Origin: Candidatus Lustribacter sp.
GTDB taxonomy: Bacteria > Vulcanimicrobiota > Vulcanimicrobiia > Vulcanimicrobiales > Vulcanimicrobiaceae
NCBI GenBank assembly: GCA_965277805.1
Contig: OZ255842.1
Coordinates: forward strand, 1,216,001-1,280,000
Length of the DNA stretch: 64,000 nt
Reading direction: 5' to 3'
Made by a program: the position numbers and the translations under genes. The notes under the pieces were generated by a model. That model saw nothing but the letters and a program-made list of their open reading frames with translations, made no database searches and was not told where the DNA came from. The number at the start of each line of letters is the position of its first letter. Position 1 is the first letter of the stretch. Shown piece after piece: positions 1 to 64,000 of this stretch.

Positions 1-117
1 TCCGAACCAGTTGCGCAGCGACTCGCCGTTCGTCCAGGCTGCGAACACGCGCTCGCGCGGTGCGTTGAAGGTGCGGCGGATGACCAGCGTCGGCGCTGCG
101 GTTTGCGTATTGCTCAT
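1..117 (-). CDS. SRPBCC/AHSA1-like domain protein (N-terminal part; runs off window)
   Basis: Manual translation MSNTQTAAPTLVIRRTFNAPRERVFAAWT; ATG overlaps the ArsR stop (ATGA); classic ArsR-SRPBCC pair. Confidence 0.85.
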   Translation of the reverse strand, partial: MSNTQTAAPTLVIRRTFNAPRERVFAAWTNGESLRNWFG

Positions 118-452
118 GATTTCGATTCACTCTCCGAAGTCAGCATGTGGTCGAGGCGGTCGAAGGAGGCGTTCCAGAAGTCTCGTTGGCGATCGAGCCA
201 CTGCGTCGCCGGATTCAGCGCGCGCGGTGCAAGCCGCAGATGGTGCTCGCGCCCGTGAACGGTGCGCTTGACGAGGCCGCAGCGCTCGAGCACTTTCAGG
301 TGCTTCGAGACGGCCGGGTGTGAGATGGAGAAGCCGGCCGCGATCGCGCCCGCCGTGAGTTCGCCCCGCGTCAGCCGCTCGACGATCGACCGCCGTACCG
401 GGTCTGCAAGTGCGCCGAACACGTCATCGAGGGTCTGTGATTGTTTAACCAT
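114..452 (-). CDS. ArsR/SmtB-family transcriptional regulator
   Basis: VFGALADPVRRSIV...ISHPAVSKHLKVLERCGLV winged HTH. Confidence 0.92.
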   Translation of the reverse strand: MVKQSQTLDDVFGALADPVRRSIVERLTRGELTAGAIAAGFSISHPAVSKHLKVLERCGLVKRTVHGREHHLRLAPRALNPATQWLDRQRDFWNASFDRLDHMLTSESESKS

Positions 453-489
453 CTGGTTAAATATTAGATCAAGAAAAGAAGCGTGTCAA
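444..489 (-). promoter_or_regulatory. Sigma70-type promoter with overlapping palindromic operator for the ArsR gene (probably leaderless)
   Basis: Minus strand TTGACA (489-484), 17 bp spacer, TAATAT (466-461); perfect inverted repeat TTTAACCA-TC-TGGTTAAA (444-461) over the ATG. Confidence 0.75.
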
Positions 490-2033
490 GCGGCGCGGAC
501 GCGGGCATGAAGGCGGCGGACGACGTCGCGGGCGGACTCCAGCGCGCCCGCTTGCCAGGCGGTGATATAGCTCATGTGCTCGCCGGCGAAATAGATCGCG
601 CCATCGGGTTCGCTCAATACCGGGTAGTCGTTCTTACGCGTGTCGGGCGTCCAGTCGGCCCACGCGCCCATGTTGTGCGGCGTTTTCTGCCACGCGACGG
701 AAAATGCCGAAACGAACTCATCGCCGTACTGCGGATGGATGGCCGTTCCTTGCCGCAGTGCGAGTTCGGCACGGTCGCGCGGCGCCAGATTGCCGATCGT
801 GCGCGCGGCGGCGCCCGCCGCGTAGGCGCCGGTCAGCACACCGCCGCCGCGGCCCAAAAAGCCGTACGCCGGATACCAGATCTGCGCGATCGTTTGGTCG
901 GTGCGCGAGATGCCGCTCATGATGCGGTCGTCCTGTTCCCAGAAGCGCCGTTTGAATGCGAGCGCGATCTTCGCCGAATCCATGTAGGCCACGCGATTCA
1001 TCGACGCGCGAACGTTTGGACTGAAGTCCGCCGGGATCGTGCGCAGCACGGGGAGCGGTATCGTGCAGATGCAGTACGCGCCTTCGATCGCCGCGCTCTC
1101 GCCGCGCGGCCCGGTATAGGTGATGCGCACGCCGCCCGGCGTCTTACGAATGGCGCTCACCGCGCACCCGTAACGCACGCGCTCGCGCAGACGGCGCGCA
1201 AACGCGTACGGCAGCGCGTCGATGCCGCCGACGGGCTGGAACATCGCCGGCTGCTGGTTGAACGAACGCTCCTCTTTCGAGAACGCGCCGAACCCGCCGC
1301 GAATCAGCGACATCAGATCGAGCGGATCCTCGGGCGTGCCGGCCGCCGGACCGGCCGCGGGTAATTCGCTGTAGCCGGCCGAGCCGTCGTTCACGTAGGC
1401 GTACGTTTTGTTCAACCCGCCGTTGTCGGCGAGGAAGTCCAGGAGCTTGGCTTTGTCTTCGCGGGTGAGCGGGGTGTCGAGCGCGCTCTGCGAGACGGCC
1501 TTCGCCAGAAGTTCCGACGTGTAGCCGGCGATCGCGTACTTGGCTTCGCGCATGCGCACGCGCTGCATTCCGGCCGGGGCTTGCGAGGAGTATTGGTACG
1601 CGTTGAGATTGACGTTCGTGAACAGCTCGATCGGCACTCCGAACTCGCGGTAGTAGTCGATCGTCACGTGGTGCTGCGGCACCCGCGCCGGGCCGGGATT
1701 GAAGTAGGCGCCCTCAGGAAACGACGCGACCTGCGAGGTGCCGTCGCTCTCGACGTGACGAGTGCCGGTGCGCACGGTCCACACGCGGCCGCCCGGCCGC
1801 TCGCGTGCTTCCAGCACGGTGCAGTCGTAGCCGGCCTTGCCCAATTCGTAGGCCGAGCACAAGCCCGCGACGCCGGCGCCGAGGATGATCACGCGCGTGC
1901 CGCGGCCCGAACCCTCGAGTGCGAGCGGCTCCGAAGCCGTGGCCGGTTCGAGCAGATCGAGCGCCGTCAGTACCGCGGTGGCCGAACCGCCGTACGCGGC
2001 GACGCGTTCGATGAATTCGCGCCGCGTTCGCAT
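486..2033 (-). CDS. Flavin monoamine oxidase / L-amino-acid oxidase family protein
   Basis: VIILGAGVAGL FAD motif, LEARERPGGR, C-terminal FAGEH...WQAGALES; TRREFI twin-Arg-like N-terminus. Confidence 0.9.
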   Translation of the reverse strand: MRTRREFIERVAAYGGSATAVLTALDLLEPATASEPLALEGSGRGTRVIILGAGVAGLCSAYELGKAGYDCTVLEARERPGGRVWTVRTGTRHVESDGTSQVASFPEGAYFNPGPARVPQHHVTIDYYREFGVPIELFTNVNLNAYQYSSQAPAGMQRVRMREAKYAIAGYTSELLAKAVSQSALDTPLTREDKAKLLDFLADNGGLNKTYAYVNDGSAGYSELPAAGPAAGTPEDPLDLMSLIRGGFGAFSKEERSFNQQPAMFQPVGGIDALPYAFARRLRERVRYGCAVSAIRKTPGGVRITYTGPRGESAAIEGAYCICTIPLPVLRTIPADFSPNVRASMNRVAYMDSAKIALAFKRRFWEQDDRIMSGISRTDQTIAQIWYPAYGFLGRGGGVLTGAYAAGAAARTIGNLAPRDRAELALRQGTAIHPQYGDEFVSAFSVAWQKTPHNMGAWADWTPDTRKNDYPVLSEPDGAIYFAGEHMSYITAWQAGALESARDVVRRLHARVRAA

Positions 2034-2090
2034 GACGCGATCTTGCTCTCGCGAGCGCGCCTGCCTTGGGCCATTCGGTTAAGCCGCGCG

Positions 2091-3026
2091 TTACTTCGTG
2101 TAGATTAGTTCCGCGGCGGGGAACGCGTCGAGGAGTTTATAGTGCGCCGAGAGGTCGATCGTCGGCTGGATCGCGGCCGGCGTGAGCGTTTCACCGAACT
2201 TCGCGCGGTAGCTCGCTCGTACGAGCGCCGGATCGAGCTTCGTGTACTTGGCCAAGATGTCGGCGGATTTATCGGGGTTGGCGTTCGCCCACAGCGCCGT
2301 CTCGCGCATTGCGGCTTGGAACTTGTGCAAGAGATCGGGGTGGGAGTCGGCCCACTGACGGGTGGTGAAATAGCCGGCGATCATCCAGCCGTTGCCGAGC
2401 GCGTCGTAGGCTTTGGCGAACACTTTGGAGGTCGCTTTGGCCTGCGTGATTTGCGGTTCGGCGATGAAGCTCGCATCCACGCGGTGTTCGGCCAAAGCTG
2501 CGGGCGTATCCGCCGGCGCGATCTCGACGAACTTCATCGTCGATGAATCGCCGCCGTGCTGATCGATCCACAGCGACGGCGCGTACTGGGCGATGTTCTT
2601 GAGCCCGTTCACGCCGAACGTTTTGCCGTTGAGGTCCTTGGCCGTCTTGATCGGCGAATCTTTAGGCACCATGATCACCGAGGTCGGCGCGGCGCTCGAA
2701 TAGATCGCCGAGTTCGCGACGAAGACGAACGGCAGCCCTTTCTTGTACGCCAGCTCGATCGAAACCGCATTGGAGAAGCCGATGTCGACGGCGCCCGATG
2801 CAACGGCCGCGGCGATCGCCGGACCGTTGTTGACCGGATCGATCGTCACGTCGAGGCCCTGCTTCGCGAAGAAGCCCATGTCTTTCGCGTAAAAGACCTG
2901 CGAGCCGGCATCGAACGGTATCGTCTGCAAATGGAGCGCCTGCATGGACTGCGACGCGCCCGGCATGCTGCTGCCGGCGAATACGGCCGCGAGTGCGGCC
3001 AGCGCAAGGAGGGCCTGACGCCGCAC
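2091..3026 (-). CDS. ABC transporter substrate-binding protein (NMT1/SsuA-like)
   Basis: Signal peptide; GFFAKQGLDV, AAVASGAVDIG, IKTAKDLNGK motifs. Confidence 0.88.
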   Translation of the reverse strand: MRRQALLALAALAAVFAGSSMPGASQSMQALHLQTIPFDAGSQVFYAKDMGFFAKQGLDVTIDPVNNGPAIAAAVASGAVDIGFSNAVSIELAYKKGLPFVFVANSAIYSSAAPTSVIMVPKDSPIKTAKDLNGKTFGVNGLKNIAQYAPSLWIDQHGGDSSTMKFVEIAPADTPAALAEHRVDASFIAEPQITQAKATSKVFAKAYDALGNGWMIAGYFTTRQWADSHPDLLHKFQAAMRETALWANANPDKSADILAKYTKLDPALVRASYRAKFGETLTPAAIQPTIDLSAHYKLLDAFPAAELIYTK

Positions 3027-3027
3027 G

Positions 3028-4287
3028 CTAGCGCGCGCCGATTAGCAGGATGTCTTTGCCGCCGTCAACGACCGGCACGTCGCGCGGCAGCATGAAGTCG
3101 CCGGGCCGCACTTTGTACGCCTTCGGATTGTTGGCTTCGGGCGGCTCGATGCCGTTCATCAGATTTTTCACCGTCGTCAGCAGCCGTTTGCGCAGCGCGA
3201 TGATCGCGCGATCGGAGCTGGTGAGCAGTTCGTCGCTGCGATTGGCGATCGGTCCGCGCTGGTCTTCCGAGATCGCAAGATCTTGCGCCACGATCGACTT
3301 GATGCCGGTGAACGTCTGGTGCTTCTGCTCGTCGCGATCGATCAAGTAGTCGTTGTCGAGGTTCTCCACCATGCGGTCGGTGCCCGGAATCACTTCCGGC
3401 ACGAACACGCCCGCATTGTAGTACTCGCGTTCTTTATCGGTGATCGGGCGATCGGGCGAGGCGATGACGCGGAAGAGGAACGAGTGCTCGTCATCGATCG
3501 GACAGCGGAGCTGCGCGAGAATCGGTACGCCGGGTTCGGCGGCGATCAGCGTGCAGAACGGCATCAGCCACTGGTTCACGCGCCACTGGAACGTGTCGGG
3601 GCCGGCGTTGCGCTGGGCCGAGAGCATGATGCCGTAGTCGGTGTCGAGCGTAAACCAGCGCGGGCTCTTATCGACGAACGTGTTCGGGTTCACGCGGCCG
3701 CCGCCCAGTGAGTTGCTGCCGAACGAGCTGTGCAGAAACGAAACGTGGCTCGAGTCGACGTCGCCTTCTTGCATCTGTGCGAAGTTGCCGCGCAGCTTCA
3801 CTTTGACGATGTGCCGGTGCGTCGGCGGCGCATTGAAAACTTCAGCGTCGGGGAAGGGCGGAATCTTGTCGGCCGGACCCATGTAGGCCCAGATGATGCC
3901 GCCGCGTTCGAGCGCCGGATAGGCGGTCGTATGCACCTTGTTCTTGAGCGTCGGCCCTTCGGGACAGTTGGGCAGATCGACGCAGTCGCCGTTAACGTCG
4001 AACTTCCAGCCGTGATAGACGCAGCGCAGGCCCGCTTCTTCGTTACGGCCCCAGAAGAGGTTTGCGCGCCGGTGCGGGCAGTACGCCTCGAGCAATCCGA
4101 GCTTGCCGTTCGTATCGCGGAACGCGACCAGGTTCTCACCAAGCACGTTGACGCGCACCGGCGGCGAGTCGGGTCCGCCCAACTCGTCGGCCAGCATTAC
4201 GGGCGCCCAGAAGCGGCGGTAGAGCGTGCCCATCGGCGTGCCCGGCCCGGTGCGGATGAGGAGTTCGTTGTCGGCCTTGCTCAGCAT
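3028..4287 (-). CDS. Rieske non-heme iron oxygenase (phthalate 4,5-dioxygenase/LigX-like alpha subunit)
   Basis: CPHR-x16-CVYHGW Rieske motif; EGDVDSSHVSFLH iron motif; TGPGTPMG N-terminus. Confidence 0.92.
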   Translation of the reverse strand: MLSKADNELLIRTGPGTPMGTLYRRFWAPVMLADELGGPDSPPVRVNVLGENLVAFRDTNGKLGLLEAYCPHRRANLFWGRNEEAGLRCVYHGWKFDVNGDCVDLPNCPEGPTLKNKVHTTAYPALERGGIIWAYMGPADKIPPFPDAEVFNAPPTHRHIVKVKLRGNFAQMQEGDVDSSHVSFLHSSFGSNSLGGGRVNPNTFVDKSPRWFTLDTDYGIMLSAQRNAGPDTFQWRVNQWLMPFCTLIAAEPGVPILAQLRCPIDDEHSFLFRVIASPDRPITDKEREYYNAGVFVPEVIPGTDRMVENLDNDYLIDRDEQKHQTFTGIKSIVAQDLAISEDQRGPIANRSDELLTSSDRAIIALRKRLLTTVKNLMNGIEPPEANNPKAYKVRPGDFMLPRDVPVVDGGKDILLIGAR

Positions 4288-4319
4288 GAGCAGGTTTTCG
4301 CTTTCGCTCAGGCGGTGGC

Positions 4320-4931
4320 CTACGGTAGGGCGTTCCCTCCGGGAGCCAGGTAAGCGAAAACCAGTTGCGTCAATTCACCAGCGAAGACCGGCGATAGCAA
4401 GTCACCGTTGCGCGCTGCCCCGTGAACGGCCCCTTCGATTGCCGACAGGGTAACGCGGGCGATGACGTCCTGATGTGCTCTGGTCGCGCCGGGCCGGTGA
4501 ATGAGCGACGCGAGTTGCTGCTGCATCGGTGCGTACGGGTTTTCCAAATCCGGCGCCGTGGTCGTGGGCGGAACCTCTTCTTCGAGCACGCGGTGCAGGG
4601 CCGGATCGATCGTGTGCGCTTCGATCATGCCCGAGACGAGACGCTTCACGCGGTCGTGAATCGTGACCAAGTCGGCGGAATGGCAAGCCGTCTCGATCGC
4701 CGCCTGGAGATCGGCGAAGTGCGCGCGTTTGATCGCCAACACGAGGGAGGCTTTGTTCGGGAAGTACTGATAGAGCGAGCCGATGCTGACGCCCGCGACG
4801 GCTGCTACTTTGTTGGTGGTGAAGCCGGCCCATCCAACCATTGCCAGAACGCGAGCAGCTGCGCTCACGATGGCGTCGACGGTTTCTTGCGAACGCGCCT
4901 GTTGCGGCACTTTTCGCATCGTTTTTCTCAT
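4320..4931 (-). CDS. TetR/AcrR-family regulator
   Basis: RKVPQQARSQETVDAI...TTNKVAAVAGVSIGSLYQYFPNK; start trimmed from the long ORF to MRKTMRK. Confidence 0.9.
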   Translation of the reverse strand: MRKTMRKVPQQARSQETVDAIVSAAARVLAMVGWAGFTTNKVAAVAGVSIGSLYQYFPNKASLVLAIKRAHFADLQAAIETACHSADLVTIHDRVKRLVSGMIEAHTIDPALHRVLEEEVPPTTTAPDLENPYAPMQQQLASLIHRPGATRAHQDVIARVTLSAIEGAVHGAARNGDLLSPVFAGELTQLVFAYLAPGGNALP

Positions 4932-4968
4932 CGGACGAATGCGAGTAGCCAATTCAGAACCCCTTACG

Positions 4969-4992
4969 TATAATTGTGAGTATAAGCTCACA
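4969..4992 (+). promoter_or_regulatory. -10 box and palindromic putative TetR operator between divergent genes
   Basis: TATAAT at 4969-4974 followed by TGTGAG-N6-CTCACA at 4975-4992. Confidence 0.6.
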
Positions 4993-5006
4993 TTAGGAGT
5001 AAGGCA

Positions 5007-5969
5007 ATAAAAGCTGCAGTCGTCCGCAATTTCGGAAGCGAACCGGAGTACGGTGATTTCGAAGAACCCGTTCCGCGCGCGGACGAAGTGGTCGTCAGCG
5101 TCACCGCATGCGCGCTCAGTAATTTCACCAAAGCTCGGGCATCGGGGAAGCATCCGTCGTACACGGCGCTGCCGCCGTTCGTGGCTGGGTTCGACGGCGT
5201 CGGCCGGCTGGACGGCGGTCAGCGCGTTTACTTTTCGTTTCCCCGCGAGCCGTTCGGAGCGATGGCGCAGCGGACGGTCGTGCCGGCGTCGCAATGCATT
5301 CCCGCTCCCGGCGCAATCAGCGACGTCACGCTGGCCGCGCTGGTCGATCCCGGCTTCTCGGCTTGGGCGGCGCTCAAATCGCGCGCGTGCTTCGTTCGCG
5401 GCGAAACGGTCTTGGTCAACGGCGCGACGGGAACGGCCGGGTCGATGGCGGTGCAGATCGCAAAGCATCTCGGCGCATCGAAGGTCATCGCAACCGGGCG
5501 TAACGGTGCGGCACTCGAGCGAATCCGCGATCGGGGTGCAGACATCACAATGACGTTGACGGACGACGGCGCCGCGATGGATCGCGTACTACTCGAGGAG
5601 CAGTTCGCCGGCGGTGTCGACATCGTGCTCGATTATCTATGGGGCCCCAGCGCCGAGCAGCTCTTGCGTGCGGCTGCACGGGCACAACGTGCGCCGCTCC
5701 GCTTCGTGCAGATCGGAGCCGTCAGTTCGGAAAACCTCACGCTCGACGCCCGCGTGCTGCGCCACTCAGCGATCCGCATGCTCGGGTGCAGCGTCGCCAA
5801 CGTTTCGCCGCCGCAAATCGCCGCGGCCGTTTCGGATCTCATCGCCGCGTCGTCGGCGGCGGGTTTCGTGGTCGACACGGCGACGGTGCCGCTCGACCAG
5901 GTCGCCGGCGTCTGGTCGAAGGCCAGTGCGACGCCCCGGATCGTCTTCGCAATCGCGCCCGGCGGTTGA
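5007..5969 (+). CDS. MDR-family (quinone oxidoreductase-like) dehydrogenase with apparent ATA start
   Basis: VLVNGATGTAG, DIVLDYLWG; frame extends upstream to (I)KAAVV with AGGAG 7 nt before ATA. Confidence 0.85.
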   Translation: MKAAVVRNFGSEPEYGDFEEPVPRADEVVVSVTACALSNFTKARASGKHPSYTALPPFVAGFDGVGRLDGGQRVYFSFPREPFGAMAQRTVVPASQCIPAPGAISDVTLAALVDPGFSAWAALKSRACFVRGETVLVNGATGTAGSMAVQIAKHLGASKVIATGRNGAALERIRDRGADITMTLTDDGAAMDRVLLEEQFAGGVDIVLDYLWGPSAEQLLRAAARAQRAPLRFVQIGAVSSENLTLDARVLRHSAIRMLGCSVANVSPPQIAAAVSDLIAASSAAGFVVDTATVPLDQVAGVWSKASATPRIVFAIAPGG

Positions 5970-5985
5970 TTTACCTATGGTAAAT
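5969..5985. promoter_or_regulatory. Palindrome, putative IclR operator 1
   Basis: ATTTACC-TAT-GGTAAAT immediately upstream of the IclR gene. Confidence 0.6.
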
Positions 5986-6002
5986 GCTGTTTACTAGACC
6001 GC

Positions 6003-6797
6003 GTGGATAGGGCGGCGCCGCGGCGCATCGGCGCGATCGAAGTCGGGTTCCGCCTCGTGCGGGTTTTGGAAGCGGCCGACGGTCCGCTGCCGCTCAAGGA
6101 TCTCTCGGAACTCGCGGGCATGCCGCCGAGTAAAGCGTACGCGTACTGCGCGAGTTTCTTGCACGAGGGGCTGCTTGCCCAGGACGCCGTCACCGGCCGC
6201 TATGGGCTCGGGCCGTTCGCGATGTCGCTCGGCGTTGCGGCGCTGCGCCAGTCGGATCTGGTCGAGGTCGCGCGGCGCGATTCGACCGCTTTAAGTGAAG
6301 CGACGACGTGTTCGGTCTTGCTCTGCACGTGGGGCAACCGCGGGCCCGCGATCGTGTACCGGGTGGACGGCAAACGCCGCGGCCCGACGTCGGTGCGCGT
6401 CGGTTACGTGCTGCCGGTCTGGCGCTCGGCCGCAGGCCGGGTGTTCCTCGCGTATCTGCCCGAACGCGATACGGCGGCGCTGCTGCATGAAGAAGAACCG
6501 GCACTCACGGCGGCCGAGCTGTCGGCGGAGATCGCGCGCATCCGCGCGGCCGGCTTTGCGCTGACGGGCGAAGGCGATGAATTTTCCGGCATCGCGGCGC
6601 CGGTGCTCGATCATGATGGAACTCTCGTCGCAGCGCTCACGTTGAGTCGCCCATACGGCGAAAACACGCGCGAACGGCGGCTCGAATTAGGCGCGGTCGT
6701 GCGTGAAGCAGCCGCCGGAATCTCGAAGCAACTCGGACACGCGACGCAGGGCTCGCTGCGCGGTCTGGGAAAAACAAACGCGACAAACCGGATTTAG
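6003..6797 (+). CDS. IclR-family regulator
   Basis: N-terminal HTH (LKDLSELAGMPPSKAYAY), SAAGRVFLA, GIAAPVLDHDG. Confidence 0.92.
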   Translation: MDRAAPRRIGAIEVGFRLVRVLEAADGPLPLKDLSELAGMPPSKAYAYCASFLHEGLLAQDAVTGRYGLGPFAMSLGVAALRQSDLVEVARRDSTALSEATTCSVLLCTWGNRGPAIVYRVDGKRRGPTSVRVGYVLPVWRSAAGRVFLAYLPERDTAALLHEEEPALTAAELSAEIARIRAAGFALTGEGDEFSGIAAPVLDHDGTLVAALTLSRPYGENTRERRLELGAVVREAAAGISKQLGHATQGSLRGLGKTNATNRI

Positions 6798-6808
6798 TAA
6801 TAGTAAAT
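6792..6808. promoter_or_regulatory. Putative IclR operator 2 upstream of the ABC/RLP operon
   Basis: ATTTA-N7-TAAAT, same 17 bp frame as the site at 5969-5985. Confidence 0.5.
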
Positions 6809-6833
6809 TCTTTCTTACGCGTCGGGAGGCTTT

Positions 6834-7817
6834 ATGACTCGTTCGATCGTCTTGCGCGGCATAGCCGGGCTGCTCGGAATCACCGTCATGCTTGCCGGCG
6901 CCACGCGCACCGCGCAAACCGCAGCACCGGAAGAGATTCGCGTCGGACGAGCGGTGTCGACCGCGTTTGCGTTCGCAACGCTGGAAGTCGGCAACGACGC
7001 GCACATCTGGGATAAAGTCGGTCTGAAGCTCGACATCTCGACGTTCAAGGGCGATGCCGACGTGCAGCGCGCCATGACGGCCGCGCAGATCGACTTCGGC
7101 CTCGGCGGCGGACCCGCGATGGGCTATCACAACAAAGGCGTTCCGGGCATCGCCGTTGCGTCGATGTACGGTCCGCCGACCGACATGGCGATCGTCGTCG
7201 CCAACAACGGTCCGATCAAGAACGTTAACGATTTCAAAGGCAAGAAGCTCGGCGTCACGACGGCCGGCTCGCTGACCGACTGGCTCGTGCACGCGTTTGC
7301 GCAAAAACAGGGCTGGGGCCCCGAGGGCGTTGACTCGGTCGCGATGGGCTCGACCGAAGCGCGCGTTTCAGCGATCGAGTCCGGGCAGATTGCCGGCACC
7401 GTGCAAGATATCGGCGTCGGCTACGATCTCGAAACGCAAGGCAAAGGCAAGGTCTTCAAAACGTTCGGCGACTACGTGCCGAAATTCGAAACGCACGTGC
7501 TCTTCGCCACCGACGACATGATCAAGAACCATCCCGACACCGTGAAGAAATTTCTGCGCGGCTGGTTCATGACCGTCGCCTACATGCGCACGCACAAGGC
7601 CGAGACGGTGAAGTCGATCGCGCCGGTACTCGGCGAATCCGAAGCCATCGTCGGGCGCCTCTACGACAACGACATGTCGGCGATGTCGAGCAACGGAGCC
7701 TGGGATCCGCAAGCGGTCTCCGTGGTCGCGCAATCGCTGAAGGACCTCGGCCTCTCCGACACCGTCCTCGATCCGAAGGTCATGCTCAACTCGCAGTTCG
7801 TGCCCGTCAAGATCTGA
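6834..7817 (+). CDS. ABC transporter substrate-binding protein (nitrate/sulfonate-type)
   Basis: Signal peptide, IKNVNDFKGKKLGVT; first gene of a complete ABC set. Confidence 0.9.
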   Translation: MTRSIVLRGIAGLLGITVMLAGATRTAQTAAPEEIRVGRAVSTAFAFATLEVGNDAHIWDKVGLKLDISTFKGDADVQRAMTAAQIDFGLGGGPAMGYHNKGVPGIAVASMYGPPTDMAIVVANNGPIKNVNDFKGKKLGVTTAGSLTDWLVHAFAQKQGWGPEGVDSVAMGSTEARVSAIESGQIAGTVQDIGVGYDLETQGKGKVFKTFGDYVPKFETHVLFATDDMIKNHPDTVKKFLRGWFMTVAYMRTHKAETVKSIAPVLGESEAIVGRLYDNDMSAMSSNGAWDPQAVSVVAQSLKDLGLSDTVLDPKVMLNSQFVPVKI

Positions 7818-7825
7818 GTTCCACC

Positions 7826-8641
7826 GTGCCGCCTGCGATCGTCGTCGATCGCGTCTCGCAACTGTTCCCGGGTGCGAACGGTGCGCCGGACGCCCGTGCC
7901 CTGGACGAAGTCTCGCTCGAGATCAACCGCGGCGAGTTCGTGTGTCTGCTCGGCCCGTCCGGCTGCGGTAAGAGCACGCTGCTGAACATCATCGGCGGTC
8001 TGCTCGCGCCGACGAACGGCGGCGTGAAGATCGGCGAGAAGGCCGTGCGCGGCCCGTTGCCGAGCGACGTCGCGTTCGTGTTCCAAGAGAGCACGCTCTT
8101 GCCGTGGTACACGGTGCTCGAGAACTTTCGCGTGTCGCTGGAATTCCAGGGCCGTACCGACGGCTGGCGCGAGCACTCGCTGGCCGCGTTGTCCGAAGTC
8201 GGCATGCAAGGCTTTTCCGGCTACTATCCGAGCCAGCTCTCGATCGGGATGAAGCAGCGCATCAACATGGCGCGCGGCATCGCGCTCGATACCGGCATCC
8301 TCTTGATGGACGAACCGTTCGCCGCGCTCGACGAGCAGACGCGCCTCGTGCTGGGCGAAGATCTCTCGGTGCTGCTCGCGCGCACCGGCAAGACGATCGT
8401 GTTCGTCACCCATTCGCTCTCCGAAGCGGTGCTGCTGGCCGATCGCATCGTGGTTATGACCGCGCGCCCGGGCAAGATCAAGTCAATCATCTCCGTCGGC
8501 GAACCGCACCCGCGCTCGCCCGACTTCATGCTGCAGCCGCATTTCTCGGAAATCCGCAACCAGTGCTACGAGCTGCTGCGCGATGAGATCCGCACGACCG
8601 TCGATGCAATGCGCGAGGCTCGCGATGCTCGCACCGGCTAA
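7826..8641 (+). CDS. ABC transporter ATP-binding protein (TauB/SsuB-like)
   Basis: GPSGCGKST, LSIGMKQR, LLMDEPFAALD, FVTH. Confidence 0.95.
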   Translation: MPPAIVVDRVSQLFPGANGAPDARALDEVSLEINRGEFVCLLGPSGCGKSTLLNIIGGLLAPTNGGVKIGEKAVRGPLPSDVAFVFQESTLLPWYTVLENFRVSLEFQGRTDGWREHSLAALSEVGMQGFSGYYPSQLSIGMKQRINMARGIALDTGILLMDEPFAALDEQTRLVLGEDLSVLLARTGKTIVFVTHSLSEAVLLADRIVVMTARPGKIKSIISVGEPHPRSPDFMLQPHFSEIRNQCYELLRDEIRTTVDAMREARDARTG

Positions 8642-9404
8642 CGCCGCCGCACTGCGCCAAACCTCGATCGTTCGCGCGATCCAGCTCGCCGTCGTGGTCG
8701 CGCTGTTTGCCCTTTGGGTCGGCCTCACGTCGTCGCACGCGGTCAACTCGCTCTTTCTGCCGGCGCCGCTCGCGGTGCTCGGGGCGCTCTCGCACTTGGT
8801 CGGCACGCAGAGCTTTTGGGGCGCGATCGGCGTCACCGCGCTCTCGACCGCGGTCGCCTATGCGATCGCGTCGACCTTGGGCGTGGTGTGCGGGTTCTTC
8901 ATCGGCCGCTCACCGCGGCTCACGATCGCGTACCGGCCGATCCTCTCCGGAATGTTCGCAATTCCGTTGACGCTGTTCTTTCCGCTCTTCGTCGTGATGT
9001 TCGGGCTCGGACCGCCCTCGAAGATCGCGTTCGGCGCGCTCTACGGGTTCTTCCCGATCGTGCTGAATACGATCGCCGGCTTCTCGGGCATCGACCGGCT
9101 GTTCTTGCGCGCGGCGCAGTCGCAAGGCGCGACACGCGTGCAAATGCTGCGCTACATCTTCGTTCCGGGCGCTTGGCCGATCGTGCTGACCGGCTTGCGC
9201 ATCGGGTTTTTCATTACGTTCGCCTCCGTGCTGGGCGGCGAAACGCTGTCGTCGGCCTCGGGCGTTGGGCACGCCATCGCGCACGAAGGCGACTTGCTCG
9301 AGAGCCCGGCGATGTTCGCCTGGATCACGATCGTTCTCAGCGTCACGGTCGTGCTCAACATCGTGCTCTCGGTGGTGGAAAAACGTGCAGTCCGTAGCGC
9401 GTAG
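8625..9404 (+). CDS. ABC transporter permease
   Basis: Hydrophobic helices; AAQSQGATRVQ EAA-like loop; start trimmed to MLAPA. Confidence 0.88.
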   Translation: MLAPANAAALRQTSIVRAIQLAVVVALFALWVGLTSSHAVNSLFLPAPLAVLGALSHLVGTQSFWGAIGVTALSTAVAYAIASTLGVVCGFFIGRSPRLTIAYRPILSGMFAIPLTLFFPLFVVMFGLGPPSKIAFGALYGFFPIVLNTIAGFSGIDRLFLRAAQSQGATRVQMLRYIFVPGAWPIVLTGLRIGFFITFASVLGGETLSSASGVGHAIAHEGDLLESPAMFAWITIVLSVTVVLNIVLSVVEKRAVRSA

Positions 9405-10152
9405 GCCGCTCTCGGCCGCCGCGATCCGCTGGTGGACGATCGCCGGCCTGATCGTGCTGTGGGAAGTCGCGGCACGCTTGTTCGGCGATCCGGCGTTCGT
9501 CGCGCCGCCGTCCCGCGTGCTGCTCGGCCTGCCCGGACTCTTCGCCGATCACAAGGTCGCGGTCGCCCTCGGGACCGCTGCGCTGGAGATGATCATCGCC
9601 TTCGTGCTCGCGGTGATCGTCGGCGCGATCGTCGGCGTCGCGATCGGCATTACCACGATCGGCCGGCGCAGTTTCTTTCCGTTCGTATTGCTGATGTGGG
9701 GCTTGCCGCAAGTCGTCGTGCTGCCGCTCGTGATCCTGATCTTCGGCCTCGGACCGGTGAGCCGCGTTGCGTTCGGATTCACGCACGGCATTTTGCCCGT
9801 GATCGTCACGACGGTGACAGGGATGCGTTCGGTCAGCCCGCTGTTGCTCTCGAGCGCGCGTTCGATGGGCGCCTCGCAAGCGCAGGTGCTGCGTCACATC
9901 ATCTTTCCGACGATGGTCGCGACGGTGTTTACCGGGCTGCGCTTGGCGATGTCGCTGACGCTGCTCGGCGTGGTGCTGGCCGAGCTCTTCGTGTCGTCGA
10001 ACGGCATCGGCAACTACACGCAGATTTTCGCCGAAACGTTCCATCCCGACAAGCTCTACGGGCTGATCCTGGTGCTGGCGGTCACCGCGGTCGTCCTCAA
10101 CGAGCTCGTGGGCCTCGTGGAGAAGCGGTTCTCGCGCTGGAAACTGGGTTAA
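9385..10152 (+). CDS. ABC transporter permease
   Basis: SARSMGASQAQ loop, GVVLAELF; GTG start inferred. Confidence 0.88.
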   Translation: MQSVARRPLSAAAIRWWTIAGLIVLWEVAARLFGDPAFVAPPSRVLLGLPGLFADHKVAVALGTAALEMIIAFVLAVIVGAIVGVAIGITTIGRRSFFPFVLLMWGLPQVVVLPLVILIFGLGPVSRVAFGFTHGILPVIVTTVTGMRSVSPLLLSSARSMGASQAQVLRHIIFPTMVATVFTGLRLAMSLTLLGVVLAELFVSSNGIGNYTQIFAETFHPDKLYGLILVLAVTAVVLNELVGLVEKRFSRWKLG

Positions 10153-11273
10153 TGGCCGTCCCTCGACAAGCTCGGGATAACAGGTTGACGGCGAGTTACT
10201 TCGTGACGTGCGCGGAGTCAGACATTGCGGCGCGCGCTGATGCGATCGCCTCGGAGCAGAGCGTCGAGTGCCCGCTCGAAGCGATTACGGAGCAGCGCAT
10301 TCTCGATGAGATCGTGGCGCGCGTGACGTCGATCGCGCCGGCCGGCCCCGGCCGCTTCCGCGTCGAGGTGGCGATCGCCGCGCAAACGATCGGTGCGAAT
10401 CCCGTGCAGTTCATCAACATGGTGTTCGGCAACGCGTCGCTGTGGGACGACGTGCAATTCGCCGGGCTCGACATTCCGGACGACGTGCTCGCGCTGTTTC
10501 CGGGTCCGCGTCACGGCATCGCCGGGATCCGGCGCATCCTCGGCGTGCCGGATCGTCCGCTGACCAATGCCGCGATGAAGCCGCAAGGCCTGCACGTGCC
10601 CGAGCTTGCCGCGATGTGCCGCACCTTCGCGCTGGCCGGGGTCGACATCATCAAGGACGACCACGGCATCGACGATCAGCACTACTCGCCGTTCGCCGAG
10701 CGCGTGCGCGCGTGCCAGGCCGCGACGGTTGAAGCCGTTGCCGCGACCGGCAAGACCGCGCTCTACGCGCCCAATCTCATCGGGACCCCGCGCGTGCTGC
10801 GCGAGCGCGCGCGCATCGCGCGCGAGGAAGGCGTGCGCGCGGTGCTCGTTGCGCCGATGCTCGTCGGCTTGCCTGCGTTCTTCGATCTCATCGATGAGTT
10901 CCCGGACTTCATCTATCTCGCGCACCCCTCGTTCGCCGGCGCGCGCCACATCGCACCCGAACTCCTATTCGGCCGCTTGCTGCGGTTGTTCGGCAGCGAC
11001 GCCGTGATCTTCGTCAACGTCGGCGGGCGTTTCGGCTACACGCACGAGATGTGCGCTGCGCTCGCCGCCGGAGCGCGCGCGCCGTGGGGCAACATCAGCC
11101 CAACGCTGCCCGTGCCGGCCGGCGGCATGCGCCTCGAACGCGTCGAGGAATTGCTCGATTTCTACGGCCCCGACACGATGCTGCTGATCGGCGGCAACCT
11201 CTTGATCGATCACGCGCGCGTACTAGAACGTACCCAAGAGTTCACCAAGCGCGTTGCGGAGTTTGTCAAGTGA
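10152..11273 (+). CDS. Form IV RuBisCO-like protein (RLP), KDDH type
   Basis: KPQGL, GVDIIKDDHG, LAHPS, GGRF, PVPAGGM, IGG motifs; ATG coupled to the permease stop (TAATG). Confidence 0.9.
   Translation: MAVPRQARDNRLTASYFVTCAESDIAARADAIASEQSVECPLEAITEQRILDEIVARVTSIAPAGPGRFRVEVAIAAQTIGANPVQFINMVFGNASLWDDVQFAGLDIPDDVLALFPGPRHGIAGIRRILGVPDRPLTNAAMKPQGLHVPELAAMCRTFALAGVDIIKDDHGIDDQHYSPFAERVRACQAATVEAVAATGKTALYAPNLIGTPRVLRERARIAREEGVRAVLVAPMLVGLPAFFDLIDEFPDFIYLAHPSFAGARHIAPELLFGRLLRLFGSDAVIFVNVGGRFGYTHEMCAALAAGARAPWGNISPTLPVPAGGMRLERVEELLDFYGPDTMLLIGGNLLIDHARVLERTQEFTKRVAEFVK
10159..10182 (-). repeat. REP-like palindromic element copy (inside RLP 5' end)
   Basis: Reverse complement TGTTATCCCGAGCTTGTCGAGGGA matches the copies at 17193 and 44724. 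Confidence 0.8.
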
Positions 11274-11438
11274 TATCGCGCTCGTTTTGCGCTCGCTTTG
11301 GTGGCCTTTGGATAAACGAATATTTTTCTCTCATTACCTAGCAACGTGCGGCTGAACGGAGCGTGCTGTGGGTAGGCGGGCATGCGAAGCGATCCGACTA
11401 GGATCGCCCATGCAACCTAGCTATTCGGAGATTCCCTC

Positions 11439-12845
11439 GTGAAACGATACAGTCTAGCCCTCGCGGTGACACTCGCCGCTACGGGCCTCGGCGCATCGTC
11501 AATGTCTACCGCGCAAGCGAATCCGCAAGGCAACTTGGCCAACTTGCACCCGATTCGCGTCGCACAAGCAACGACGGCGCCACCCGCAGATTTCGGTAGC
11601 GCCCCTTCGGGCGAAGTCCCGATTCTGTTCAACGACCAACACGTCTATAGCAAACCCGATCGTCTCAAACAAAACCGCGTTCTCGCTGCGCTCGTGCGCG
11701 GCAACGAAATCCTCGTCCCGCTGCGCTCGATGTTCGAACAGATGGGTGCGACGGTTTCATACGATCCCGCATCGAAAACAGCCGATGTCTCGAAGCCTGG
11801 CTCCGACGTCAAGGTAACCGTCGGCAAACCGGAAGTCGTGATCAACGGTGAAGCGCGTCCGCTCGACGTTCCGCCCGAAATTTATAAGGGCGCCGTCGTC
11901 GTTCCGGTCCGCGTTATTTCCGAAGGCATGGGTGCCTACGTCCAGTGGGTTCCCGAGAAGAAAGTCGTCGTCGTCCGCTACGTAGCGGCTCCGGTTCCGA
12001 CGCCGCCGCCCACCGCGCCGCCGACGGCACCGCCGACGCCGCGCCCGACTGCGCCGCCGACAGCGCCTCCGCCGCCGCCGCCGGTCGCAACGCCGGCTCC
12101 GACGCCGCCGCCCGCGGAACGCGTGTACGAACACTTCATCGTCGGCGATTACGTCGTGCGTCCGAACGCGTACAACCAGTTCGCGCCCGGTACGAACGTC
12201 GCAACGTGGGGTCCGTCATATGCGGGCCGCGCCGCGGTCGAATTCCCGCTGTTCAACATCCCCTTCATGGTTGAAGGCTACGGCGAACAGTATGCCTACA
12301 CGCATCCCGGCGGCTCGACGCCGTTCAACCCGAATTGCAACACGAACGGTCTCGCCGGCAATCCCGCTTGCGTAACGCCGCTCGGACCGGGCGGCGGAAG
12401 CCGCTGGGTGCCGCAATTCCAAGCCATCGATAGCGATGCCAGCGCTCGCGTCGGCATCCAGATCGCGAACCCGCGCATCTACCTCGCCGGTGCATATCTC
12501 TGGACCTCGACCAACTACGGTTATCCGCGGATGAACGGCGCTGGTTTCGGTATTGAGAAACTGCCCGACCTCGACCACTCGCTCTCGCTGTTCGGTAGCG
12601 CATACTACTACCCGAACGTGCAAGGCAACTTCACTGACCCGACGAGCGGCAACGTCTTCACCATTGAGGACCGCTTCCTGCAATATCAGGCCGGTGTCGT
12701 CTGGAACACCCCGTTCGGCTTCTCGAAACAGAGCGGCGTGTTCGTGGAAGCCGGGTTCATGGGGAACTCCACGATCAACAAGCAGTTCCTCCCGGGCAAC
12801 GGTCACGAATCCGGCGGGTTCGCCGGTATCGGTATCCACTTCTAA
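11439..12845 (+). CDS. Secreted copper-amine-oxidase N-terminal (stalk) domain protein with Pro-rich linker and probable beta-barrel C-terminus
   Basis: Signal peptide; LVPLRSMFEQMGATVSYD and VPVRVISEGMGAYVQW; PTAPP repeats; terminal GIGIHF. Confidence 0.8.
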   Translation: MKRYSLALAVTLAATGLGASSMSTAQANPQGNLANLHPIRVAQATTAPPADFGSAPSGEVPILFNDQHVYSKPDRLKQNRVLAALVRGNEILVPLRSMFEQMGATVSYDPASKTADVSKPGSDVKVTVGKPEVVINGEARPLDVPPEIYKGAVVVPVRVISEGMGAYVQWVPEKKVVVVRYVAAPVPTPPPTAPPTAPPTPRPTAPPTAPPPPPPVATPAPTPPPAERVYEHFIVGDYVVRPNAYNQFAPGTNVATWGPSYAGRAAVEFPLFNIPFMVEGYGEQYAYTHPGGSTPFNPNCNTNGLAGNPACVTPLGPGGGSRWVPQFQAIDSDASARVGIQIANPRIYLAGAYLWTSTNYGYPRMNGAGFGIEKLPDLDHSLSLFGSAYYYPNVQGNFTDPTSGNVFTIEDRFLQYQAGVVWNTPFGFSKQSGVFVEAGFMGNSTINKQFLPGNGHESGGFAGIGIHF

Positions 12846-12863
12846 AACCAAGCAACCCCTAGC

Positions 12864-12902
12864 AAGAGCGTCGCACAACCCGTGCGGCGCTCTTTTCTTT
12901 TT
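12864..12902 (+). terminator. Rho-independent terminator
   Basis: AAGAGCGTCGCAC/GTGCGGCGCTCTT stem followed by T tract. Confidence 0.85.
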
Positions 12903-12919
12903 GGGTAGAAGCGGTCCCG

Positions 12920-13651
12920 ATGGCCTACGAAGTAACCAAAAGCATCAAAGGACGTGACTACCGGTATCGCGTCGAGAGCCGGACGAATCCGGAGACGGGC
13001 CGGCCGGCGACGCGGTGGACGTATTTGGGTAAACTCGAAGGCGGCGAACTGATCGCACCGGCCCGGCCGGTCTCGCATCGTGTGACGCGTGATGAGATCG
13101 TGGCCGTGACAGCCAAGCTGCTCGAGACGCGCCCCGCGTCGCGCGTGACGGTCGCCGTGATCGCGCACCACGCCGGCGTGTCGCCCGGGACGTTCTACCG
13201 TCACTTCGCCGATCGCGACGAGGCCTTCAGCGCGGCGCTCGCCACGCTCGCCGAACAGTGCGTTGACGAATTGCCGGCTCTCGATGCGCCGGTGGGCACG
13301 CGCGATGCGGAACGCGCTCGTTTTGGGAACTGGTTCACCGCGCTCCACCGGGCCGTCGTGCGCGGCCGCGCATTCCGCTGGTTCATGACCGCCGGCGGCC
13401 ACGAAAAGTTCGAAGCCGCGATCGTGCAACAGCTGCGTATCGATCCGCGCGCATTGCTCGCCGGCTATTTCCGCATGCTGGAGGCGGCCGGCCTGACGCG
13501 AATCGGCGATGCCGATGCGCTGGCCAACGGCGTGCTGCGCCTGCACGCGGCGATCGTGCGCGACATCGTGCAGAACGGCGACGCCGAAGCCGACGCGTCC
13601 GGGCGCTGGGCTGAGGTTTTTCCGGTGATCGAGCGCGCGGTCTTCGCCTAA
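12920..13651 (+). CDS. TetR-family regulator with an extra N-terminal beta-rich domain
   Basis: VTVAVIAHHAGVSPGTFYRHF HTH preceded by about 50 aa starting MAYEVTKSIKGRDYRYRVES. Confidence 0.85.
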   Translation: MAYEVTKSIKGRDYRYRVESRTNPETGRPATRWTYLGKLEGGELIAPARPVSHRVTRDEIVAVTAKLLETRPASRVTVAVIAHHAGVSPGTFYRHFADRDEAFSAALATLAEQCVDELPALDAPVGTRDAERARFGNWFTALHRAVVRGRAFRWFMTAGGHEKFEAAIVQQLRIDPRALLAGYFRMLEAAGLTRIGDADALANGVLRLHAAIVRDIVQNGDAEADASGRWAEVFPVIERAVFA

Positions 13652-13687
13652 AAAAGACCTTTCGCGCCGGGCCGTGAAGCCCGGCGC

Positions 13688-14770
13688 GTGAGCGACTACG
13701 AGACGACGACCGAAATTATCTTCGCCGCGGAGCAGAAGCTCGACGCGACCGTGTGGGATTACATCACCGGCGGTGCGGAAACGGAGACGTCGATCCGGCG
13801 CAACCGCGAGGCGATCGAAGCCCTGGCCTTTCGCGCGCGCATTTTGCGCAACGTCACGGCGATCGATACCTCGACGACGCTGCTGGGTACGAAGCTGCGC
13901 CTGCCCTACATCCTCGCGCCGGTCGGCGGCCTGCAGGGCGTCACCGAGGGCGGCGCGGCCGCGCAAGTGCGGGGTGCGTGCGAATTCGGAACGCTGCCGG
14001 TCGTGAGTTCGGTCTCGCTGCCCACGCTCGAAGAGAGTGCCGCCGCCGCGCCGGGCGACAAGTGGTTTCAGCTCTACGTCCGCGGCGATCTCGCATGGAT
14101 CGAGGCGATCGTCGGCCGCGCGCGCGACGCCGGTTTTCGCGCGCTCGTGATCACGGTCGACACCGCGATCTACAGCAACCGCGAGCGCCAGAAACTCAAT
14201 CGCTTCGTGCCGATGGGCCGGCGCGACATCGCGGGCGAAGATTTTCAAGCCGCGCTCGATTGGGATACGCTCGATCGCATCCGCGAATTCGCCGGCATGC
14301 CCGTGATCGTCAAGGGCATTCAGACGGCCGAAGATGCGGACCTGGCGATCGAACACGGCGTCGCTGCGGTGTGGGTTTCCAATCACGGCGGCCGGCAGCT
14401 CGATCACGCGATCGGCTCGCTCGACGTGTTGCCCGAGGTCGTCGCGGTGGTGCACGGCCGCGTGCCCGTCATCGTCGACGGCGGCTTCATGCGCGGCACC
14501 GACATCCTCAAGGCGATCGCGCTCGGCGCGTCGGTCGTGGCGGCGGGCCGCATGCACGCGTGGGCGCTCGGCGCGGGCGGCGTTCCGGCGCTCGTGCGCA
14601 TGCTCGAACTCGTCGAGAACGAGGTCGTGACGTCGATGGGTCTGCTCGGCGTCACCTCACTCGCGCAGCTGAACCCGTCCTACGTGCGCCGGGCCGATGC
14701 GAGCATTGGACGCGGCGCGTTTCCGCTGTTGGAGCGCCTGGTCAAGGCCGCAGCGCCCCCCGCCGGGTGA
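13688..14770 (+). CDS. FMN-dependent alpha-hydroxy acid oxidase/dehydrogenase
   Basis: WFQLY, TVDT, VSNHGGRQLD, VDGGFMRGTDILKA. Confidence 0.95.
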   Translation: MSDYETTTEIIFAAEQKLDATVWDYITGGAETETSIRRNREAIEALAFRARILRNVTAIDTSTTLLGTKLRLPYILAPVGGLQGVTEGGAAAQVRGACEFGTLPVVSSVSLPTLEESAAAAPGDKWFQLYVRGDLAWIEAIVGRARDAGFRALVITVDTAIYSNRERQKLNRFVPMGRRDIAGEDFQAALDWDTLDRIREFAGMPVIVKGIQTAEDADLAIEHGVAAVWVSNHGGRQLDHAIGSLDVLPEVVAVVHGRVPVIVDGGFMRGTDILKAIALGASVVAAGRMHAWALGAGGVPALVRMLELVENEVVTSMGLLGVTSLAQLNPSYVRRADASIGRGAFPLLERLVKAAAPPAG

Positions 14771-16208
14771 ACATCGCGCGCACCGCATCGACGATGCGCA
14801 CGATGGCGGAACGGCGATAGGCGAAGCGCTCGTCCTCATCGGGAAAGTAGACCGCCATCACCGGGTTTGCTTCGAACACCAACACGTTGCCGTCGGCGCC
14901 GATGCCGAAGTCGATGCCGCCATATTCGAGGTCGAGCAGCGCCGCGATGCCGGTCAGCGCACGCATCGCCTGCGGGCCGAGATGGGCTGCCATATCGGTG
15001 AGGTAGGCCAGCTCCTCCGCGCGGTTGACGTCGTTGTTGCGCATGTCGGCTGAGAAGTAGTGGATCTTCCACGTCTTCGAGATCGCCAAATGCACCGGAT
15101 ACACCGCACCGTCGATGAAGAGCGCGCGATACTTGCGCATCGTGCCGTCGGGGCGGCTTGCATCCAGATAGGCGATGGCGTAGATCTCGCTGCCCGGCAG
15201 CGTTGCAAGCACGCGTGCAAGATCGCCGGGTTCGGCGACGAGCGCGAAATGTTCGCCCATGTGAAAGCCGGGCGAGCGCAACAGCAGCGGGAACGAAAAA
15301 CCACGCGCGCGCAGCGCTTCGGCCGTGATCTGCTCGCGCGGCAGCAGTTCGGTTTGCGGCGCGGTCACGCCGGGAACCGCGTTGAGCCGGCCGACTTCAT
15401 CTCGCCGCGTCCGCAGTACGGCGCCCGGCCGGTTCAGCGCCGGCGCGCCCGACGCCGCGATGATGCGCTCCGCGATCGCGAGCGTGTCGTCGCCGCGGTC
15501 GGCATCGGCGATCGCGTTGAAGATCAGATCGTGCGGCGGCAAGGTCATCCCGTCGCGATAGCTGTCGGCAACGAGCGAAGTGCTTTCGAGCTCGCGATCG
15601 TCCAGCAGCAGCGTGGTCACGATGTTGCCGCCGTGCGCGGCCAGCAGCACCAAGAGCCGGAGCGGCGTGCCGGTGCCGCGGTATGGGGCCGTGCGCACGA
15701 TCGGTTCAGCGAACGCGCGCTGCCGGTACGTCCGTGCGCCGGCGGCATTGCCTTGCGCTTCGAGCAGCAGCGCTAAGCCGAAACAGGCCGTCGGGTGCGC
15801 GGGTTCGAGTTCGAGCGCACGTTCGTAGGCCCGCCGCGCGGCCGCCGGATCGTCTTCGGAGAGCACGTTGCCGAGGTTGACGAACGCGTTCGCGTTCTCG
15901 GGGTAGTTTTTCGTTGCGTGCATGTAAAGAATGCGCGCTTCGGGCTTACGGTTCTCGAGGTAGAGCATCGTGCCGAGATTCATCAGCGCGCCGAAGTGCA
16001 GCGCGTCGCGCGCGAGCACGCCCTTGTACGCGCCGCGCGCGCGCGTCAGACGCCCGAGATCTTCGAGCAAGCACGCGCGCGCAAACAGCAGATCGACCGC
16101 ATCGCGATGCGTTTCCAGCGCGGTTTCGATCGCTGCCAGTGCTTCTTCGGTGACGTTGCCGTCGCACGTGACGCGGATCGCGAGCGTGGCCGGCTTCAGC
16201 GGCGGCAC
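14742..16208 (-). CDS. TPR-repeat protein fused to an ATP-grasp-like domain
   Basis: N-terminal TPR-like helices (ALMNLGTM, AFVNLGNV); C-terminal LEYGGIDFG...VFEANP. Confidence 0.78.
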   Translation of the reverse strand: MPPLKPATLAIRVTCDGNVTEEALAAIETALETHRDAVDLLFARACLLEDLGRLTRARGAYKGVLARDALHFGALMNLGTMLYLENRKPEARILYMHATKNYPENANAFVNLGNVLSEDDPAAARRAYERALELEPAHPTACFGLALLLEAQGNAAGARTYRQRAFAEPIVRTAPYRGTGTPLRLLVLLAAHGGNIVTTLLLDDRELESTSLVADSYRDGMTLPPHDLIFNAIADADRGDDTLAIAERIIAASGAPALNRPGAVLRTRRDEVGRLNAVPGVTAPQTELLPREQITAEALRARGFSFPLLLRSPGFHMGEHFALVAEPGDLARVLATLPGSEIYAIAYLDASRPDGTMRKYRALFIDGAVYPVHLAISKTWKIHYFSADMRNNDVNRAEELAYLTDMAAHLGPQAMRALTGIAALLDLEYGGIDFGIGADGNVLVFEANPVMAVYFPDEDERFAYRRSAIVRIVDAVRAMFTRRGALRP

Positions 16209-16229
16209 GTGCCTACCGCGCGGCTTCGA

Positions 16230-16586
16230 TCAGCGGTTGCCGCGGCGCCGGTCGGTGAGGATGATCGGCGGCGCGTGTTCTTGACACGGTTCGGCGGTGA
16301 CGCCGGCGGGGCCGGCACCGACCGGTTCGAACGCAACGCAGCCGCATTGGAACATCGCCACCAAACGCAAACTTTCGGATCCGTCGACGATGACTTCGAG
16401 CGACGTTCGCTCGGCCCGAATGCGGCGCGCGAGGTGCGCGATCGTGCGCAGGTCGGAGCGCCGGCGCGGCTGTTCGCGCCGGTCGCTGCGGTCGCGGCGT
16501 TCTTCCGTAAGCGCGGCACCGAGGCTGAGGGCGGTGGACGGCACAAGGCCCCGCCGCTCAGAAGCGCGGCGATCAAACGTAGTCAT
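16230..16586 (-). CDS. Small hypothetical protein with repeated (D/E)RR motifs and CxC...CxxH
   Basis: Fills the gap co-directionally 21 bp before the TPR gene; non-random motif structure. Confidence 0.55.
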   Translation of the reverse strand: MTTFDRRASERRGLVPSTALSLGAALTEERRDRSDRREQPRRRSDLRTIAHLARRIRAERTSLEVIVDGSESLRLVAMFQCGCVAFEPVGAGPAGVTAEPCQEHAPPIILTDRRRGNR

Positions 16587-16642
16587 CGGACGCTCGCTAT
16601 TCGCCCGGGAAAGGCCGGGTCCTAGGGGGTATCTACCCGGCG

Positions 16643-17185
16643 ATGTGGTGGCGTCCGGTGCTCCTTGCCGTCATCGTTGCGCTGGCCGCCGGTCCCGCCG
16701 GGGCGTCGAGTTTCACCATCGTCACGTCGGCGTTTCTCGACGGCGGCGACATCCCCAAAACCGATGCCGCCGGCGCCGATTCGTGCGGCGGGCGCAACCT
16801 GTCGCCCCCGCTCCACTTCACCGGTTTTCCGGCGAGCACGCGCAGCTTCGCGGTCGTGGTCTTCGACACCGATGCCGGCCACGGGCACGGCTTCACGCAT
16901 TGGGTCGCATACGGCATACCGCCGTCGATGACGAGCTTGCCGCCCGGCTTCGGTTCCGCGGCCGCCCCGGGGTTTACCGGCGGCGCGAACGACGCCGGCA
17001 CCACCCTGTACTTCGGCCCGTGTCCGCCGCACGGCGATCCGCCGCATCATTACGTCTTCACCGCCTACGCGCTCGACCTCGCGCCGGGACGATTGCCCGC
17101 CGGCCTATCGCGGGCCGCCCTGCTGCACGCCATCGCAACCCACACGCTCGCCCAAGCCGTAATCACCGGCCGCTACGCGCGCTAA
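16643..17185 (+). CDS. YbhB/YbcL (PEBP-like) protein, secreted
   Basis: NLSPPL, FTHWV, YFGPCPP, HHYVFTAYALD; signal peptide. Confidence 0.93.
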   Translation: MWWRPVLLAVIVALAAGPAGASSFTIVTSAFLDGGDIPKTDAAGADSCGGRNLSPPLHFTGFPASTRSFAVVVFDTDAGHGHGFTHWVAYGIPPSMTSLPPGFGSAAAPGFTGGANDAGTTLYFGPCPPHGDPPHHYVFTAYALDLAPGRLPAGLSRAALLHAIATHTLAQAVITGRYAR

Positions 17186-17192
17186 AGCCCAG

Positions 17193-17216
17193 TGTCATCC
17201 CGAGCTCGTCGAGGGA
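17193..17216 (+). repeat. REP-like palindromic element copy (intergenic)
   Basis: TGTCATCCCGAGCTCGTCGAGGGA. Confidence 0.8.
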
Positions 17217-17234
17217 TAGAGAGAGACCACCATC

Positions 17235-17999
17235 TTGGAACTTGGAATTCGTGGACGGCTTGCACTCGTGACGGGCGCGAGCTCGGGTTTGGGGCGCGCG
17301 TGCGCGTTGGCCTTAGCGGCTGAGGGCGCGCGCCTCGCGATCGGCGCGCGGCGCATGGAACTGCTCGAAGAAGTTGCCGCCGAAGCGCGCACGGCCGGCA
17401 GCCCCGACGCGCAGGCGTACGCGCTCGATCTAGCCGATCCGGCGTCGATCGATGCGATGCTCGCGGCGATGCGCGACCGCCAAGGCGACGCGGAGATCGT
17501 CATCGCGAACAGCGGGCCGCCGAAGGGCGGCGCGGCCGCGAACCTGACGCTCGAGGACTGGGACGCAGCCTACGGGCCCACGATGCGCAGCATGCTGCAG
17601 ATCGTCTACGCGGTCTTGCCGGCGATGCGCGAGCGCAGCTGGGGCCGCATCGTCAACCTCTCGTCGTCGGCGCTCAAGACGCCGATTCCGAACCTCACGC
17701 TCTCGAATGCGTTCCGGGCCGGCTTGCTCGGCGCGCTAAAAACGCTCTCGCGCGAAGTTGCGGCCGACGGCGTGACGATCAACGTCATCGCGACCGGCAA
17801 GATCGAAACCGCCCGTGCGCGTTCGTTTTATGCGGCGCCCGGCTCGTGGGAAAAGCAGCAGGCCGAGATCCCGTTCGGCCGCTTCGGCAAACCCGAAGAA
17901 CTTGCGCCGCTCGTCGCGTTCTTGTGCGGCGAGGGCGCGCGCTATATCAGCGGCACCACGATCTCGATCGACGGCGGCCTCTCACCGACCCTGACGTAA
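17235..17999 (+). CDS. Short-chain dehydrogenase/reductase
   Basis: VTGASSGLG, GRIVNLSS, GRFGKPEE, ISIDGG. Confidence 0.93.
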   Translation: MELGIRGRLALVTGASSGLGRACALALAAEGARLAIGARRMELLEEVAAEARTAGSPDAQAYALDLADPASIDAMLAAMRDRQGDAEIVIANSGPPKGGAAANLTLEDWDAAYGPTMRSMLQIVYAVLPAMRERSWGRIVNLSSSALKTPIPNLTLSNAFRAGLLGALKTLSREVAADGVTINVIATGKIETARARSFYAAPGSWEKQQAEIPFGRFGKPEELAPLVAFLCGEGARYISGTTISIDGGLSPTLT

Positions 18000-18001
18000 A
18001 T

Positions 18002-18577
18002 TTAACTCTGCGCGGCGGGCGCGTCGTTCTCCGGCAGCGGGCTATTTTTCCCGCGCACGGTGGGCGTGGCCGGGGTTTCGGGCGAGGTATCGCGGCCGTT
18101 CAGTACGACCATTGCGCCGGCAACGCCGCCCGCCAGGGTCAACGCGAAAAGGAAGGGGTGGCGCAACGTTTGACGCGTTCCGAGGACCTGGTCGAGCGAG
18201 AGCGCGCCGAAGTCGCTCGCAGCGAACGTCAACGCCGCGGCGGAATAGACGAAGGGTACTTCGATGCCGCCTTGTTGCGCGAAAAACCCATTTTTTGCGT
18301 GCACGCTCTCCTGCGCGACGATCATGCCGGAGATCAGCATCGAGGGACCTATCGGACCGCCGAGCCCCAGAGCAATCAGCACACCCGACGCGATCTCATT
18401 CCACGAGGCGAGCGGAGCGTACGTCGTCCCGGGCCGGAATCCCAGGCCGTGCATCATTTCGGCAGCCTTCTCCGGACCCGGTCCGCCGAACCAACCCAGG
18501 GCCTTTTGGGCGCCGTGCGCTGCCATGGCGCCCCCTACGGCCAGCCGAGCACCCAACAGTGCAATATCTCGTATCAT
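18002..18577 (-). CDS. DoxX-family membrane protein
   Basis: RLAVGGAMAAHGAQKALGWFGGPG, VHAKNGFF, GALSLD. Confidence 0.92.
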   Translation of the reverse strand: MIRDIALLGARLAVGGAMAAHGAQKALGWFGGPGPEKAAEMMHGLGFRPGTTYAPLASWNEIASGVLIALGLGGPIGPSMLISGMIVAQESVHAKNGFFAQQGGIEVPFVYSAAALTFAASDFGALSLDQVLGTRQTLRHPFLFALTLAGGVAGAMVVLNGRDTSPETPATPTVRGKNSPLPENDAPAAQS

Positions 18578-18632
18578 CAGGGCTCAAATCTACCCAGGCA
18601 GGGGTTGACTTGCAACTTCTTTCCGACTTTTG

Positions 18633-18783
18633 TGTTATGATCCACGCTACCAGACGTGGCCCGAGTGCCGGCCTGTTCTGGGGTCAAGTTGTCAGAGTGG
18701 TCTTGTTGCATTAACAGTTCCAGGAACGGCGAGTTGAGTTGAATGGCACTCATAACGTAAATCGAGTCCTGGAGTTCAAGACC
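18633..18783 (+). promoter_or_regulatory. Extended -10 promoter and long structured 5' leader
   Basis: TG-n-TATGAT at 18633-18641; helices pair with the SD and start region (see findings). Confidence 0.5.
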
Positions 18784-19131
18784 ATGTATACAGACGAAAC
18801 CCTCAACTGCGTTGATTGCAACGCACCTTTTACCTTTAGTGCGGGCGAACAAGAGTTCTTCGCAGCGAAGGGCTTCACGAACAAACCCAACCGTTGCCCC
18901 GATTGCCGCGCGGCCCGCAAGGCCCAGCGTGCAGGCGCCGGCGGCGGCGGCGGGAGCTACTCCGGCGGCGGCGGCTACGGCGGCGGCGGCGGAGCGCGTC
19001 CCCAACGCGAGATGTTCGAAGTGACTTGCAGCAACTGCGGCGGAAAGGCCACCGTGCCGTTCCAACCGCGTGGCGACAAGCCGGTCTACTGCCGCGATTG
19101 CTTCCAATCGCGTAGCGGTTCGTACCGCTAA
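18784..19131 (+). CDS. Zinc-ribbon / CxxC-x17-CxxC domain protein with Gly-rich linker
   Basis: CVDC...FSAGEQEFF...PNRCPDCR; CSNC...VPFQPRGDKPVYCRDCF; GGAG SD upstream. Confidence 0.92.
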   Translation: MYTDETLNCVDCNAPFTFSAGEQEFFAAKGFTNKPNRCPDCRAARKAQRAGAGGGGGSYSGGGGYGGGGGARPQREMFEVTCSNCGGKATVPFQPRGDKPVYCRDCFQSRSGSYR

Positions 19132-19157
19132 GTTCTCGCCGAACGGCGAAAGCAGCG

Positions 19158-19195
19158 AAGGGCCCGTCTCACTCCGGTGAGCGGGCCCTTTTCTT
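19158..19195 (+). terminator. Rho-independent terminator between convergent genes
   Basis: AAGGGCCCG..CTCAC-TCCG-GTGAG..CGGGCCCTT plus T tract. Confidence 0.8.
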
Positions 19196-19901
19196 ATTCC
19201 GCCGACAACGCGCGCACCGCAGCCTCGACCTGCGCATTCGCCGGATCGTACAACGCCTCTCCAAACCGCGCCACGATCGACCAATTGTCGTCCCGAGCAA
19301 AGCGCCGTGAGCCGCGTCGTCGAGAGACCGCCACGAGCGCATACTGAAATCCCAGCGGTACGACAGCCACGCGCACGCCGGCTTCACGCTGCGCTAAAGC
19401 AATGATCCGTTCGTAGCCGCGTTCGAACGGCAGAAACGCATCGTCGCCGGCTTTACGCGCGAACGCCGGATCGACGTTCGGATAACCTTCGGGAAACACG
19501 GCGACGACGCGGCCCGCGCGCAACAGACCGACCGCCTCGCGCACACCGCTGCGCGTGTAGCGCGCCAGCTCGCCGCGATCGTATCCGCCGCGCTCGCCGA
19601 GCGTCGCCGCGCGCAGCACGATCGGCCACTGCACGGCGCGGCACGCGCGTTCCATCCAGCGTCGCTGCGTCGCATTCTCGGTCCAATCCAAGCCGACCAC
19701 GATGTGCACGGGCCGCGGCACGTAGCGTACGAGCACCGCGCCATCGAGTAGGTGGTGGAAGTGCCGCGCGACGATCATCACCGGTCCGGCGGATGGAATG
19801 TGTCCGAGCCCTTCGACGCGTACGGCGCCGGCTTGCGTCGCCAGCGCCCAGCGCGCGATCGCCGCGGTGCCGATCGTGCCCCACGGCGGATAACGCGTCA
19901 C
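19194..19901 (-). CDS. PlsC-like acyltransferase (possible carotenoid-glycoside acyltransferase)
   Basis: ARHFHHLLDG (HxxxxD) and VFPEG; GTG start overlaps the cruF-like stop. Confidence 0.82.
   Translation of the reverse strand: MTRYPPWGTIGTAAIARWALATQAGAVRVEGLGHIPSAGPVMIVARHFHHLLDGAVLVRYVPRPVHIVVGLDWTENATQRRWMERACRAVQWPIVLRAATLGERGGYDRGELARYTRSGVREAVGLLRAGRVVAVFPEGYPNVDPAFARKAGDDAFLPFERGYERIIALAQREAGVRVAVVPLGFQYALVAVSRRRGSRRFARDDNWSIVARFGEALYDPANAQVEAAVRALSAE
19286..19329 (+). repeat. Degenerate long-form REP-like element, in frame inside the acyltransferase
   Basis: TGTCGTCCCGAGCAAAG...TCGAGAGACC versus TGTCATCCCGAGCGAAGACGAGGGACC at 29302. Confidence 0.6.
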
Positions 19902-20725
19902 GCGCGCGAACGGCGCGCGCCGGCGAAGGCGAACGCCGCCGGCAGCAAGCTCACGAGTATGGCGGCGATCGCGGTCGGCCACATGCCCGCCGCCACGCTG
20001 AGGATCATCGACCAGACGATGTTGATCGCATACACCGTGTACGGAACGGCCGGCGAGATCGCGGGCGCGCGGCGTTCGTTCCACGCCAGCCGTCCCACGG
20101 TGATGAAGATGAGGCCGGTACCGAACCAGCCGGCGAGATTGCGCAACGGCATCCCGAAGTACGGCCCCGTTTCGTGCCAGACCCAGAAGTGGATGTATTG
20201 CAGGCTCGGCGCGGCCATCGACGGATCGAGCACGAGATCCCAACTCACGAGCAGCCACGTTCCGAGTAAGACCGACCATACGATGCGGCCGGCGACGATC
20301 GCATCGGCGAGGATCAGCGACGCGAATCCCATGTAGAACCACGACAGGGGAATCGCCGCCGGTACGCGGCCGAGCAATTTCGGCCCGAGAAAATTCGTGT
20401 ACTCGTAGCCGCCGAACGGCCAGCCCGTTTTCGTGCCGGTCAGCTCGGCCGTGGCCGAAATGATCGTGGCGGCGCAGAAGAAGAGCAGCGTGCGGCGCGC
20501 GCCGAGTTTCCAGCAGCCGAAGGCAAGCATCGCGGCCGTGCCGAGGAAGATTCCCGTTCCGCCGGTGTTGGTTATCGCCGATGCGTAGAACGACATCGCG
20601 GGCACATTACCGGCAAAGAGCTGGGGATGCGGGATCGCAACGAGCAGTCCGAACAGACCGAAGATCATCGCGAGCCCGTGCAGCACGACGAGACTCCAGG
20701 TGATGATCCCGCCGGCGCGCGTCAC
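19898..20725 (-). CDS. cruF: Carotenoid 1',2'-hydratase, CruF family
   Basis: AELTGTKTGWPFGGYEY, VPAAIPLSWF, WDLVLDP, YFGMPLRNLAGW. Confidence 0.85.
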   Translation of the reverse strand: MTRAGGIITWSLVVLHGLAMIFGLFGLLVAIPHPQLFAGNVPAMSFYASAITNTGGTGIFLGTAAMLAFGCWKLGARRTLLFFCAATIISATAELTGTKTGWPFGGYEYTNFLGPKLLGRVPAAIPLSWFYMGFASLILADAIVAGRIVWSVLLGTWLLVSWDLVLDPSMAAPSLQYIHFWVWHETGPYFGMPLRNLAGWFGTGLIFITVGRLAWNERRAPAISPAVPYTVYAINIVWSMILSVAAGMWPTAIAAILVSLLPAAFAFAGARRSRA

Positions 20726-21867
20726 GGTTTGTTCTCAGCGAGCACGAGCTCGCGGCCGCGCCACGTATGCCGCCGGCGCAAGGTCGATGCGAAGAGCGCG
20801 CCCGCGACCGGCAGATCGGCCAGCGGCGAGAGCCAGTACGTCCACGGTTTCGCAACGTACGCGCGCGCGGCGCCTGCCAGCACGCCGATGCGCACGCACA
20901 CGAGGATCGCGGCGACGTCGAACGTGAGCGAGGACGTCGCCCCGGCGATCGCCAGCGCAATAGCGAGCGGCACCGGCGCAGCTTGCACGAGCAGCACTTC
21001 AGCCAGACCCAACCAGCCGCCGAACGGCGCGAACTGGTCGCGCAACGTGAGCGAGCGCGGCCAGTTGCGCCACGTTTCGGCCGCCGTATCGTACATCTGC
21101 ACGCTCACGAGTTCGCCCGCTTCATAGAAGCCCACCGGCGTGCCGCCGGCGACGAGCGCGCGCGCCAGCGTGACGTCTTCGCAGCGCGATGTCCGCACGC
21201 TGGCGAACGCGCCCTTCGCGATGAGCAGCGCGCGTTCGGCGAGAAAGCACTGGCCGCTGGCTTGCACGTCGGCGACGCGTCGCGCTTCCCGGCCCGGTAA
21301 GCCGAAGCGGTAGACGAGCGTCGCCAGCATCGACGGATGCACGACCGCCATCAGCGGCGTGCCGAGCAGTTGACGAACCGCAACGCTCAGCACGGCGATC
21401 TTGCGGCGTTGCGCGTGCGCTACCATCGCGGCGATCAGCCCGGCGGCCGGGCGCACGTCGGCGTCGATCGTCGCGATCCACTTCGCGCGTGCATCGGACG
21501 CGCGCAAGCCGGCGTCGAGTCCCCACGCTTTCCCGTTCCAGCCGTCCGGGACCGGCGACGCATCGATGACGCGCACGCGCGAACCGGGCGTCGCGAAGTC
21601 GCGCAGCACCGCGATCGTTCCGTCGCGCGAGCCGCCGTCGACGACGAGGATCTCGCCGACCTCGGGACCGGCGCGCAACAGACCGTGCAAGCACGGCGCG
21701 ATGCGCGCGGCCTCGTCGAGCACGGGCACGATCACGCTCACGCTGCCGCCCGGCGGAGCGGTCTGCACCGGAACGATGCGTGTCGCACGCACGCCGCGCA
21801 GCATCCGCACGATGACGGCCGCGCCGAACGCGCCGAGGACGATCGCGCACGCGACGTCGGTGAACAT
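20722..21867 (-). CDS. GT2 glycosyltransferase (carotenoid glycosyltransferase CruG/CruC-like)
   Basis: VSVIVPVLDE, VVDGGSRDGT, PDGWNGK, IDADV, EDVTLAR; coupled to cruF. Confidence 0.85.
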   Translation of the reverse strand: MFTDVACAIVLGAFGAAVIVRMLRGVRATRIVPVQTAPPGGSVSVIVPVLDEAARIAPCLHGLLRAGPEVGEILVVDGGSRDGTIAVLRDFATPGSRVRVIDASPVPDGWNGKAWGLDAGLRASDARAKWIATIDADVRPAAGLIAAMVAHAQRRKIAVLSVAVRQLLGTPLMAVVHPSMLATLVYRFGLPGREARRVADVQASGQCFLAERALLIAKGAFASVRTSRCEDVTLARALVAGGTPVGFYEAGELVSVQMYDTAAETWRNWPRSLTLRDQFAPFGGWLGLAEVLLVQAAPVPLAIALAIAGATSSLTFDVAAILVCVRIGVLAGAARAYVAKPWTYWLSPLADLPVAGALFASTLRRRHTWRGRELVLAENKP

Positions 21868-21966
21868 CGCACCTGCGTACCGTCCCGCGGCGGGCAGCCC
21901 CTTCGTGGGCGGCACATCTTGCCGGCGCCCGGGCCGGAGGGATCGCATTGTCGAATGGTCGGGGTA

Positions 21967-23784
21967 ATGACGGTCGAGGCGGGCGTGGTGTCGGATGCGC
22001 TCAAACGGTATTTCGGGTTCGACGCCTTCCGGCCGCTGCAAGAAGCCATCGTCGGCGATGTGCTGGCCGGCCGCGATGTGTTCGCGCTGTTGCCCACCGG
22101 CGGCGGCAAGTCGCTCTGCTATCAGCTGCCCGCGCTGCTCTCGCCCGGCATCACGGTCGTGATCTCGCCGCTCATCGCGCTGATGAAAGACCAGGTCGAC
22201 GCCCTGACGACGGCCGGCATCGCCGCGACGTTCCTCAACTCCTCGCTCGAATACGACGAGGTGCGCGAGCGCATCGACGGTTTGCGGCGCGGCGATTACC
22301 GCTTGCTCTACGTTGCGCCCGAACGCCTCGCGATGCCGTCCTTTGCGGCCGAACTCGCGACCCTGAACGTCACGCGGTTCGCGGTCGACGAAGCGCACTG
22401 CATCAGCGAGTGGGGCCACGACTTCCGGCCCGATTACCGGCGTATCTCCGATCTGCGTCAGCGCTTCGCCGGCGTACCGTTTCTCGCGTTCACCGCCACC
22501 GCGACCGACCGCGTGCGTGCCGATATCGTCGAACGCCTGGCGTTGCGCGATCCGGCCGTGCACGTCGGCAGCTTCAACCGTCCGAACCTCACCTATCGCG
22601 TCACGCGCAAGAAGCGCAGCCCCGAAGCGCTGATCGCGTGGCTCGAAGCGCGGCCGGACGACGCCGGCATCATATACGTCGGCAGCCGCGCCGCCGCCGA
22701 CGACCTCGCGGCGAAGCTGAAGAAGGCCGGCATCGCCGCGCTGCCCTATCACGCCGGGCTCGACGCCGCCAAACGCTCGAAGCATCAGGAACGGTTCATC
22801 CGCGACAAGGCGCGCGTGATCTGCGCGACCGTGGCGTTCGGCATGGGCATCGATAAGAGCAACGTGCGGTTCGTCGTGCACTACGATCTTCCCAAGAGCG
22901 TCGAAGGCTACTACCAAGAGACGGGACGCGCGGGCCGCGACGGCGTGCCGGCCGAGTGTTTGCTGTTCTTCAACCACGGCGACGTTGCCAAGTTCGAGCG
23001 GTTCATCACGGAGAAGGAGAGCGAGGCCGAACGCGACGTCGCGCGCGCGCAGCTCGAGCGGATGACGCGCTATGCGTATTCCAACGACTGCCGCCGGCGC
23101 GATCTGCTGGCGTACTTCGGCGAAGCGTTCACGGAGCTGAACTGCGGCGGGTGCGATAACTGTCTGGAACCGCGTCCGGCCGTCGACGCGACCGAAGCGG
23201 CGCAGAAACTTCTGTCGTGCATCGAGCGCATCCGGCGCTCGTCCGGATTCGGCGTCGGCATCACGCACGTGATCGACGTGCTGCGCGGCGCCGAGAACGA
23301 CAAGATCTGGCGCTGGAATCACGAGCGCCTGACGACCTACGGCATCGGCAAGGATCGCAGCGCGCCGGCGTGGCGCGCGCTGGCCGACGAACTCATCCGG
23401 CTCGGCTACGTCGCGGTCGACGCGCTGCACTTCAACACGGTGTCGGTCACCGCGACGGGCCGCGCGGCCTTGATCGAACGCACGCCGATCGTGGTGCGCG
23501 AGCCGCCTCCGGCTGCCGAGCGCGGCCGCAAGCGTGCGCCGAGTGCGGCTGCCGACGGACCCTACAACGCCGAAGTCTTCCGGGCACTGCGCGATTTGCG
23601 TAAAGAAATTGCCGACGAACGCGACGTCCCGGCCTACGTCGTGTTCAGCGATGCGGTGCTGCGCGCGATGGCCCGCGAACTGCCGCGTACCCCCGCGCAA
23701 TTGCGTAAGATCAGCGGCGTCGGGGAAAAAAAGCTCGCCGACTTCGGCACCCGTTTCCTCGAGGTCATAGCTTCCTCTACATAG
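21967..23784 (+). CDS. recQ: ATP-dependent DNA helicase RecQ
   Basis: PTGGGKSLCYQ, VDEAHCISEWGHDFRP, QETGRAGRDG, Zn/RQC and HRDC domains. Confidence 0.96.
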   Translation: MTVEAGVVSDALKRYFGFDAFRPLQEAIVGDVLAGRDVFALLPTGGGKSLCYQLPALLSPGITVVISPLIALMKDQVDALTTAGIAATFLNSSLEYDEVRERIDGLRRGDYRLLYVAPERLAMPSFAAELATLNVTRFAVDEAHCISEWGHDFRPDYRRISDLRQRFAGVPFLAFTATATDRVRADIVERLALRDPAVHVGSFNRPNLTYRVTRKKRSPEALIAWLEARPDDAGIIYVGSRAAADDLAAKLKKAGIAALPYHAGLDAAKRSKHQERFIRDKARVICATVAFGMGIDKSNVRFVVHYDLPKSVEGYYQETGRAGRDGVPAECLLFFNHGDVAKFERFITEKESEAERDVARAQLERMTRYAYSNDCRRRDLLAYFGEAFTELNCGGCDNCLEPRPAVDATEAAQKLLSCIERIRRSSGFGVGITHVIDVLRGAENDKIWRWNHERLTTYGIGKDRSAPAWRALADELIRLGYVAVDALHFNTVSVTATGRAALIERTPIVVREPPPAAERGRKRAPSAAADGPYNAEVFRALRDLRKEIADERDVPAYVVFSDAVLRAMARELPRTPAQLRKISGVGEKKLADFGTRFLEVIASST

Positions 23785-23827
23785 GGTCCGAGGGGATTCC
23801 AAGGCTCGCGTGTCAGGATAGCGCTCA

Positions 23828-26800
23828 ATGATGACGCGTCTGCGCCTAATTTTTGCTGCTTGTCTTGCCGCTGCGTGTCTCGTGGGCGGACTGCGCGCAG
23901 CCGCGTTCGCGCAATCGAGCGAAAACACGGGCATTATTCAGATCACGGTCAAGAGCGCCGATAGCCAGGCGCTGCTGTCCAACGCGCGTGTGTTCTTGCT
24001 CGGACCAAGCGTCGCGAGCGCGTTGACGACCCGCAGCGGCGTCGTCAAATACACCGACGTCGCGAGCGGCATCTATCGCGTACGGGTCAACAAGCCGGGT
24101 TTCCGCAACAGCACGTCGTCGGCGTTCGAGCTGCTCGGAAACAAGGAAGTCGACGTCGACGTGATGCTCGGTTCGAACGAGTCGACCCAAACCGCATCGA
24201 GCGACGGCTCCGACAACGGCATGAAGATCATCGGCCGCGTCACCGCGCGCGTGACCGTGTCGACGCACGACGTCGACGAAGACAGCGCGGTGCGCCGCAT
24301 TTCCGACTCGCTGGTCGACGCGCTCAATACCGTGGCCGGCGTCGACGTTACGCAGTCGTCCAACGATCCGGATTCGCCGCAGACGATCTCGCTGCACGGA
24401 CACGACGAATCGCAGACCGCGGTCACGCTCGACGGCATCCCGCTCTCCGCGCCCGGCACCGCGGCCAACCTGCGCGGCATCAACACCGATCTCTTCACCG
24501 GCGCGAGCGCGAGCTTCGGCGCGCGCGCGGGCGCACTCGGCGGCGGGGTCAACTTCACCACGCTGCAGCCCACCCAAACCTGGCAGTATCGCCTCAACGC
24601 CGCCGGCGGATCGTTCGATAAGTACAACTGGTCGCTCGGCGCCACCGGCTCGGTCGGCAAACTCGGCATCGCGGTGCTCTCGACCAAACGCGGCGGCAAC
24701 AACCCGCTGACGTTCCAGCAGTACCTCGATCAGAGCGGCGTCGACTACGCCCACGGCGGCGAGAGCTCGAACACGGGCGAGTTCATCAAGCTGCGCTACG
24801 GATTAACCGACAACACGACGCTCGTGCTCACAGCGCTCGAGAATAATCAGGCCATCTCGTCGCTGTGCACGCAGGACACGGGCACGCTGCCGTGCGGCAT
24901 CGGCCCCGGCAACGGGTCCACCTCGAAGTATCAGTTCGTGTACGGCACGGTGCAGTCGCTGGTCGGCCAAGTCGCGGTTCAGGCCACCGGCTACATCACA
25001 TCGCAAACCGGGCTGACGAACGACCTCACCCGGACGATCGACGAGTGCGTCGGCGCGCTCGTGCCGTGTCCGGTCGCCGAACCGTTCGCGACCGGCACCA
25101 ATTCGCTCACGCGCGGCATCGCAACGCAAGGCACGATCAGCAAAGACAACCACACGATCACCCTCAACGCGACGACGTTCTCGGCGCAGACCACGTTCAA
25201 CCCGCTGGTGACTTCGGGAACGAGCAGCCTGATCACCGGCTCGATTAACGGCGTTTCAGCATCGACCTACGCGCTGCAAGATTCGATCAAGGTCAGCAAT
25301 CGCGTCACCGTCGGACCGACGCTTTCGCTCGCATCGACGACCGGTGCCGGCACGTCGGTTTTGGTCGGCTTCAGCGGCGATTGGCGGCCCAACGATTCGG
25401 ATGACATCACGCTTTCGGCGTCGCTCGGCTCGTCGCAACCCGCGCCGCAGGTCGTGCGAAGCTTCAGCGATCCGCAGTCGGCGCGCGTCAATTGCGCCGG
25501 CGGCACCGCACAGATCAGCGGCCCCGGCGATCTCGCCACCGCGCAGTCCGCGATCGACTACCAAGCCGGCTGGACGCACCAGTGGAAGTTCGGCTACCTG
25601 AGCACCGACGTCTACCGGCAAACGCAAGCCGGTCAGCTCGTGTCGGCAACGCTTCCGGCCGCGGCCGGCGGCGTGCCGCCCGACATCTTCAGCGCGGTGC
25701 AGCAGTACTACGCCGCGGTTTGCCCCACGGCGCTCGCGCCCGGCAGCGTGTACGTCAGCGAGCCGGTCAACGGCACCAACCGTCTCTATCAGGGCTACGA
25801 CATTACGGCGCGGCTCGCGCTCGGTAAAGACGTCACCGCGATCCCGTCGTACTCGACCAACATTTCGGAATACACGGCGGCCGATCCGATCTTCACCGGC
25901 ACCGGCAGCACGCTGATTCTCAATTCGCAGATCTACGGCCGCCCGATCCACAAGGGCAACTTCACGCTCGACGCATTCCATCCGCCGAGCAATCTCGAGT
26001 TCATCGTCAACGCGCAGTATGTCGGCGTGAACAACTCGCAGCATCTTGCGCCGTACGTGAACTTCAGTTTCGGCATCACGCACCCGCTCGGCATCGGGAT
26101 GCTCACGCTGTTTGAAACGAACGCCTTCAACAACCAAACGGCGCTGTTCTCGACGATCAACGGCGCGCAGCCCCAACCGCTCGTCGGCGGCGGCTACTTG
26201 CTGGTGGCGGCGAACCCGTTGCCGCCGCGCACGTATCAGATCTCCTATTCGATCAACACCGGCGCGCGCAAGGGCGCCGGCTATGCGACCGGCGCGCGCA
26301 AAGGGGGCGCGCTGCGCGCGCAAGCGCAATCCGCGGCGAGTCCGGCGCCGAATGCCGCGCGCGGCGGGGCGGGTGGCTTCATCGCCGCGCTCGGGTTTGG
26401 ACAACTGCACTTCGTCGCGCCGCCGTTCAGCACGTCGACCTTGGCGGTCGCGACCGGCCGTCCCGAATGCACGGCCGATTTGCAGTCGCTCGCGACGGCC
26501 GCGCTCGCGCAAATCGGCGCGGCTGCGAGCGCGTATGCGGCCGGCACGACGCCGTTACCCGAGGTCACGGGAATCACCCTGACGCCGCACGGCGAGCCCT
26601 CGGGCACATGGTACTTTGCAATCAGCCCGAACATCCCGCGCGAACTCTTTCCGCGTCCGGCCGGCGCCGGAGCCGGCGGCAACAACGGTCCGCGACCCCC
26701 GCGTCCCGGCGGTTTCGGTGGACCCGGTGGTGGTGGTCCGCCGCCGACGTTCCAATCGCAGATCACCGTCGCGCCGAATGCGAACCCGAACGCGAATGCT

Positions 26801-27118
26801 TCTCCTCGGCCGGTGCTGACGCCGAGCCCGGCGCTGATCGCCGCGCTTCAGCCGTTCAAGGCGCTGATCTCGTGCGCGTACGCCACGGTGCTGATGCCGG
26901 ACGACGCCAAGTCGCGCGGTTTCGACGTCCCCGCGCCCGGCGTTCCGGGCGCACGGCCGTCGCCGCCGCCCAGTCCGGCTCCGGGCACGAGCCCCGCGCC
27001 GCGCACTCCGCGAGCCGGCGGGGGTGCCGGATTCATCCAGTACGCGCCGTCGCCCGGATTCTTCGTGGTCCGCGTGCCCGACTTAGGAACTGGTGGAGGA
27101 AGCGTGAAACAACCATGA
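23828..27118 (+). CDS. TonB-dependent-receptor-like outer membrane protein with carboxypeptidase-regulatory-like N-domain and long C-terminal extension
   Basis: Signal peptide; GIYRVRVNKPGF; plug-like ISLHG...TLDGIPL...GALGGGVNFTT; beta-strand-rich body. Confidence 0.75.
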   Translation: MMTRLRLIFAACLAAACLVGGLRAAAFAQSSENTGIIQITVKSADSQALLSNARVFLLGPSVASALTTRSGVVKYTDVASGIYRVRVNKPGFRNSTSSAFELLGNKEVDVDVMLGSNESTQTASSDGSDNGMKIIGRVTARVTVSTHDVDEDSAVRRISDSLVDALNTVAGVDVTQSSNDPDSPQTISLHGHDESQTAVTLDGIPLSAPGTAANLRGINTDLFTGASASFGARAGALGGGVNFTTLQPTQTWQYRLNAAGGSFDKYNWSLGATGSVGKLGIAVLSTKRGGNNPLTFQQYLDQSGVDYAHGGESSNTGEFIKLRYGLTDNTTLVLTALENNQAISSLCTQDTGTLPCGIGPGNGSTSKYQFVYGTVQSLVGQVAVQATGYITSQTGLTNDLTRTIDECVGALVPCPVAEPFATGTNSLTRGIATQGTISKDNHTITLNATTFSAQTTFNPLVTSGTSSLITGSINGVSASTYALQDSIKVSNRVTVGPTLSLASTTGAGTSVLVGFSGDWRPNDSDDITLSASLGSSQPAPQVVRSFSDPQSARVNCAGGTAQISGPGDLATAQSAIDYQAGWTHQWKFGYLSTDVYRQTQAGQLVSATLPAAAGGVPPDIFSAVQQYYAAVCPTALAPGSVYVSEPVNGTNRLYQGYDITARLALGKDVTAIPSYSTNISEYTAADPIFTGTGSTLILNSQIYGRPIHKGNFTLDAFHPPSNLEFIVNAQYVGVNNSQHLAPYVNFSFGITHPLGIGMLTLFETNAFNNQTALFSTINGAQPQPLVGGGYLLVAANPLPPRTYQISYSINTGARKGAGYATGARKGGALRAQAQSAASPAPNAARGGAGGFIAALGFGQLHFVAPPFSTSTLAVATGRPECTADLQSLATAALAQIGAAASAYAAGTTPLPEVTGITLTPHGEPSGTWYFAISPNIPRELFPRPAGAGAGGNNGPRPPRPGGFGGPGGGGPPPTFQSQITVAPNANPNANASPRPVLTPSPALIAALQPFKALISCAYATVLMPDDAKSRGFDVPAPGVPGARPSPPPSPAPGTSPAPRTPRAGGGAGFIQYAPSPGFFVVRVPDLGTGGGSVKQP

Positions 27119-27807
27119 TGCAGCCCTCGACGCCCCCGCCCAAGGTCGCCGTCATCGACGACGAGCGCCACCTGCGCGAGATGCTCGAACTCGGCCTCGG
27201 CGAGGACGGTTTCGAGGTGCGCAGCGCCGGCGACGGTCAGGCCGGGCTCACGCTCGTGCGCGAGTGGCGGCCCGATGCGATCATCCTTGACGTCATGCTG
27301 CCCTACGTCAACGGGCTCGAGTTGCTGCCGATGATGCGCCGCGTCACCGAAGCGCCGATCCTGATGTTGAGCGCCAAGGCCGATACGGACGATCGCGTTA
27401 CGGGCTTACTGCGCGGCGCCGACGACTACATCCCCAAGCCGTTCGAGATGTCGGAACTCGTCGCGCGCCTGCACTCCGCGCTGCGGCGGCCGCGGCTCGA
27501 GCAGCCGAGCATCGTTTCGTACGCCGATCTCACCATCGACCTCGACCGGCGCGACGTCAAACGCGGCAACGATCTGATCGAACTTTCGGCCCGCGAGTAC
27601 GCGCTGCTGCTCACGTTCGTGCGCAACCCCGAACGTGTGTTCACGCGCGATCAGTTGCTCGACCTCGTGTGGGGCAGCGATCGCGACGTCGGTCCGGGTG
27701 CGGTCGAAACGTACGTCTCTTATCTGCGCGCCAAGATCGACGCGAACTTCGAACCGAAGTTGATTCGTACGATCCGGGGAGCCGGTTACGCCCTCCGCTC
27801 CCATTGA
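27115..27807 (+). CDS. OmpR-family response regulator
   Basis: VIDDE, ILDVMLP, GADDYIPKPF, IRTIRGAGY; ATG overlaps the receptor stop. Confidence 0.95.
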   Translation: MMQPSTPPPKVAVIDDERHLREMLELGLGEDGFEVRSAGDGQAGLTLVREWRPDAIILDVMLPYVNGLELLPMMRRVTEAPILMLSAKADTDDRVTGLLRGADDYIPKPFEMSELVARLHSALRRPRLEQPSIVSYADLTIDLDRRDVKRGNDLIELSAREYALLLTFVRNPERVFTRDQLLDLVWGSDRDVGPGAVETYVSYLRAKIDANFEPKLIRTIRGAGYALRSH

Positions 27808-27859
27808 CGCCTTCTCCGCGCTCGCGCGGCGGCTGACCGGCTGGTACGTCTTCGTTGCG

Positions 27860-29290
27860 GTGTCGTCGGTCGCCGTGCTGCTGACGACTGCCGGGATCAT
27901 CGGGCTCACGCTCTTCGCGCGTGAGGTGAATACGTCGATCGCGATGTCGCAGATCAACGCGCGTGCGTTTTCCGAACGCGCGATCCAGCAGCGCCAAGCG
28001 TTCTTCGCTGCGGCGTACGAATTCGAAAATCGAGACGTGCACGAAGGCATGCACACGGTGGCGAGCATCCCGCGCCGGCCGCCTGCGCGCAACGGCGCCG
28101 GGTTACGGCCCGGCCCCGCGATCGGACCGGCAAACACGCCGGAAAACGTCCGGCCGCAGATCGAAACGGCCGTCGTCGACGGGATCGTCAAACACGGCAT
28201 CGGCGTGCGGTCGCGCTTCGAGGGCAGCCGCTTCGGCTACGCGATCGCGACGCTCTTCGGCGTGCGCATCGCCCCGCCCGTGCCGTTCATCAACGGTGTC
28301 ATCTCGTTCGGCCCCGACCCGGCGTTCTTCCAAAACGTCGCGCTGGCGATCGTCGGCGCCGTGCTCGTGGCCTCGATCGCGATCGGCGGGCTGGCGTACT
28401 TCATCGGCCGCTTCATCACGCTGCAGGCGATCAAGCCGCTGATCGATGTGACCGAGGCGCTGCAGCGCTTTGCCGCGCGCGACTTCCGCCCGCAATCGAT
28501 CACGACCGCCGGCCGCAGCGACTTCGACGTGTTGGCCCACGCGTACAACGCCGCTTCGGAACAAGTGTCGGCGGCGTTTGCCGAACGCGACGCGGCCGAA
28601 GCGCAGATGCGCCAGTTCGTCGCCGACGCCGGCCACGAACTGCGCACCCCGCTGACGATCGTGCTCGGCTACATCGATCTGCTGCACCGCAAGGCGAACC
28701 CCGGCGACGAACGCTCGAAATTCATTTTCTCGTCGATCGCCGCCGAAGGCCGCCGCATGCGCACGCTCGTCGACAACCTCGTGCTGCTGGCGAAACTCGA
28801 GGGCGAAGACACGCGGCTGTTCGAGCCGTTCGACGTCCGCGGCCTCGTCACGGAAATCGTCGACGTGCGGCGCGGCCTCGCGCCGGGCGTGCAGTTCGCG
28901 ATCGACGAGCGCGATGCCGCGACCGCGATTGCGGATCGCGGCGAAGTCTACGAAGCACTCGCCAACATCATCGACAATGCGATCAAATATGCGCCGGGTT
29001 CGGAGATTCGCATCGCGAGCGCGGTACCGCGCGACGGCGTCGTCGAGGTTTCCATCGCGGATGACGGTCCGGGCATTCCACCCGAAGACCGCGAGGCGAT
29101 CTTCGAACGGTTCTTCCGCGGCGCCGGCCGCGGCGAAGTGGAAGGCAGCGGCCTCGGCCTCGCCATCGCAAAACGCGCCATCGAGCGCGCCGGCGGCACG
29201 CTCCGCCTCGACACCACCGTTACCAGCGGCACCCGCTTCATCATAACCCTCCGAGCAGAACGAACGAACACGCCCGTCCTGTCAGGTTGA
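27860..29290 (+). CDS. Sensor histidine kinase (TM-HAMP-HisKA-HATPase); true start may lie near 27803
   Basis: ADAGHELRTPL, NIIDNAIKY, DDGPGI, GSGLGLAI. Confidence 0.93.
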   Translation: MSSVAVLLTTAGIIGLTLFAREVNTSIAMSQINARAFSERAIQQRQAFFAAAYEFENRDVHEGMHTVASIPRRPPARNGAGLRPGPAIGPANTPENVRPQIETAVVDGIVKHGIGVRSRFEGSRFGYAIATLFGVRIAPPVPFINGVISFGPDPAFFQNVALAIVGAVLVASIAIGGLAYFIGRFITLQAIKPLIDVTEALQRFAARDFRPQSITTAGRSDFDVLAHAYNAASEQVSAAFAERDAAEAQMRQFVADAGHELRTPLTIVLGYIDLLHRKANPGDERSKFIFSSIAAEGRRMRTLVDNLVLLAKLEGEDTRLFEPFDVRGLVTEIVDVRRGLAPGVQFAIDERDAATAIADRGEVYEALANIIDNAIKYAPGSEIRIASAVPRDGVVEVSIADDGPGIPPEDREAIFERFFRGAGRGEVEGSGLGLAIAKRAIERAGGTLRLDTTVTSGTRFIITLRAERTNTPVLSG

Positions 29291-29301
29291 CGCGGCAAAG
29301 G

Positions 29302-29351
29302 TGTCATCCCGAGCGAAGACGAGGGACCAGCGGTGCTCGCTCGGGATGACA
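29302..29351. repeat. REP-like element, inverted pair (hairpin) between convergent genes
   Basis: TGTCATCCCGAGCGA...TCGCTCGGGATGACA. Confidence 0.82.
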
Positions 29352-29356
29352 TCAAA

Positions 29357-29400
29357 GCGACACCTCTACTGAGAACGAGACAACTCTACTGAGGGCGACA
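29357..29400. repeat. Short 20-bp-period tandem repeat
   Basis: GACACCTCTACTGAG and GACAACTCTACTGAG 20 bp apart. Confidence 0.6.
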
Positions 29401-29976
29401 TCACGATCGTGTTTCTGAAGAGCGGCCCTCGGTGCGGCCCATGAGGACCATTTCGCGCATGCGGGGATGGTCGCGGTCTTGTTTGGCCATCCAGTCGTCG
29501 AGCGGCGGGACGGGGAGGCCGGTGCGGAAGAGCCAGTAGTAACAGCTGAGATCGCCGAGGTAGGCGAAGCGTTTTTTCGCATCGGCATAGAGCGCGTCGT
29601 AAGTTGGGAACGAGCGCGCGTACGATGAGACGTCGCCGTGTTCGGCTGCGAGCGCTTGTAGCGCGCGGGCGTTCGCGATCGTGCCGGCGATTTTCGAGCG
29701 CGAGTGCACGACGCCGTCGGCTTCCATGATGCGCTCGATCTCGCCCTCGCCGTACAAGGCGATCAGCGTGACGTTGAAGCCCTCGAACGCGGTGCGGAAT
29801 GCGTCCCAGCGCGCGTCGATCAGCGCCCAGCTCAAACCGGCTTGGAAGATCGCGCGCGTCATCACTTCGAGGTGATCGTCGAGCGTCGGCGCGGCGATGA
29901 CGCGCGGAATGCGTTCGGGGGGCGTGGGCTTGCTCGTGCGCAGCGGCGGCGGGCCCTTGGCGGACTTCTTCGGCAT
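29401..29976 (-). CDS. DNA-3-methyladenine glycosylase I family protein
   Basis: IFQAGLSW...FRTAFEGF...KIAGTIANAR; start trimmed to MPKKS. Confidence 0.82.
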   Translation of the reverse strand: MPKKSAKGPPPLRTSKPTPPERIPRVIAAPTLDDHLEVMTRAIFQAGLSWALIDARWDAFRTAFEGFNVTLIALYGEGEIERIMEADGVVHSRSKIAGTIANARALQALAAEHGDVSSYARSFPTYDALYADAKKRFAYLGDLSCYYWLFRTGLPVPPLDDWMAKQDRDHPRMREMVLMGRTEGRSSETRS

Positions 29977-29994
29977 CGTACCGGATAGAATCGC

Positions 29995-31524
29995 ATGAAC
30001 AAGACGTGGGTCCTGGTAGCAGCGATCCTCGGCTCCAGCATGAGCTTCATCGACGCCTCGGCGGTCAACGTTGCGTTGCCGATCATCCAGCGCGAGCTGG
30101 GCGCGACGCTGGCCGAAATGCAATGGGTAATCGAGGCCTACGCCTTGTTTCTCTCGGCGCTAATCCTCGTCGGCGGTTCGCTCGGCGACATCTTCGGCCG
30201 CCGTAAGCTCTTCGTCATCGGCATCGCAATCTTCACCGTGGCGTCAATCGGCTGCGCGGCGGCGCCGAATATTATCGTCCTGATCGTCTCGCGTTCGATC
30301 CAAGGCATCGGCGCGGCGCTCGCGGTGCCTGAATCCCTCGCGCTGATCAGCGTCACGTTCACCGGCGCCGAGCGCGGGAAAGCGATCGGCACGTGGTCGG
30401 GTTTCGCCTCGCTCACCGGCGCCGCCGGTCCCGTGATCGGCGGCTACCTCGCGCAAACCGCATCGTGGCGCTGGGTGTTTCTCATCAACGTTCCGCTCGC
30501 GCTGCTGGTGCTCGCGATCGCGATCCTGCGCGTGCCCGAAAGCCGCGATGAGCAGGCCTCGCACGCGATCGATTGGAGCGGCGCGCTGCTCGCAACCTTT
30601 GGTCTCGGCGGGCTCGTGTACGGGCTCATCCGCGTTCAGCTTGCCGGCGGCCGCATCGACGGCGGTATTGCGATCGTGGCCGGACTCGCGATCCTGGCGG
30701 CGTTCATCATCGTCGAGAAGCGCACCGCGCATCCGATGATGCCGCTGAAGATGTTCGCCTCACCGGTGTTCGCCATCGCGAACCTCTACACGCTCGCGCT
30801 GTATACCGCGCTCGGCGGCTCGCTGTATTTCTTTCCGTTCGTGCTCATCGACGTGCAAGGCTACTCGCCGACGGCTGCCGGCGCGACGTTTCTGCCGTTC
30901 GTCGTTTTGCAGTTCGTCCTCTCGCGCTGGTCGGGCGGAATCGTGCCGCGCGTCGGCGCGCGCTTGCCGCTCGTGGCCGGTGCAGCGTTCGCGGGCTGCG
31001 CGTTCATCCTCTACAGCCTGCCGGGTGTCGGCAGCACCAACTACTGGACGAGCTACTTCCCGGCCGTGCTGGTGCTCGGCATCGGCGCGACGCTGTTCAT
31101 CGCGCCGCTGACGACCACGGTCTTCGACTCATCCGATCCGGCGCTGAGCGGGCTCGCTTCGGGGATCAACAACGCCGTCGCGCGCACGGCCGGCCTGCTC
31201 GCGATCGCGCTTTTCGGCATCGTCTTCACGGCCGTATTCTCGAGCGGGTTCGAGGGCCGGCTCCAAGCCGCGCGCGTCTCGCCCCAAACCCAGTCGCTGG
31301 CAAACGCCGAGAAAGCCCGCTTCGCCGGCGGCACGGTGCCGCCCGACGTCCCGGCGCCCGACCGGCCGGCCGTGACCGATGCGGTGAAACACGGCGTACT
31401 GGCCGGGTTCCGCGGCGTCCAATATGCGTCCGCGGCGGTGTCGTTCCTCGCCGCCCTGATCGCCTTCTTCGCGCTCCCGGCCGGCCGCACTCAAGCTTAT
31501 AAGGAGAACGAAGCAAGCTCGTAG
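29995..31524 (+). CDS. MFS transporter, DHA2 (14-TMS drug efflux) type
   Basis: DASAVNVALP, GDIFGRRK, WRWVFLINVP. Confidence 0.93.
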   Translation: MNKTWVLVAAILGSSMSFIDASAVNVALPIIQRELGATLAEMQWVIEAYALFLSALILVGGSLGDIFGRRKLFVIGIAIFTVASIGCAAAPNIIVLIVSRSIQGIGAALAVPESLALISVTFTGAERGKAIGTWSGFASLTGAAGPVIGGYLAQTASWRWVFLINVPLALLVLAIAILRVPESRDEQASHAIDWSGALLATFGLGGLVYGLIRVQLAGGRIDGGIAIVAGLAILAAFIIVEKRTAHPMMPLKMFASPVFAIANLYTLALYTALGGSLYFFPFVLIDVQGYSPTAAGATFLPFVVLQFVLSRWSGGIVPRVGARLPLVAGAAFAGCAFILYSLPGVGSTNYWTSYFPAVLVLGIGATLFIAPLTTTVFDSSDPALSGLASGINNAVARTAGLLAIALFGIVFTAVFSSGFEGRLQAARVSPQTQSLANAEKARFAGGTVPPDVPAPDRPAVTDAVKHGVLAGFRGVQYASAAVSFLAALIAFFALPAGRTQAYKENEASS

Positions 31525-31538
31525 CGGGCTCCCCTGCG

Positions 31539-31567
31539 TTGACGGTACTCGTCCGGCTTGATATAAT
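31539..31567 (+). promoter_or_regulatory. str operon promoter
   Basis: TTGACG, 17 bp spacer, TATAAT with extended TG. Confidence 0.85.
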
Positions 31568-31624
31568 CCCGAGGTTCGGCCCACCGGCGGTGTGGCCGCT
31601 TTCGTGTGTGTTTCGAGGATAGGC

Positions 31625-32077
31625 GTGCCGACAATCTCCCAATTGGTCCGTAAGGGCCGCGAAAAGATCCAGAAAAAGGTCAAAACCCCGGCCTTCCGCG
31701 TCGTTTCGACCGGTCCGAAGCCGGGTCACCCGGATCTGCCCAATCGGACGTTCGAGGTCGCCGGGAATCCCCAGCGCCGCGGCGTCTGCACGCAAGTCAA
31801 GACGATCACCCCGAAGAAGCCGAACTCGGCCCTCCGGAAAGTCGCCCGCGTCCGCCTCACCAACGGTGAGGAAGTGACCGCTTACATCCCGGGCATCGGC
31901 CACAATCTTCAGGAACATAGCGTCGTCCTGATCCGCGGCGGTCGCGTCAAAGATCTCCCGGGCGTGCGCTATCACATCATTCGCGGAACGCTCGACACCT
32001 CGGGTGCCGCGAACCGCAAGCAAGGCCGCTCGAAATACGGCGCCAAGCGCAACGCCAAACCTACCGGTAAGAAGTAA
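31625..32077 (+). CDS. rpsL: 30S ribosomal protein S12
   Basis: [33 protein letters not shown] start [11 protein letters not shown]. Confidence 0.98.
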
Positions 32078-32091
32078 GCGAGTCGATATAC

Positions 32092-32562
32092 ATGCCGCGT
32101 AAAGGTCCGGTCCCGAAGCGACCGATTCTCCCCGATCCGAAGTTCAACTCGAAAGTGCTGTCGCGCTTCATCAACAAGGTGATGCTACAGGGCAAGAAGA
32201 GTGTGGCGGAGCGTATCTGCTACAGCGCGCTCGAGATCGTCGAGACGAAGTCGGGCCGCGACCCAATGGACATCTTCACGCAGGCGCTCGGCAACGCGAT
32301 GCCGCTGGTGGAAGTCCGCCCGCGCCGCGTCGGCGGCGCCACCTATCAAGTTCCGATGGAAGTCCGTCCCGACCGCCGTCAAGCGATGGCGATGCGCTGG
32401 CTGATCAATTACGCCCGTGCCCGGCCCGGTCACTCCATGGAAGAAAAGCTCGCAGCCGAATTGATGGACGCCGCCAACAACCTTGGCAACTCGATCAAGA
32501 AGCGCGAAGACACTCACAAGATGGCCGAAGCCAACAAAGCCTTCGCCCACTACCGCTGGTAA
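32092..32562 (+). CDS. rpsG: 30S ribosomal protein S7
   Basis: [26 protein letters not shown]. Confidence 0.98.
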
Positions 32563-32580
32563 TCGTACCGCTCTAACATC

Positions 32581-34683
32581 ATGCCGCTCAACCGCGAACA
32601 CCCCCTCGAGAAAACCCGCAACATCGGGATTGCTGCGCATATCGACGCCGGAAAAACGACGGCGACCGAGCGTATTCTGTTTTACACCGGCCGCACGCAC
32701 AAAATCGGCGAAGTGCACGATGGTGCTGCGACCATGGACTGGATGGTCCAGGAACAGGAACGCGGCATCACGATCACCTCGGCCGCTACGGCGTGCACGT
32801 GGCGCGACACGCGTATCAACATTATTGATACGCCAGGCCACGTGGACTTCACAGTCGAGGTCGAGCGCTCGCTGCGCGTCCTCGACGGTCTCGTCGCGCT
32901 GTTCGACTCGGTAGCCGCCGTGCAGCCGCAGTCCGAGACGGTGTGGCGCCAAGCCAACAAGTACAAAGTCCCGCGCATCATCTTCGTCAACAAGATGGAC
33001 CGCATGGGGGCCGATTTCTTCAATTGCGTCGCGAAGATCCGCGAACGCCTCGGCGCGCCCGCCGTTCCGATCCAAGTGCCGATCGGCGCCGAAGCCGATT
33101 TCCTCGGCGTGGTCGATCTCTTCACGATGAAGAAGATCGTCTATACCGACGATGCCGGCTCGGTGATGGAAACCGACGAGAGCCCGACGGGCGAACTGCT
33201 CGAAATCGCGACCAAGTGGCGCGGCGAGCTGATCGAAGCGATCGCCGAGCAAGACGACGAGCTGCTCGAGCTGTTCTTCGACGGCAAAGACATCCCGATC
33301 GATCGCCTCAAGTCGGCACTGCGCAAAGCGACGATCGCCGGCCAGGTGCTGCCGATGCTGTGCGGTTCCGCGTTCAAGAACAAGGGCGTGCAGCCGCTGC
33401 TCGACGCCGTCGTCGACTTTCTGCCCTCGCCGCTGGAAGCCAAGACGATCACCGGCAAGGATCCCAAGACCGACGAAGACATCACCCGCAAGGCTGATGA
33501 TAAGGAACCGTTCGCGGCGCTCGCGTTCAAGATCGCGACCGATCCGTACGGCAACCTGACGTACTTCCGCGTGTATTCCGGCGTGCTCGAAAAGGGCTCG
33601 TACGTCTACAACGCGCGCAGCGGCAAAAAAGAACGCATCGGGCGCATCTTGCGCATGCACGCCAACCATCGCGAAGACATCGACGCGATCGGCGCGGGCG
33701 ACATCGCGGCGGCCGTCGGCATGACCGACACGCGCACCGGCGACACGCTGTGCGATGAGAAGCACCCGATCTTGCTCGAGAACATCGTGTTCCCGGAGCC
33801 CGTCATCTTCCAGGCCATCGAGCCGAAGACCAAGGGCGATCAGGACAAGCTCGGCATCGCCTTGACGCGTCTCGCGCAAGAAGATCCGACCTTCCGCATG
33901 CGCACCGACGAAGAGACGCAGCAGACGATCATCGGCGGGATGGGCGAGCTGCATCTCGAGATCATCTTGGACCGCCTCAAACGCGAGTTCAAGGTCGAAG
34001 CGAACGTCGGCAAGCCGCAAGTCGCCTACAAAGAAGCGATCACGAAAACCGTCGAGCAGCAGGGCAAATTCGTCCGGCAGTCCGGTGGTAAGGGTCAGTA
34101 CGGCGACGTCTGGATTCGTCTGGAGCCGCAGCCGGCCGGCACGGGTTACGTGTTCGAGAACAAAGTCGTCGGCGGTACGGTTCCGAAGGAATACGTCAAG
34201 CCGGTCGGCGAGGGCATTCGCGAAGCGTCCGAGTCCGGAACGCTGGCGGGTTACCCCGTACTCGATTTCAAGGCAACGCTCTACGACGGTTCGTACCACG
34301 ATGTCGACTCGTCGGAAATGGCGTTTAAGATCGCGGCCTCGATGGCGTTCAAAGAAGCCAACAAGAAGGCCGGCCCGATCTTGCTCGAGCCGATCATGAA
34401 AGTCGAAGTGACGACGCCCAAGGATTACTTGGGTGCCATCAACGGCGACTTGAACCGGCGCCGCGGTCAGATCCAATCGCAAGAAGAAGCTCCGGGCGGA
34501 GCCGTGGTGATTACCGCGGACGTGCCGCTCTCCGAGATGTTCGGGTATGCGACCGACATGCGTTCCGCGACTCAGGGCCGCGCGACGTACACGATGGAAT
34601 TCTCGCGCTACGAGAAAGCGCCGAAGTCCGTCGAGGAAGAGATCGTCGCGAAGGCTTCCGGCAAGAAGCTCGCGACCGCGTAG
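32581..34683 (+). CDS. fusA: Elongation factor G
   Basis: [39 protein letters not shown]. Confidence 0.99.
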
Positions 34684-34742
34684 CCCAAAAAAAGTTTCAC
34701 CTAGTAGCGCACATCTAAACCGAAGGAACACAGAAGCAGATC

Positions 34743-35948
<1,206 letters not shown>

Positions 35949-35962
35949 GTAAGAGAGACATC

Positions 35963-36271
35963 ATGGCGAAGCAGAAAATTCGTATCCGGCTCAAAGCCTA
36001 CGATCACGCGATCCTCGATCAGTCCGCCGAACGCATCGTCGACACGGCCAAGCGTACCGGCGCGTTCGTGAGCGGCCCCGTGCCGCTGCCGACCGAGATC
36101 AACCGGGTTTGCGTGCTGCGTTCGCCGCACGTCGACAAGAAGAGCCGCGAGCACTTCGAGATGCGCACGCACAAGCGCTTGATCGACATCCTCCAAGCGT
36201 CCCCGAAAACGATGGACGCCCTCATGCACCTCGACCTGCCGGCCGGCGTGGATATCGAACTAAAAGCGTAG
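35963..36271 (+). CDS. rpsJ: 30S ribosomal protein S10
   Basis: [24 protein letters not shown]. Confidence 0.98.
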
Positions 36272-36292
36272 TCCGAAAAGGGCACAATGAAG

Positions 36293-36318
36293 AAACCGCT
36301 CGCTTGGGCGGTTTTTTT
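36293..36318 (+). terminator. Rho-independent terminator after rpsJ
   Basis: AAACCGCTC-GCTT-GGGCGGTTT followed by further Ts. Confidence 0.85.
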
Positions 36319-36395
36319 ATGTGCGCCAGCGCGCGATTTGGAGAGGTCGGTGAGAGCGTGATATGGAGGGCTCGATTGGGGGTAAACCTCCGGGC

Positions 36396-36839
36396 ATGAA
36401 TATAAAGCGCACCCTTGCTTCGGTCGCGCTGGCCGGCACGGTCGCCTGGACCGCGGTCCCGGCTCGTCCCGCGTTGGCCGACGGCGCGGCATCCACGCGC
36501 AATATCATCGGCGGCGCAGCGGTCATCGGCGGAACCTTGCTGATCATCAACCACAACAAGCAAGTTCACGCGAAAGAAGACCAGATGGCTTCGGCTCAGG
36601 CCCAGTCCGAAGAAAACGCGAACAACGCGCAAGCGGCATATCAGGCGGAACGCAGGGCGTACCGCGCGCAAGTCGCGATCAACAATGAGTACAAGCACGA
36701 GGTCGCGCTGCAGCATAAGCTGATCGTCCAAATGCGCGGCCAGCTCGCCTCAGCGCACCGCTCGGGCTACGTTAGCCAAGCCCCGGCTCAGCAGCCGGCT
36801 CGCGTCGCGACGACGTCGTACGGCTGGGGAACGCTCTAA
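36396..36839 (+). CDS. Secreted hypothetical protein (glycine-zipper-like segment plus coiled coil)
   Basis: Signal peptide ending [14 protein letters not shown]; Ala/Gln-rich helix. Confidence 0.7.
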
Positions 36840-36842
36840 GCC

Positions 36843-37235
36843 ATGCGCTCGAGCCTCATCTGCGCGAGCGGTGTGTTCGCGCTTGGCCTCGCCGCGTGCG
36901 GCGGCGGCGCGGGCGACGGGACGTCACCTCAGAAGGTCACGAACGACGTCACGGCCGCCGTGTACAACGACGACCTCAACGCCATGCAATCGCACTTCGA
37001 CGACGCGCTGAAGAAGCAAGTCACGATCGACGGCGTCGCGACGCTCTCGCAAAAACTGCACGCCTTCGGCGCATATAATGGCGTCACCCAAACAGCTGCC
37101 GATTCGACCGGCGGACGCTACGATTATAACGCCGGCTTCGATAAAGCCACGATGGCCGTCCACGTTCGGGTTGATTCGGACGGACGAATCGCTGCCTACC
37201 GGATCGACGTCCCGCAGAACGTCGCATCACGATAA
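36843..37235 (+). CDS. Putative lipoprotein
   Basis: Lipobox LAAC-GG; 3 bp after the upstream stop. Confidence 0.75.
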   Translation: MRSSLICASGVFALGLAACGGGAGDGTSPQKVTNDVTAAVYNDDLNAMQSHFDDALKKQVTIDGVATLSQKLHAFGAYNGVTQTAADSTGGRYDYNAGFDKATMAVHVRVDSDGRIAAYRIDVPQNVASR

Positions 37236-37252
37236 ACGGAGTAACGACGTTC

Positions 37253-37513
37253 ATGCTTTCGAATCAAAAGATCGCGGCGATCTACAACCTTCGCACGGCG
37301 GTCGAGGCTAAGGTCAAAGCCGAACAGCGCCTGAAGAACGTACCCTCAGCCGATGCTCGCATCGCGCTGCTGAACGCGACGCTCGAGGTCGAGGCGAAAA
37401 CGCAGACCGCGATCGAGGCCTGTCACGCATGCGGCCGCAAGCACGAACCCGAGGAAATGCCCTGCGACAACGTCATCGAAGTCGACTTCGGCGTCGACCA
37501 ATCGATCGGTTAG
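37253..37513 (+). CDS. Small hypothetical protein with CxxC-x3-H...C
   Basis: GGAG SD; helical body; CHACGRKH...PCDNVIEVDF. Confidence 0.7.
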   Translation: MLSNQKIAAIYNLRTAVEAKVKAEQRLKNVPSADARIALLNATLEVEAKTQTAIEACHACGRKHEPEEMPCDNVIEVDFGVDQSIG

Positions 37514-37929
37514 CCGACGCCGGCGCCCTGCTGCCGGGCGACCGGCAGGCGTTTGGTGAGGCGCACGCACGACCCGCGCTCGTCGAAGTCCACCTGATCC
37601 ATCAGGTGGCGCATTAAGTAGATGCCGAACCCGCGGGGGGCGTCGTGCGCCGGCTTCGGCGCAGACGGATTGCAGAGAAAGCCGCGGCCCTCGTCTTGCA
37701 CTTCGATGACGATGCTGTCCCGCTCGACGAAGACGCGAACTTCGAAACCGCTGCCGGCCTGGTGTCCGTGTTCGGCGGCGTTGGCCAAGGCCTCGCCGAC
37801 GGCCGTTTCGATATCGGCCAAATCGCCGTCCGGGTACCCGAACGAGGCAATATGCGCAATTAACGAGCGTCGCGCAAATGCCGCCGCCCGCCGAGTATTC
37901 GGAAACCGCGCCCGGAAATCACCTGTCAT
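37510..37929 (-). CDS. RsbW/SpoIIAB-like anti-sigma-factor ATPase domain protein
   Basis: AVGEALANAAEHG, VQDEGRGF, RGFGIYLMRHLMD. Confidence 0.88.
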   Translation of the reverse strand: MTGDFRARFPNTRRAAAFARRSLIAHIASFGYPDGDLADIETAVGEALANAAEHGHQAGSGFEVRVFVERDSIVIEVQDEGRGFLCNPSAPKPAHDAPRGFGIYLMRHLMDQVDFDERGSCVRLTKRLPVARQQGAGVG

Positions 37930-38021
37930 AGTTGCGTTAAGACGCGTATACCACGAAACGGCGAAGTCCAACCGCTGCCTCGCTTGAAAGAACCGGCCGG
38001 CTGAATCCGAACCTCCGGGAC

Positions 38022-38447
38022 ATGCCCATTCCGCTCGACGTTTCGTTCGAACGCACGTTTTCTGGTACTCCGAAGCGTATTTACCAGCTCCTGACCGAGA
38101 TGGGGACGTCGGCCGACGCCATCTGGCCATTCGCCTCGCAGCCGTTCATGCGCAGCGCCGGCCCGCTCGTGCCGGGTCAAACCGAGGAGTGGCACCTTGG
38201 GCTGCACGCGGTGCTGGAGTCGGTCGAGCCGGAGAAGAGCATCATCTGGCGGATCGACAACGACGGGGTCGACGGCACGCACGGCTTCACGATCGTCCAA
38301 GACGGCAAGAAGAGCACCGTAATCCACCGGGTATGCGCCGAGCTGTCCGACCTCGACGGCCGGCTGCTCTGGAAGCGGGTGGAAGATGGTCATCAGCGCG
38401 CCATCGAGGGATTGTTCGACAAGCTGGGGCGCGTCCTCAAGCGTTAG
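38022..38447 (+). CDS. SRPBCC/START-like hypothetical protein
   Basis: Size and pattern (VEPEKSIIWR...HGFTI, C-terminal helix). Confidence 0.6.
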   Translation: MPIPLDVSFERTFSGTPKRIYQLLTEMGTSADAIWPFASQPFMRSAGPLVPGQTEEWHLGLHAVLESVEPEKSIIWRIDNDGVDGTHGFTIVQDGKKSTVIHRVCAELSDLDGRLLWKRVEDGHQRAIEGLFDKLGRVLKR

Positions 38448-38459
38448 CGGATCCGCTCG

Positions 38460-38858
38460 CTATTTCGGCTTCATCGTGGTGGAGTTGAGGATCGGGATCT
38501 GCGTGTACGCTTTCCCCGCCGGAATCGACGAGAGGTAGGCGTAGATGTTAGCGAGGTCGCTCGTCGGCAGAATTTTCTCGGAGAACGACGGCATGTTTCC
38601 GCTCGGCTTGCGGACGTAGGCGTTCACTGCCGCCCACGGCAGCGGATGCGGCGCTAGCCGGGCGCCGGTGCCGTAGTTGCCCTGACCGACGGTGCCGTGG
38701 CACTCGTAGCAGCCGTAGCGCAAGAACGCGGCTTTGCCGCGCGCCGCATCGCCGGGCGGCGGCGCCGGCGCGGCCGCCGTGGTTTGGGCGAGCGCGCCAT
38801 GGACGGAGAAGAGCGCCGCGGCCATCACGGCGAGTGCGAGCGTTATCAAGCGTTGCAT
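38460..38858 (-). CDS. Secreted monoheme cytochrome c (copy 2)
   Basis: Sec-type signal ending ALA; CYECH; distal Met in MPSF. Confidence 0.92.
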   Translation of the reverse strand: MQRLITLALAVMAAALFSVHGALAQTTAAAPAPPPGDAARGKAAFLRYGCYECHGTVGQGNYGTGARLAPHPLPWAAVNAYVRKPSGNMPSFSEKILPTSDLANIYAYLSSIPAGKAYTQIPILNSTTMKPK

Positions 38859-38869
38859 CAGCGTAATCC

Positions 38870-40831
38870 TTACCGTGGCTGCGAGACGACGTCGATGACG
38901 GCCGGCAAGCCGCTTTTCACGACCTTCAGCGCGCGCGCGATCGCAGGCGCGAGCTGATCGGGCTGCGTGATCGGACCTTCACCGTGCACGCCCATCGACT
39001 CCGCAAACTTCGCGAAGTCGATGTTCGGGCTCGTGATCAGGGTGCCGGTGCGGGCCATTTCGGGCCCGCGTTCGCGGCGGCTCGCCATGCGCTGAAGGTG
39101 CATCGTTTCCTGATGCCAGGCGCGGTTGTTGTGCACGACCGTCAGCATCGGAACTTTGTGATGCGACGCGGTCCACAGCGTGCCGGGTGCGACCATGAAG
39201 TCGCCGTCGCCGTTGAAGTTCACCGAGTAGCGGCCCTGATCGCGCGCGGCGATCGCCGCGCCGAGCGCCGACGGTAAACCCTCGCCGACGCCGTAGGCGC
39301 CACCGTCGCTGCAGATGTGGTGATACTTGTCGAGGTCCCACAGACGATTCGGATACTGCCCTTGATAGAACGTTCCGGACACGAGCGAGAAATCGTCGTT
39401 CTTGATCTGCGCGTAGACTTCGGCCACCCAGCGGCCGACCGTGATCGGCGATGCATCCCAGCTCGTCGACGCGAGCGCGAGATCCGCCTGACGGCGCTTC
39501 GAGAACGAATCGACGAAGGCTTGAGCGCGGGTGGGATTCTGCGCGCGCCGTTCGCTCGTCATCGCGCGGTTCACCGCGTCGATCAGATATGGCAGCGAGG
39601 CTTCGCTGTCGCCCGCGATCGGCATCGTCGGCTCGTAGAAGCGCTGCTGGTCTTGGTAGTTGCCGGAACCTTGCAGATACAGCGCGTTGATCGAGATGAC
39701 CGTCGTCGTCGGTTTGATGCGCATGGTCGAGGCGCGGACCGGGAAGTCGGGAACGTCGCCGACGAGTCCGAAAAGATCGGTCAGTTCGAGTCCGAGGATG
39801 ACGTCGGCTTTGCCGAGCAGCGTGCGATCGAACGAACCGTTGAGGTGGTGGTTCGTCGGGAAGTTCATGCGATTGCCGTAGTCGATGACCGGGATCTGCA
39901 ACGCTTCCGCGAGTTGCACGAGGTGCGCCATGCCGTCGGCCGTACGCGCGCAGCGGTCGGCGACGATGATCGGGAACTGCGCGTTGACCAGCGCCTTCGC
40001 GACGTCGGCGAGGGCTGCCGGATCGGCCACCGGCGGCCGCACCGGAGCGTATTTCGGCAGCGGCAATTGCTTCTGATCGTTCGGCATCTCGGCCAAATCG
40101 GCGTCGACGATCACCATCGTTGGTCCCATCAACGGAGTCGTTGCGAGCGACGTCGCCTTCATGGTCTCTTCGCCGAACGATTGCAGCGACATCGGTGACG
40201 TATCGTACTTGATGAAGCCGCGCACGATCGCGGCCACGTCGGTGGCCGTGTGGTACCATTCGACGCCGGGCCGGCGGGTTGCACCGTCGGCGATGTTGCC
40301 GACGAAGATCACCATCGGCACGCGCGCCGCGTACGCGTTGTAGATATTCATCGAGGCGTGCTGCAGGCCGACGGTGTTGTGCACGATGATCGCCATCGGC
40401 TTGCCGGCCATCTGCGCGTAGCCCATCGCGATGCCCGACGAAATCTCTTCGTGCACGCACGAGAGCAATTCGGGTTTCGCGTTACCGCCGTAATTGGTGA
40501 TCGACTCCTGGAGTCCGCGGAACGTCGATCCCGGCATGCACGTAATGTAGTCGAAGCCGACGTGCTTGATGCAATCGACCATGTAGTCCGAGCCGGCGTT
40601 GTGTACGTGCCAGCGGTCGACGTCGGGCGCCGGCGTACCGGTTTCTTGGGCCATCAGACGCGGCCCGGGGAGGGGCGCGCTTGCGAGCGGCACGACGGGC
40701 GCGTTGGCTGTGGTCGCGCCGGCAGCGGCTGCCGCCGCCGGTGCGACGCCCGCAGCGGCAGCGCCAGCGCCGCCCGCGGCAATTCCGGCGAGGAATCCGC
40801 GGCGGTCGACTCCGGAATCTTTCTTTGCCAT
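38870..40831 (-). CDS. ThDP-dependent enzyme (AHAS/POX/BFD superfamily) with twin-arginine signal (copy 2)
   Basis: DRRGFL; PGSTF...HEE catalytic Glu; GDGD...NN ThDP/Mg motif. Confidence 0.9.
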   Translation of the reverse strand: MAKKDSGVDRRGFLAGIAAGGAGAAAAGVAPAAAAAAGATTANAPVVPLASAPLPGPRLMAQETGTPAPDVDRWHVHNAGSDYMVDCIKHVGFDYITCMPGSTFRGLQESITNYGGNAKPELLSCVHEEISSGIAMGYAQMAGKPMAIIVHNTVGLQHASMNIYNAYAARVPMVIFVGNIADGATRRPGVEWYHTATDVAAIVRGFIKYDTSPMSLQSFGEETMKATSLATTPLMGPTMVIVDADLAEMPNDQKQLPLPKYAPVRPPVADPAALADVAKALVNAQFPIIVADRCARTADGMAHLVQLAEALQIPVIDYGNRMNFPTNHHLNGSFDRTLLGKADVILGLELTDLFGLVGDVPDFPVRASTMRIKPTTTVISINALYLQGSGNYQDQQRFYEPTMPIAGDSEASLPYLIDAVNRAMTSERRAQNPTRAQAFVDSFSKRRQADLALASTSWDASPITVGRWVAEVYAQIKNDDFSLVSGTFYQGQYPNRLWDLDKYHHICSDGGAYGVGEGLPSALGAAIAARDQGRYSVNFNGDGDFMVAPGTLWTASHHKVPMLTVVHNNRAWHQETMHLQRMASRRERGPEMARTGTLITSPNIDFAKFAESMGVHGEGPITQPDQLAPAIARALKVVKSGLPAVIDVVSQPR

Positions 40832-40842
40832 GAGGGGCTACC

Positions 40843-41253
40843 TTATTTGGGCGTCATCGTGGAATTGAGTAACGGAAGTTGCGAGCCGGGTTTGCCGGCG
40901 GGGATCGACGAGAGATAGGCATAGATGTCGGCCAGCGTCGCATCCGGCAAGATCTTGACGGAGAACGACGGCATGTCGCCGCGCGGCCGCCGCACGTACG
41001 AACTCACGAGCGACCACGGCGGCGCCTTCGCCGCGATGCGCGCACCGGTGCCGAAGTTCCCTTGGCCCACGGTGCCGTGGCACTCGTAGCAGCCGAAGCT
41101 CATGAAGGCGGCTTTGCCGCGCGCGACGTCACCGGGTGGTGCGGTTGCCGCCGCCGCGGGTGCTGCGGCCGGCGTGCCTTGAGCCGAAGCACCGTGCGCG
41201 CTGACGAGCAGCGCCGCGACCAGCGCGAGCGTGAACGAAGCAATACGATTCAT
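40843..41253 (-). CDS. Secreted monoheme cytochrome c (copy 1)
   Basis: Signal ending ASA; CYECH; MPSF; GAGGG SD upstream. Confidence 0.92.
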   Translation of the reverse strand: MNRIASFTLALVAALLVSAHGASAQGTPAAAPAAAATAPPGDVARGKAAFMSFGCYECHGTVGQGNFGTGARIAAKAPPWSLVSSYVRRPRGDMPSFSVKILPDATLADIYAYLSSIPAGKPGSQLPLLNSTMTPK

Positions 41254-41264
41254 CTGCATTCCCT

Positions 41265-43238
41265 CTAGCGCGGCTGGCTGACGACGTCGACGAGTGCGGG
41301 CATTCCGTTTTTCACGACCTTGAGCGCGCGTGCGAGCGCCGGACCGAGCTGATCCGGATTCGAGATCGGTCCTTCGCCGTACACGCCGAACGATTGCGCC
41401 AACTTCGCGAAGTCGATGTTCGGGTTGTTGATCAGCGTGCCGATCGTTGCAGTTTGCGGTTGACGTTCGCGGCGGTTGGCCATGCGCTGAAGATGCATTG
41501 CTTCTTGATGCCACGCACGGTTGTTGTGCACGACGGTGAGCAGCGGAATCTTGTGATGCGCCGCCGTCCAGAGCGAACCCGGCTGCACCATGAAGTCGCC
41601 GTCACCGTTGACGTTGATCGCGTACCGGCCCTGATCGCGCGCGGCGAGCGCTGCACCGACGGCGGCCGGCAATTGGTAGCCGACGCCCGACGCGCCGGAG
41701 CCGCCGTTATAGTGATAGGGCTGATCGAGGTCCCACAGCCGTTGCGGCCACGAACCCATTTGACCGGTCGGCCCCACCATCGAGAACGCATCGCCCTTGA
41801 CGAGATTGTGGATTTCGGCGTACATGCGCGGGAGCGAGATCGGCGAAGCATCCCAACCGAAGCCGGCCGTTGCGATCGCTTCTTGCCGGTGTTTGCTCCA
41901 TGAGTCGGCGAAACGCGCGGCGCGCGCGGTGTTTTGCGCTTTGCGTTCGCTCGTGACCGCGCGGCCGATGGCGTCGATGAGATACGGCAGCGAGGCCTCG
42001 GCGTCGCCGGCGATCGGCATCGTCGGGTTGTAGTAGCGCTGCTGATCTTGGTAGTTACCCTGACCCTGCAAGTACATCGAGTTGATGTGAATCGTCGTCG
42101 TGTTCGGTTTGATCTTCATCACGGATTGGCGAACCGGAAAATCCGGCACGTCGCCGACGACGCTGAAGAAGTCGCCCACTTCGAGTGCGAGAATCACGTC
42201 GGCTTGCGCGATCGTCGCACGGTCGAAGGCCGCGTAGAGATGATGGTTGGTCGGGAAGTTCATCCGGTTGCCGATGTCGACGACCGGGATCTGCAGCGAT
42301 TCGGCGAGCTGGACGAGCAGCGCCATGCCGGCCGGCGTGCGCGCCACGCGATCGGCGACGATGACCGGAGTCTGCGCGCCGACCAGGGCCTTCGCAACAT
42401 CCGCGAGGGCCGCCGGATCGGCCACCGGCGGACGCACCGGAACGAACTTCGGCAGCGGCAATTGTTTGGCGTCATTCGGCATTTCGGCCAAGTCGGCGTC
42501 GACCATGACCAGTGCCGGTTCTTGCACCGGCGTCATTGCGAGCGACGTTGCCTTCATGACTTCTTCGCCGAACGATTGCAGCGACATCGGCGACGCATCG
42601 TATTTCACGTACCCGCGCACGATCTGCGCGACGTCGGTCGCGGTGTGGTACCACTCGACGCCCGGCCGGCGCGTCGAGCCGTCGGCGATGTTGCCGACGA
42701 GGATCAGCATCGGCACGCGATCGGCGTACGCGTTGTAGATGCCCATCGAGGCATGCTGCAAGCCGACGGTGTTGTGCACGATGATCGCCATCGGTTTGTG
42801 CGCCATCTTCGCGTAACCATGGGCCATCGCGGCGGAGATCTCTTCGTGCGTGCACGAGAGCAGCTCGGGCTTCGAGTTGCCGCCGTAATTCGTGATCGAC
42901 TCTTGCAGACCGCGGAACGTCGATCCGGGCATACAGGTGATGTAGTCGAAGCCGACGTGCTTGAGGCAGTCGACCATGTAGTCGGAGCCGGCGTTGTGAA
43001 CGTGCCAGCGATCGATCTCGACGGCCGGCGTGCCGGTCTCTTGCGCGACGAGACGCGGGCCGGGCAAACTTGCGCTGGCGTTCGCGATGTTCGGCACGCT
43101 CGTCGTACTCTGCGGTGCGTCCGCGGCCGCGGCAGCGGCGGAAGCTGGTGCTACACCGGCGGCTGCCGCTCCGGCGCCTCCCGCTGCAATACCCGCAAGG
43201 AAAGCGCGCCGGTCAACACCGGCCTTTTTCTTAGCCAC
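41265..43238 (-). CDS. ThDP-dependent enzyme with twin-arginine signal (copy 1)
   Basis: DRRAFL; HEE; GDGD...NN; paralog of 38870-40831. Confidence 0.9.
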   Translation of the reverse strand: MAKKKAGVDRRAFLAGIAAGGAGAAAAGVAPASAAAAAADAPQSTTSVPNIANASASLPGPRLVAQETGTPAVEIDRWHVHNAGSDYMVDCLKHVGFDYITCMPGSTFRGLQESITNYGGNSKPELLSCTHEEISAAMAHGYAKMAHKPMAIIVHNTVGLQHASMGIYNAYADRVPMLILVGNIADGSTRRPGVEWYHTATDVAQIVRGYVKYDASPMSLQSFGEEVMKATSLAMTPVQEPALVMVDADLAEMPNDAKQLPLPKFVPVRPPVADPAALADVAKALVGAQTPVIVADRVARTPAGMALLVQLAESLQIPVVDIGNRMNFPTNHHLYAAFDRATIAQADVILALEVGDFFSVVGDVPDFPVRQSVMKIKPNTTTIHINSMYLQGQGNYQDQQRYYNPTMPIAGDAEASLPYLIDAIGRAVTSERKAQNTARAARFADSWSKHRQEAIATAGFGWDASPISLPRMYAEIHNLVKGDAFSMVGPTGQMGSWPQRLWDLDQPYHYNGGSGASGVGYQLPAAVGAALAARDQGRYAINVNGDGDFMVQPGSLWTAAHHKIPLLTVVHNNRAWHQEAMHLQRMANRRERQPQTATIGTLINNPNIDFAKLAQSFGVYGEGPISNPDQLGPALARALKVVKNGMPALVDVVSQPR

Positions 43239-43316
43239 TAAGCACCTCGTGAAGTTACGGAGACGTCTTTTCGGGACTCATTTCCGCGGAATCACGCGAT
43301 GCCTGCAAACGGGTTA

Positions 43317-44708
43317 TTACTTACTCGGTCCGACCCAGACGGTTTGGATGTTCATGAACTCGCGGATGCCGAGATAGGAGAGCTCGCGCCCGTAGCCGCT
43401 GTGCTTCACGCCGCCGAACGGCAGCCGCGGATCCGACGCCGTCATGCCGTTGATGAACACCGCGCCCGATTCGATGCGCCGTGCAAGTTGTTTGCCGCGT
43501 TCGACGTCGCCGGTCCATAACGCGCCGCCCAAGCCGAAGGTCGAGTCATTGGCTAAAACGACAGCGTGTTCGGCGTCACGCGCGCGGATGACGGCGGCGA
43601 CCGGACCGAACGTCTCTTCCCGGAAGACCGGCATCGTGTCGTCGACGTCGACCAGCACCGTCGGTTCGAAGAACGCCCCCGGACGGCCAGGTGCGGAGCC
43701 GCCGAGCACGACACGCGCGCCCTTTTTCACCGAGCCCTCGATCTGCTTCACCAAGTCGTCGCGCAGATCGGTCCTGGCGAGCGGACCCATCGCGGTTTTC
43801 CGGTCCTCGGGGTCGCCGGTCGTGTAGGCTTTCGATTCTTCGACGAACGCGGCGACGAAGCGGTCGTAGACCGCGTCTTCCACGATGAAGCGCTTGGCGC
43901 AAATGCAACTCTGGCCCGCGTTCTGAAAACGCGCTTTGGCCGCGGTCTTCGCGGCCGCCGGAATGTCGGCGTCGGCCAGGACGATGAAGGCATCGGAGCC
44001 GCCCAGTTCGAGCACGTGCTTCTTGAGCGCGCGGCCGCTTTCACTTGCGACCGAGACGCCCGCCGGTTCGCTGCCGGTGATCGTCACCGCGGCGATGCGG
44101 TCGTCGGCGATCAGGCGCTTGACCTCGGCCCCGGGCACGATCACGGTGGCGAAGATGCCGGGCGGGAAGCCCGACTCGCGGAACGTCTCCTCGATGTCGA
44201 GCGCGCAGCGGGTCACGTTGCTGGCGTGCTTGAGGATGCCGCCGTTACCCGCCATCAGGGCGGGGGCTGCGAAACGGAAGACTTGCCAGTAGGGGAAGTT
44301 CCAGGGCATGACCGCCAGCACGACCCCCAGCGGCTGGTAGGCGATATAGCTGTCCGTTGCGGTCGAAGCGATGTGCTCGTCGGCCAGAAACTTCTCGGCG
44401 TTGTCGGCGTAGAATTCGCACGCCCAGGCGCACTTCTCGACCTCGGCCTCGGCGTCGCCGATCGGCTTGCCCATCTCGCGGGTGGCGTTGAGGGCAAAGC
44501 GAGCTTTGTTCTCCCGCAGGTAGCCGGCGGCGCGCTTCATTAAAGCGCCGCGCTCGGCGAACGAGCGCCGCGACCACTCGCGCTGAGCGGCCACCGCCCC
44601 ATCGAGACGGGCCCCGATCTCAGCTTCGGTATGGAGGGCGAACGATTCTAGCTTGGCCCCGGTCGCGGGGTTGATGGAGTCGACGGTCTTCGGCTGCGCT
44701 GCGATCAT
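43317..44708 (-). CDS. NAD(P)-dependent aldehyde dehydrogenase (succinate-semialdehyde dehydrogenase-like)
   Basis: VMPWNFP, LELGGSD, NAGQSCIC, EETFGP, PFGGVKHSGYGRE. Confidence 0.94.
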   Translation of the reverse strand: MIAAQPKTVDSINPATGAKLESFALHTEAEIGARLDGAVAAQREWSRRSFAERGALMKRAAGYLRENKARFALNATREMGKPIGDAEAEVEKCAWACEFYADNAEKFLADEHIASTATDSYIAYQPLGVVLAVMPWNFPYWQVFRFAAPALMAGNGGILKHASNVTRCALDIEETFRESGFPPGIFATVIVPGAEVKRLIADDRIAAVTITGSEPAGVSVASESGRALKKHVLELGGSDAFIVLADADIPAAAKTAAKARFQNAGQSCICAKRFIVEDAVYDRFVAAFVEESKAYTTGDPEDRKTAMGPLARTDLRDDLVKQIEGSVKKGARVVLGGSAPGRPGAFFEPTVLVDVDDTMPVFREETFGPVAAVIRARDAEHAVVLANDSTFGLGGALWTGDVERGKQLARRIESGAVFINGMTASDPRLPFGGVKHSGYGRELSYLGIREFMNIQTVWVGPSK

Positions 44709-44722
44709 AACGCCATTCTGCT

Positions 44723-44800
44723 ATGTCATCCCGAGCTTGTCGAGGGACCGCCGCAATTGCCGTCGCTGGGTGGCTGCCCCTCGACAAGCTCGGGTGACAT
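44723..44800. repeat. REP-like element, inverted pair with spacer
   Basis: ATGTCATCCCGAGCTTGTCGAGGG ... CCCTCGACAAGCTCGGGTGACAT. Confidence 0.88.
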
Positions 44801-44837
44801 GGAACGCCCGGTACCGTGGAACGATACGTCTCCAGGT

Positions 44838-44866
44838 TTGACTTTCTGGCCTCGTGTTGGTATCAT
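44838..44866 (+). promoter_or_regulatory. Promoter of the rplC-led operon
   Basis: TTGACT, 17 bp spacer, TATCAT with extended TG. Confidence 0.8.
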
Positions 44867-44877
44867 CTGGCGGTTGT

Positions 44878-44948
44878 GGTCCACGCCGGCCGCGGTACTT
44901 TGCCGTGGCCGACGGAAAGCGTAGTCGATACGCCAGGACCCGTGGACT
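44878..44948 (+). promoter_or_regulatory. Candidate structured ribosomal leader (three-way junction)
   Basis: Outer stem GTCCACG/CGTGGAC enclosing two hairpins. Confidence 0.55.
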
Positions 44949-44968
44949 TCCTAGAGGCGATAACGACG

Positions 44969-45616
44969 ATGAAGAACATCATCGGCCGCAAGGTCGGGAT
45001 GACGAGTGTGTTCACAGCCGATGGGCGCTACGTACCGGTGACGGTAATCGAAGCGGGCCCGTGTACGGTCGTGCAGCGCAAGACGAAAGATACCGATGGC
45101 TACGAAGCCGTCGCGCTCGCCTTCGGCGACGTTAAGAAGTCGCGGGTTACGCGCGCGCTGGCCGGACATTATAAGAAGGCCGGCGTCGAACCGAAGCGCG
45201 ACATCCGCGAGTTTCGCACCGAACTCGAAGGGCTCGACGTCGGCACCGCCGTCACCGTCGAATCGTTCATCGAGGGCGATCGCGTCGACGTGCAAGCCAC
45301 GTCGAAGGGCCACGGCTTCGCCGGCGGCATCAAGCGCCACAACTTCAGCGGCGGCGGCGCGAGCCACGGCTCGATGATCCACCGTCAGCCTGGTTCGAAC
45401 GGCGACACCAACGCCGGTCACACGCCCAAGGGCAGCCGCCGTCCGGGTCACTACGGCGTCGACACCATCACCCATCAGAATCTCGAGATCGTGCGCGCCG
45501 ACGTGGAGCGCAATTTGCTGCTCGTGCGCGGGCCCGTTCCCGGTCCGAAGAACGGGCTCGTCATCGTGACTCACTCGGTCAAGGCCGGCAAGTACCCCGT
45601 TAAGGAAAGCGCCTGA
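44969..45616 (+). CDS. rplC: 50S ribosomal protein L3
   Basis: IGRKVGMT, VPVTVIEAGPC, SKGHGFAG, GPVPG. Confidence 0.97.
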   Translation: MKNIIGRKVGMTSVFTADGRYVPVTVIEAGPCTVVQRKTKDTDGYEAVALAFGDVKKSRVTRALAGHYKKAGVEPKRDIREFRTELEGLDVGTAVTVESFIEGDRVDVQATSKGHGFAGGIKRHNFSGGGASHGSMIHRQPGSNGDTNAGHTPKGSRRPGHYGVDTITHQNLEIVRADVERNLLLVRGPVPGPKNGLVIVTHSVKAGKYPVKESA

Positions 45617-46281
45617 TGCCGCAAGTAATCGATGCGCAGGGCAAAGCCCTCAAAGACATCGCCGTTCCGGACGCCTTCGCGGGCAACGTGTCGGGCAAGA
45701 CCAACGCGATCTTCCGCGCCGTCTTCCGCGAACTCGCCAGCCCCCGCGCCGGCACGCACTCGACGCTCAAGCGCGACGAAGTGCGCGGCGGCGGCCGCAA
45801 GCCCTGGAAGCAAAAGGGCACCGGCCGCGCCCGTCAGGGTTCGATCCGTTCACCGCAGTGGCGTCACGGCGGCGTGGTCTTCGGGCCGCAGCCGCGCAGC
45901 TACGTCAGCGCGCTCAACAAGAAAGAGCGCAAGGCCGCGCTGCTCGCCGCCCTGTCCGATAAGTACCAGAACGGTTCGGTCACGCTGCTCCAAACGGAAA
46001 AGCTCGACCTGAAGAAGACCAAAGATTTTGCCGTGCTGCTGTTCGGTTCGCCGAAGGCCGCCAAGACCGGCGTGCGCACGCTGGTCGTGTTCGCCGAGAG
46101 CGAACTGGCGAGCGTCGGTGAAACGCTGGCGCGCACCGGCAACAACCTCACGCAAGTCGGCGTGACGCACACCGGCGCGCTCGACATCAAAGACATCGTC
46201 GGTTACACGCGGCTGGTGGTCACCGCCGCTGCGAACGATGCGCTGATCGCCCGCTTCGCAAAAACGGAGAAGTCCGCATGA
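45616..46281 (+). CDS. rplD: 50S ribosomal protein L4
   Basis: GGGRKPWKQKGTGRARQGSIRSPQW. Confidence 0.97.
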   Translation: MPQVIDAQGKALKDIAVPDAFAGNVSGKTNAIFRAVFRELASPRAGTHSTLKRDEVRGGGRKPWKQKGTGRARQGSIRSPQWRHGGVVFGPQPRSYVSALNKKERKAALLAALSDKYQNGSVTLLQTEKLDLKKTKDFAVLLFGSPKAAKTGVRTLVVFAESELASVGETLARTGNNLTQVGVTHTGALDIKDIVGYTRLVVTAAANDALIARFAKTEKSA

Positions 46282-46586
46282 CCTCGCGCGATATTATCGT
46301 GGCGCCGGTGATCACCGAGAAATCGATGGCCGGCACCGCGTTTCAGCAGTATGCCTTCGAAGTCGCCAAGAGCGCCTCGAAGACGCAGATCAAGTCCGCT
46401 ATCCACGAGATCTTCAAGGTCGACGTCATCAAGATCAATACGGTCAACGTGCTCGGCAAGTCGAAGAATTTCGCGCGCCGCGGCGCGCGCACGTCCGGCA
46501 AGCAGTCGGACTGGAAGAAAGCCATTGTCACCCTTGCGCCGGGCCAAAAAATCGAGCTCGGCGGCGTCAATTATTTTGAGCAATAA
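46278..46586 (+). CDS. rplW: 50S ribosomal protein L23
   Basis: PVITEKS, KKAIVTL. Confidence 0.96.
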
Positions 46587-46588
46587 CA

Positions 46589-47416
46589 ATGGCCGTTAAG
46601 AAGTACAAGCCGACCAGCGCCGGGCGCCGCTTCATCACCACCGCCGATTTCAGCGGGGTCTCCAAAAAGGATCCTGAGAAGTCGCTGCTCGAGGTCAAGA
46701 AGAAGCATTCGGGCCGCAACAACAACGGCCACATCACGACGCGCCATAAGGGCGGCGGCACGCGCAAGCAGTACCGCATCATCGACTTCAAGCGCTCGAA
46801 GGACACCGTGCCGGCGAAGGTCGCGGCGATCGAATACGATCCCAACCGCACCGCCCGCATCGCGCTGCTCCACTACCGCGACGGCGAGAAGCGCTATATC
46901 TTGGCGCCCGTCGGTCTCGAGGTCGGCGCGGTCGTCGTCTCGGGTTCGGATGCCGACATCAAGATCGGCAACGCGCTGCCGCTGGCGAACATTCCGCTCG
47001 GTACGGTCATCCACAACATCGAACTGCGGCCCGGTGAAGGCGGCAAGCTCGTCCGCTCGGCCGGCTCGTCGGCGCAGCTGATGGCCAAAGAGGGCCAATA
47101 CGCGCAAGTCCGCATGCCGTCGGGTGAAGTGCGCAAGATTCAAGTCGTGTGCCGCGCGACCATCGGTCAACTCGGCAACCTCGATCACGAAAACGAAGTG
47201 ATCGGTAAAGCCGGCCGCCAGCGCCATCTCGGCAAGCGTCCGTCGGTTCGCGGTATCGCGATGAACCCGGTCGACCATCCGCACGGCGGCGGCGAAGCGC
47301 GCTCCACGTCCGGACGTCCGCCGACCACGCCGTGGGGCCAGATGACGATGGGCAAAAAGACGCGCCGCAACAAGCGCACGGCCAACATGATCGTCCGCAA
47401 GCGGAAGGGCAAGTAG
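46589..47416 (+). CDS. rplB: 50S ribosomal protein L2
   Basis: [24 protein letters not shown]. Confidence 0.98.
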
Positions 47417-47417
47417 C

Positions 47418-47693
47418 ATGGGACGCAGTCTGAAGAAAGGCCCGTTCGTCGCGGACCATCTTCTCGCCAAAGTCGAGAAGATGAATTCCACGCGCGAGAA
47501 AAAGGTCATCAAGACCTGGTCGCGTTCGTCGACGATCGTGCCGCAAATGGTCGGTCACACGATCAGCGTACACAACGGCAAGGCGCACATCCCGGTGTTC
47601 ATCACCGAGAACATGGTCGGGCACAAGCTCGGCGAGTTCTCGCCGACGCGCATCTTCAAGGGACACGCCGGCGACAAGGCGGCGGTGAAGTAG
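47418..47693 (+). CDS. rpsS: 30S ribosomal protein S19
   Basis: [21 protein letters not shown]. Confidence 0.98.
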
Positions 47694-47694
47694 C

Positions 47695-48227
47695 ATGACT
47701 GCCGTAGCCGAACGGCCGCAAACCGCGGTCGCACATCTCAAGTTCGCCCGCATGGGCCCGCGCAAACTGCGCCGCGTCGCCGATGCGATCCGCGGCAAGT
47801 CCGTGCGCGAAGCGCTCGTGCTGCTGCAATTCGCCGGCGTGTTCGCATCCGAACCGCTGGAGAAGCTGCTCAAGTCGGCCGTTGCCAACGCCGAGAACAA
47901 CCACAACATGTCGAGCGACGGTCTCTTCATCACGAAGATCACCGTCGACAGCGGACCGGGCGGCGGCATCACCAAGCGCCTGGATCCGCGCGCTCAAGGC
48001 CGCGCCAACTTCAAGCGCAAGCGCATGTCGCACGTGACAATCGCCGTCGGCGCAACGCCGCCGAAGCGTCAGCCGCGCCAGCGCGCCGGTGCTGCGATCG
48101 CGCTCTCGACCGTCGAATCGCGCCGCGCCCAAGCTGCGTCGGCCAAGCCCACCACGTCGCGTAAGAAGAAAGCCGCTCAACCCTCTGCCCAGTCGCAGAT
48201 CGAGCCGCCGTTGGGAGCCTCTGAATA

Positions 48228-48228
<1 letters not shown>
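47695..48228 (+). CDS. rplV: 50S ribosomal protein L22 with C-terminal extension
   Basis: [28 protein letters not shown]. Confidence 0.96.
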
Positions 48229-49273
<1,045 letters not shown>

Positions 49274-49274
<1 letters not shown>

Positions 49275-49702
49275 TGTTGACACCTAAGCGCGTCAAATGG
49301 CGCCGTCAGCATCGTGGCCGCATGCGCGGCAAAGCGCTCGTCGGCAACACGCTGACGTTCGGCGAATACGGTCTGCAAGCGCTCGAACCGGTTTGGATGA
49401 CCAACCGGCAAATCGAAGCGGCGCGTATCGCGATGACCCGCCACATTAAACGCGGCGGCAAGGTCTGGATCAAGATTTTCCCCGACAAGTCGGTGACGAA
49501 GAAGCCCGCCGAAGTCCGCATGGGTTCCGGTAAGGGTAACCCCGAGTTCTGGGTCGCCGTCGTGCGCCCGGGCCGGATCATGTTCGAACTGGCCGGCGTG
49601 GAAGAGAAAGTCGCGCGTGAGGCGTTGCGCCTCGCCGCCAACAAGCTGCCGATCGCGACCAAGGTCGTGACGCGTGCGGACGAAGCGGCGGTGTCGGCAT
49701 GA
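49274..49702 (+). CDS. rplP: 50S ribosomal protein L16
   Basis: [15 protein letters not shown]. Confidence 0.98.
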
Positions 49703-49920
49703 AACGCAGCGATCTGCGCAGCCTGCGCGAGCTGACCATCGGTGAGCTCGAAGTCAAGGCCCGCGAAACCAAGGAAGAACTGTTCAACTTGCGCTTTGCG
49801 CTCCGTACCGGCCATCTTTCGGATTTCTCGAAAGTGAAAGCCGCGCGCCGCAGCTACGCGCAAATCCAAACCGCGATCTCCGAGAAGAAGATCGTTGAGG
49901 CACGTCATGGAGCAGCCTAG
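49699..49920 (+). CDS. rpmC: 50S ribosomal protein L29
   Basis: [11 protein letters not shown]; position in operon. Confidence 0.95.
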
Positions 49921-50200
49921 TACCGTGGACGCCGCGACGTCCGAGCGCTCGCGTAACCGCCGCCGCATCAAGCAGGGGCGCGTCGCGAGCAACAAGATGG
50001 ACAAGACGATCGTCGTCGTGGCCGAAACCCGCGTTCCGCATCCGGTCTACAAAAAAGTCGTCCGGCAGTCGCGGCGTTTCAAGGCGCATGACGAGCAGAA
50101 CACCGCCGGCATCGGCGATCTCGTCCGCATCCAAGAGTGCCGTCCGTATTCCAAAGAGAAGCGCTGGCGCTTGCTCGAGATCGTGGAGCGTGCCAAGTGA
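49907..50200 (+). CDS. rpsQ: 30S ribosomal protein S17
   Basis: [18 protein letters not shown]. Confidence 0.96.
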
Positions 50201-50574
50201 TTCAGCAAGAAACGCGGCTCAAGGTCGCCGATAACAGCGGCGCGCGCGAGCTGCTCTGCATCCACGTGTCCGGCGGCAGCCGGCATCAGTACGCCTTCGT
50301 CGGCGACATCATCGTCGGGACCGTCAAGTCGGCGATCCCCGGTGCGGCCGTCAAGAAGGGCCAAGTCGTCAAGGCCGTCGTCGTGCGCACGTCGCAGCCG
50401 ATGCGCCGTCCCGACGGCTCGGTCATCAAGTTCGACGACAACGCGTGCGTCATCATCAAGGGCGAGAAAGACAACCTCGATCCGCGCGGTACGCGCGTGT
50501 TCGGGCCCGTCTGCCGCGAGCTCCGCGATCGCGGATTCCTCAAGATCGCGTCCTTGGCGCCTGAGGTTCTGTAG
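50197..50574 (+). CDS. rplN: 50S ribosomal protein L14
   Basis: [30 protein letters not shown] start. Confidence 0.97.
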
Positions 50575-50576
50575 CG

Positions 50577-50945
50577 ATGGCCAAAGCACACATCGATTAC
50601 TCCATCCGGAAACCGAAGATCGTGTCGGGCGATACCGTCATGCTCCGGCGCGGTAAGGAGAAGGGCAAACGCGGCATCGTCAAAGCCGTGTTCCCGAAGG
50701 ACGGCAACGCGACCGTTGAGGGCCTCAACGTCGTGAAGCGTCACACCAAGCAAGGTCAGGACGGCTCGCGTTCGGGCGGCATTTTCGAAAAGGAAGCGCC
50801 GATTCCGCTGGGTGCCCTCCAAGTGATCGATCCCAAGACGAACGCGCCGACGCGCGTGCGCCGCATCCGGCAGAACGACGGCACCTCTGTGCGCGTCGCG
50901 AAGTCGGGCGAACAATTGCTCGTGCCGCAGAAGGCCGGGAAGTAA
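50577..50945 (+). CDS. rplX: 50S ribosomal protein L24
   Basis: GDTV...GKEKGKRG, VEGLN, EAPI. Confidence 0.96.
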   Translation: MAKAHIDYSIRKPKIVSGDTVMLRRGKEKGKRGIVKAVFPKDGNATVEGLNVVKRHTKQGQDGSRSGGIFEKEAPIPLGALQVIDPKTNAPTRVRRIRQNDGTSVRVAKSGEQLLVPQKAGK

Positions 50946-50951
50946 GTCACG

Positions 50952-51530
50952 ATGCCAACCGAGTTGCGCCTCAAAGAGAAGTACAAGACCCAAGTGGCGC
51001 CGCAGCTGAAAGAAAAATTCGGCTACAAGAACGTCCACCAGATCCCGAAATTCGACAAGGTCGTCATCAACATGTCGGTGACCGACGCGATCTCGAATTC
51101 CAAGGCTCTGGACGTTGCGCTGCAAGAGCTGCAGACGATCTCGGGCCAAAAGCCCGTGATCACCAAAGCGAAGAAATCCATCGCGGCGTTCAAGCTGCGC
51201 GAGGGGATGAACATCGGCGGTAAGGTCACGCTGCGCGGCGAGCGCATGTACGTGTTCCTCGACAAGCTGTTCAACATCGTGCTGCCGCGCATTCGCGACT
51301 TCCGCGGTCTCTCGCGCAAGTCGTTCGACGGACGCGGCAACTACAACATGGGCCTCAAAGAGCAGCTCGTGTTCCCGGAGATCAACTTCGACAAGGTCGA
51401 CAAGGCGCGCGGCATGGACATCGTGATCGTGACGACGGCTAAAAACGACGAAGAAGCGACGGCGTTCCTCGAATCGATGGGACTGCCACTACAAAAAGGC
51501 CCTGGTGAACGTGTGGGGATCGCAAGCTAA
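50952..51530 (+). CDS. rplE: 50S ribosomal protein L5
   Basis: [23 protein letters not shown]. Confidence 0.98.
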
Positions 51531-51715
51531 TGGCTAAGACCAGTTCGATCGAGCAATCCAAGCTCAAGCCGAAATTCGCGGTGCGCGGGCACAACCGTTG
51601 CCGCGTCTGCGGCCGGCCGCGCGGCTATCTGCGCAAGTTCGCCATGTGCCGTATTTGCTTCCGCGAAAACGCGCACCGCGGTTTCATTCCCGGTATCACC
51701 AAGGCTTCGTGGTAG
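51530..51715 (+). CDS. rpsN: 30S ribosomal protein S14, zinc-binding (type Z)
   Basis: 61 aa; CRVC...CRIC; KASW. Confidence 0.97.
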
Positions 51716-51725
51716 AGAGTAGACG

Positions 51726-52130
51726 ATGGGCGTAATCACCGATCCGATCGCCGATCTGCTGACGCGCATTCGCAACGCGAATACCGCCAATCACCAGACC
51801 GTCGACATTCCGGCCTCCAAGATGAAGAAAGCCGTCGCGCAGATTCTCGCCGACGAAGGCTTCGTCACGGCCGTCGAAGAGCTGAAGACCGAAGGTCCGC
51901 AAGGCACGCTTCGCATCCAGCTCAAGTACGGTCCGGAAAAAGAGAAAGTCATCACCGGTCTGCGGCGCATTTCGCGTCCCGGGCTGCGCGTCTACACGAC
52001 GAAGACCGAGATCCCGCGCGTTCTGGGCGGCCTCGGCCTCGTGATCATGTCGACTTCCAAGGGCATCATGTCGGGCAAACGCGCCAAGCGCGAAGGCTTC
52101 GGCGGTGAAGTCCTCGCGTACGTGTGGTAA
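51726..52130 (+). CDS. rpsH: 30S ribosomal protein S8
   Basis: [30 protein letters not shown]. Confidence 0.98.
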
Positions 52131-52136
52131 TCAGCT

Positions 52137-52688
52137 ATGTCACGAATTGGTAAGCTTCCGATCACCGTCCCCAGCGGCGTCATCGTCGACCTCGCCGAGG
52201 GCAGCGTGAAGGTCAAGGGTCCCAAGGGCGAGCTCTCGCAGCACGTGCTCGCGAACGTCGTCGAGCTCAAGCTCGAAGACGGCGTGATCACCGTGTCGCG
52301 CAAGACCGAAGACAAGCCGGGCCGCTCGGCGCACGGGCTCACGCGCACGCTGATCAACAACATGATCGAAGGCGTCACGAAGGGCTTCCGCAAGAGCCTC
52401 GAGCTGCAAGGCGTCGGTTACCGCGTCAACAAGGCCGGCAACGATCTCAACTTCTCGCTCGGTTACTCGCACCCGGTCGTCTACAAGGCGCCGGCGGGTA
52501 TCGCGTTCGCGGTCGAGGGCACGACGAAAGTGCACGTCGACGGCATCGACAAGCAGAAGGTCGGCCAAGTCGCCGCCGAGATCCGCGACCTCCGCCCGCC
52601 CGAACCGTATAAGGGTAAAGGCGTCCGCTACGAGGGCGAAGTCGTCCGCAAGAAGCTGGGTAAAGCCGGCAAAGCAGGTAAGAAGTAA
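52137..52688 (+). CDS. rplF: 50S ribosomal protein L6
   Basis: [20 protein letters not shown]. Confidence 0.98.
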
Positions 52689-53056
52689 TGGCAGCCAAGG
52701 TTTCGCGTACCGTTCAGCGCCTGAAGCGCCACGGTCGCGTTCGCAAAAAGGTCATCGGAACGGAAGCGCGTCCGCGCTTGCAGATCTTCCGCAGCCTGCA
52801 CCACACCTACGCGTTCGTCGTCGACGATTCGAAGGGCCACACGCTCGTCACCGCGTCGACGCGCGAAGGCGCCGTTTCCGACGGCCTCGGTTCGCGTACC
52901 AACATCGACGCCGCGACCAAGATCGGTCAAACGATCGCGGAGCGCGCCAAAGCCAAGGGCATCACTTCGGTGGTGTTCGACACCTCGGGTCTGAAGTATC
53001 ACGGCCGCGTGGCCGCGCTTGCCGCCGCCGCCCGTGAAGCGGGACTGGACTTCTAA
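52688..53056 (+). CDS. rplR: 50S ribosomal protein L18
   Basis: [20 protein letters not shown]. Confidence 0.97.
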
Positions 53057-53058
53057 GC

Positions 53059-53565
53059 ATGTATAATCGCAGTCGCGACCGCGACAATCAGGGTTTCGAA
53101 GAGACCGTCGTCCGCATCAACCGCGTGGCGAAGGTCGTCAAGGGCGGTAAACGCTTCTCGTTCTCGGCGCTGGTCGTCGTCGGCGATAAGAAGGGCCGCG
53201 TCGGCTTCGCCATCGGCAAGGCCGGCGAAGTTCCCGAAGCGATCCGCAAAGGCGTCGAGCAGGCGCGCAAAGAGCTGATCACCGTGCCGATGGTCGAGAA
53301 GACGATCCCGCACATGGTCAACACGCACATCGGTGCGGGACACGTACTGCTCAAGCCGGCCGCGCCCGGTACCGGCGTCATCGCGGGCGGCGCCATGCGC
53401 GCCGTACTCGAGCTGGCCGGCATCCACGACATCCTGACGAAGTCGCTCGGTTCGAACAACCCCATCAACGTCGTTCTCGCGACGTTCCACGCGCTCAAGT
53501 CGCTCAAGACCGCCGAACAAGTCGCGCAACTGCGCGGCAAGACGGTCGCTGAGCTCTACGCTTAA
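53059..53565 (+). CDS. rpsE: 30S ribosomal protein S5
   Basis: [27 protein letters not shown]. Confidence 0.98.
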
Positions 53566-53574
53566 GGCATCACC

Positions 53575-54078
53575 ATGGCAGACGAAACGAAGTCCGGTCC
53601 GTACACGCTGGCGAGTCTCAAACCCAACCCGCACTCCCGTCCGAAGCGCACGCGCGTCGGCCGCGGGCATGGTTCGGGCATGGTCAAGACCGGCGGCGAG
53701 GGCGGTAAGGGTCAGACCGTGCGTTCAGGCGGCGGCAAGGGCCCCGCGTTCGAAGGCGGACAGACGCCGTGGGCACGCCGTTTGCCGCAGCGCAAGGGCG
53801 TCTCGCAGAAGGCTCGCGACATCGGCCATTTCCGGCAGACCTACGCCGTGATCAACATCGGCGATCTCGCCGATTGGGACGTCTCGATCGAAGTGTCGCC
53901 GCAATCGCTGCAGCAGCACGCGGGCATCAAGGACCTCAAGGACGGCGTCAAGGTGCTCGGCGGAGCGAAGAAGGGCGGCAAGCTGCCGACCGGTCTCAAA
54001 TTCCGCGACGTCCTGTTCTCGTCGACCGCGCGCGAAGCACTGAGCGCGGCGGGCGCCAACCTCGGCGAAGAGAGCTAA
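53575..54078 (+). CDS. rplO: 50S ribosomal protein L15
   Basis: RVGRGHGSG, FEGGQTP, VKVLG. Confidence 0.96.
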   Translation: MADETKSGPYTLASLKPNPHSRPKRTRVGRGHGSGMVKTGGEGGKGQTVRSGGGKGPAFEGGQTPWARRLPQRKGVSQKARDIGHFRQTYAVINIGDLADWDVSIEVSPQSLQQHAGIKDLKDGVKVLGGAKKGGKLPTGLKFRDVLFSSTAREALSAAGANLGEES

Positions 54079-54088
54079 AGATTCCGCT

Positions 54089-55378
54089 TTGCTGAACACC
54101 CTTCGCAACGCACTGCTCGTTCCCGAAATCCGCAAGCGGGTCGGGTTCGTCTTTTTTGCGTTTGCCGTCTTCGTGTTCATGATCCACGTCCAGCTTCCGA
54201 ACGTCGACCAGCAGAAGTGGCAGACGGTCATCGCATCGGGCGCGTTCTACCAGTTCTTAGGCTTCCTCTCGGGCGGCGCGCTCCAGAAGCTTTCGATCAT
54301 CGCGATGGGCATCACGCCCTACATCAACGCCTCGATCATCATGCAGTTGATGACGGTCGTGATTCCGCAGCTCGAAGAGATGGCCAAGAAAGGCGGCGAG
54401 GAAGGCCGCAAAACGATCAGCCGCTACACGCGCTGGCTCACGATCGTGCTGGCGTGCGTGCAAGCGTTCTCGATGTCGGTGGCCATGAATCGTTCGGGCG
54501 TGTTCTACGACACGTCGTGGCTGTTCGTCGCCTACGCGGCGCTCTCGTTCGTCTCGGGCACGATCTTCCTGATGTGGCTGGGCGAGCAGATCACCGACAA
54601 GGGCATCGGCAACGGCATCTCGCTGATCATCTTCGTCGGCATCGTGCTGCGTTTTCCGAGCCAAATCGGGCAGACGTTCCAGCTCGCCGGCACCGGCAGC
54701 GTCAACTATCTGGGCCTGATCCTGTGGCTCGCGATCGCGCTGATTACGATCGTCTCGATCGTCTTCATGTATCAGGGGCAGCGTCGCATCCCGGTGCAGC
54801 AAGCGCGCCGCGTGGTCGGCCGCAAGATGTTCGCCGGCCGCTCGAGCTACATTCCGCTGCGCCTCAACAACGCCGGCGTCATCTCGATCATCTTCGCGAT
54901 CTCGATCCTGCTCTTGCCGCAGCAAGCACTCTCGTGGTTCAGCGCTAGCGGCAAGCCCGGCATCGGCCAAGACATCGCCACGTTCTTGCAGCTGCACTTC
55001 TCGAGCACGTCGATCGCCTACAACGTCGTCTATTTCTTGCTGGTCGTGATCTTCACGTTCTTCTATTCCTCGATCGTGGTGAACACCAAAGACATCGCCG
55101 ACAACCTCAAAAAGTCGGGCTCGTTCATCCCCGGCATCCGGCCCGGCGATCCGACCGTGCAGTACATCAACAAGATTCTCTTCCGCATCACGGCCGCCGC
55201 CGCGGTGTACCTGGGCCTGCTCGCCGTGTTGCCGTCGCTGCAGCAGTCGACCGGACTCACGCAGCTCTACATCGGCTCGACCTCGCTGCTGATCGTGGTC
55301 GGCGTGGCGCTCGACTCGATCACCCAGATCGAAGCGCGCCTCGCGATGCGCGACTACCGCGGGTTCATCAAGAAGTGA
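54089..55378 (+). CDS. secY: Preprotein translocase SecY
   Basis: GITPYINASII, GIGNGISL, FIPGIRPG, TSLLIVVGV. Confidence 0.98.
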   Translation: MLNTLRNALLVPEIRKRVGFVFFAFAVFVFMIHVQLPNVDQQKWQTVIASGAFYQFLGFLSGGALQKLSIIAMGITPYINASIIMQLMTVVIPQLEEMAKKGGEEGRKTISRYTRWLTIVLACVQAFSMSVAMNRSGVFYDTSWLFVAYAALSFVSGTIFLMWLGEQITDKGIGNGISLIIFVGIVLRFPSQIGQTFQLAGTGSVNYLGLILWLAIALITIVSIVFMYQGQRRIPVQQARRVVGRKMFAGRSSYIPLRLNNAGVISIIFAISILLLPQQALSWFSASGKPGIGQDIATFLQLHFSSTSIAYNVVYFLLVVIFTFFYSSIVVNTKDIADNLKKSGSFIPGIRPGDPTVQYINKILFRITAAAAVYLGLLAVLPSLQQSTGLTQLYIGSTSLLIVVGVALDSITQIEARLAMRDYRGFIKK

Positions 55379-56028
55379 TCCTCGTATTCTTGGGCCCGCC
55401 CGGCGCCGGGAAGGGCACGCAGGCCAAGATTCTCGAGGACCGTTTCGGCTACCGGCAGATTTCGACCGGCGACATGCTGCGCCGTCATCGCAACGAGAAG
55501 ACGGCGCTCGGCCTGGAAGCGCAGGGCTATATGGACGCGGGCAAACTCGTGCCCGATGACCTCGTCATCCGGATGGTCGAAGCCGAACTCGCCAACGCCG
55601 ATAACGTGATCGTTGACGGCTTCCCGCGCACGATTCCGCAAGCCCAAGCGTTCGACTTGTTGCTCGATGCGAAGGGCCTCAAGTCCGTCGCGGTGATCTT
55701 CGACGTCGATAACAGCGTGCTGATCGACCGCATCACCGGCCGCTGGTCGAACCCGCGCACCGGCCGCGTCTATCATCAGAAGTTCAACCCGCCTAAGGTC
55801 GCCGGCATCGATGACGAAGACGGCGGACCGCTCGTGCAGCGTCCCGACGACGCCGCCGACGTGGTCACCAAACGCCTGGTCGAATACGACGAAAAGACCG
55901 CGCCGCTGATCGAGCACTACGAAAAGCACGGCGATTTCGTGCACGTTAACGGGCTCGGTGAGATCGGCGACGTCACGCGCGCGATCATCGCGAAATTGCC
56001 CGACGTCGGTAAAAACTCAGCCGCATGA
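55375..56028 (+). CDS. adk: Adenylate kinase
   Basis: GPPGAGKGTQ, STGDMLR, DGFPRT; LID domain lacks Cys zinc ligands. Confidence 0.97.
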   Translation: MILVFLGPPGAGKGTQAKILEDRFGYRQISTGDMLRRHRNEKTALGLEAQGYMDAGKLVPDDLVIRMVEAELANADNVIVDGFPRTIPQAQAFDLLLDAKGLKSVAVIFDVDNSVLIDRITGRWSNPRTGRVYHQKFNPPKVAGIDDEDGGPLVQRPDDAADVVTKRLVEYDEKTAPLIEHYEKHGDFVHVNGLGEIGDVTRAIIAKLPDVGKNSAA

Positions 56029-56825
56029 TCACGATAAAATCGGCGCGCGAGATCGAACTGATGCGCGTCAGCGGCAAGATCACGGCCAAAACGCTCTCGA
56101 TGCTGATGAAGACGGTCAAGGCCGGCATGACGACGGCCGAGATCGACAAAATGGCCGAAGAATCGATCCGCTCGATGGGCGGCACCCCGACGTTCATCGG
56201 CTACAACGGCTACGCGCACACGCTGTGCACCTCGGTCAACGAGGAAGTCGTTCACGGCATCCCCGGACCGCGCGTCCTCAAAGACGGCGATCTGCTCTCG
56301 CTCGACCTCGGCACGACGCTCGAGGGCTACGTCTCCGACTCGGCCGTGACGATCCCGATCGGCAACGTCAGCGCGGAGGCCAAGCGCCTGATGACCGTCA
56401 CCCAAGAATGTTTGATGCTCGGCATCGCGCAGATGCAGGCCGGCAATCGCCTCGGCGATATCGGCCATGCCGTGCAGCAGCACGCCGAGAAGCACGGCTA
56501 CGGTGTGGTCCGCCAGCTCGTCGGCCACGGCGTGGGAACCAAGCTCCATGAAGAGCCCCAAGTTCCCAACTACGGCACCCCCGGGCACGGCACACAGCTC
56601 CGTCCGGGCCTGGTTCTGGCCATCGAACCGATGATCACCGAGGCCAGCTACGAGGTCGAAACCCTCGACGACGGCTGGACGGTTATCACGGAAGATGGTA
56701 AACTAGCTGCGCACTTCGAGCATACCATCGCCGTAACCAACGAGGGTCCCCGGATCCTCACCCTGCGGGACTACGCCGAACATCCCGACGTGAACCGCTA
56801 CCGTCCCAAAGAAGAAGCAGCATGA
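56025..56825 (+). CDS. map: Type I methionine aminopeptidase
   Basis: [16 protein letters not shown]...HEEP, AIEPM, AHFEHT. Confidence 0.97.
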
Positions 56826-56938
56826 AAGTCCGTCCGTCCGTCAAGCGCATCTGTGATGCGTGCAAAATCATTCGCCGCGAAGGCAAAGTGCGCGTGATCT
56901 GCAGCGTCAATCCTAAGCACAAACAGGTTCAGGGGTAA
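56822..56938 (+). CDS. rpmJ: 50S ribosomal protein L36 (absent from ORF track)
   Basis: Manual translation [38 protein letters not shown]. Confidence 0.97.
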
Positions 56939-56942
56939 CTCA

Positions 56943-57320
56943 ATGGCGCGTATTTCCGGCATCGATCTTCCGCGCGACAAGCGCATCGAGATCGCCCTCA
57001 CGTACATCTTCGGCATCGGTCTTCCGACGTCGAAGAAACTGCTCGCCCAAACGGGCGTCAGCCCGGACGTGCGCGTGAAAGACCTCTCGGGCGAAGACGA
57101 AAACAAGCTGCGCGAAGCGGTCGACGCGATGAAGGTCGAAGGCGACCTGCGCCGCGAGATCGCCGGTCATATCAAGCGCCTCACCGACATCGGCTGCTAC
57201 CGCGGCCTGCGTCACCGCCGCGGCCTGCCCGTGCGCGGCCAGCGTACGAAAACGAACGCGCGTACCCGCAAGGGCCCCAAGCGCACCGTTGCCGGCAAGA
57301 AGAAAGCCGCCAAGAAGTAA
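56943..57320 (+). CDS. rpsM: 30S ribosomal protein S13
   Basis: [31 protein letters not shown]. Confidence 0.98.
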
Positions 57321-57344
57321 CGTTCAACCGCGTACTGTGATGCG

Positions 57345-57371
57345 AAGGACCGGCCCCGTGCCGGTCCTTTT
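57345..57371 (+). terminator. Rho-independent terminator after rpsM
   Basis: AAGGACCGGC/GCCGGTCCTT stem plus T tract. Confidence 0.82.
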
Positions 57372-57397
57372 CGTTTGGGCCGCGAAGCAGAGCGGCC

Positions 57398-57835
57398 ATG
57401 GAACGCGGAAAGTTTTCCGGTTTCGACCACGTCGATGCGCGCGTGCGCGACCTCGCCGCGGCGCGCACGTTTTACGACGCGCTCATGCCCGCGCTCGGCC
57501 TGACCCACATCTACGAAGAAGACGGGCAAGTCGAGTACTATCATCCGCCGCTGGTCGCCAACGCGCCGCGGCCGTTCTTCGGCCTGCACGAAGATCCGGC
57601 GCATATTCCCAATGAAACGTGCATCGCGTTCACCGCGGCCACGCCGGGCGATGTGGACCGGCTGGCGGCGATCGCCCGCGCCGCCGGCGCTGCGGAAATG
57701 GAAGGCCCGGAGATCCCGTATTCCTCCGAACGCTACTACGCCGTCTTCTTCCGCGACCCGAGCGGCAACCGCATTGAAATCTGCTACCGCCGCCCGCACG
57801 AAGACCGCAGCGAAGCCCTCGCTGCCGCCACGTAA
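57398..57835 (+). CDS. VOC/glyoxalase-family protein
   Basis: FDHVDARVRDL...FY; YYAVFFRDPSGNRIEI. Confidence 0.9.
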   Translation: MERGKFSGFDHVDARVRDLAAARTFYDALMPALGLTHIYEEDGQVEYYHPPLVANAPRPFFGLHEDPAHIPNETCIAFTAATPGDVDRLAAIARAAGAAEMEGPEIPYSSERYYAVFFRDPSGNRIEICYRRPHEDRSEALAAAT

Positions 57836-57909
57836 GCCGCCCGGCTGGAACGGAATTTCGTCAATCGCGAAGAATCTTGAAAGCAATTGCCGACCCGGAG
57901 GATTTGCGC

Positions 57910-58416
57910 ATGAGCCAGACGACCAGCCAGTCAGCATCCGCCAAGCCCAAACCGGCGCTGAACCTGCGCTTTCTCTCGCACGGCACCCTCGAATCGGCGG
58001 ATCTCGAGAAGACGCGCACGTTCTACGAAGAGTTTCTCGGGCTCGAAGTGCATCGCACGAGCCCCGTCTCGTTGATGGTGCGGCTCGGCGGCCAGCACGT
58101 CTACGCCGTGGTGCAATCGAAGGGCGGCTCCGAGATGCCGTTTCTCAACCACAACGGCCTCGACGTCGAGACGCGGGAAGAGGTCGACGAAGCGTACCGC
58201 ATCGCGTGCGAGCAAGCCGAGAAGTGGGGCCTGCGCAAGCTGAGCAAACCGGCGCTGCAACACGGCACGTACAGCTTCTACTTTTGGGACGCCGACGGCA
58301 ACGCGTGGGAGATCCTGACGAATCCGAAGGGCGGCTACTCCTGGATCTTCGAGATGGGCGATCTCGAGGGCAAAGGTCACATGGCGCGCGATTTCCTCGC
58401 CGGAAGGCCGGAGTAA
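57910..58416 (+). CDS. VOC/glyoxalase-family protein
   Basis: LSHGTL...FYEEFLGL; HNGLDV; FYFWDADGNAWEI. Confidence 0.88.
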   Translation: MSQTTSQSASAKPKPALNLRFLSHGTLESADLEKTRTFYEEFLGLEVHRTSPVSLMVRLGGQHVYAVVQSKGGSEMPFLNHNGLDVETREEVDEAYRIACEQAEKWGLRKLSKPALQHGTYSFYFWDADGNAWEILTNPKGGYSWIFEMGDLEGKGHMARDFLAGRPE

Positions 58417-58429
58417 CGGCGCTCGATCC

Positions 58430-59386
58430 GTGCAGCTCGTTACCCTAAAGCGGGGCCGCACGGCCGGCGTGATGGTCGGCGACGACGTGCTCGATTTCGT
58501 GACGGCGCGTGAGTCGCTCCAAGCGGCGCGTCTGATCCCGCCGAGCGTTCGCGGGATTCTCGAAGGCGGTGACGCCGCGCTCGATCTCGTGCGCCGCGCG
58601 ATCGACGCGTGCACGAGCGACGGCGTGCGCGAACGGCTGCGGGCTGCCGGCGCGTTGACCAAGCGCGATGCGACCCCGCTGTTCGCGCCGATTCCCGATC
58701 CGGGCATGATCCTCTCGTGCGGGCTCAATTATCACGCGCATCTGCGTGAGATGGCGACGCCGGTGCCCGATGCGCCGACCGCGTTCACGAAGAATGCCGC
58801 CCAGCTGATTGGTCCCGAAGATGCGATCGTGCTGCCGCCCAAGCATTCCGACATGGTGGATTGGGAAGGCGAGTTCAGCGTCGTGATCGGGCGGCCCGCT
58901 TACAACGTGAGCGAACGCGAGGCACTCGATTACGTAGGCGGTTACACGCTGATCAACGACGTCTCGGCGCGCGATTGGGTAGCGCCGGTGTTTCGCGCGA
59001 CCGGTGTGATGGGCCCCATCCTGGCCTGGGAACAGAACCTGCTCGGCAAGCAGTTCCCGACGTTCTGTCCTATGGGTCCGGTTGTGGTGACGCCCGACGA
59101 AATCGGCGACGTCGAGAATGTCGAGCTCTCGACGCTGCTTAACGGCGAGGTGATGCAGTCGGCAAACACCAGCGACCTCGTGTTCGGCGTGCGCAAACTC
59201 ATCGCGTACTATTCGCAGTTCTACGCGTTCCGGCCGGGTGACGTGATCACGACCGGTTCGCCGTCAGGCGTCGGCTATGGACGCGATCCGAAAGTCTTCA
59301 TGCACGACGGCGACCGCATCGAAGTACGCGCCGGCGCCATCGGCGTGCTGGCTAACCCGGTCTGCGCCGTTTCCCCGCTTCCGTGA
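58430..59386 (+). CDS. Fumarylacetoacetate hydrolase family protein
   Basis: GLNY..H, DWEGE, NDVSARD, GK, GDVITTGSPSGVG. Confidence 0.94.
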   Translation: MQLVTLKRGRTAGVMVGDDVLDFVTARESLQAARLIPPSVRGILEGGDAALDLVRRAIDACTSDGVRERLRAAGALTKRDATPLFAPIPDPGMILSCGLNYHAHLREMATPVPDAPTAFTKNAAQLIGPEDAIVLPPKHSDMVDWEGEFSVVIGRPAYNVSEREALDYVGGYTLINDVSARDWVAPVFRATGVMGPILAWEQNLLGKQFPTFCPMGPVVVTPDEIGDVENVELSTLLNGEVMQSANTSDLVFGVRKLIAYYSQFYAFRPGDVITTGSPSGVGYGRDPKVFMHDGDRIEVRAGAIGVLANPVCAVSPLP

Positions 59387-59906
59387 GCAGCGCGCGCAGA
59401 TAGCGCGTCGGCTGCGTCGGACCGAGCCCGTCGTGCGGCGGCAACGGTTGGCCCTTGCTGCGCGCGAGTTCGTGCGCCGTCAGATAGGCGTAGAGCGCAT
59501 CGTAGACGGGAAGGCTCCGCGTGATGATCGCCGCGTCATCGTCCTCGAGCAGCATCGTGCCCTCGGAAATCGCGAGCAGTCCGAGCGCCGCTTGTAACTC
59601 CTGCGTTTCCGGCTGCTCGTTCTGGAGCACGTAGGCGATTCCGGCTTGGATGATTCGCGCGAGCGCGTGGAGGCTCGGATCATCCAGCTGGTACTTCGCG
59701 AGCAATTTGGCGAACGTGCTGCCCGCTTCGTCGTGCGGCCCGATCTCCGCCCCGGGCAACGCGAAGGGGATCGCGTCTGCCGGCTGCTGCGCCTCTTGGC
59801 CCCACGGCACGAAAACGAAAACCGCATCCGGATCGATGAAACGTTTGATCAGCCACGGCGACGCCACGCGATCGAGGTGCACGAAATCCCGCGTTACCCA
59901 CTTCAT
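59352..59906 (-). CDS. ChrB-like (chromate resistance) domain protein
   Basis: MKWVTR...DRVASPWLIKRFIDPDAVF; YDALY. Confidence 0.85.
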   Translation of the reverse strand: MKWVTRDFVHLDRVASPWLIKRFIDPDAVFVFVPWGQEAQQPADAIPFALPGAEIGPHDEAGSTFAKLLAKYQLDDPSLHALARIIQAGIAYVLQNEQPETQELQAALGLLAISEGTMLLEDDDAAIITRSLPVYDALYAYLTAHELARSKGQPLPPHDGLGPTQPTRYLRALLTEAGKRRRPG

Positions 59907-59928
59907 CTCGCCTCCAATGCGCTTTCGG

Positions 59929-60879
59929 CTAAATCGGCAGGTCGATTTCGCGTCCGCGCCCTGCTTTCACGCAGGCGTCGTAGACGTAGTTGGCCGCGGC
60001 CATGTCCCAGAGCGCGACGCCGAGGGATTCGAACATGGTGATCTGATCGGCGCTCGTGCGGCCCGGCGTTTTGCCGGTGACGATGTCGCTGAGCAGAACG
60101 GCGCGTGACCAGTCCCATGCGCCGGCTTTTTCGGCCTCGATCAGATCGCCCGATTCGACCTTCGCTTGCGCGAGGTCTTCGAGCGCGACGATGCCGGCGC
60201 GGCGCACCACGTCGCCATCGATCTCGGCCGACGTCGCGCGGTTCGAACCGGCGGCGTTGACGTGCGTGCCCGGATCGAGCATCGAACCGAGGACGAGCGG
60301 GGTCGAGGCGCTGGTCATCGTCGTTACGACGTGCGCGCCGCGCACGGCGTTCGCAACGCTGTCCGCCGCTTCGACCGGAATCTTCAAGAGGGCGCTCATC
60401 TCGCCGCAGAACTTCGCCGTATGTTCGGGGTTGCGGCCGGCGGCGCGCGCGTGCGTGATCGGACGCGCGCGGCAGACGGCCTCGAGCTGCGTGCGCGCTT
60501 GCCAGCCGGTGCCGATGATGGCGGCGACGCTCGCGTCGGGGCGCGCCATCAGCCGCGTCGCGAGGCCGGATGCGGCGCCCGTGCGGATCTGTCCGAGCCG
60601 GTTGGCTTGGATCAGCGCGATCATCTTTGCGTCGCTGCCGTAGACGGTAACGACGAAGTTCGCGTGGCCGGCGCCGATCGGGTAGCACTTGTGACCGATG
60701 CGCCCGTCGAGACCTGCGCCCATCAGGTTCATGCGCACGCCGGTGGTGAACGGACGCTGACGCGGGGTGTTGGAGGCGGTGCCTGCTGCGAGCGCGCGCG
60801 CGGCGGCGTCCAGCAGGTCGATCGTGGTGGCAACGTCGAGGGTTGCGTCGACGTCTTCTTCGGTAATAAAGCGAACCAT
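59929..60879 (-). CDS. Ornithine cyclodeaminase / mu-crystallin family protein
   Basis: LGQIRTGAAS, IGTGWQA, HVNAAGSN, FESLGVA; start trimmed to MVRFI. Confidence 0.92.
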   Translation of the reverse strand: MVRFITEEDVDATLDVATTIDLLDAAARALAAGTASNTPRQRPFTTGVRMNLMGAGLDGRIGHKCYPIGAGHANFVVTVYGSDAKMIALIQANRLGQIRTGAASGLATRLMARPDASVAAIIGTGWQARTQLEAVCRARPITHARAAGRNPEHTAKFCGEMSALLKIPVEAADSVANAVRGAHVVTTMTSASTPLVLGSMLDPGTHVNAAGSNRATSAEIDGDVVRRAGIVALEDLAQAKVESGDLIEAEKAGAWDWSRAVLLSDIVTGKTPGRTSADQITMFESLGVALWDMAAANYVYDACVKAGRGREIDLPI

Positions 60880-60939
60880 GAACGCTGGAAACCAGCCCAT
60901 CGGCGGGCGTTTGCAGCGCGCGGGTCGTACGGCGCACCT

Positions 60940-62307
60940 ATGGAGGCGAATGGATCGGCTCGTCGCGGCAGCGTCCTCGCGCTGACTGCGGCGTGCATCG
61001 TATATGCGGTAGCCCTTACGCTGCTCGGCGCCGATCGCTACCTGAGTTACAAATCGGGCGGGGACCTCGGCGAGTTCGTGCAGACGATCTCGACGCCGTT
61101 CTCGGGCTTCGGCGACATCCCCGAGGGCGGCAGCCACTTTCTCCATCATTTCTCGCCGCTGCTCTACCTCTGCTCGCCGCTGCTGTTGCTGACCCACTCG
61201 CCGATCGTGCTCAACGTGGTGCAAGGCATCGCCGGAGCGCTGGTCGCGCCGGCCATCTTCTTGCTCGTGCGCAAACGCGCCGGTGCGCGGCTCGGGCTGC
61301 TCGCGGCCTGCGTCTCGCTGCTCTACCCGGCGCTCGTCGGCGTGTCGTTCACGGAGTTCAGCGAGAACGTCTTCGCGCCGGCGACGATCGCGTGGCTGGC
61401 ATGGGCCGTCGACGCGCGCCGCTGGCGGTGGGCCGCCGTGCTGGTGGCTGTCGGTCTCGCCATTAAAGAAGATGAAGCACTGATGTTCATCGTGCTCGGT
61501 GCGGGCTTCGCGGTGTGGGCCAAGCGGCGCGGCGACGTGCCGCTGTTCCGTTTCGCGGCCGCTACGGCGATCGCGGGGGTGCTCACGTTGCTGCTGTTCT
61601 TCGCCGTCGTGCGGCCGCTGGTGGGCGGGCACGACACGTGGTTTGCCTTCAGCTACATTACGAACCCGAACGTCTCGCAAGAAGGCATCATGGCCGTGCT
61701 CGGCCGGCTGAGCTATCTGCTCGAAGCGTTGGTTCCGCTCTGCTTCGTACCGGTGTTCGGCTGGCCCGCGCTGATCGTCGTGCCGGGCCTGATCGAAGTG
61801 CTGTCATCGCGCTGGCCCTACACCTACACGATGGGCCAGCACTACGCCGGCGTGTGGATCGGCGAGATGCTCGTCGCCTACGGGCTCGTGCTTGCCGCGA
61901 TCGCGCGCGTGCGGGGCCCGCGCTTCGCTTCACGTTTGGCGATCGCATCGATCGTGATCTGTCTCTTGAATCTCGGTCTCGCCTCGCCGACGCACTGGCG
62001 GCATTACCTCGGTCCGGTGACGGCGCACGATCGCGCGATCGACGCGGTCATCGCGATCCTGCCGCCGGATGCCGATGTCGGAACGCACGATGAGATCTAC
62101 AGCCATCTCGGCTTCGATCCGAACGCGCGCAACGAGTGGGCCTCGCAGCCGCAATACATCCTCGTCGACAACCAGTACCCGTCGGATTACTGGCACACGG
62201 TGCAGCGTCCGCAACTCGACGCGCTGATCCGCCGGCACGTCTACGCGCTCGTGCGCGCCGACGACGGGGTGGAACTCTACCGGAAGAACGCCAGCAGCGC
62301 GTCGTAG
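60940..62307 (+). CDS. DUF2079-like polytopic membrane protein (GT-C-like)
   Basis: DLGEFVQ, HFSPLL, FSEN, IKED, HY motifs; many TM segments. Confidence 0.8.
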   Translation: MEANGSARRGSVLALTAACIVYAVALTLLGADRYLSYKSGGDLGEFVQTISTPFSGFGDIPEGGSHFLHHFSPLLYLCSPLLLLTHSPIVLNVVQGIAGALVAPAIFLLVRKRAGARLGLLAACVSLLYPALVGVSFTEFSENVFAPATIAWLAWAVDARRWRWAAVLVAVGLAIKEDEALMFIVLGAGFAVWAKRRGDVPLFRFAAATAIAGVLTLLLFFAVVRPLVGGHDTWFAFSYITNPNVSQEGIMAVLGRLSYLLEALVPLCFVPVFGWPALIVVPGLIEVLSSRWPYTYTMGQHYAGVWIGEMLVAYGLVLAAIARVRGPRFASRLAIASIVICLLNLGLASPTHWRHYLGPVTAHDRAIDAVIAILPPDADVGTHDEIYSHLGFDPNARNEWASQPQYILVDNQYPSDYWHTVQRPQLDALIRRHVYALVRADDGVELYRKNASSAS

Positions 62308-63155
62308 GTCGCATCGGGCGCCTCTTCCGGCAAGAGGTGCCCGCAATCCAACGCGTGGCCGCGCACGTCGCTTGCGCGTTCGCGCCACGTAGCCAGCACG
62401 TCATAGAGTTGCCCGACCACGCCCTTCGCACCCCATAATGCGAGCAGCGGTGCGTTAACGATGCGCCCGGCGCTCGCATCGGCGGCGTCGAGTTCGAGCC
62501 CGATGCCGGCGGCGGCGCGATAATCTTCGCAACAGGCATGAATCGTCGCCGGATTGCAGTAGCAGCGGAGATATTCCGCGATCGCGGCATCCGTGATCGC
62601 ACCGGGCGTTTTGTTCTGCCGCCCGATGTGCTCGCGCAAGTAGAATTCCGGATCCAGACCGATGAGGTGTTCGGGAATCGGATAGGGCTGGATCTGGAAG
62701 AACCACCACACGTAACGCACGGCGAACGCCATGTCCGTGCGCGCGTACATCGTGAGCGTCGGCGCGATGTCGAGCACGGCGAGGCGTTGAATCGCCGCGG
62801 GCGCATCGAGCGCCATGCGATGCGCGACGCGCGCGCCGCGATCGTGTCCGGCGACGCCGAAGCGCTCGAAGCCGAAGCTGCGCATCACGGCGAGCTGGTC
62901 GCGGGCCTGCGCGCGCGGCGAGTAATTGACGTGGCGCTCGCCGCCCTCGGGTTTGCTCGAATCGCCGTAGCCACGCAAGTCGGTGAGCACGACCGTGAAG
63001 TGCTCGGCCAGCCGGCCAGCGATCTTATGCCAGCAGACGTGCGTTTGCGGATGCCCGTGCATCAAGAGCAATGGCGGTCCGCTGCCGCCGCGCAGCGTGT
63101 GGATCGTCGCGCCCTCGGTCGCGATCTCGGATGCGGTGAAGCCGGGAAAGAACAC
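62277..63155 (-). CDS. Alpha/beta hydrolase, haloacetate dehalogenase-like
   Basis: HGHPQT, DLRGYG, GHDRGARV (Asp nucleophile), EDYRA, CGH. Confidence 0.9.
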   Translation of the reverse strand: MFFPGFTASEIATEGATIHTLRGGSGPPLLLMHGHPQTHVCWHKIAGRLAEHFTVVLTDLRGYGDSSKPEGGERHVNYSPRAQARDQLAVMRSFGFERFGVAGHDRGARVAHRMALDAPAAIQRLAVLDIAPTLTMYARTDMAFAVRYVWWFFQIQPYPIPEHLIGLDPEFYLREHIGRQNKTPGAITDAAIAEYLRCYCNPATIHACCEDYRAAAGIGLELDAADASAGRIVNAPLLALWGAKGVVGQLYDVLATWRERASDVRGHALDCGHLLPEEAPDATYDALLAFFR

Positions 63156-64000
63156 CTAGGGGCCGGTGTGCGAGCTGTCCGTCTTAACGACGATGACCGA
63201 CGGGCCGGCGACGGCGAAGGCGCGGTCGAGCGCGCCTTGCAGATCGGCGATGCGCTCGACGGACTCGCCGTGCGCGCCGAAACCGCGCGCGATGGCGGCG
63301 ATGTCCGGGCCGCGCAGGTCGCTGGCCGGAAAGGCCTTGCTGCCGGCGCCTTTACGGTGGCGTTTCACTGCCGCGCGCACCGCCGCATACGACGCGTTGT
63401 CGATCACGACGTAGGTGATCGGCAGCTGCATCTGCTGCGCCGTGAACAGCGCCTGAATGCCGAACTGAAACGAACCGTCGCCGACGACGTCGACGACGCG
63501 CGCTTTCGGGCGCGCGAGCTGCACGCCGATCGCGCCGCCCATGCCCCAGCTGAGCGAGCCGCCGGCGGCAGTGAGATGTTCGCGCGCCGCATCGGGAACG
63601 ATCGACTCGGCCAGATAGCCGCCGCTCGTCACCGCGTCGTTAATCACGAAGCAGTCGCGCGGCAGCATTTCGTTCAGCGCTTCGCACAGCACTTGCGGAT
63701 GAATCGGCGTTTCGGCGTAACGGGCGCGCAGCGCCGCCCGGTGCGCATCGGTTGCGCTGCGATAGGCCGCGATCGCCGCGGCTTTGTGCGCGGCGCGGGC
63801 GCTGCTCGTCGCCGGCGCGATCGCGCCGATGAGATCGCACAAGCCCAGCTCGGCGTTGCCGGCGAGGCCGACGTCGACGCCGGCAAGTTTGCCGATTTGC
63901 GCGGGATCGCTGCACAGATGGATGACCTTCGCCGCGGCGGGTTGCAAGGGGCCGCGCGCTTCCTCGAACTCGACGAACGAGTACATCCCGGCGTAGAGCA
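63156..64000 (-). CDS. ThDP-dependent enzyme (benzoylformate decarboxylase-like), C-terminal part; start beyond window
   Basis: GGSLSWGMG, VVGDGSFQF...IDNASY. Confidence 0.85.
   Translation of the reverse strand, partial: LYAGMYSFVEFEEARGPLQPAAAKVIHLCSDPAQIGKLAGVDVGLAGNAELGLCDLIGAIAPATSSARAAHKAAAIAAYRSATDAHRAALRARYAETPIHPQVLCEALNEMLPRDCFVINDAVTSGGYLAESIVPDAAREHLTAAGGSLSWGMGGAIGVQLARPKARVVDVVGDGSFQFGIQALFTAQQMQLPITYVVIDNASYAAVRAAVKRHRKGAGSKAFPASDLRGPDIAAIARGFGAHGESVERIADLQGALDRAFAVAGPSVIVVKTDSSHTGP

Follow-up and report, generated by a model that had tools for sequence, protein, structure and literature searches.

To our knowledge, every characterised thiamine-diphosphate (ThDP) enzyme of the POX/AHAS/BFD superfamily works in the cytoplasm, and the ThDP enzymes that oxidise their substrates use FAD or, in another family, iron-sulfur clusters. 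Pyruvate oxidase and the pyruvate:quinone oxidoreductase PoxB, which belong to the same superfamily, use ThDP to decarboxylate a 2-oxo acid oxidatively and deliver the electrons to an external acceptor. In the 2-oxoacid:ferredoxin oxidoreductases (PFOR and OFOR), a metal centre close to the ThDP-bound intermediate oxidises it in a one-electron reaction without a flavin. Outside the cytoplasm, the p-cresol methylhydroxylase PchCF, flavocytochrome c sulfide dehydrogenase and the sulfite dehydrogenase SorAB each pair a cofactor-loaded catalytic subunit with a dedicated small class I cytochrome c from an adjacent gene. The locus described here lies in a stretch of 64,000 nucleotides from Candidatus Lustribacter sp. 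(contig OZ255842.1), which we call the window, and encodes two ThDP enzymes, each followed by a small cytochrome c. On balance we favour the view, which is built on sequence comparison and a predicted complex, that each pair is a two-subunit extracytoplasmic enzyme made of a ThDP protein and a cytochrome c and oxidising small carbonyl substrates.

Two tandem pairs of enzyme and cytochrome genes

The four genes follow each other on the minus strand in the order ThDP-A (41265..43238; 657 aa, GTG start), cyt c-A (40843..41253; 136 aa), ThDP-B (38870..40831; 653 aa) and cyt c-B (38460..38858; 132 aa). At all three junctions between them the stop codon is followed by 11 nt and an ATG, and an AGG/GGA purine stretch directly precedes the start codon. 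A second in-frame ATG of cyt c-A is located 6 nt upstream of the one that yields the 136-residue protein. The two ThDP proteins are 74% identical (484/657) and the two cytochromes are 70% identical across 93 residues. An aldehyde dehydrogenase gene (43317..44708, minus strand; Pfam Aldedh, E 3.3e-137) lies 78 nt upstream of ThDP-A on the shared strand; its product is succinate-semialdehyde-dehydrogenase-like, has no signal peptide and reaches 579 bits with its best NCBIfam model, NF006915, below the cut-off of 730. Directly upstream of this gene there is a sigma-70-like promoter match (44715..44743, minus strand), which is a consensus match only, two such sites being found against 1.1 expected. 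The aldehyde dehydrogenase and the ThDP/cytochrome modules are possibly co-transcribed.

ThDP-A and ThDP-B are members of the ThDP-dependent decarboxylase-type superfamily (POX/AHAS/BFD). Both contain the TPP_enzyme_N, M and C domains (PF02776, PF00205 and PF02775) above the curated cut-offs, and Foldseek matches their fold to solved members of the superfamily. An alignment of 54 homologues shows no variation at H131-E132-E133, D546-G547 and N572-N573, the GDG...NN spacing read from the sequence is 24, and S106, E132 and H155 align with the active-site residues S26, E47 and H70 of benzoylformate decarboxylase. The AlphaFold2 model of ThDP-A has a pLDDT of 82.9, with residues 1-60 below 50. The NCBIfam models for benzoylformate decarboxylase (NF005485; 150 and 129 bits, cut-off 493) and pyruvate oxidase (111 bits, cut-off 742) stay under their cut-offs, and NF006203 (PRK08327) gives 254 and 235 bits for ThDP-A and ThDP-B against a cut-off of 456.

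The two small proteins are monohaem class I c-type cytochromes. In both of them PF13442 and PF00034 (Cytochrome_CBB3/Cytochrom_C) are above cut-off and the N-terminus is a short hydrophobic Sec-type signal ending with A-x-A-Q, while CYECH (C55, C58 and H59; codons 41077-41091 in cyt c-A and 38697-38711 in cyt c-B) and M94-P95, which holds the distal Met, are invariant in 26 homologues. In profile comparison the cytochrome matches PchC, which is the cytochrome subunit of the periplasmic flavocytochrome p-cresol methylhydroxylase (1dii_C; E 5.6e-8, TM on target 0.73). Genes for maturation and respiration are present in the genome in the form of ResB and two COX1 (haem-copper oxidases). The initial annotation had described tandem ThDP/cytochrome modules on one strand with 11 bp gaps, catalytic HEE and GDG...NN motifs in both enzymes, and Sec-type signals, CYECH and a distal Met in both cytochromes; the list of open reading frames, the reading of the junctions and the invariance of these residues among homologues bear this description out.

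The twin-arginine leader and the linked cytochrome across phyla

Both ThDP proteins begin with a Tat-like N-terminus that reads MAKK(K/D)(A/S)GVDRR(A/G)FLAGIAAGGAGAAAAGVAP..., where DRR(A/G)FLAG is followed by an Ala/Gly-rich run. In ThDP-A this leader occupies approximately the first 40 codons (43119..43238, minus strand; arginine codons 43206-43211) and is disordered in the model; the arginine codons of ThDP-B are at 40799-40804. The RR leader is seen in 39 of the 41 exported-type gene copies, which come from four phyla, with loci from Vulcanimicrobiota, Burkholderiales, several alphaproteobacterial families and Acidobacteriota, and RRx[FLIVM] is found in 106 of the 120 best homologues. Among the 85 full-length proteins in the best 150 cluster representatives, 14 bear the leader, and these include all the top scorers. 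When the enzyme tree is built from core columns only, with the leader columns left out, the leader-bearing enzymes form one clade with a support of 100/97, and one change accounts for the leader over the 49 rows. A loose RR-leader pattern matches 199 of the 5015 crude ORFs of this genome, but the leader and the adjoining cytochrome recur together across four phyla, which indicates more than chance. Additionally, TatC (168 bits) and two matches to TatA/B/E exceed their cut-offs and represent the Tat machinery in the genome. The leader is a putative signal, through which the ThDP proteins would be exported by Tat.

One would argue that the leader is no working export signal, that the ThDP protein stays in the cytoplasm or at the inner membrane face, and that its linkage to the cytochrome reflects co-regulation only. 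RG, RS or WR does replace RR in 7 of the 113 homologues with a complete N-terminus, as well as in this genome's module D, and Tat targeting should be weaker in these proteins, which counts against our explanation. However, RRxFL, the Ala/Gly-rich uncharged stretch and the A-x-A end are kept across the four phyla, the leader was not found in any full-length sister-clade member examined, and the complex prediction described below would pair the enzyme with a protein that matures only outside the membrane. Therefore, we consider the lack of export very improbable.

A homologous cytochrome c gene adjoins the enzyme gene in all 35 evaluable genome loci, 32 times on the same strand, and in 47 of the 51 metagenome loci, with one more at a distance of 1 kb; in the remaining three metagenome loci no CxxCH ORF was found within the DNA examined, which counts against our explanation. 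In the cytochrome tree the A-type and B-type clades are sisters, as they are in the enzyme tree, and this mirroring implies that enzyme and cytochrome were duplicated and passed on together. The A and B pairs are paralogous modules, and their substrates probably differ. Two more such modules, C and D, are present in this genome, which makes four in all. The initial annotation had proposed a twin-arginine leader and a dedicated cytochrome c, and had made both depend on conservation among homologues and in their neighbourhoods: the arginines turn out to be kept and to mark one clade, and the cytochrome remains adjacent to the enzyme and diverges together with it.

The rest of the neighbourhood varies, and among the neighbour genes only the cytochrome is shared across phyla. 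In 7 of 26 loci a gene of the FAA-hydrolase family is at most three genes away, another such gene lies beside module C, a Rieske dioxygenase adjoins module D, and dienelactone hydrolase, UbiD, FAD monooxygenase and class II aldolase are recurring neighbours. As these are often genes of ring cleavage or diketo-acid conversion, the enzyme could be an oxidoreductase of another kind, similar to cyclohexane-1,2-dione hydrolase with the cytochrome in place of NAD+, which oxidatively cleaves a C-C bond of an alpha-diketone, an alpha-hydroxyketone or a ring-cleavage product. Such a function is unlikely, since the neighbours in question are cytoplasmic enzymes, they differ from locus to locus, and the active-site residues that are kept are of the 2-oxo acid decarboxylase type.

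The predicted complex and the possible path of electrons

The predicted complex of ThDP-A and cyt c-A scored 0.83, compared to 0.00 for the best of three controls. In the calibration, 116 of 157 solved complexes attain the mark that it passed, as do 2 of 215 mismatched pairs; our run differed from this calibration by its own alignments and the added haem. At least 89% of the contacts are common to the runs, and the pLDDT of the partner is at least 84. In the predicted interface the cytochrome rests with its CxxCH edge (residues 52-58) and its distal Met region (residues 92-98) on residues 577-597 of the enzyme, that is, on the helix directly after the ThDP-binding N572/N573, which would bring the haem edge onto the cofactor-binding helix. 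Six positions, computed before the complex was folded, are conserved in the exported clade alone; two of them, H577 and M581, fall within this interface. ThDP enzymes work as dimers or tetramers whose active sites lie where subunits meet, while a single enzyme chain was used for this prediction, and a possible clash with the oligomer interface counts against the modelled docking.

The initial annotation had also hinted at an FAD site. In the FAD-dependent subgroup (pyruvate oxidase, AHAS and glyoxylate carboligase) a glycine-rich loop starts the middle domain, with an FAD-contact motif after it. At these sites the window proteins read ...PVIVADRVAR... and ...ALEVGDFF..., and, judged by eye, they resemble FAD-free members; on inspection the glycine-rich loop is not seen in the middle domain, which does not bear out the hint. 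Consequently, electron transfer may be flavin-free. It counts against our explanation that the superfamily would then give no precedent for the way in which such an enzyme passes electrons on.

The closest solved relatives are FAD-free decarboxylases, and residues corresponding to S26, E47 and H70 are retained, which would also suit an exported non-oxidative decarboxylase or lyase of the benzoylformate decarboxylase kind. The periplasmic aldehyde would then be taken up and oxidised by a cytoplasmic aldehyde dehydrogenase, while the cytochrome would have a structural or stabilising role or would scavenge electrons of side reactions. The adjoining aldehyde dehydrogenase, whose cluster is also upstream in loci L001-L005 and L009, fits such an aldehyde-releasing enzyme and counts against an oxidative one. 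However, it was not found at loci from phyla other than Vulcanimicrobiota, whereas the cytochrome is present in every phylum, and the conserved haem ligands together with the predicted position of the haem edge are hard to square with a scaffold. Moreover, no cytochrome is found beside the leaderless sister copies (two paralogues in this genome and L038/L039; three copies with flanks examined). We thus regard a non-oxidative function as unlikely.

The most far-reaching reading, with a probability of roughly 0.4, is a flavin-free ThDP:cytochrome c oxidoreductase in which the haem beside the ThDP site receives its electrons straight from the intermediate bound to ThDP. Soil and peat bacteria would use it to oxidise 2-oxo acids or related carbonyls outside the cytoplasm, and the family would have given rise to several modules per genome, each specific for its substrate. 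In the explanation that we favour on balance, the ThDP protein would fold and acquire ThDP/Mg2+ in the cytoplasm, and its RRxFL leader would then direct it, already folded, to export by Tat. Sec would export the small cytochrome in the unfolded state; the cytochrome would receive its haem outside the membrane from the ResB-type system II and would bind to the ThDP subunit. The substrate, a small carbonyl compound and most likely a 2-oxo acid, would form the ThDP-bound carbanion/enamine, which the docked haem would oxidise in two one-electron steps and with no release of aldehyde. The products would be a carboxylic acid and CO2, and the reduced cytochrome would presumably pass the electrons to a haem-copper oxidase and so to oxygen. 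As no FAD is apparently involved, electrons would move from ThDP straight to the haem. An extracytoplasmic ThDP oxidoreductase with its own cytochrome had been put forward by the initial annotation, and it gains in silico support from the leader, the Tat and cytochrome c maturation machinery, the linkage, the co-divergence and the complex prediction that the annotation had suggested.

Comparison with known systems

No characterised orthologue of the ThDP/cytochrome pair was found in the literature, in NCBIfam (best model below cut-off) or among solved structures, in agreement with what had been stated at the outset, and hundreds of homologues are all automatically annotated as 'acetolactate synthase'. 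If our reading is true, a Tat-exported ThDP enzyme with its own cytochrome c would extend the range of cofactors among known periplasmic dehydrogenases by one class, would be a new instance of electrons passing directly from ThDP to haem, and would give a name to a widespread, unannotated route of organic-acid oxidation in acidic soils and peat. The module has cultured carriers, for example Paraburkholderia solisilvae (L035), therefore the idea is directly testable.

The nearest sequence relatives are the members of the leaderless and likewise uncharacterised sister family (NF006203, PRK08327, named 'thiamine pyrophosphate-requiring protein'), which are 30-40% identical and have 42 conserved positions in common with the exported clade, including H131, E132, H198, R208, K212 and H332, but have neither the leader nor an adjacent cytochrome. 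Compared with solved structures, ThDP-A and ThDP-B show 18-23% identity at best. The best profile match among these (E 3e-36) is to benzoylformate decarboxylase (MdlC, 1bfd) and the M. smegmatis ThDP enzyme 4q9d, which have the same three-domain fold (Foldseek TM 0.63-0.66 on query). The window proteins retain the catalytic Glu and counterparts of the Ser and His, but not of H281, and by inspection the FAD-type loop is seen neither in them nor in the two solved relatives. The latter, however, are only 18-22% identical to them and, unlike what we propose for the window enzymes, are cytoplasmic, leaderless and non-oxidative and have no cytochrome partner. PoxB differs from the proposed window system by its FAD relay, its place on the cytoplasmic side and its reduction of O2 or quinone. 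PFOR and OFOR belong to another protein family, contain iron-sulfur clusters instead of haem, are cytoplasmic and reduce ferredoxin. An organic acid is also used in 'extracytoplasmic respiration' with a cytochrome c acceptor by an enzyme that is described as Zn-dependent; it is unrelated and not ThDP-based. PchCF, flavocytochrome c sulfide dehydrogenase and SorAB follow the same logic in the arrangement of the subunits and genes, but they rely on FAD or a molybdenum cofactor in unrelated catalytic subunits, whereas in the window the place of the flavo- or molybdoprotein subunit that marks flavocytochrome c-type dehydrogenases is taken by a ThDP enzyme.

The block and its genomic setting

The order ThDP enzyme, cytochrome c, ThDP enzyme, cytochrome c on one strand with 11-nt gaps, as read in the initial annotation, proved accurate according to the ORF list, the junction reads and the Pfam domains. 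Five consecutive ORFs lie on the minus strand of the window: an aldehyde dehydrogenase taken from the ORF list (43317-44708), the first thiamine diphosphate enzyme ThDP-A (41265-43238; 657 aa, GTG start), its small cytochrome cyt c-A (40843-41253; 136 aa), the paralogous ThDP-B (38870-40831; 653 aa) and cyt c-B (38460-38858; 132 aa). All three junctions within the ThDP/cytochrome block consist of a stop codon, 11 nt and ATG, with a purine-rich AGG/GGA stretch before each start, and the aldehyde dehydrogenase gene stops 78 nt upstream of ThDP-A. Both enzymes carry all three ThDP-enzyme domains and both cytochromes carry cytochrome c domains above the curated Pfam cut-offs; the enzymes are 74% identical to each other and the cytochromes 70% identical over 93 residues. 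Promoter and terminator matches were no more numerous than in shuffled sequences.

The genome consists of one contig of 5.53 Mb. L001, the nearest record in public databases (99% identity), is a metagenome-assembled genome (MAG) of Candidatus Eremiobacterota, now Vulcanimicrobiota, and further close loci carry the label Candidatus Lustribacter. The block with its aldehyde dehydrogenase sits within the S10 ribosomal-protein cluster (35963-45616), on the opposite strand, between rpsJ (35963-36271) and rplC (44816-45616), which are thereby separated by 8.5 kb. This gap also contains four small plus-strand ORFs and a minus-strand RsbW-like HATPase_c_2 gene (37510-38130). The same split layout is found in the related MAGs L002, L005, L006 and L008. 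The module does not belong to the core of the phylum: 120 further sampled genomes gave no match at E <= 1e-100. A conserved third "helper" gene was considered and rejected: its only candidate, a 141-aa SRPBCC-like ORF (38022-38447, strand opposite to the block; Polyketide_cyc2, E 0.019), is confined to Vulcanimicrobiota.

A putatively exported clade of ThDP enzymes

The twin-arginine motif that had been noticed in both ThDP enzymes is conserved in their homologues. We read the N-termini in frame in 40 loci from one-genome-per-species contigs and found 41 exported-type gene copies in 37 of them, 39 of which show RRxF(L/I) followed by an uncharged Ala/Gly-rich stretch; in the two copies lacking a visible motif (L001 copy B and L030), a frameshift affects the leader region. 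Three leaderless relatives (L011b, L038 and L039) occur among the same loci. In a large protein collection, 106 of the best 120 homologues have RRx[FLIVM], seven are N-terminally truncated and seven carry WR, RG or RS in place of RR. From a library of 1.8 billion proteins we took the best 150 cluster representatives, 85 of them of at least 550 aa; the leader pattern flagged 15 of these 85, one flag (P0234) falling within the core domain, and the resulting 14 leader-bearing proteins include all of the top-scoring full-length ones, while the remaining full-length representatives (30-40% identity) begin straight at the core domain.

The enzyme tree was built from 79 proteins using core columns only, with the leader omitted and the frameshifted or truncated sequences L001, L023, L027, L030, L036 and L040 excluded. 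All 49 leader-labelled rows, one of which (module D, see below) actually reads RG, fall on one side of a single branch (ultrafast bootstrap 100, SH-aLRT 97) and 28 leaderless rows on the other, a topology that points to a single origin of the exported clade. The genome encodes TatC, two TatA-type proteins and ResB, which belongs to the system II pathway of cytochrome c maturation; it also has two genes for subunit I of haem-copper oxidases. ResB, TatC and one TatA-type gene stand side by side (C1:4664813-4667184; L041, L052, L055), so that export and cytochrome-maturation genes are clustered.

Some further observations concern the leaders themselves. Those of the WR, RG or RS type keep the hydrophobic stretch (P0005, P0083, P0084, P0096, P0100, P0104, P0105 and module D). 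An A-x-E-T stretch was discarded as a conserved feature of the mature N-terminal extension, the strict pattern occurring in just 22 of 41 rows. A loose RR-leader pattern matches 199 of 5015 crude ORFs of the genome; many of these leaders end in A-x-A, as do those of periplasmic solute-binding proteins, and three such ORFs adjoining modules C and D match NMT1/THI5-like domains in Pfam. The organism may have an unusually large number of Tat-like leaders.

The cytochrome as companion and predicted partner

The initial annotation had proposed an extracytoplasmic ThDP-dependent oxidoreductase with its own cytochrome c as acceptor, and the adjacency of the two genes holds well beyond the window. Linkage could be evaluated in 35 of the 40 genome loci (L003 and L036 stop short, L040 is fragmentary, and L038 and L039 are leaderless relatives), and a homologous cytochrome c gene lies directly 3' of the enzyme gene in every one of the 35, on the same strand in 32 and convergent in three Terriglobia loci. 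Independent metagenome contigs, used for adjacency only since the RR motif was part of their search pattern, have a cytochrome at most 700 nt downstream in 47 of 51 evaluable loci (45 on the same strand); one further locus has it 1 kb away, and the available DNA of the other three contains no CxxCH ORF. The leaderless paralogues of the genome have no cytochrome alongside. Clustering the neighbours of the 40 loci revealed no other neighbour common to loci across phyla.

In the cytochrome tree the A-type and B-type proteins form sister clades, as do ThDP-A and ThDP-B in the enzyme tree, and proteobacterial and acidobacterial groups likewise recur in both. The cytochrome tree thus mirrors the enzyme tree, from which we conclude that tandem duplication copied both genes of the pair together, before the four Lustribacter-like genomes carrying both copies diverged, and that the enzyme-cytochrome pair also travels between lineages as a unit. 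A seemingly natural fusion of the two proteins in L029 (a single 781-aa ORF) was rejected in favour of a frameshifted assembly: the end of the enzyme reading frame continues, out of frame, into the cytochrome gene, whose own signal peptide remains. Several MAG records have frameshifts within these genes (L001 copy B, L027, L029 and L030), which are probably assembly errors in long-read MAGs.

We folded mature ThDP-A (residues 60-656, one chain) with mature cyt c-A (26-135) and haem. The prediction scored 0.83, against 0.00 for the best of three controls; in calibration, 116 of 157 solved complexes attained this mark, as did 2 of 215 mismatched pairs, our fold differing from the calibration in its custom alignments and accompanying haem. 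Three runs agreed in at least 89% of contacts, with a partner pLDDT of at least 84. To our knowledge there is no solved complex of a ThDP enzyme with a cytochrome, hence it seems unlikely that the pass reflects memorisation by the predictor. The model supports binding of cyt c-A to ThDP-A without demonstrating it. In the predicted interface, the helix of enzyme residues 577-597, which follows immediately on N572-N573 in the cofactor-binding motif, is contacted by two segments of the cytochrome: 52-58, at C55-x-x-C58-H59, and 92-98, at the distal M94. The conserved C-terminal tail of the cytochrome (120-135) makes contacts with the enzyme as well. Six positions conserved in the exported clade and different in its leaderless sisters (E113, D202, E353, H577, E579, M581) had been listed before the complex was folded; two of them, H577 and M581, are among the 54 residues of the predicted interface, which by a rough binomial estimate would happen by chance about once in ten times and is a lead rather than a test.

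Proposed reaction and relation to known ThDP enzymes

We propose that the enzyme would be loaded with its cofactor in the cytoplasm and exported folded by Tat, that the cytochrome would be exported by Sec and then receive its haem, and that it would dock beside the ThDP site; these steps have computational support. By analogy with family chemistry, a 2-oxo acid would then form a ThDP-bound carbanion/enamine, the haem would carry out two one-electron oxidations, hydrolysis would release the acid, and a haem-copper oxidase would re-oxidise the cytochrome. In the main rival explanation the protein would be a plain exported decarboxylase supplying the aldehyde dehydrogenase, and Vulcanimicrobiota loci do have in addition a cytoplasmic succinate-semialdehyde-dehydrogenase-like gene upstream. 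However, this leaves unexplained why it is the cytochrome that accompanies the enzyme everywhere, rather than the dehydrogenase.

As to the substrate of the proposed oxidoreductase, FAA-hydrolase family genes neighbour 7 of 26 loci and module C, and other recurrent neighbours are class II aldolases, dienelactone hydrolases, FAD monooxygenases, UbiD decarboxylases, and carboxylate-type transporters and binding proteins; porins stand directly upstream in three Burkholderiaceae loci. Together these neighbours give a hint of substrates among the small organic acids that arise when aromatics or sugar acids are broken down. The genome holds four modules, the tandem A and B and two elsewhere. Module C (C1:2456964-2458913; L044/L137) combines an RR leader with a dihaem cytochrome c and neighbours malate-synthase-like and fumarylacetoacetase genes. 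In module D (C1:1692483-1694414; L045/L138) the leader reads RG, a monohaem cytochrome c lies downstream, and the neighbours are the alpha and beta subunits of a Rieske ring-hydroxylating dioxygenase and a luciferase-like monooxygenase. In one Herbaspirillum MAG a leaderless paralogue (L011:9633-11537), flanked by two SBP_bac_8 solute-binding protein genes, follows two genes after the exported pair and may handle the same compound in the cytoplasm.

Full-text literature searches for an exported ThDP enzyme or a pairing of ThDP enzyme and cytochrome c brought up no paper, and a protein atlas search gave only generic "thiamine pyrophosphate-binding protein" clusters. The best NCBIfam model, PRK08327 "thiamine pyrophosphate-requiring protein", scored below its cut-off. 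FAD-binding members of the superfamily carry a glycine-rich loop in the middle domain, which the enzymes of the block, as judged by eye, appear to lack. The paralogue L057 of the same genome was tried as FAD reference and set aside, being HACL/acetolactate-synthase-like and below all cut-offs. The AlphaFold2 model of ThDP-A (pLDDT 82.9, pTM 0.82) is confident outside residues 1-60, the predicted leader and linker, where low confidence is to be expected. Foldseek matched it to ThDP enzymes only (TM 0.62-0.69 on the query, 18-23% identity): catabolic acetolactate synthase, benzoylformate decarboxylases (BFD), glyoxylate carboligase and 2-hydroxyacyl-CoA lyases. The best solved profile match is the BFD-like protein 4q9d (E 3e-36). 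Of the BFD residues S26, E47, H70 and H281, the first three have their equivalents in S106, E132 and H155 of ThDP-A, and H281 is not conserved.
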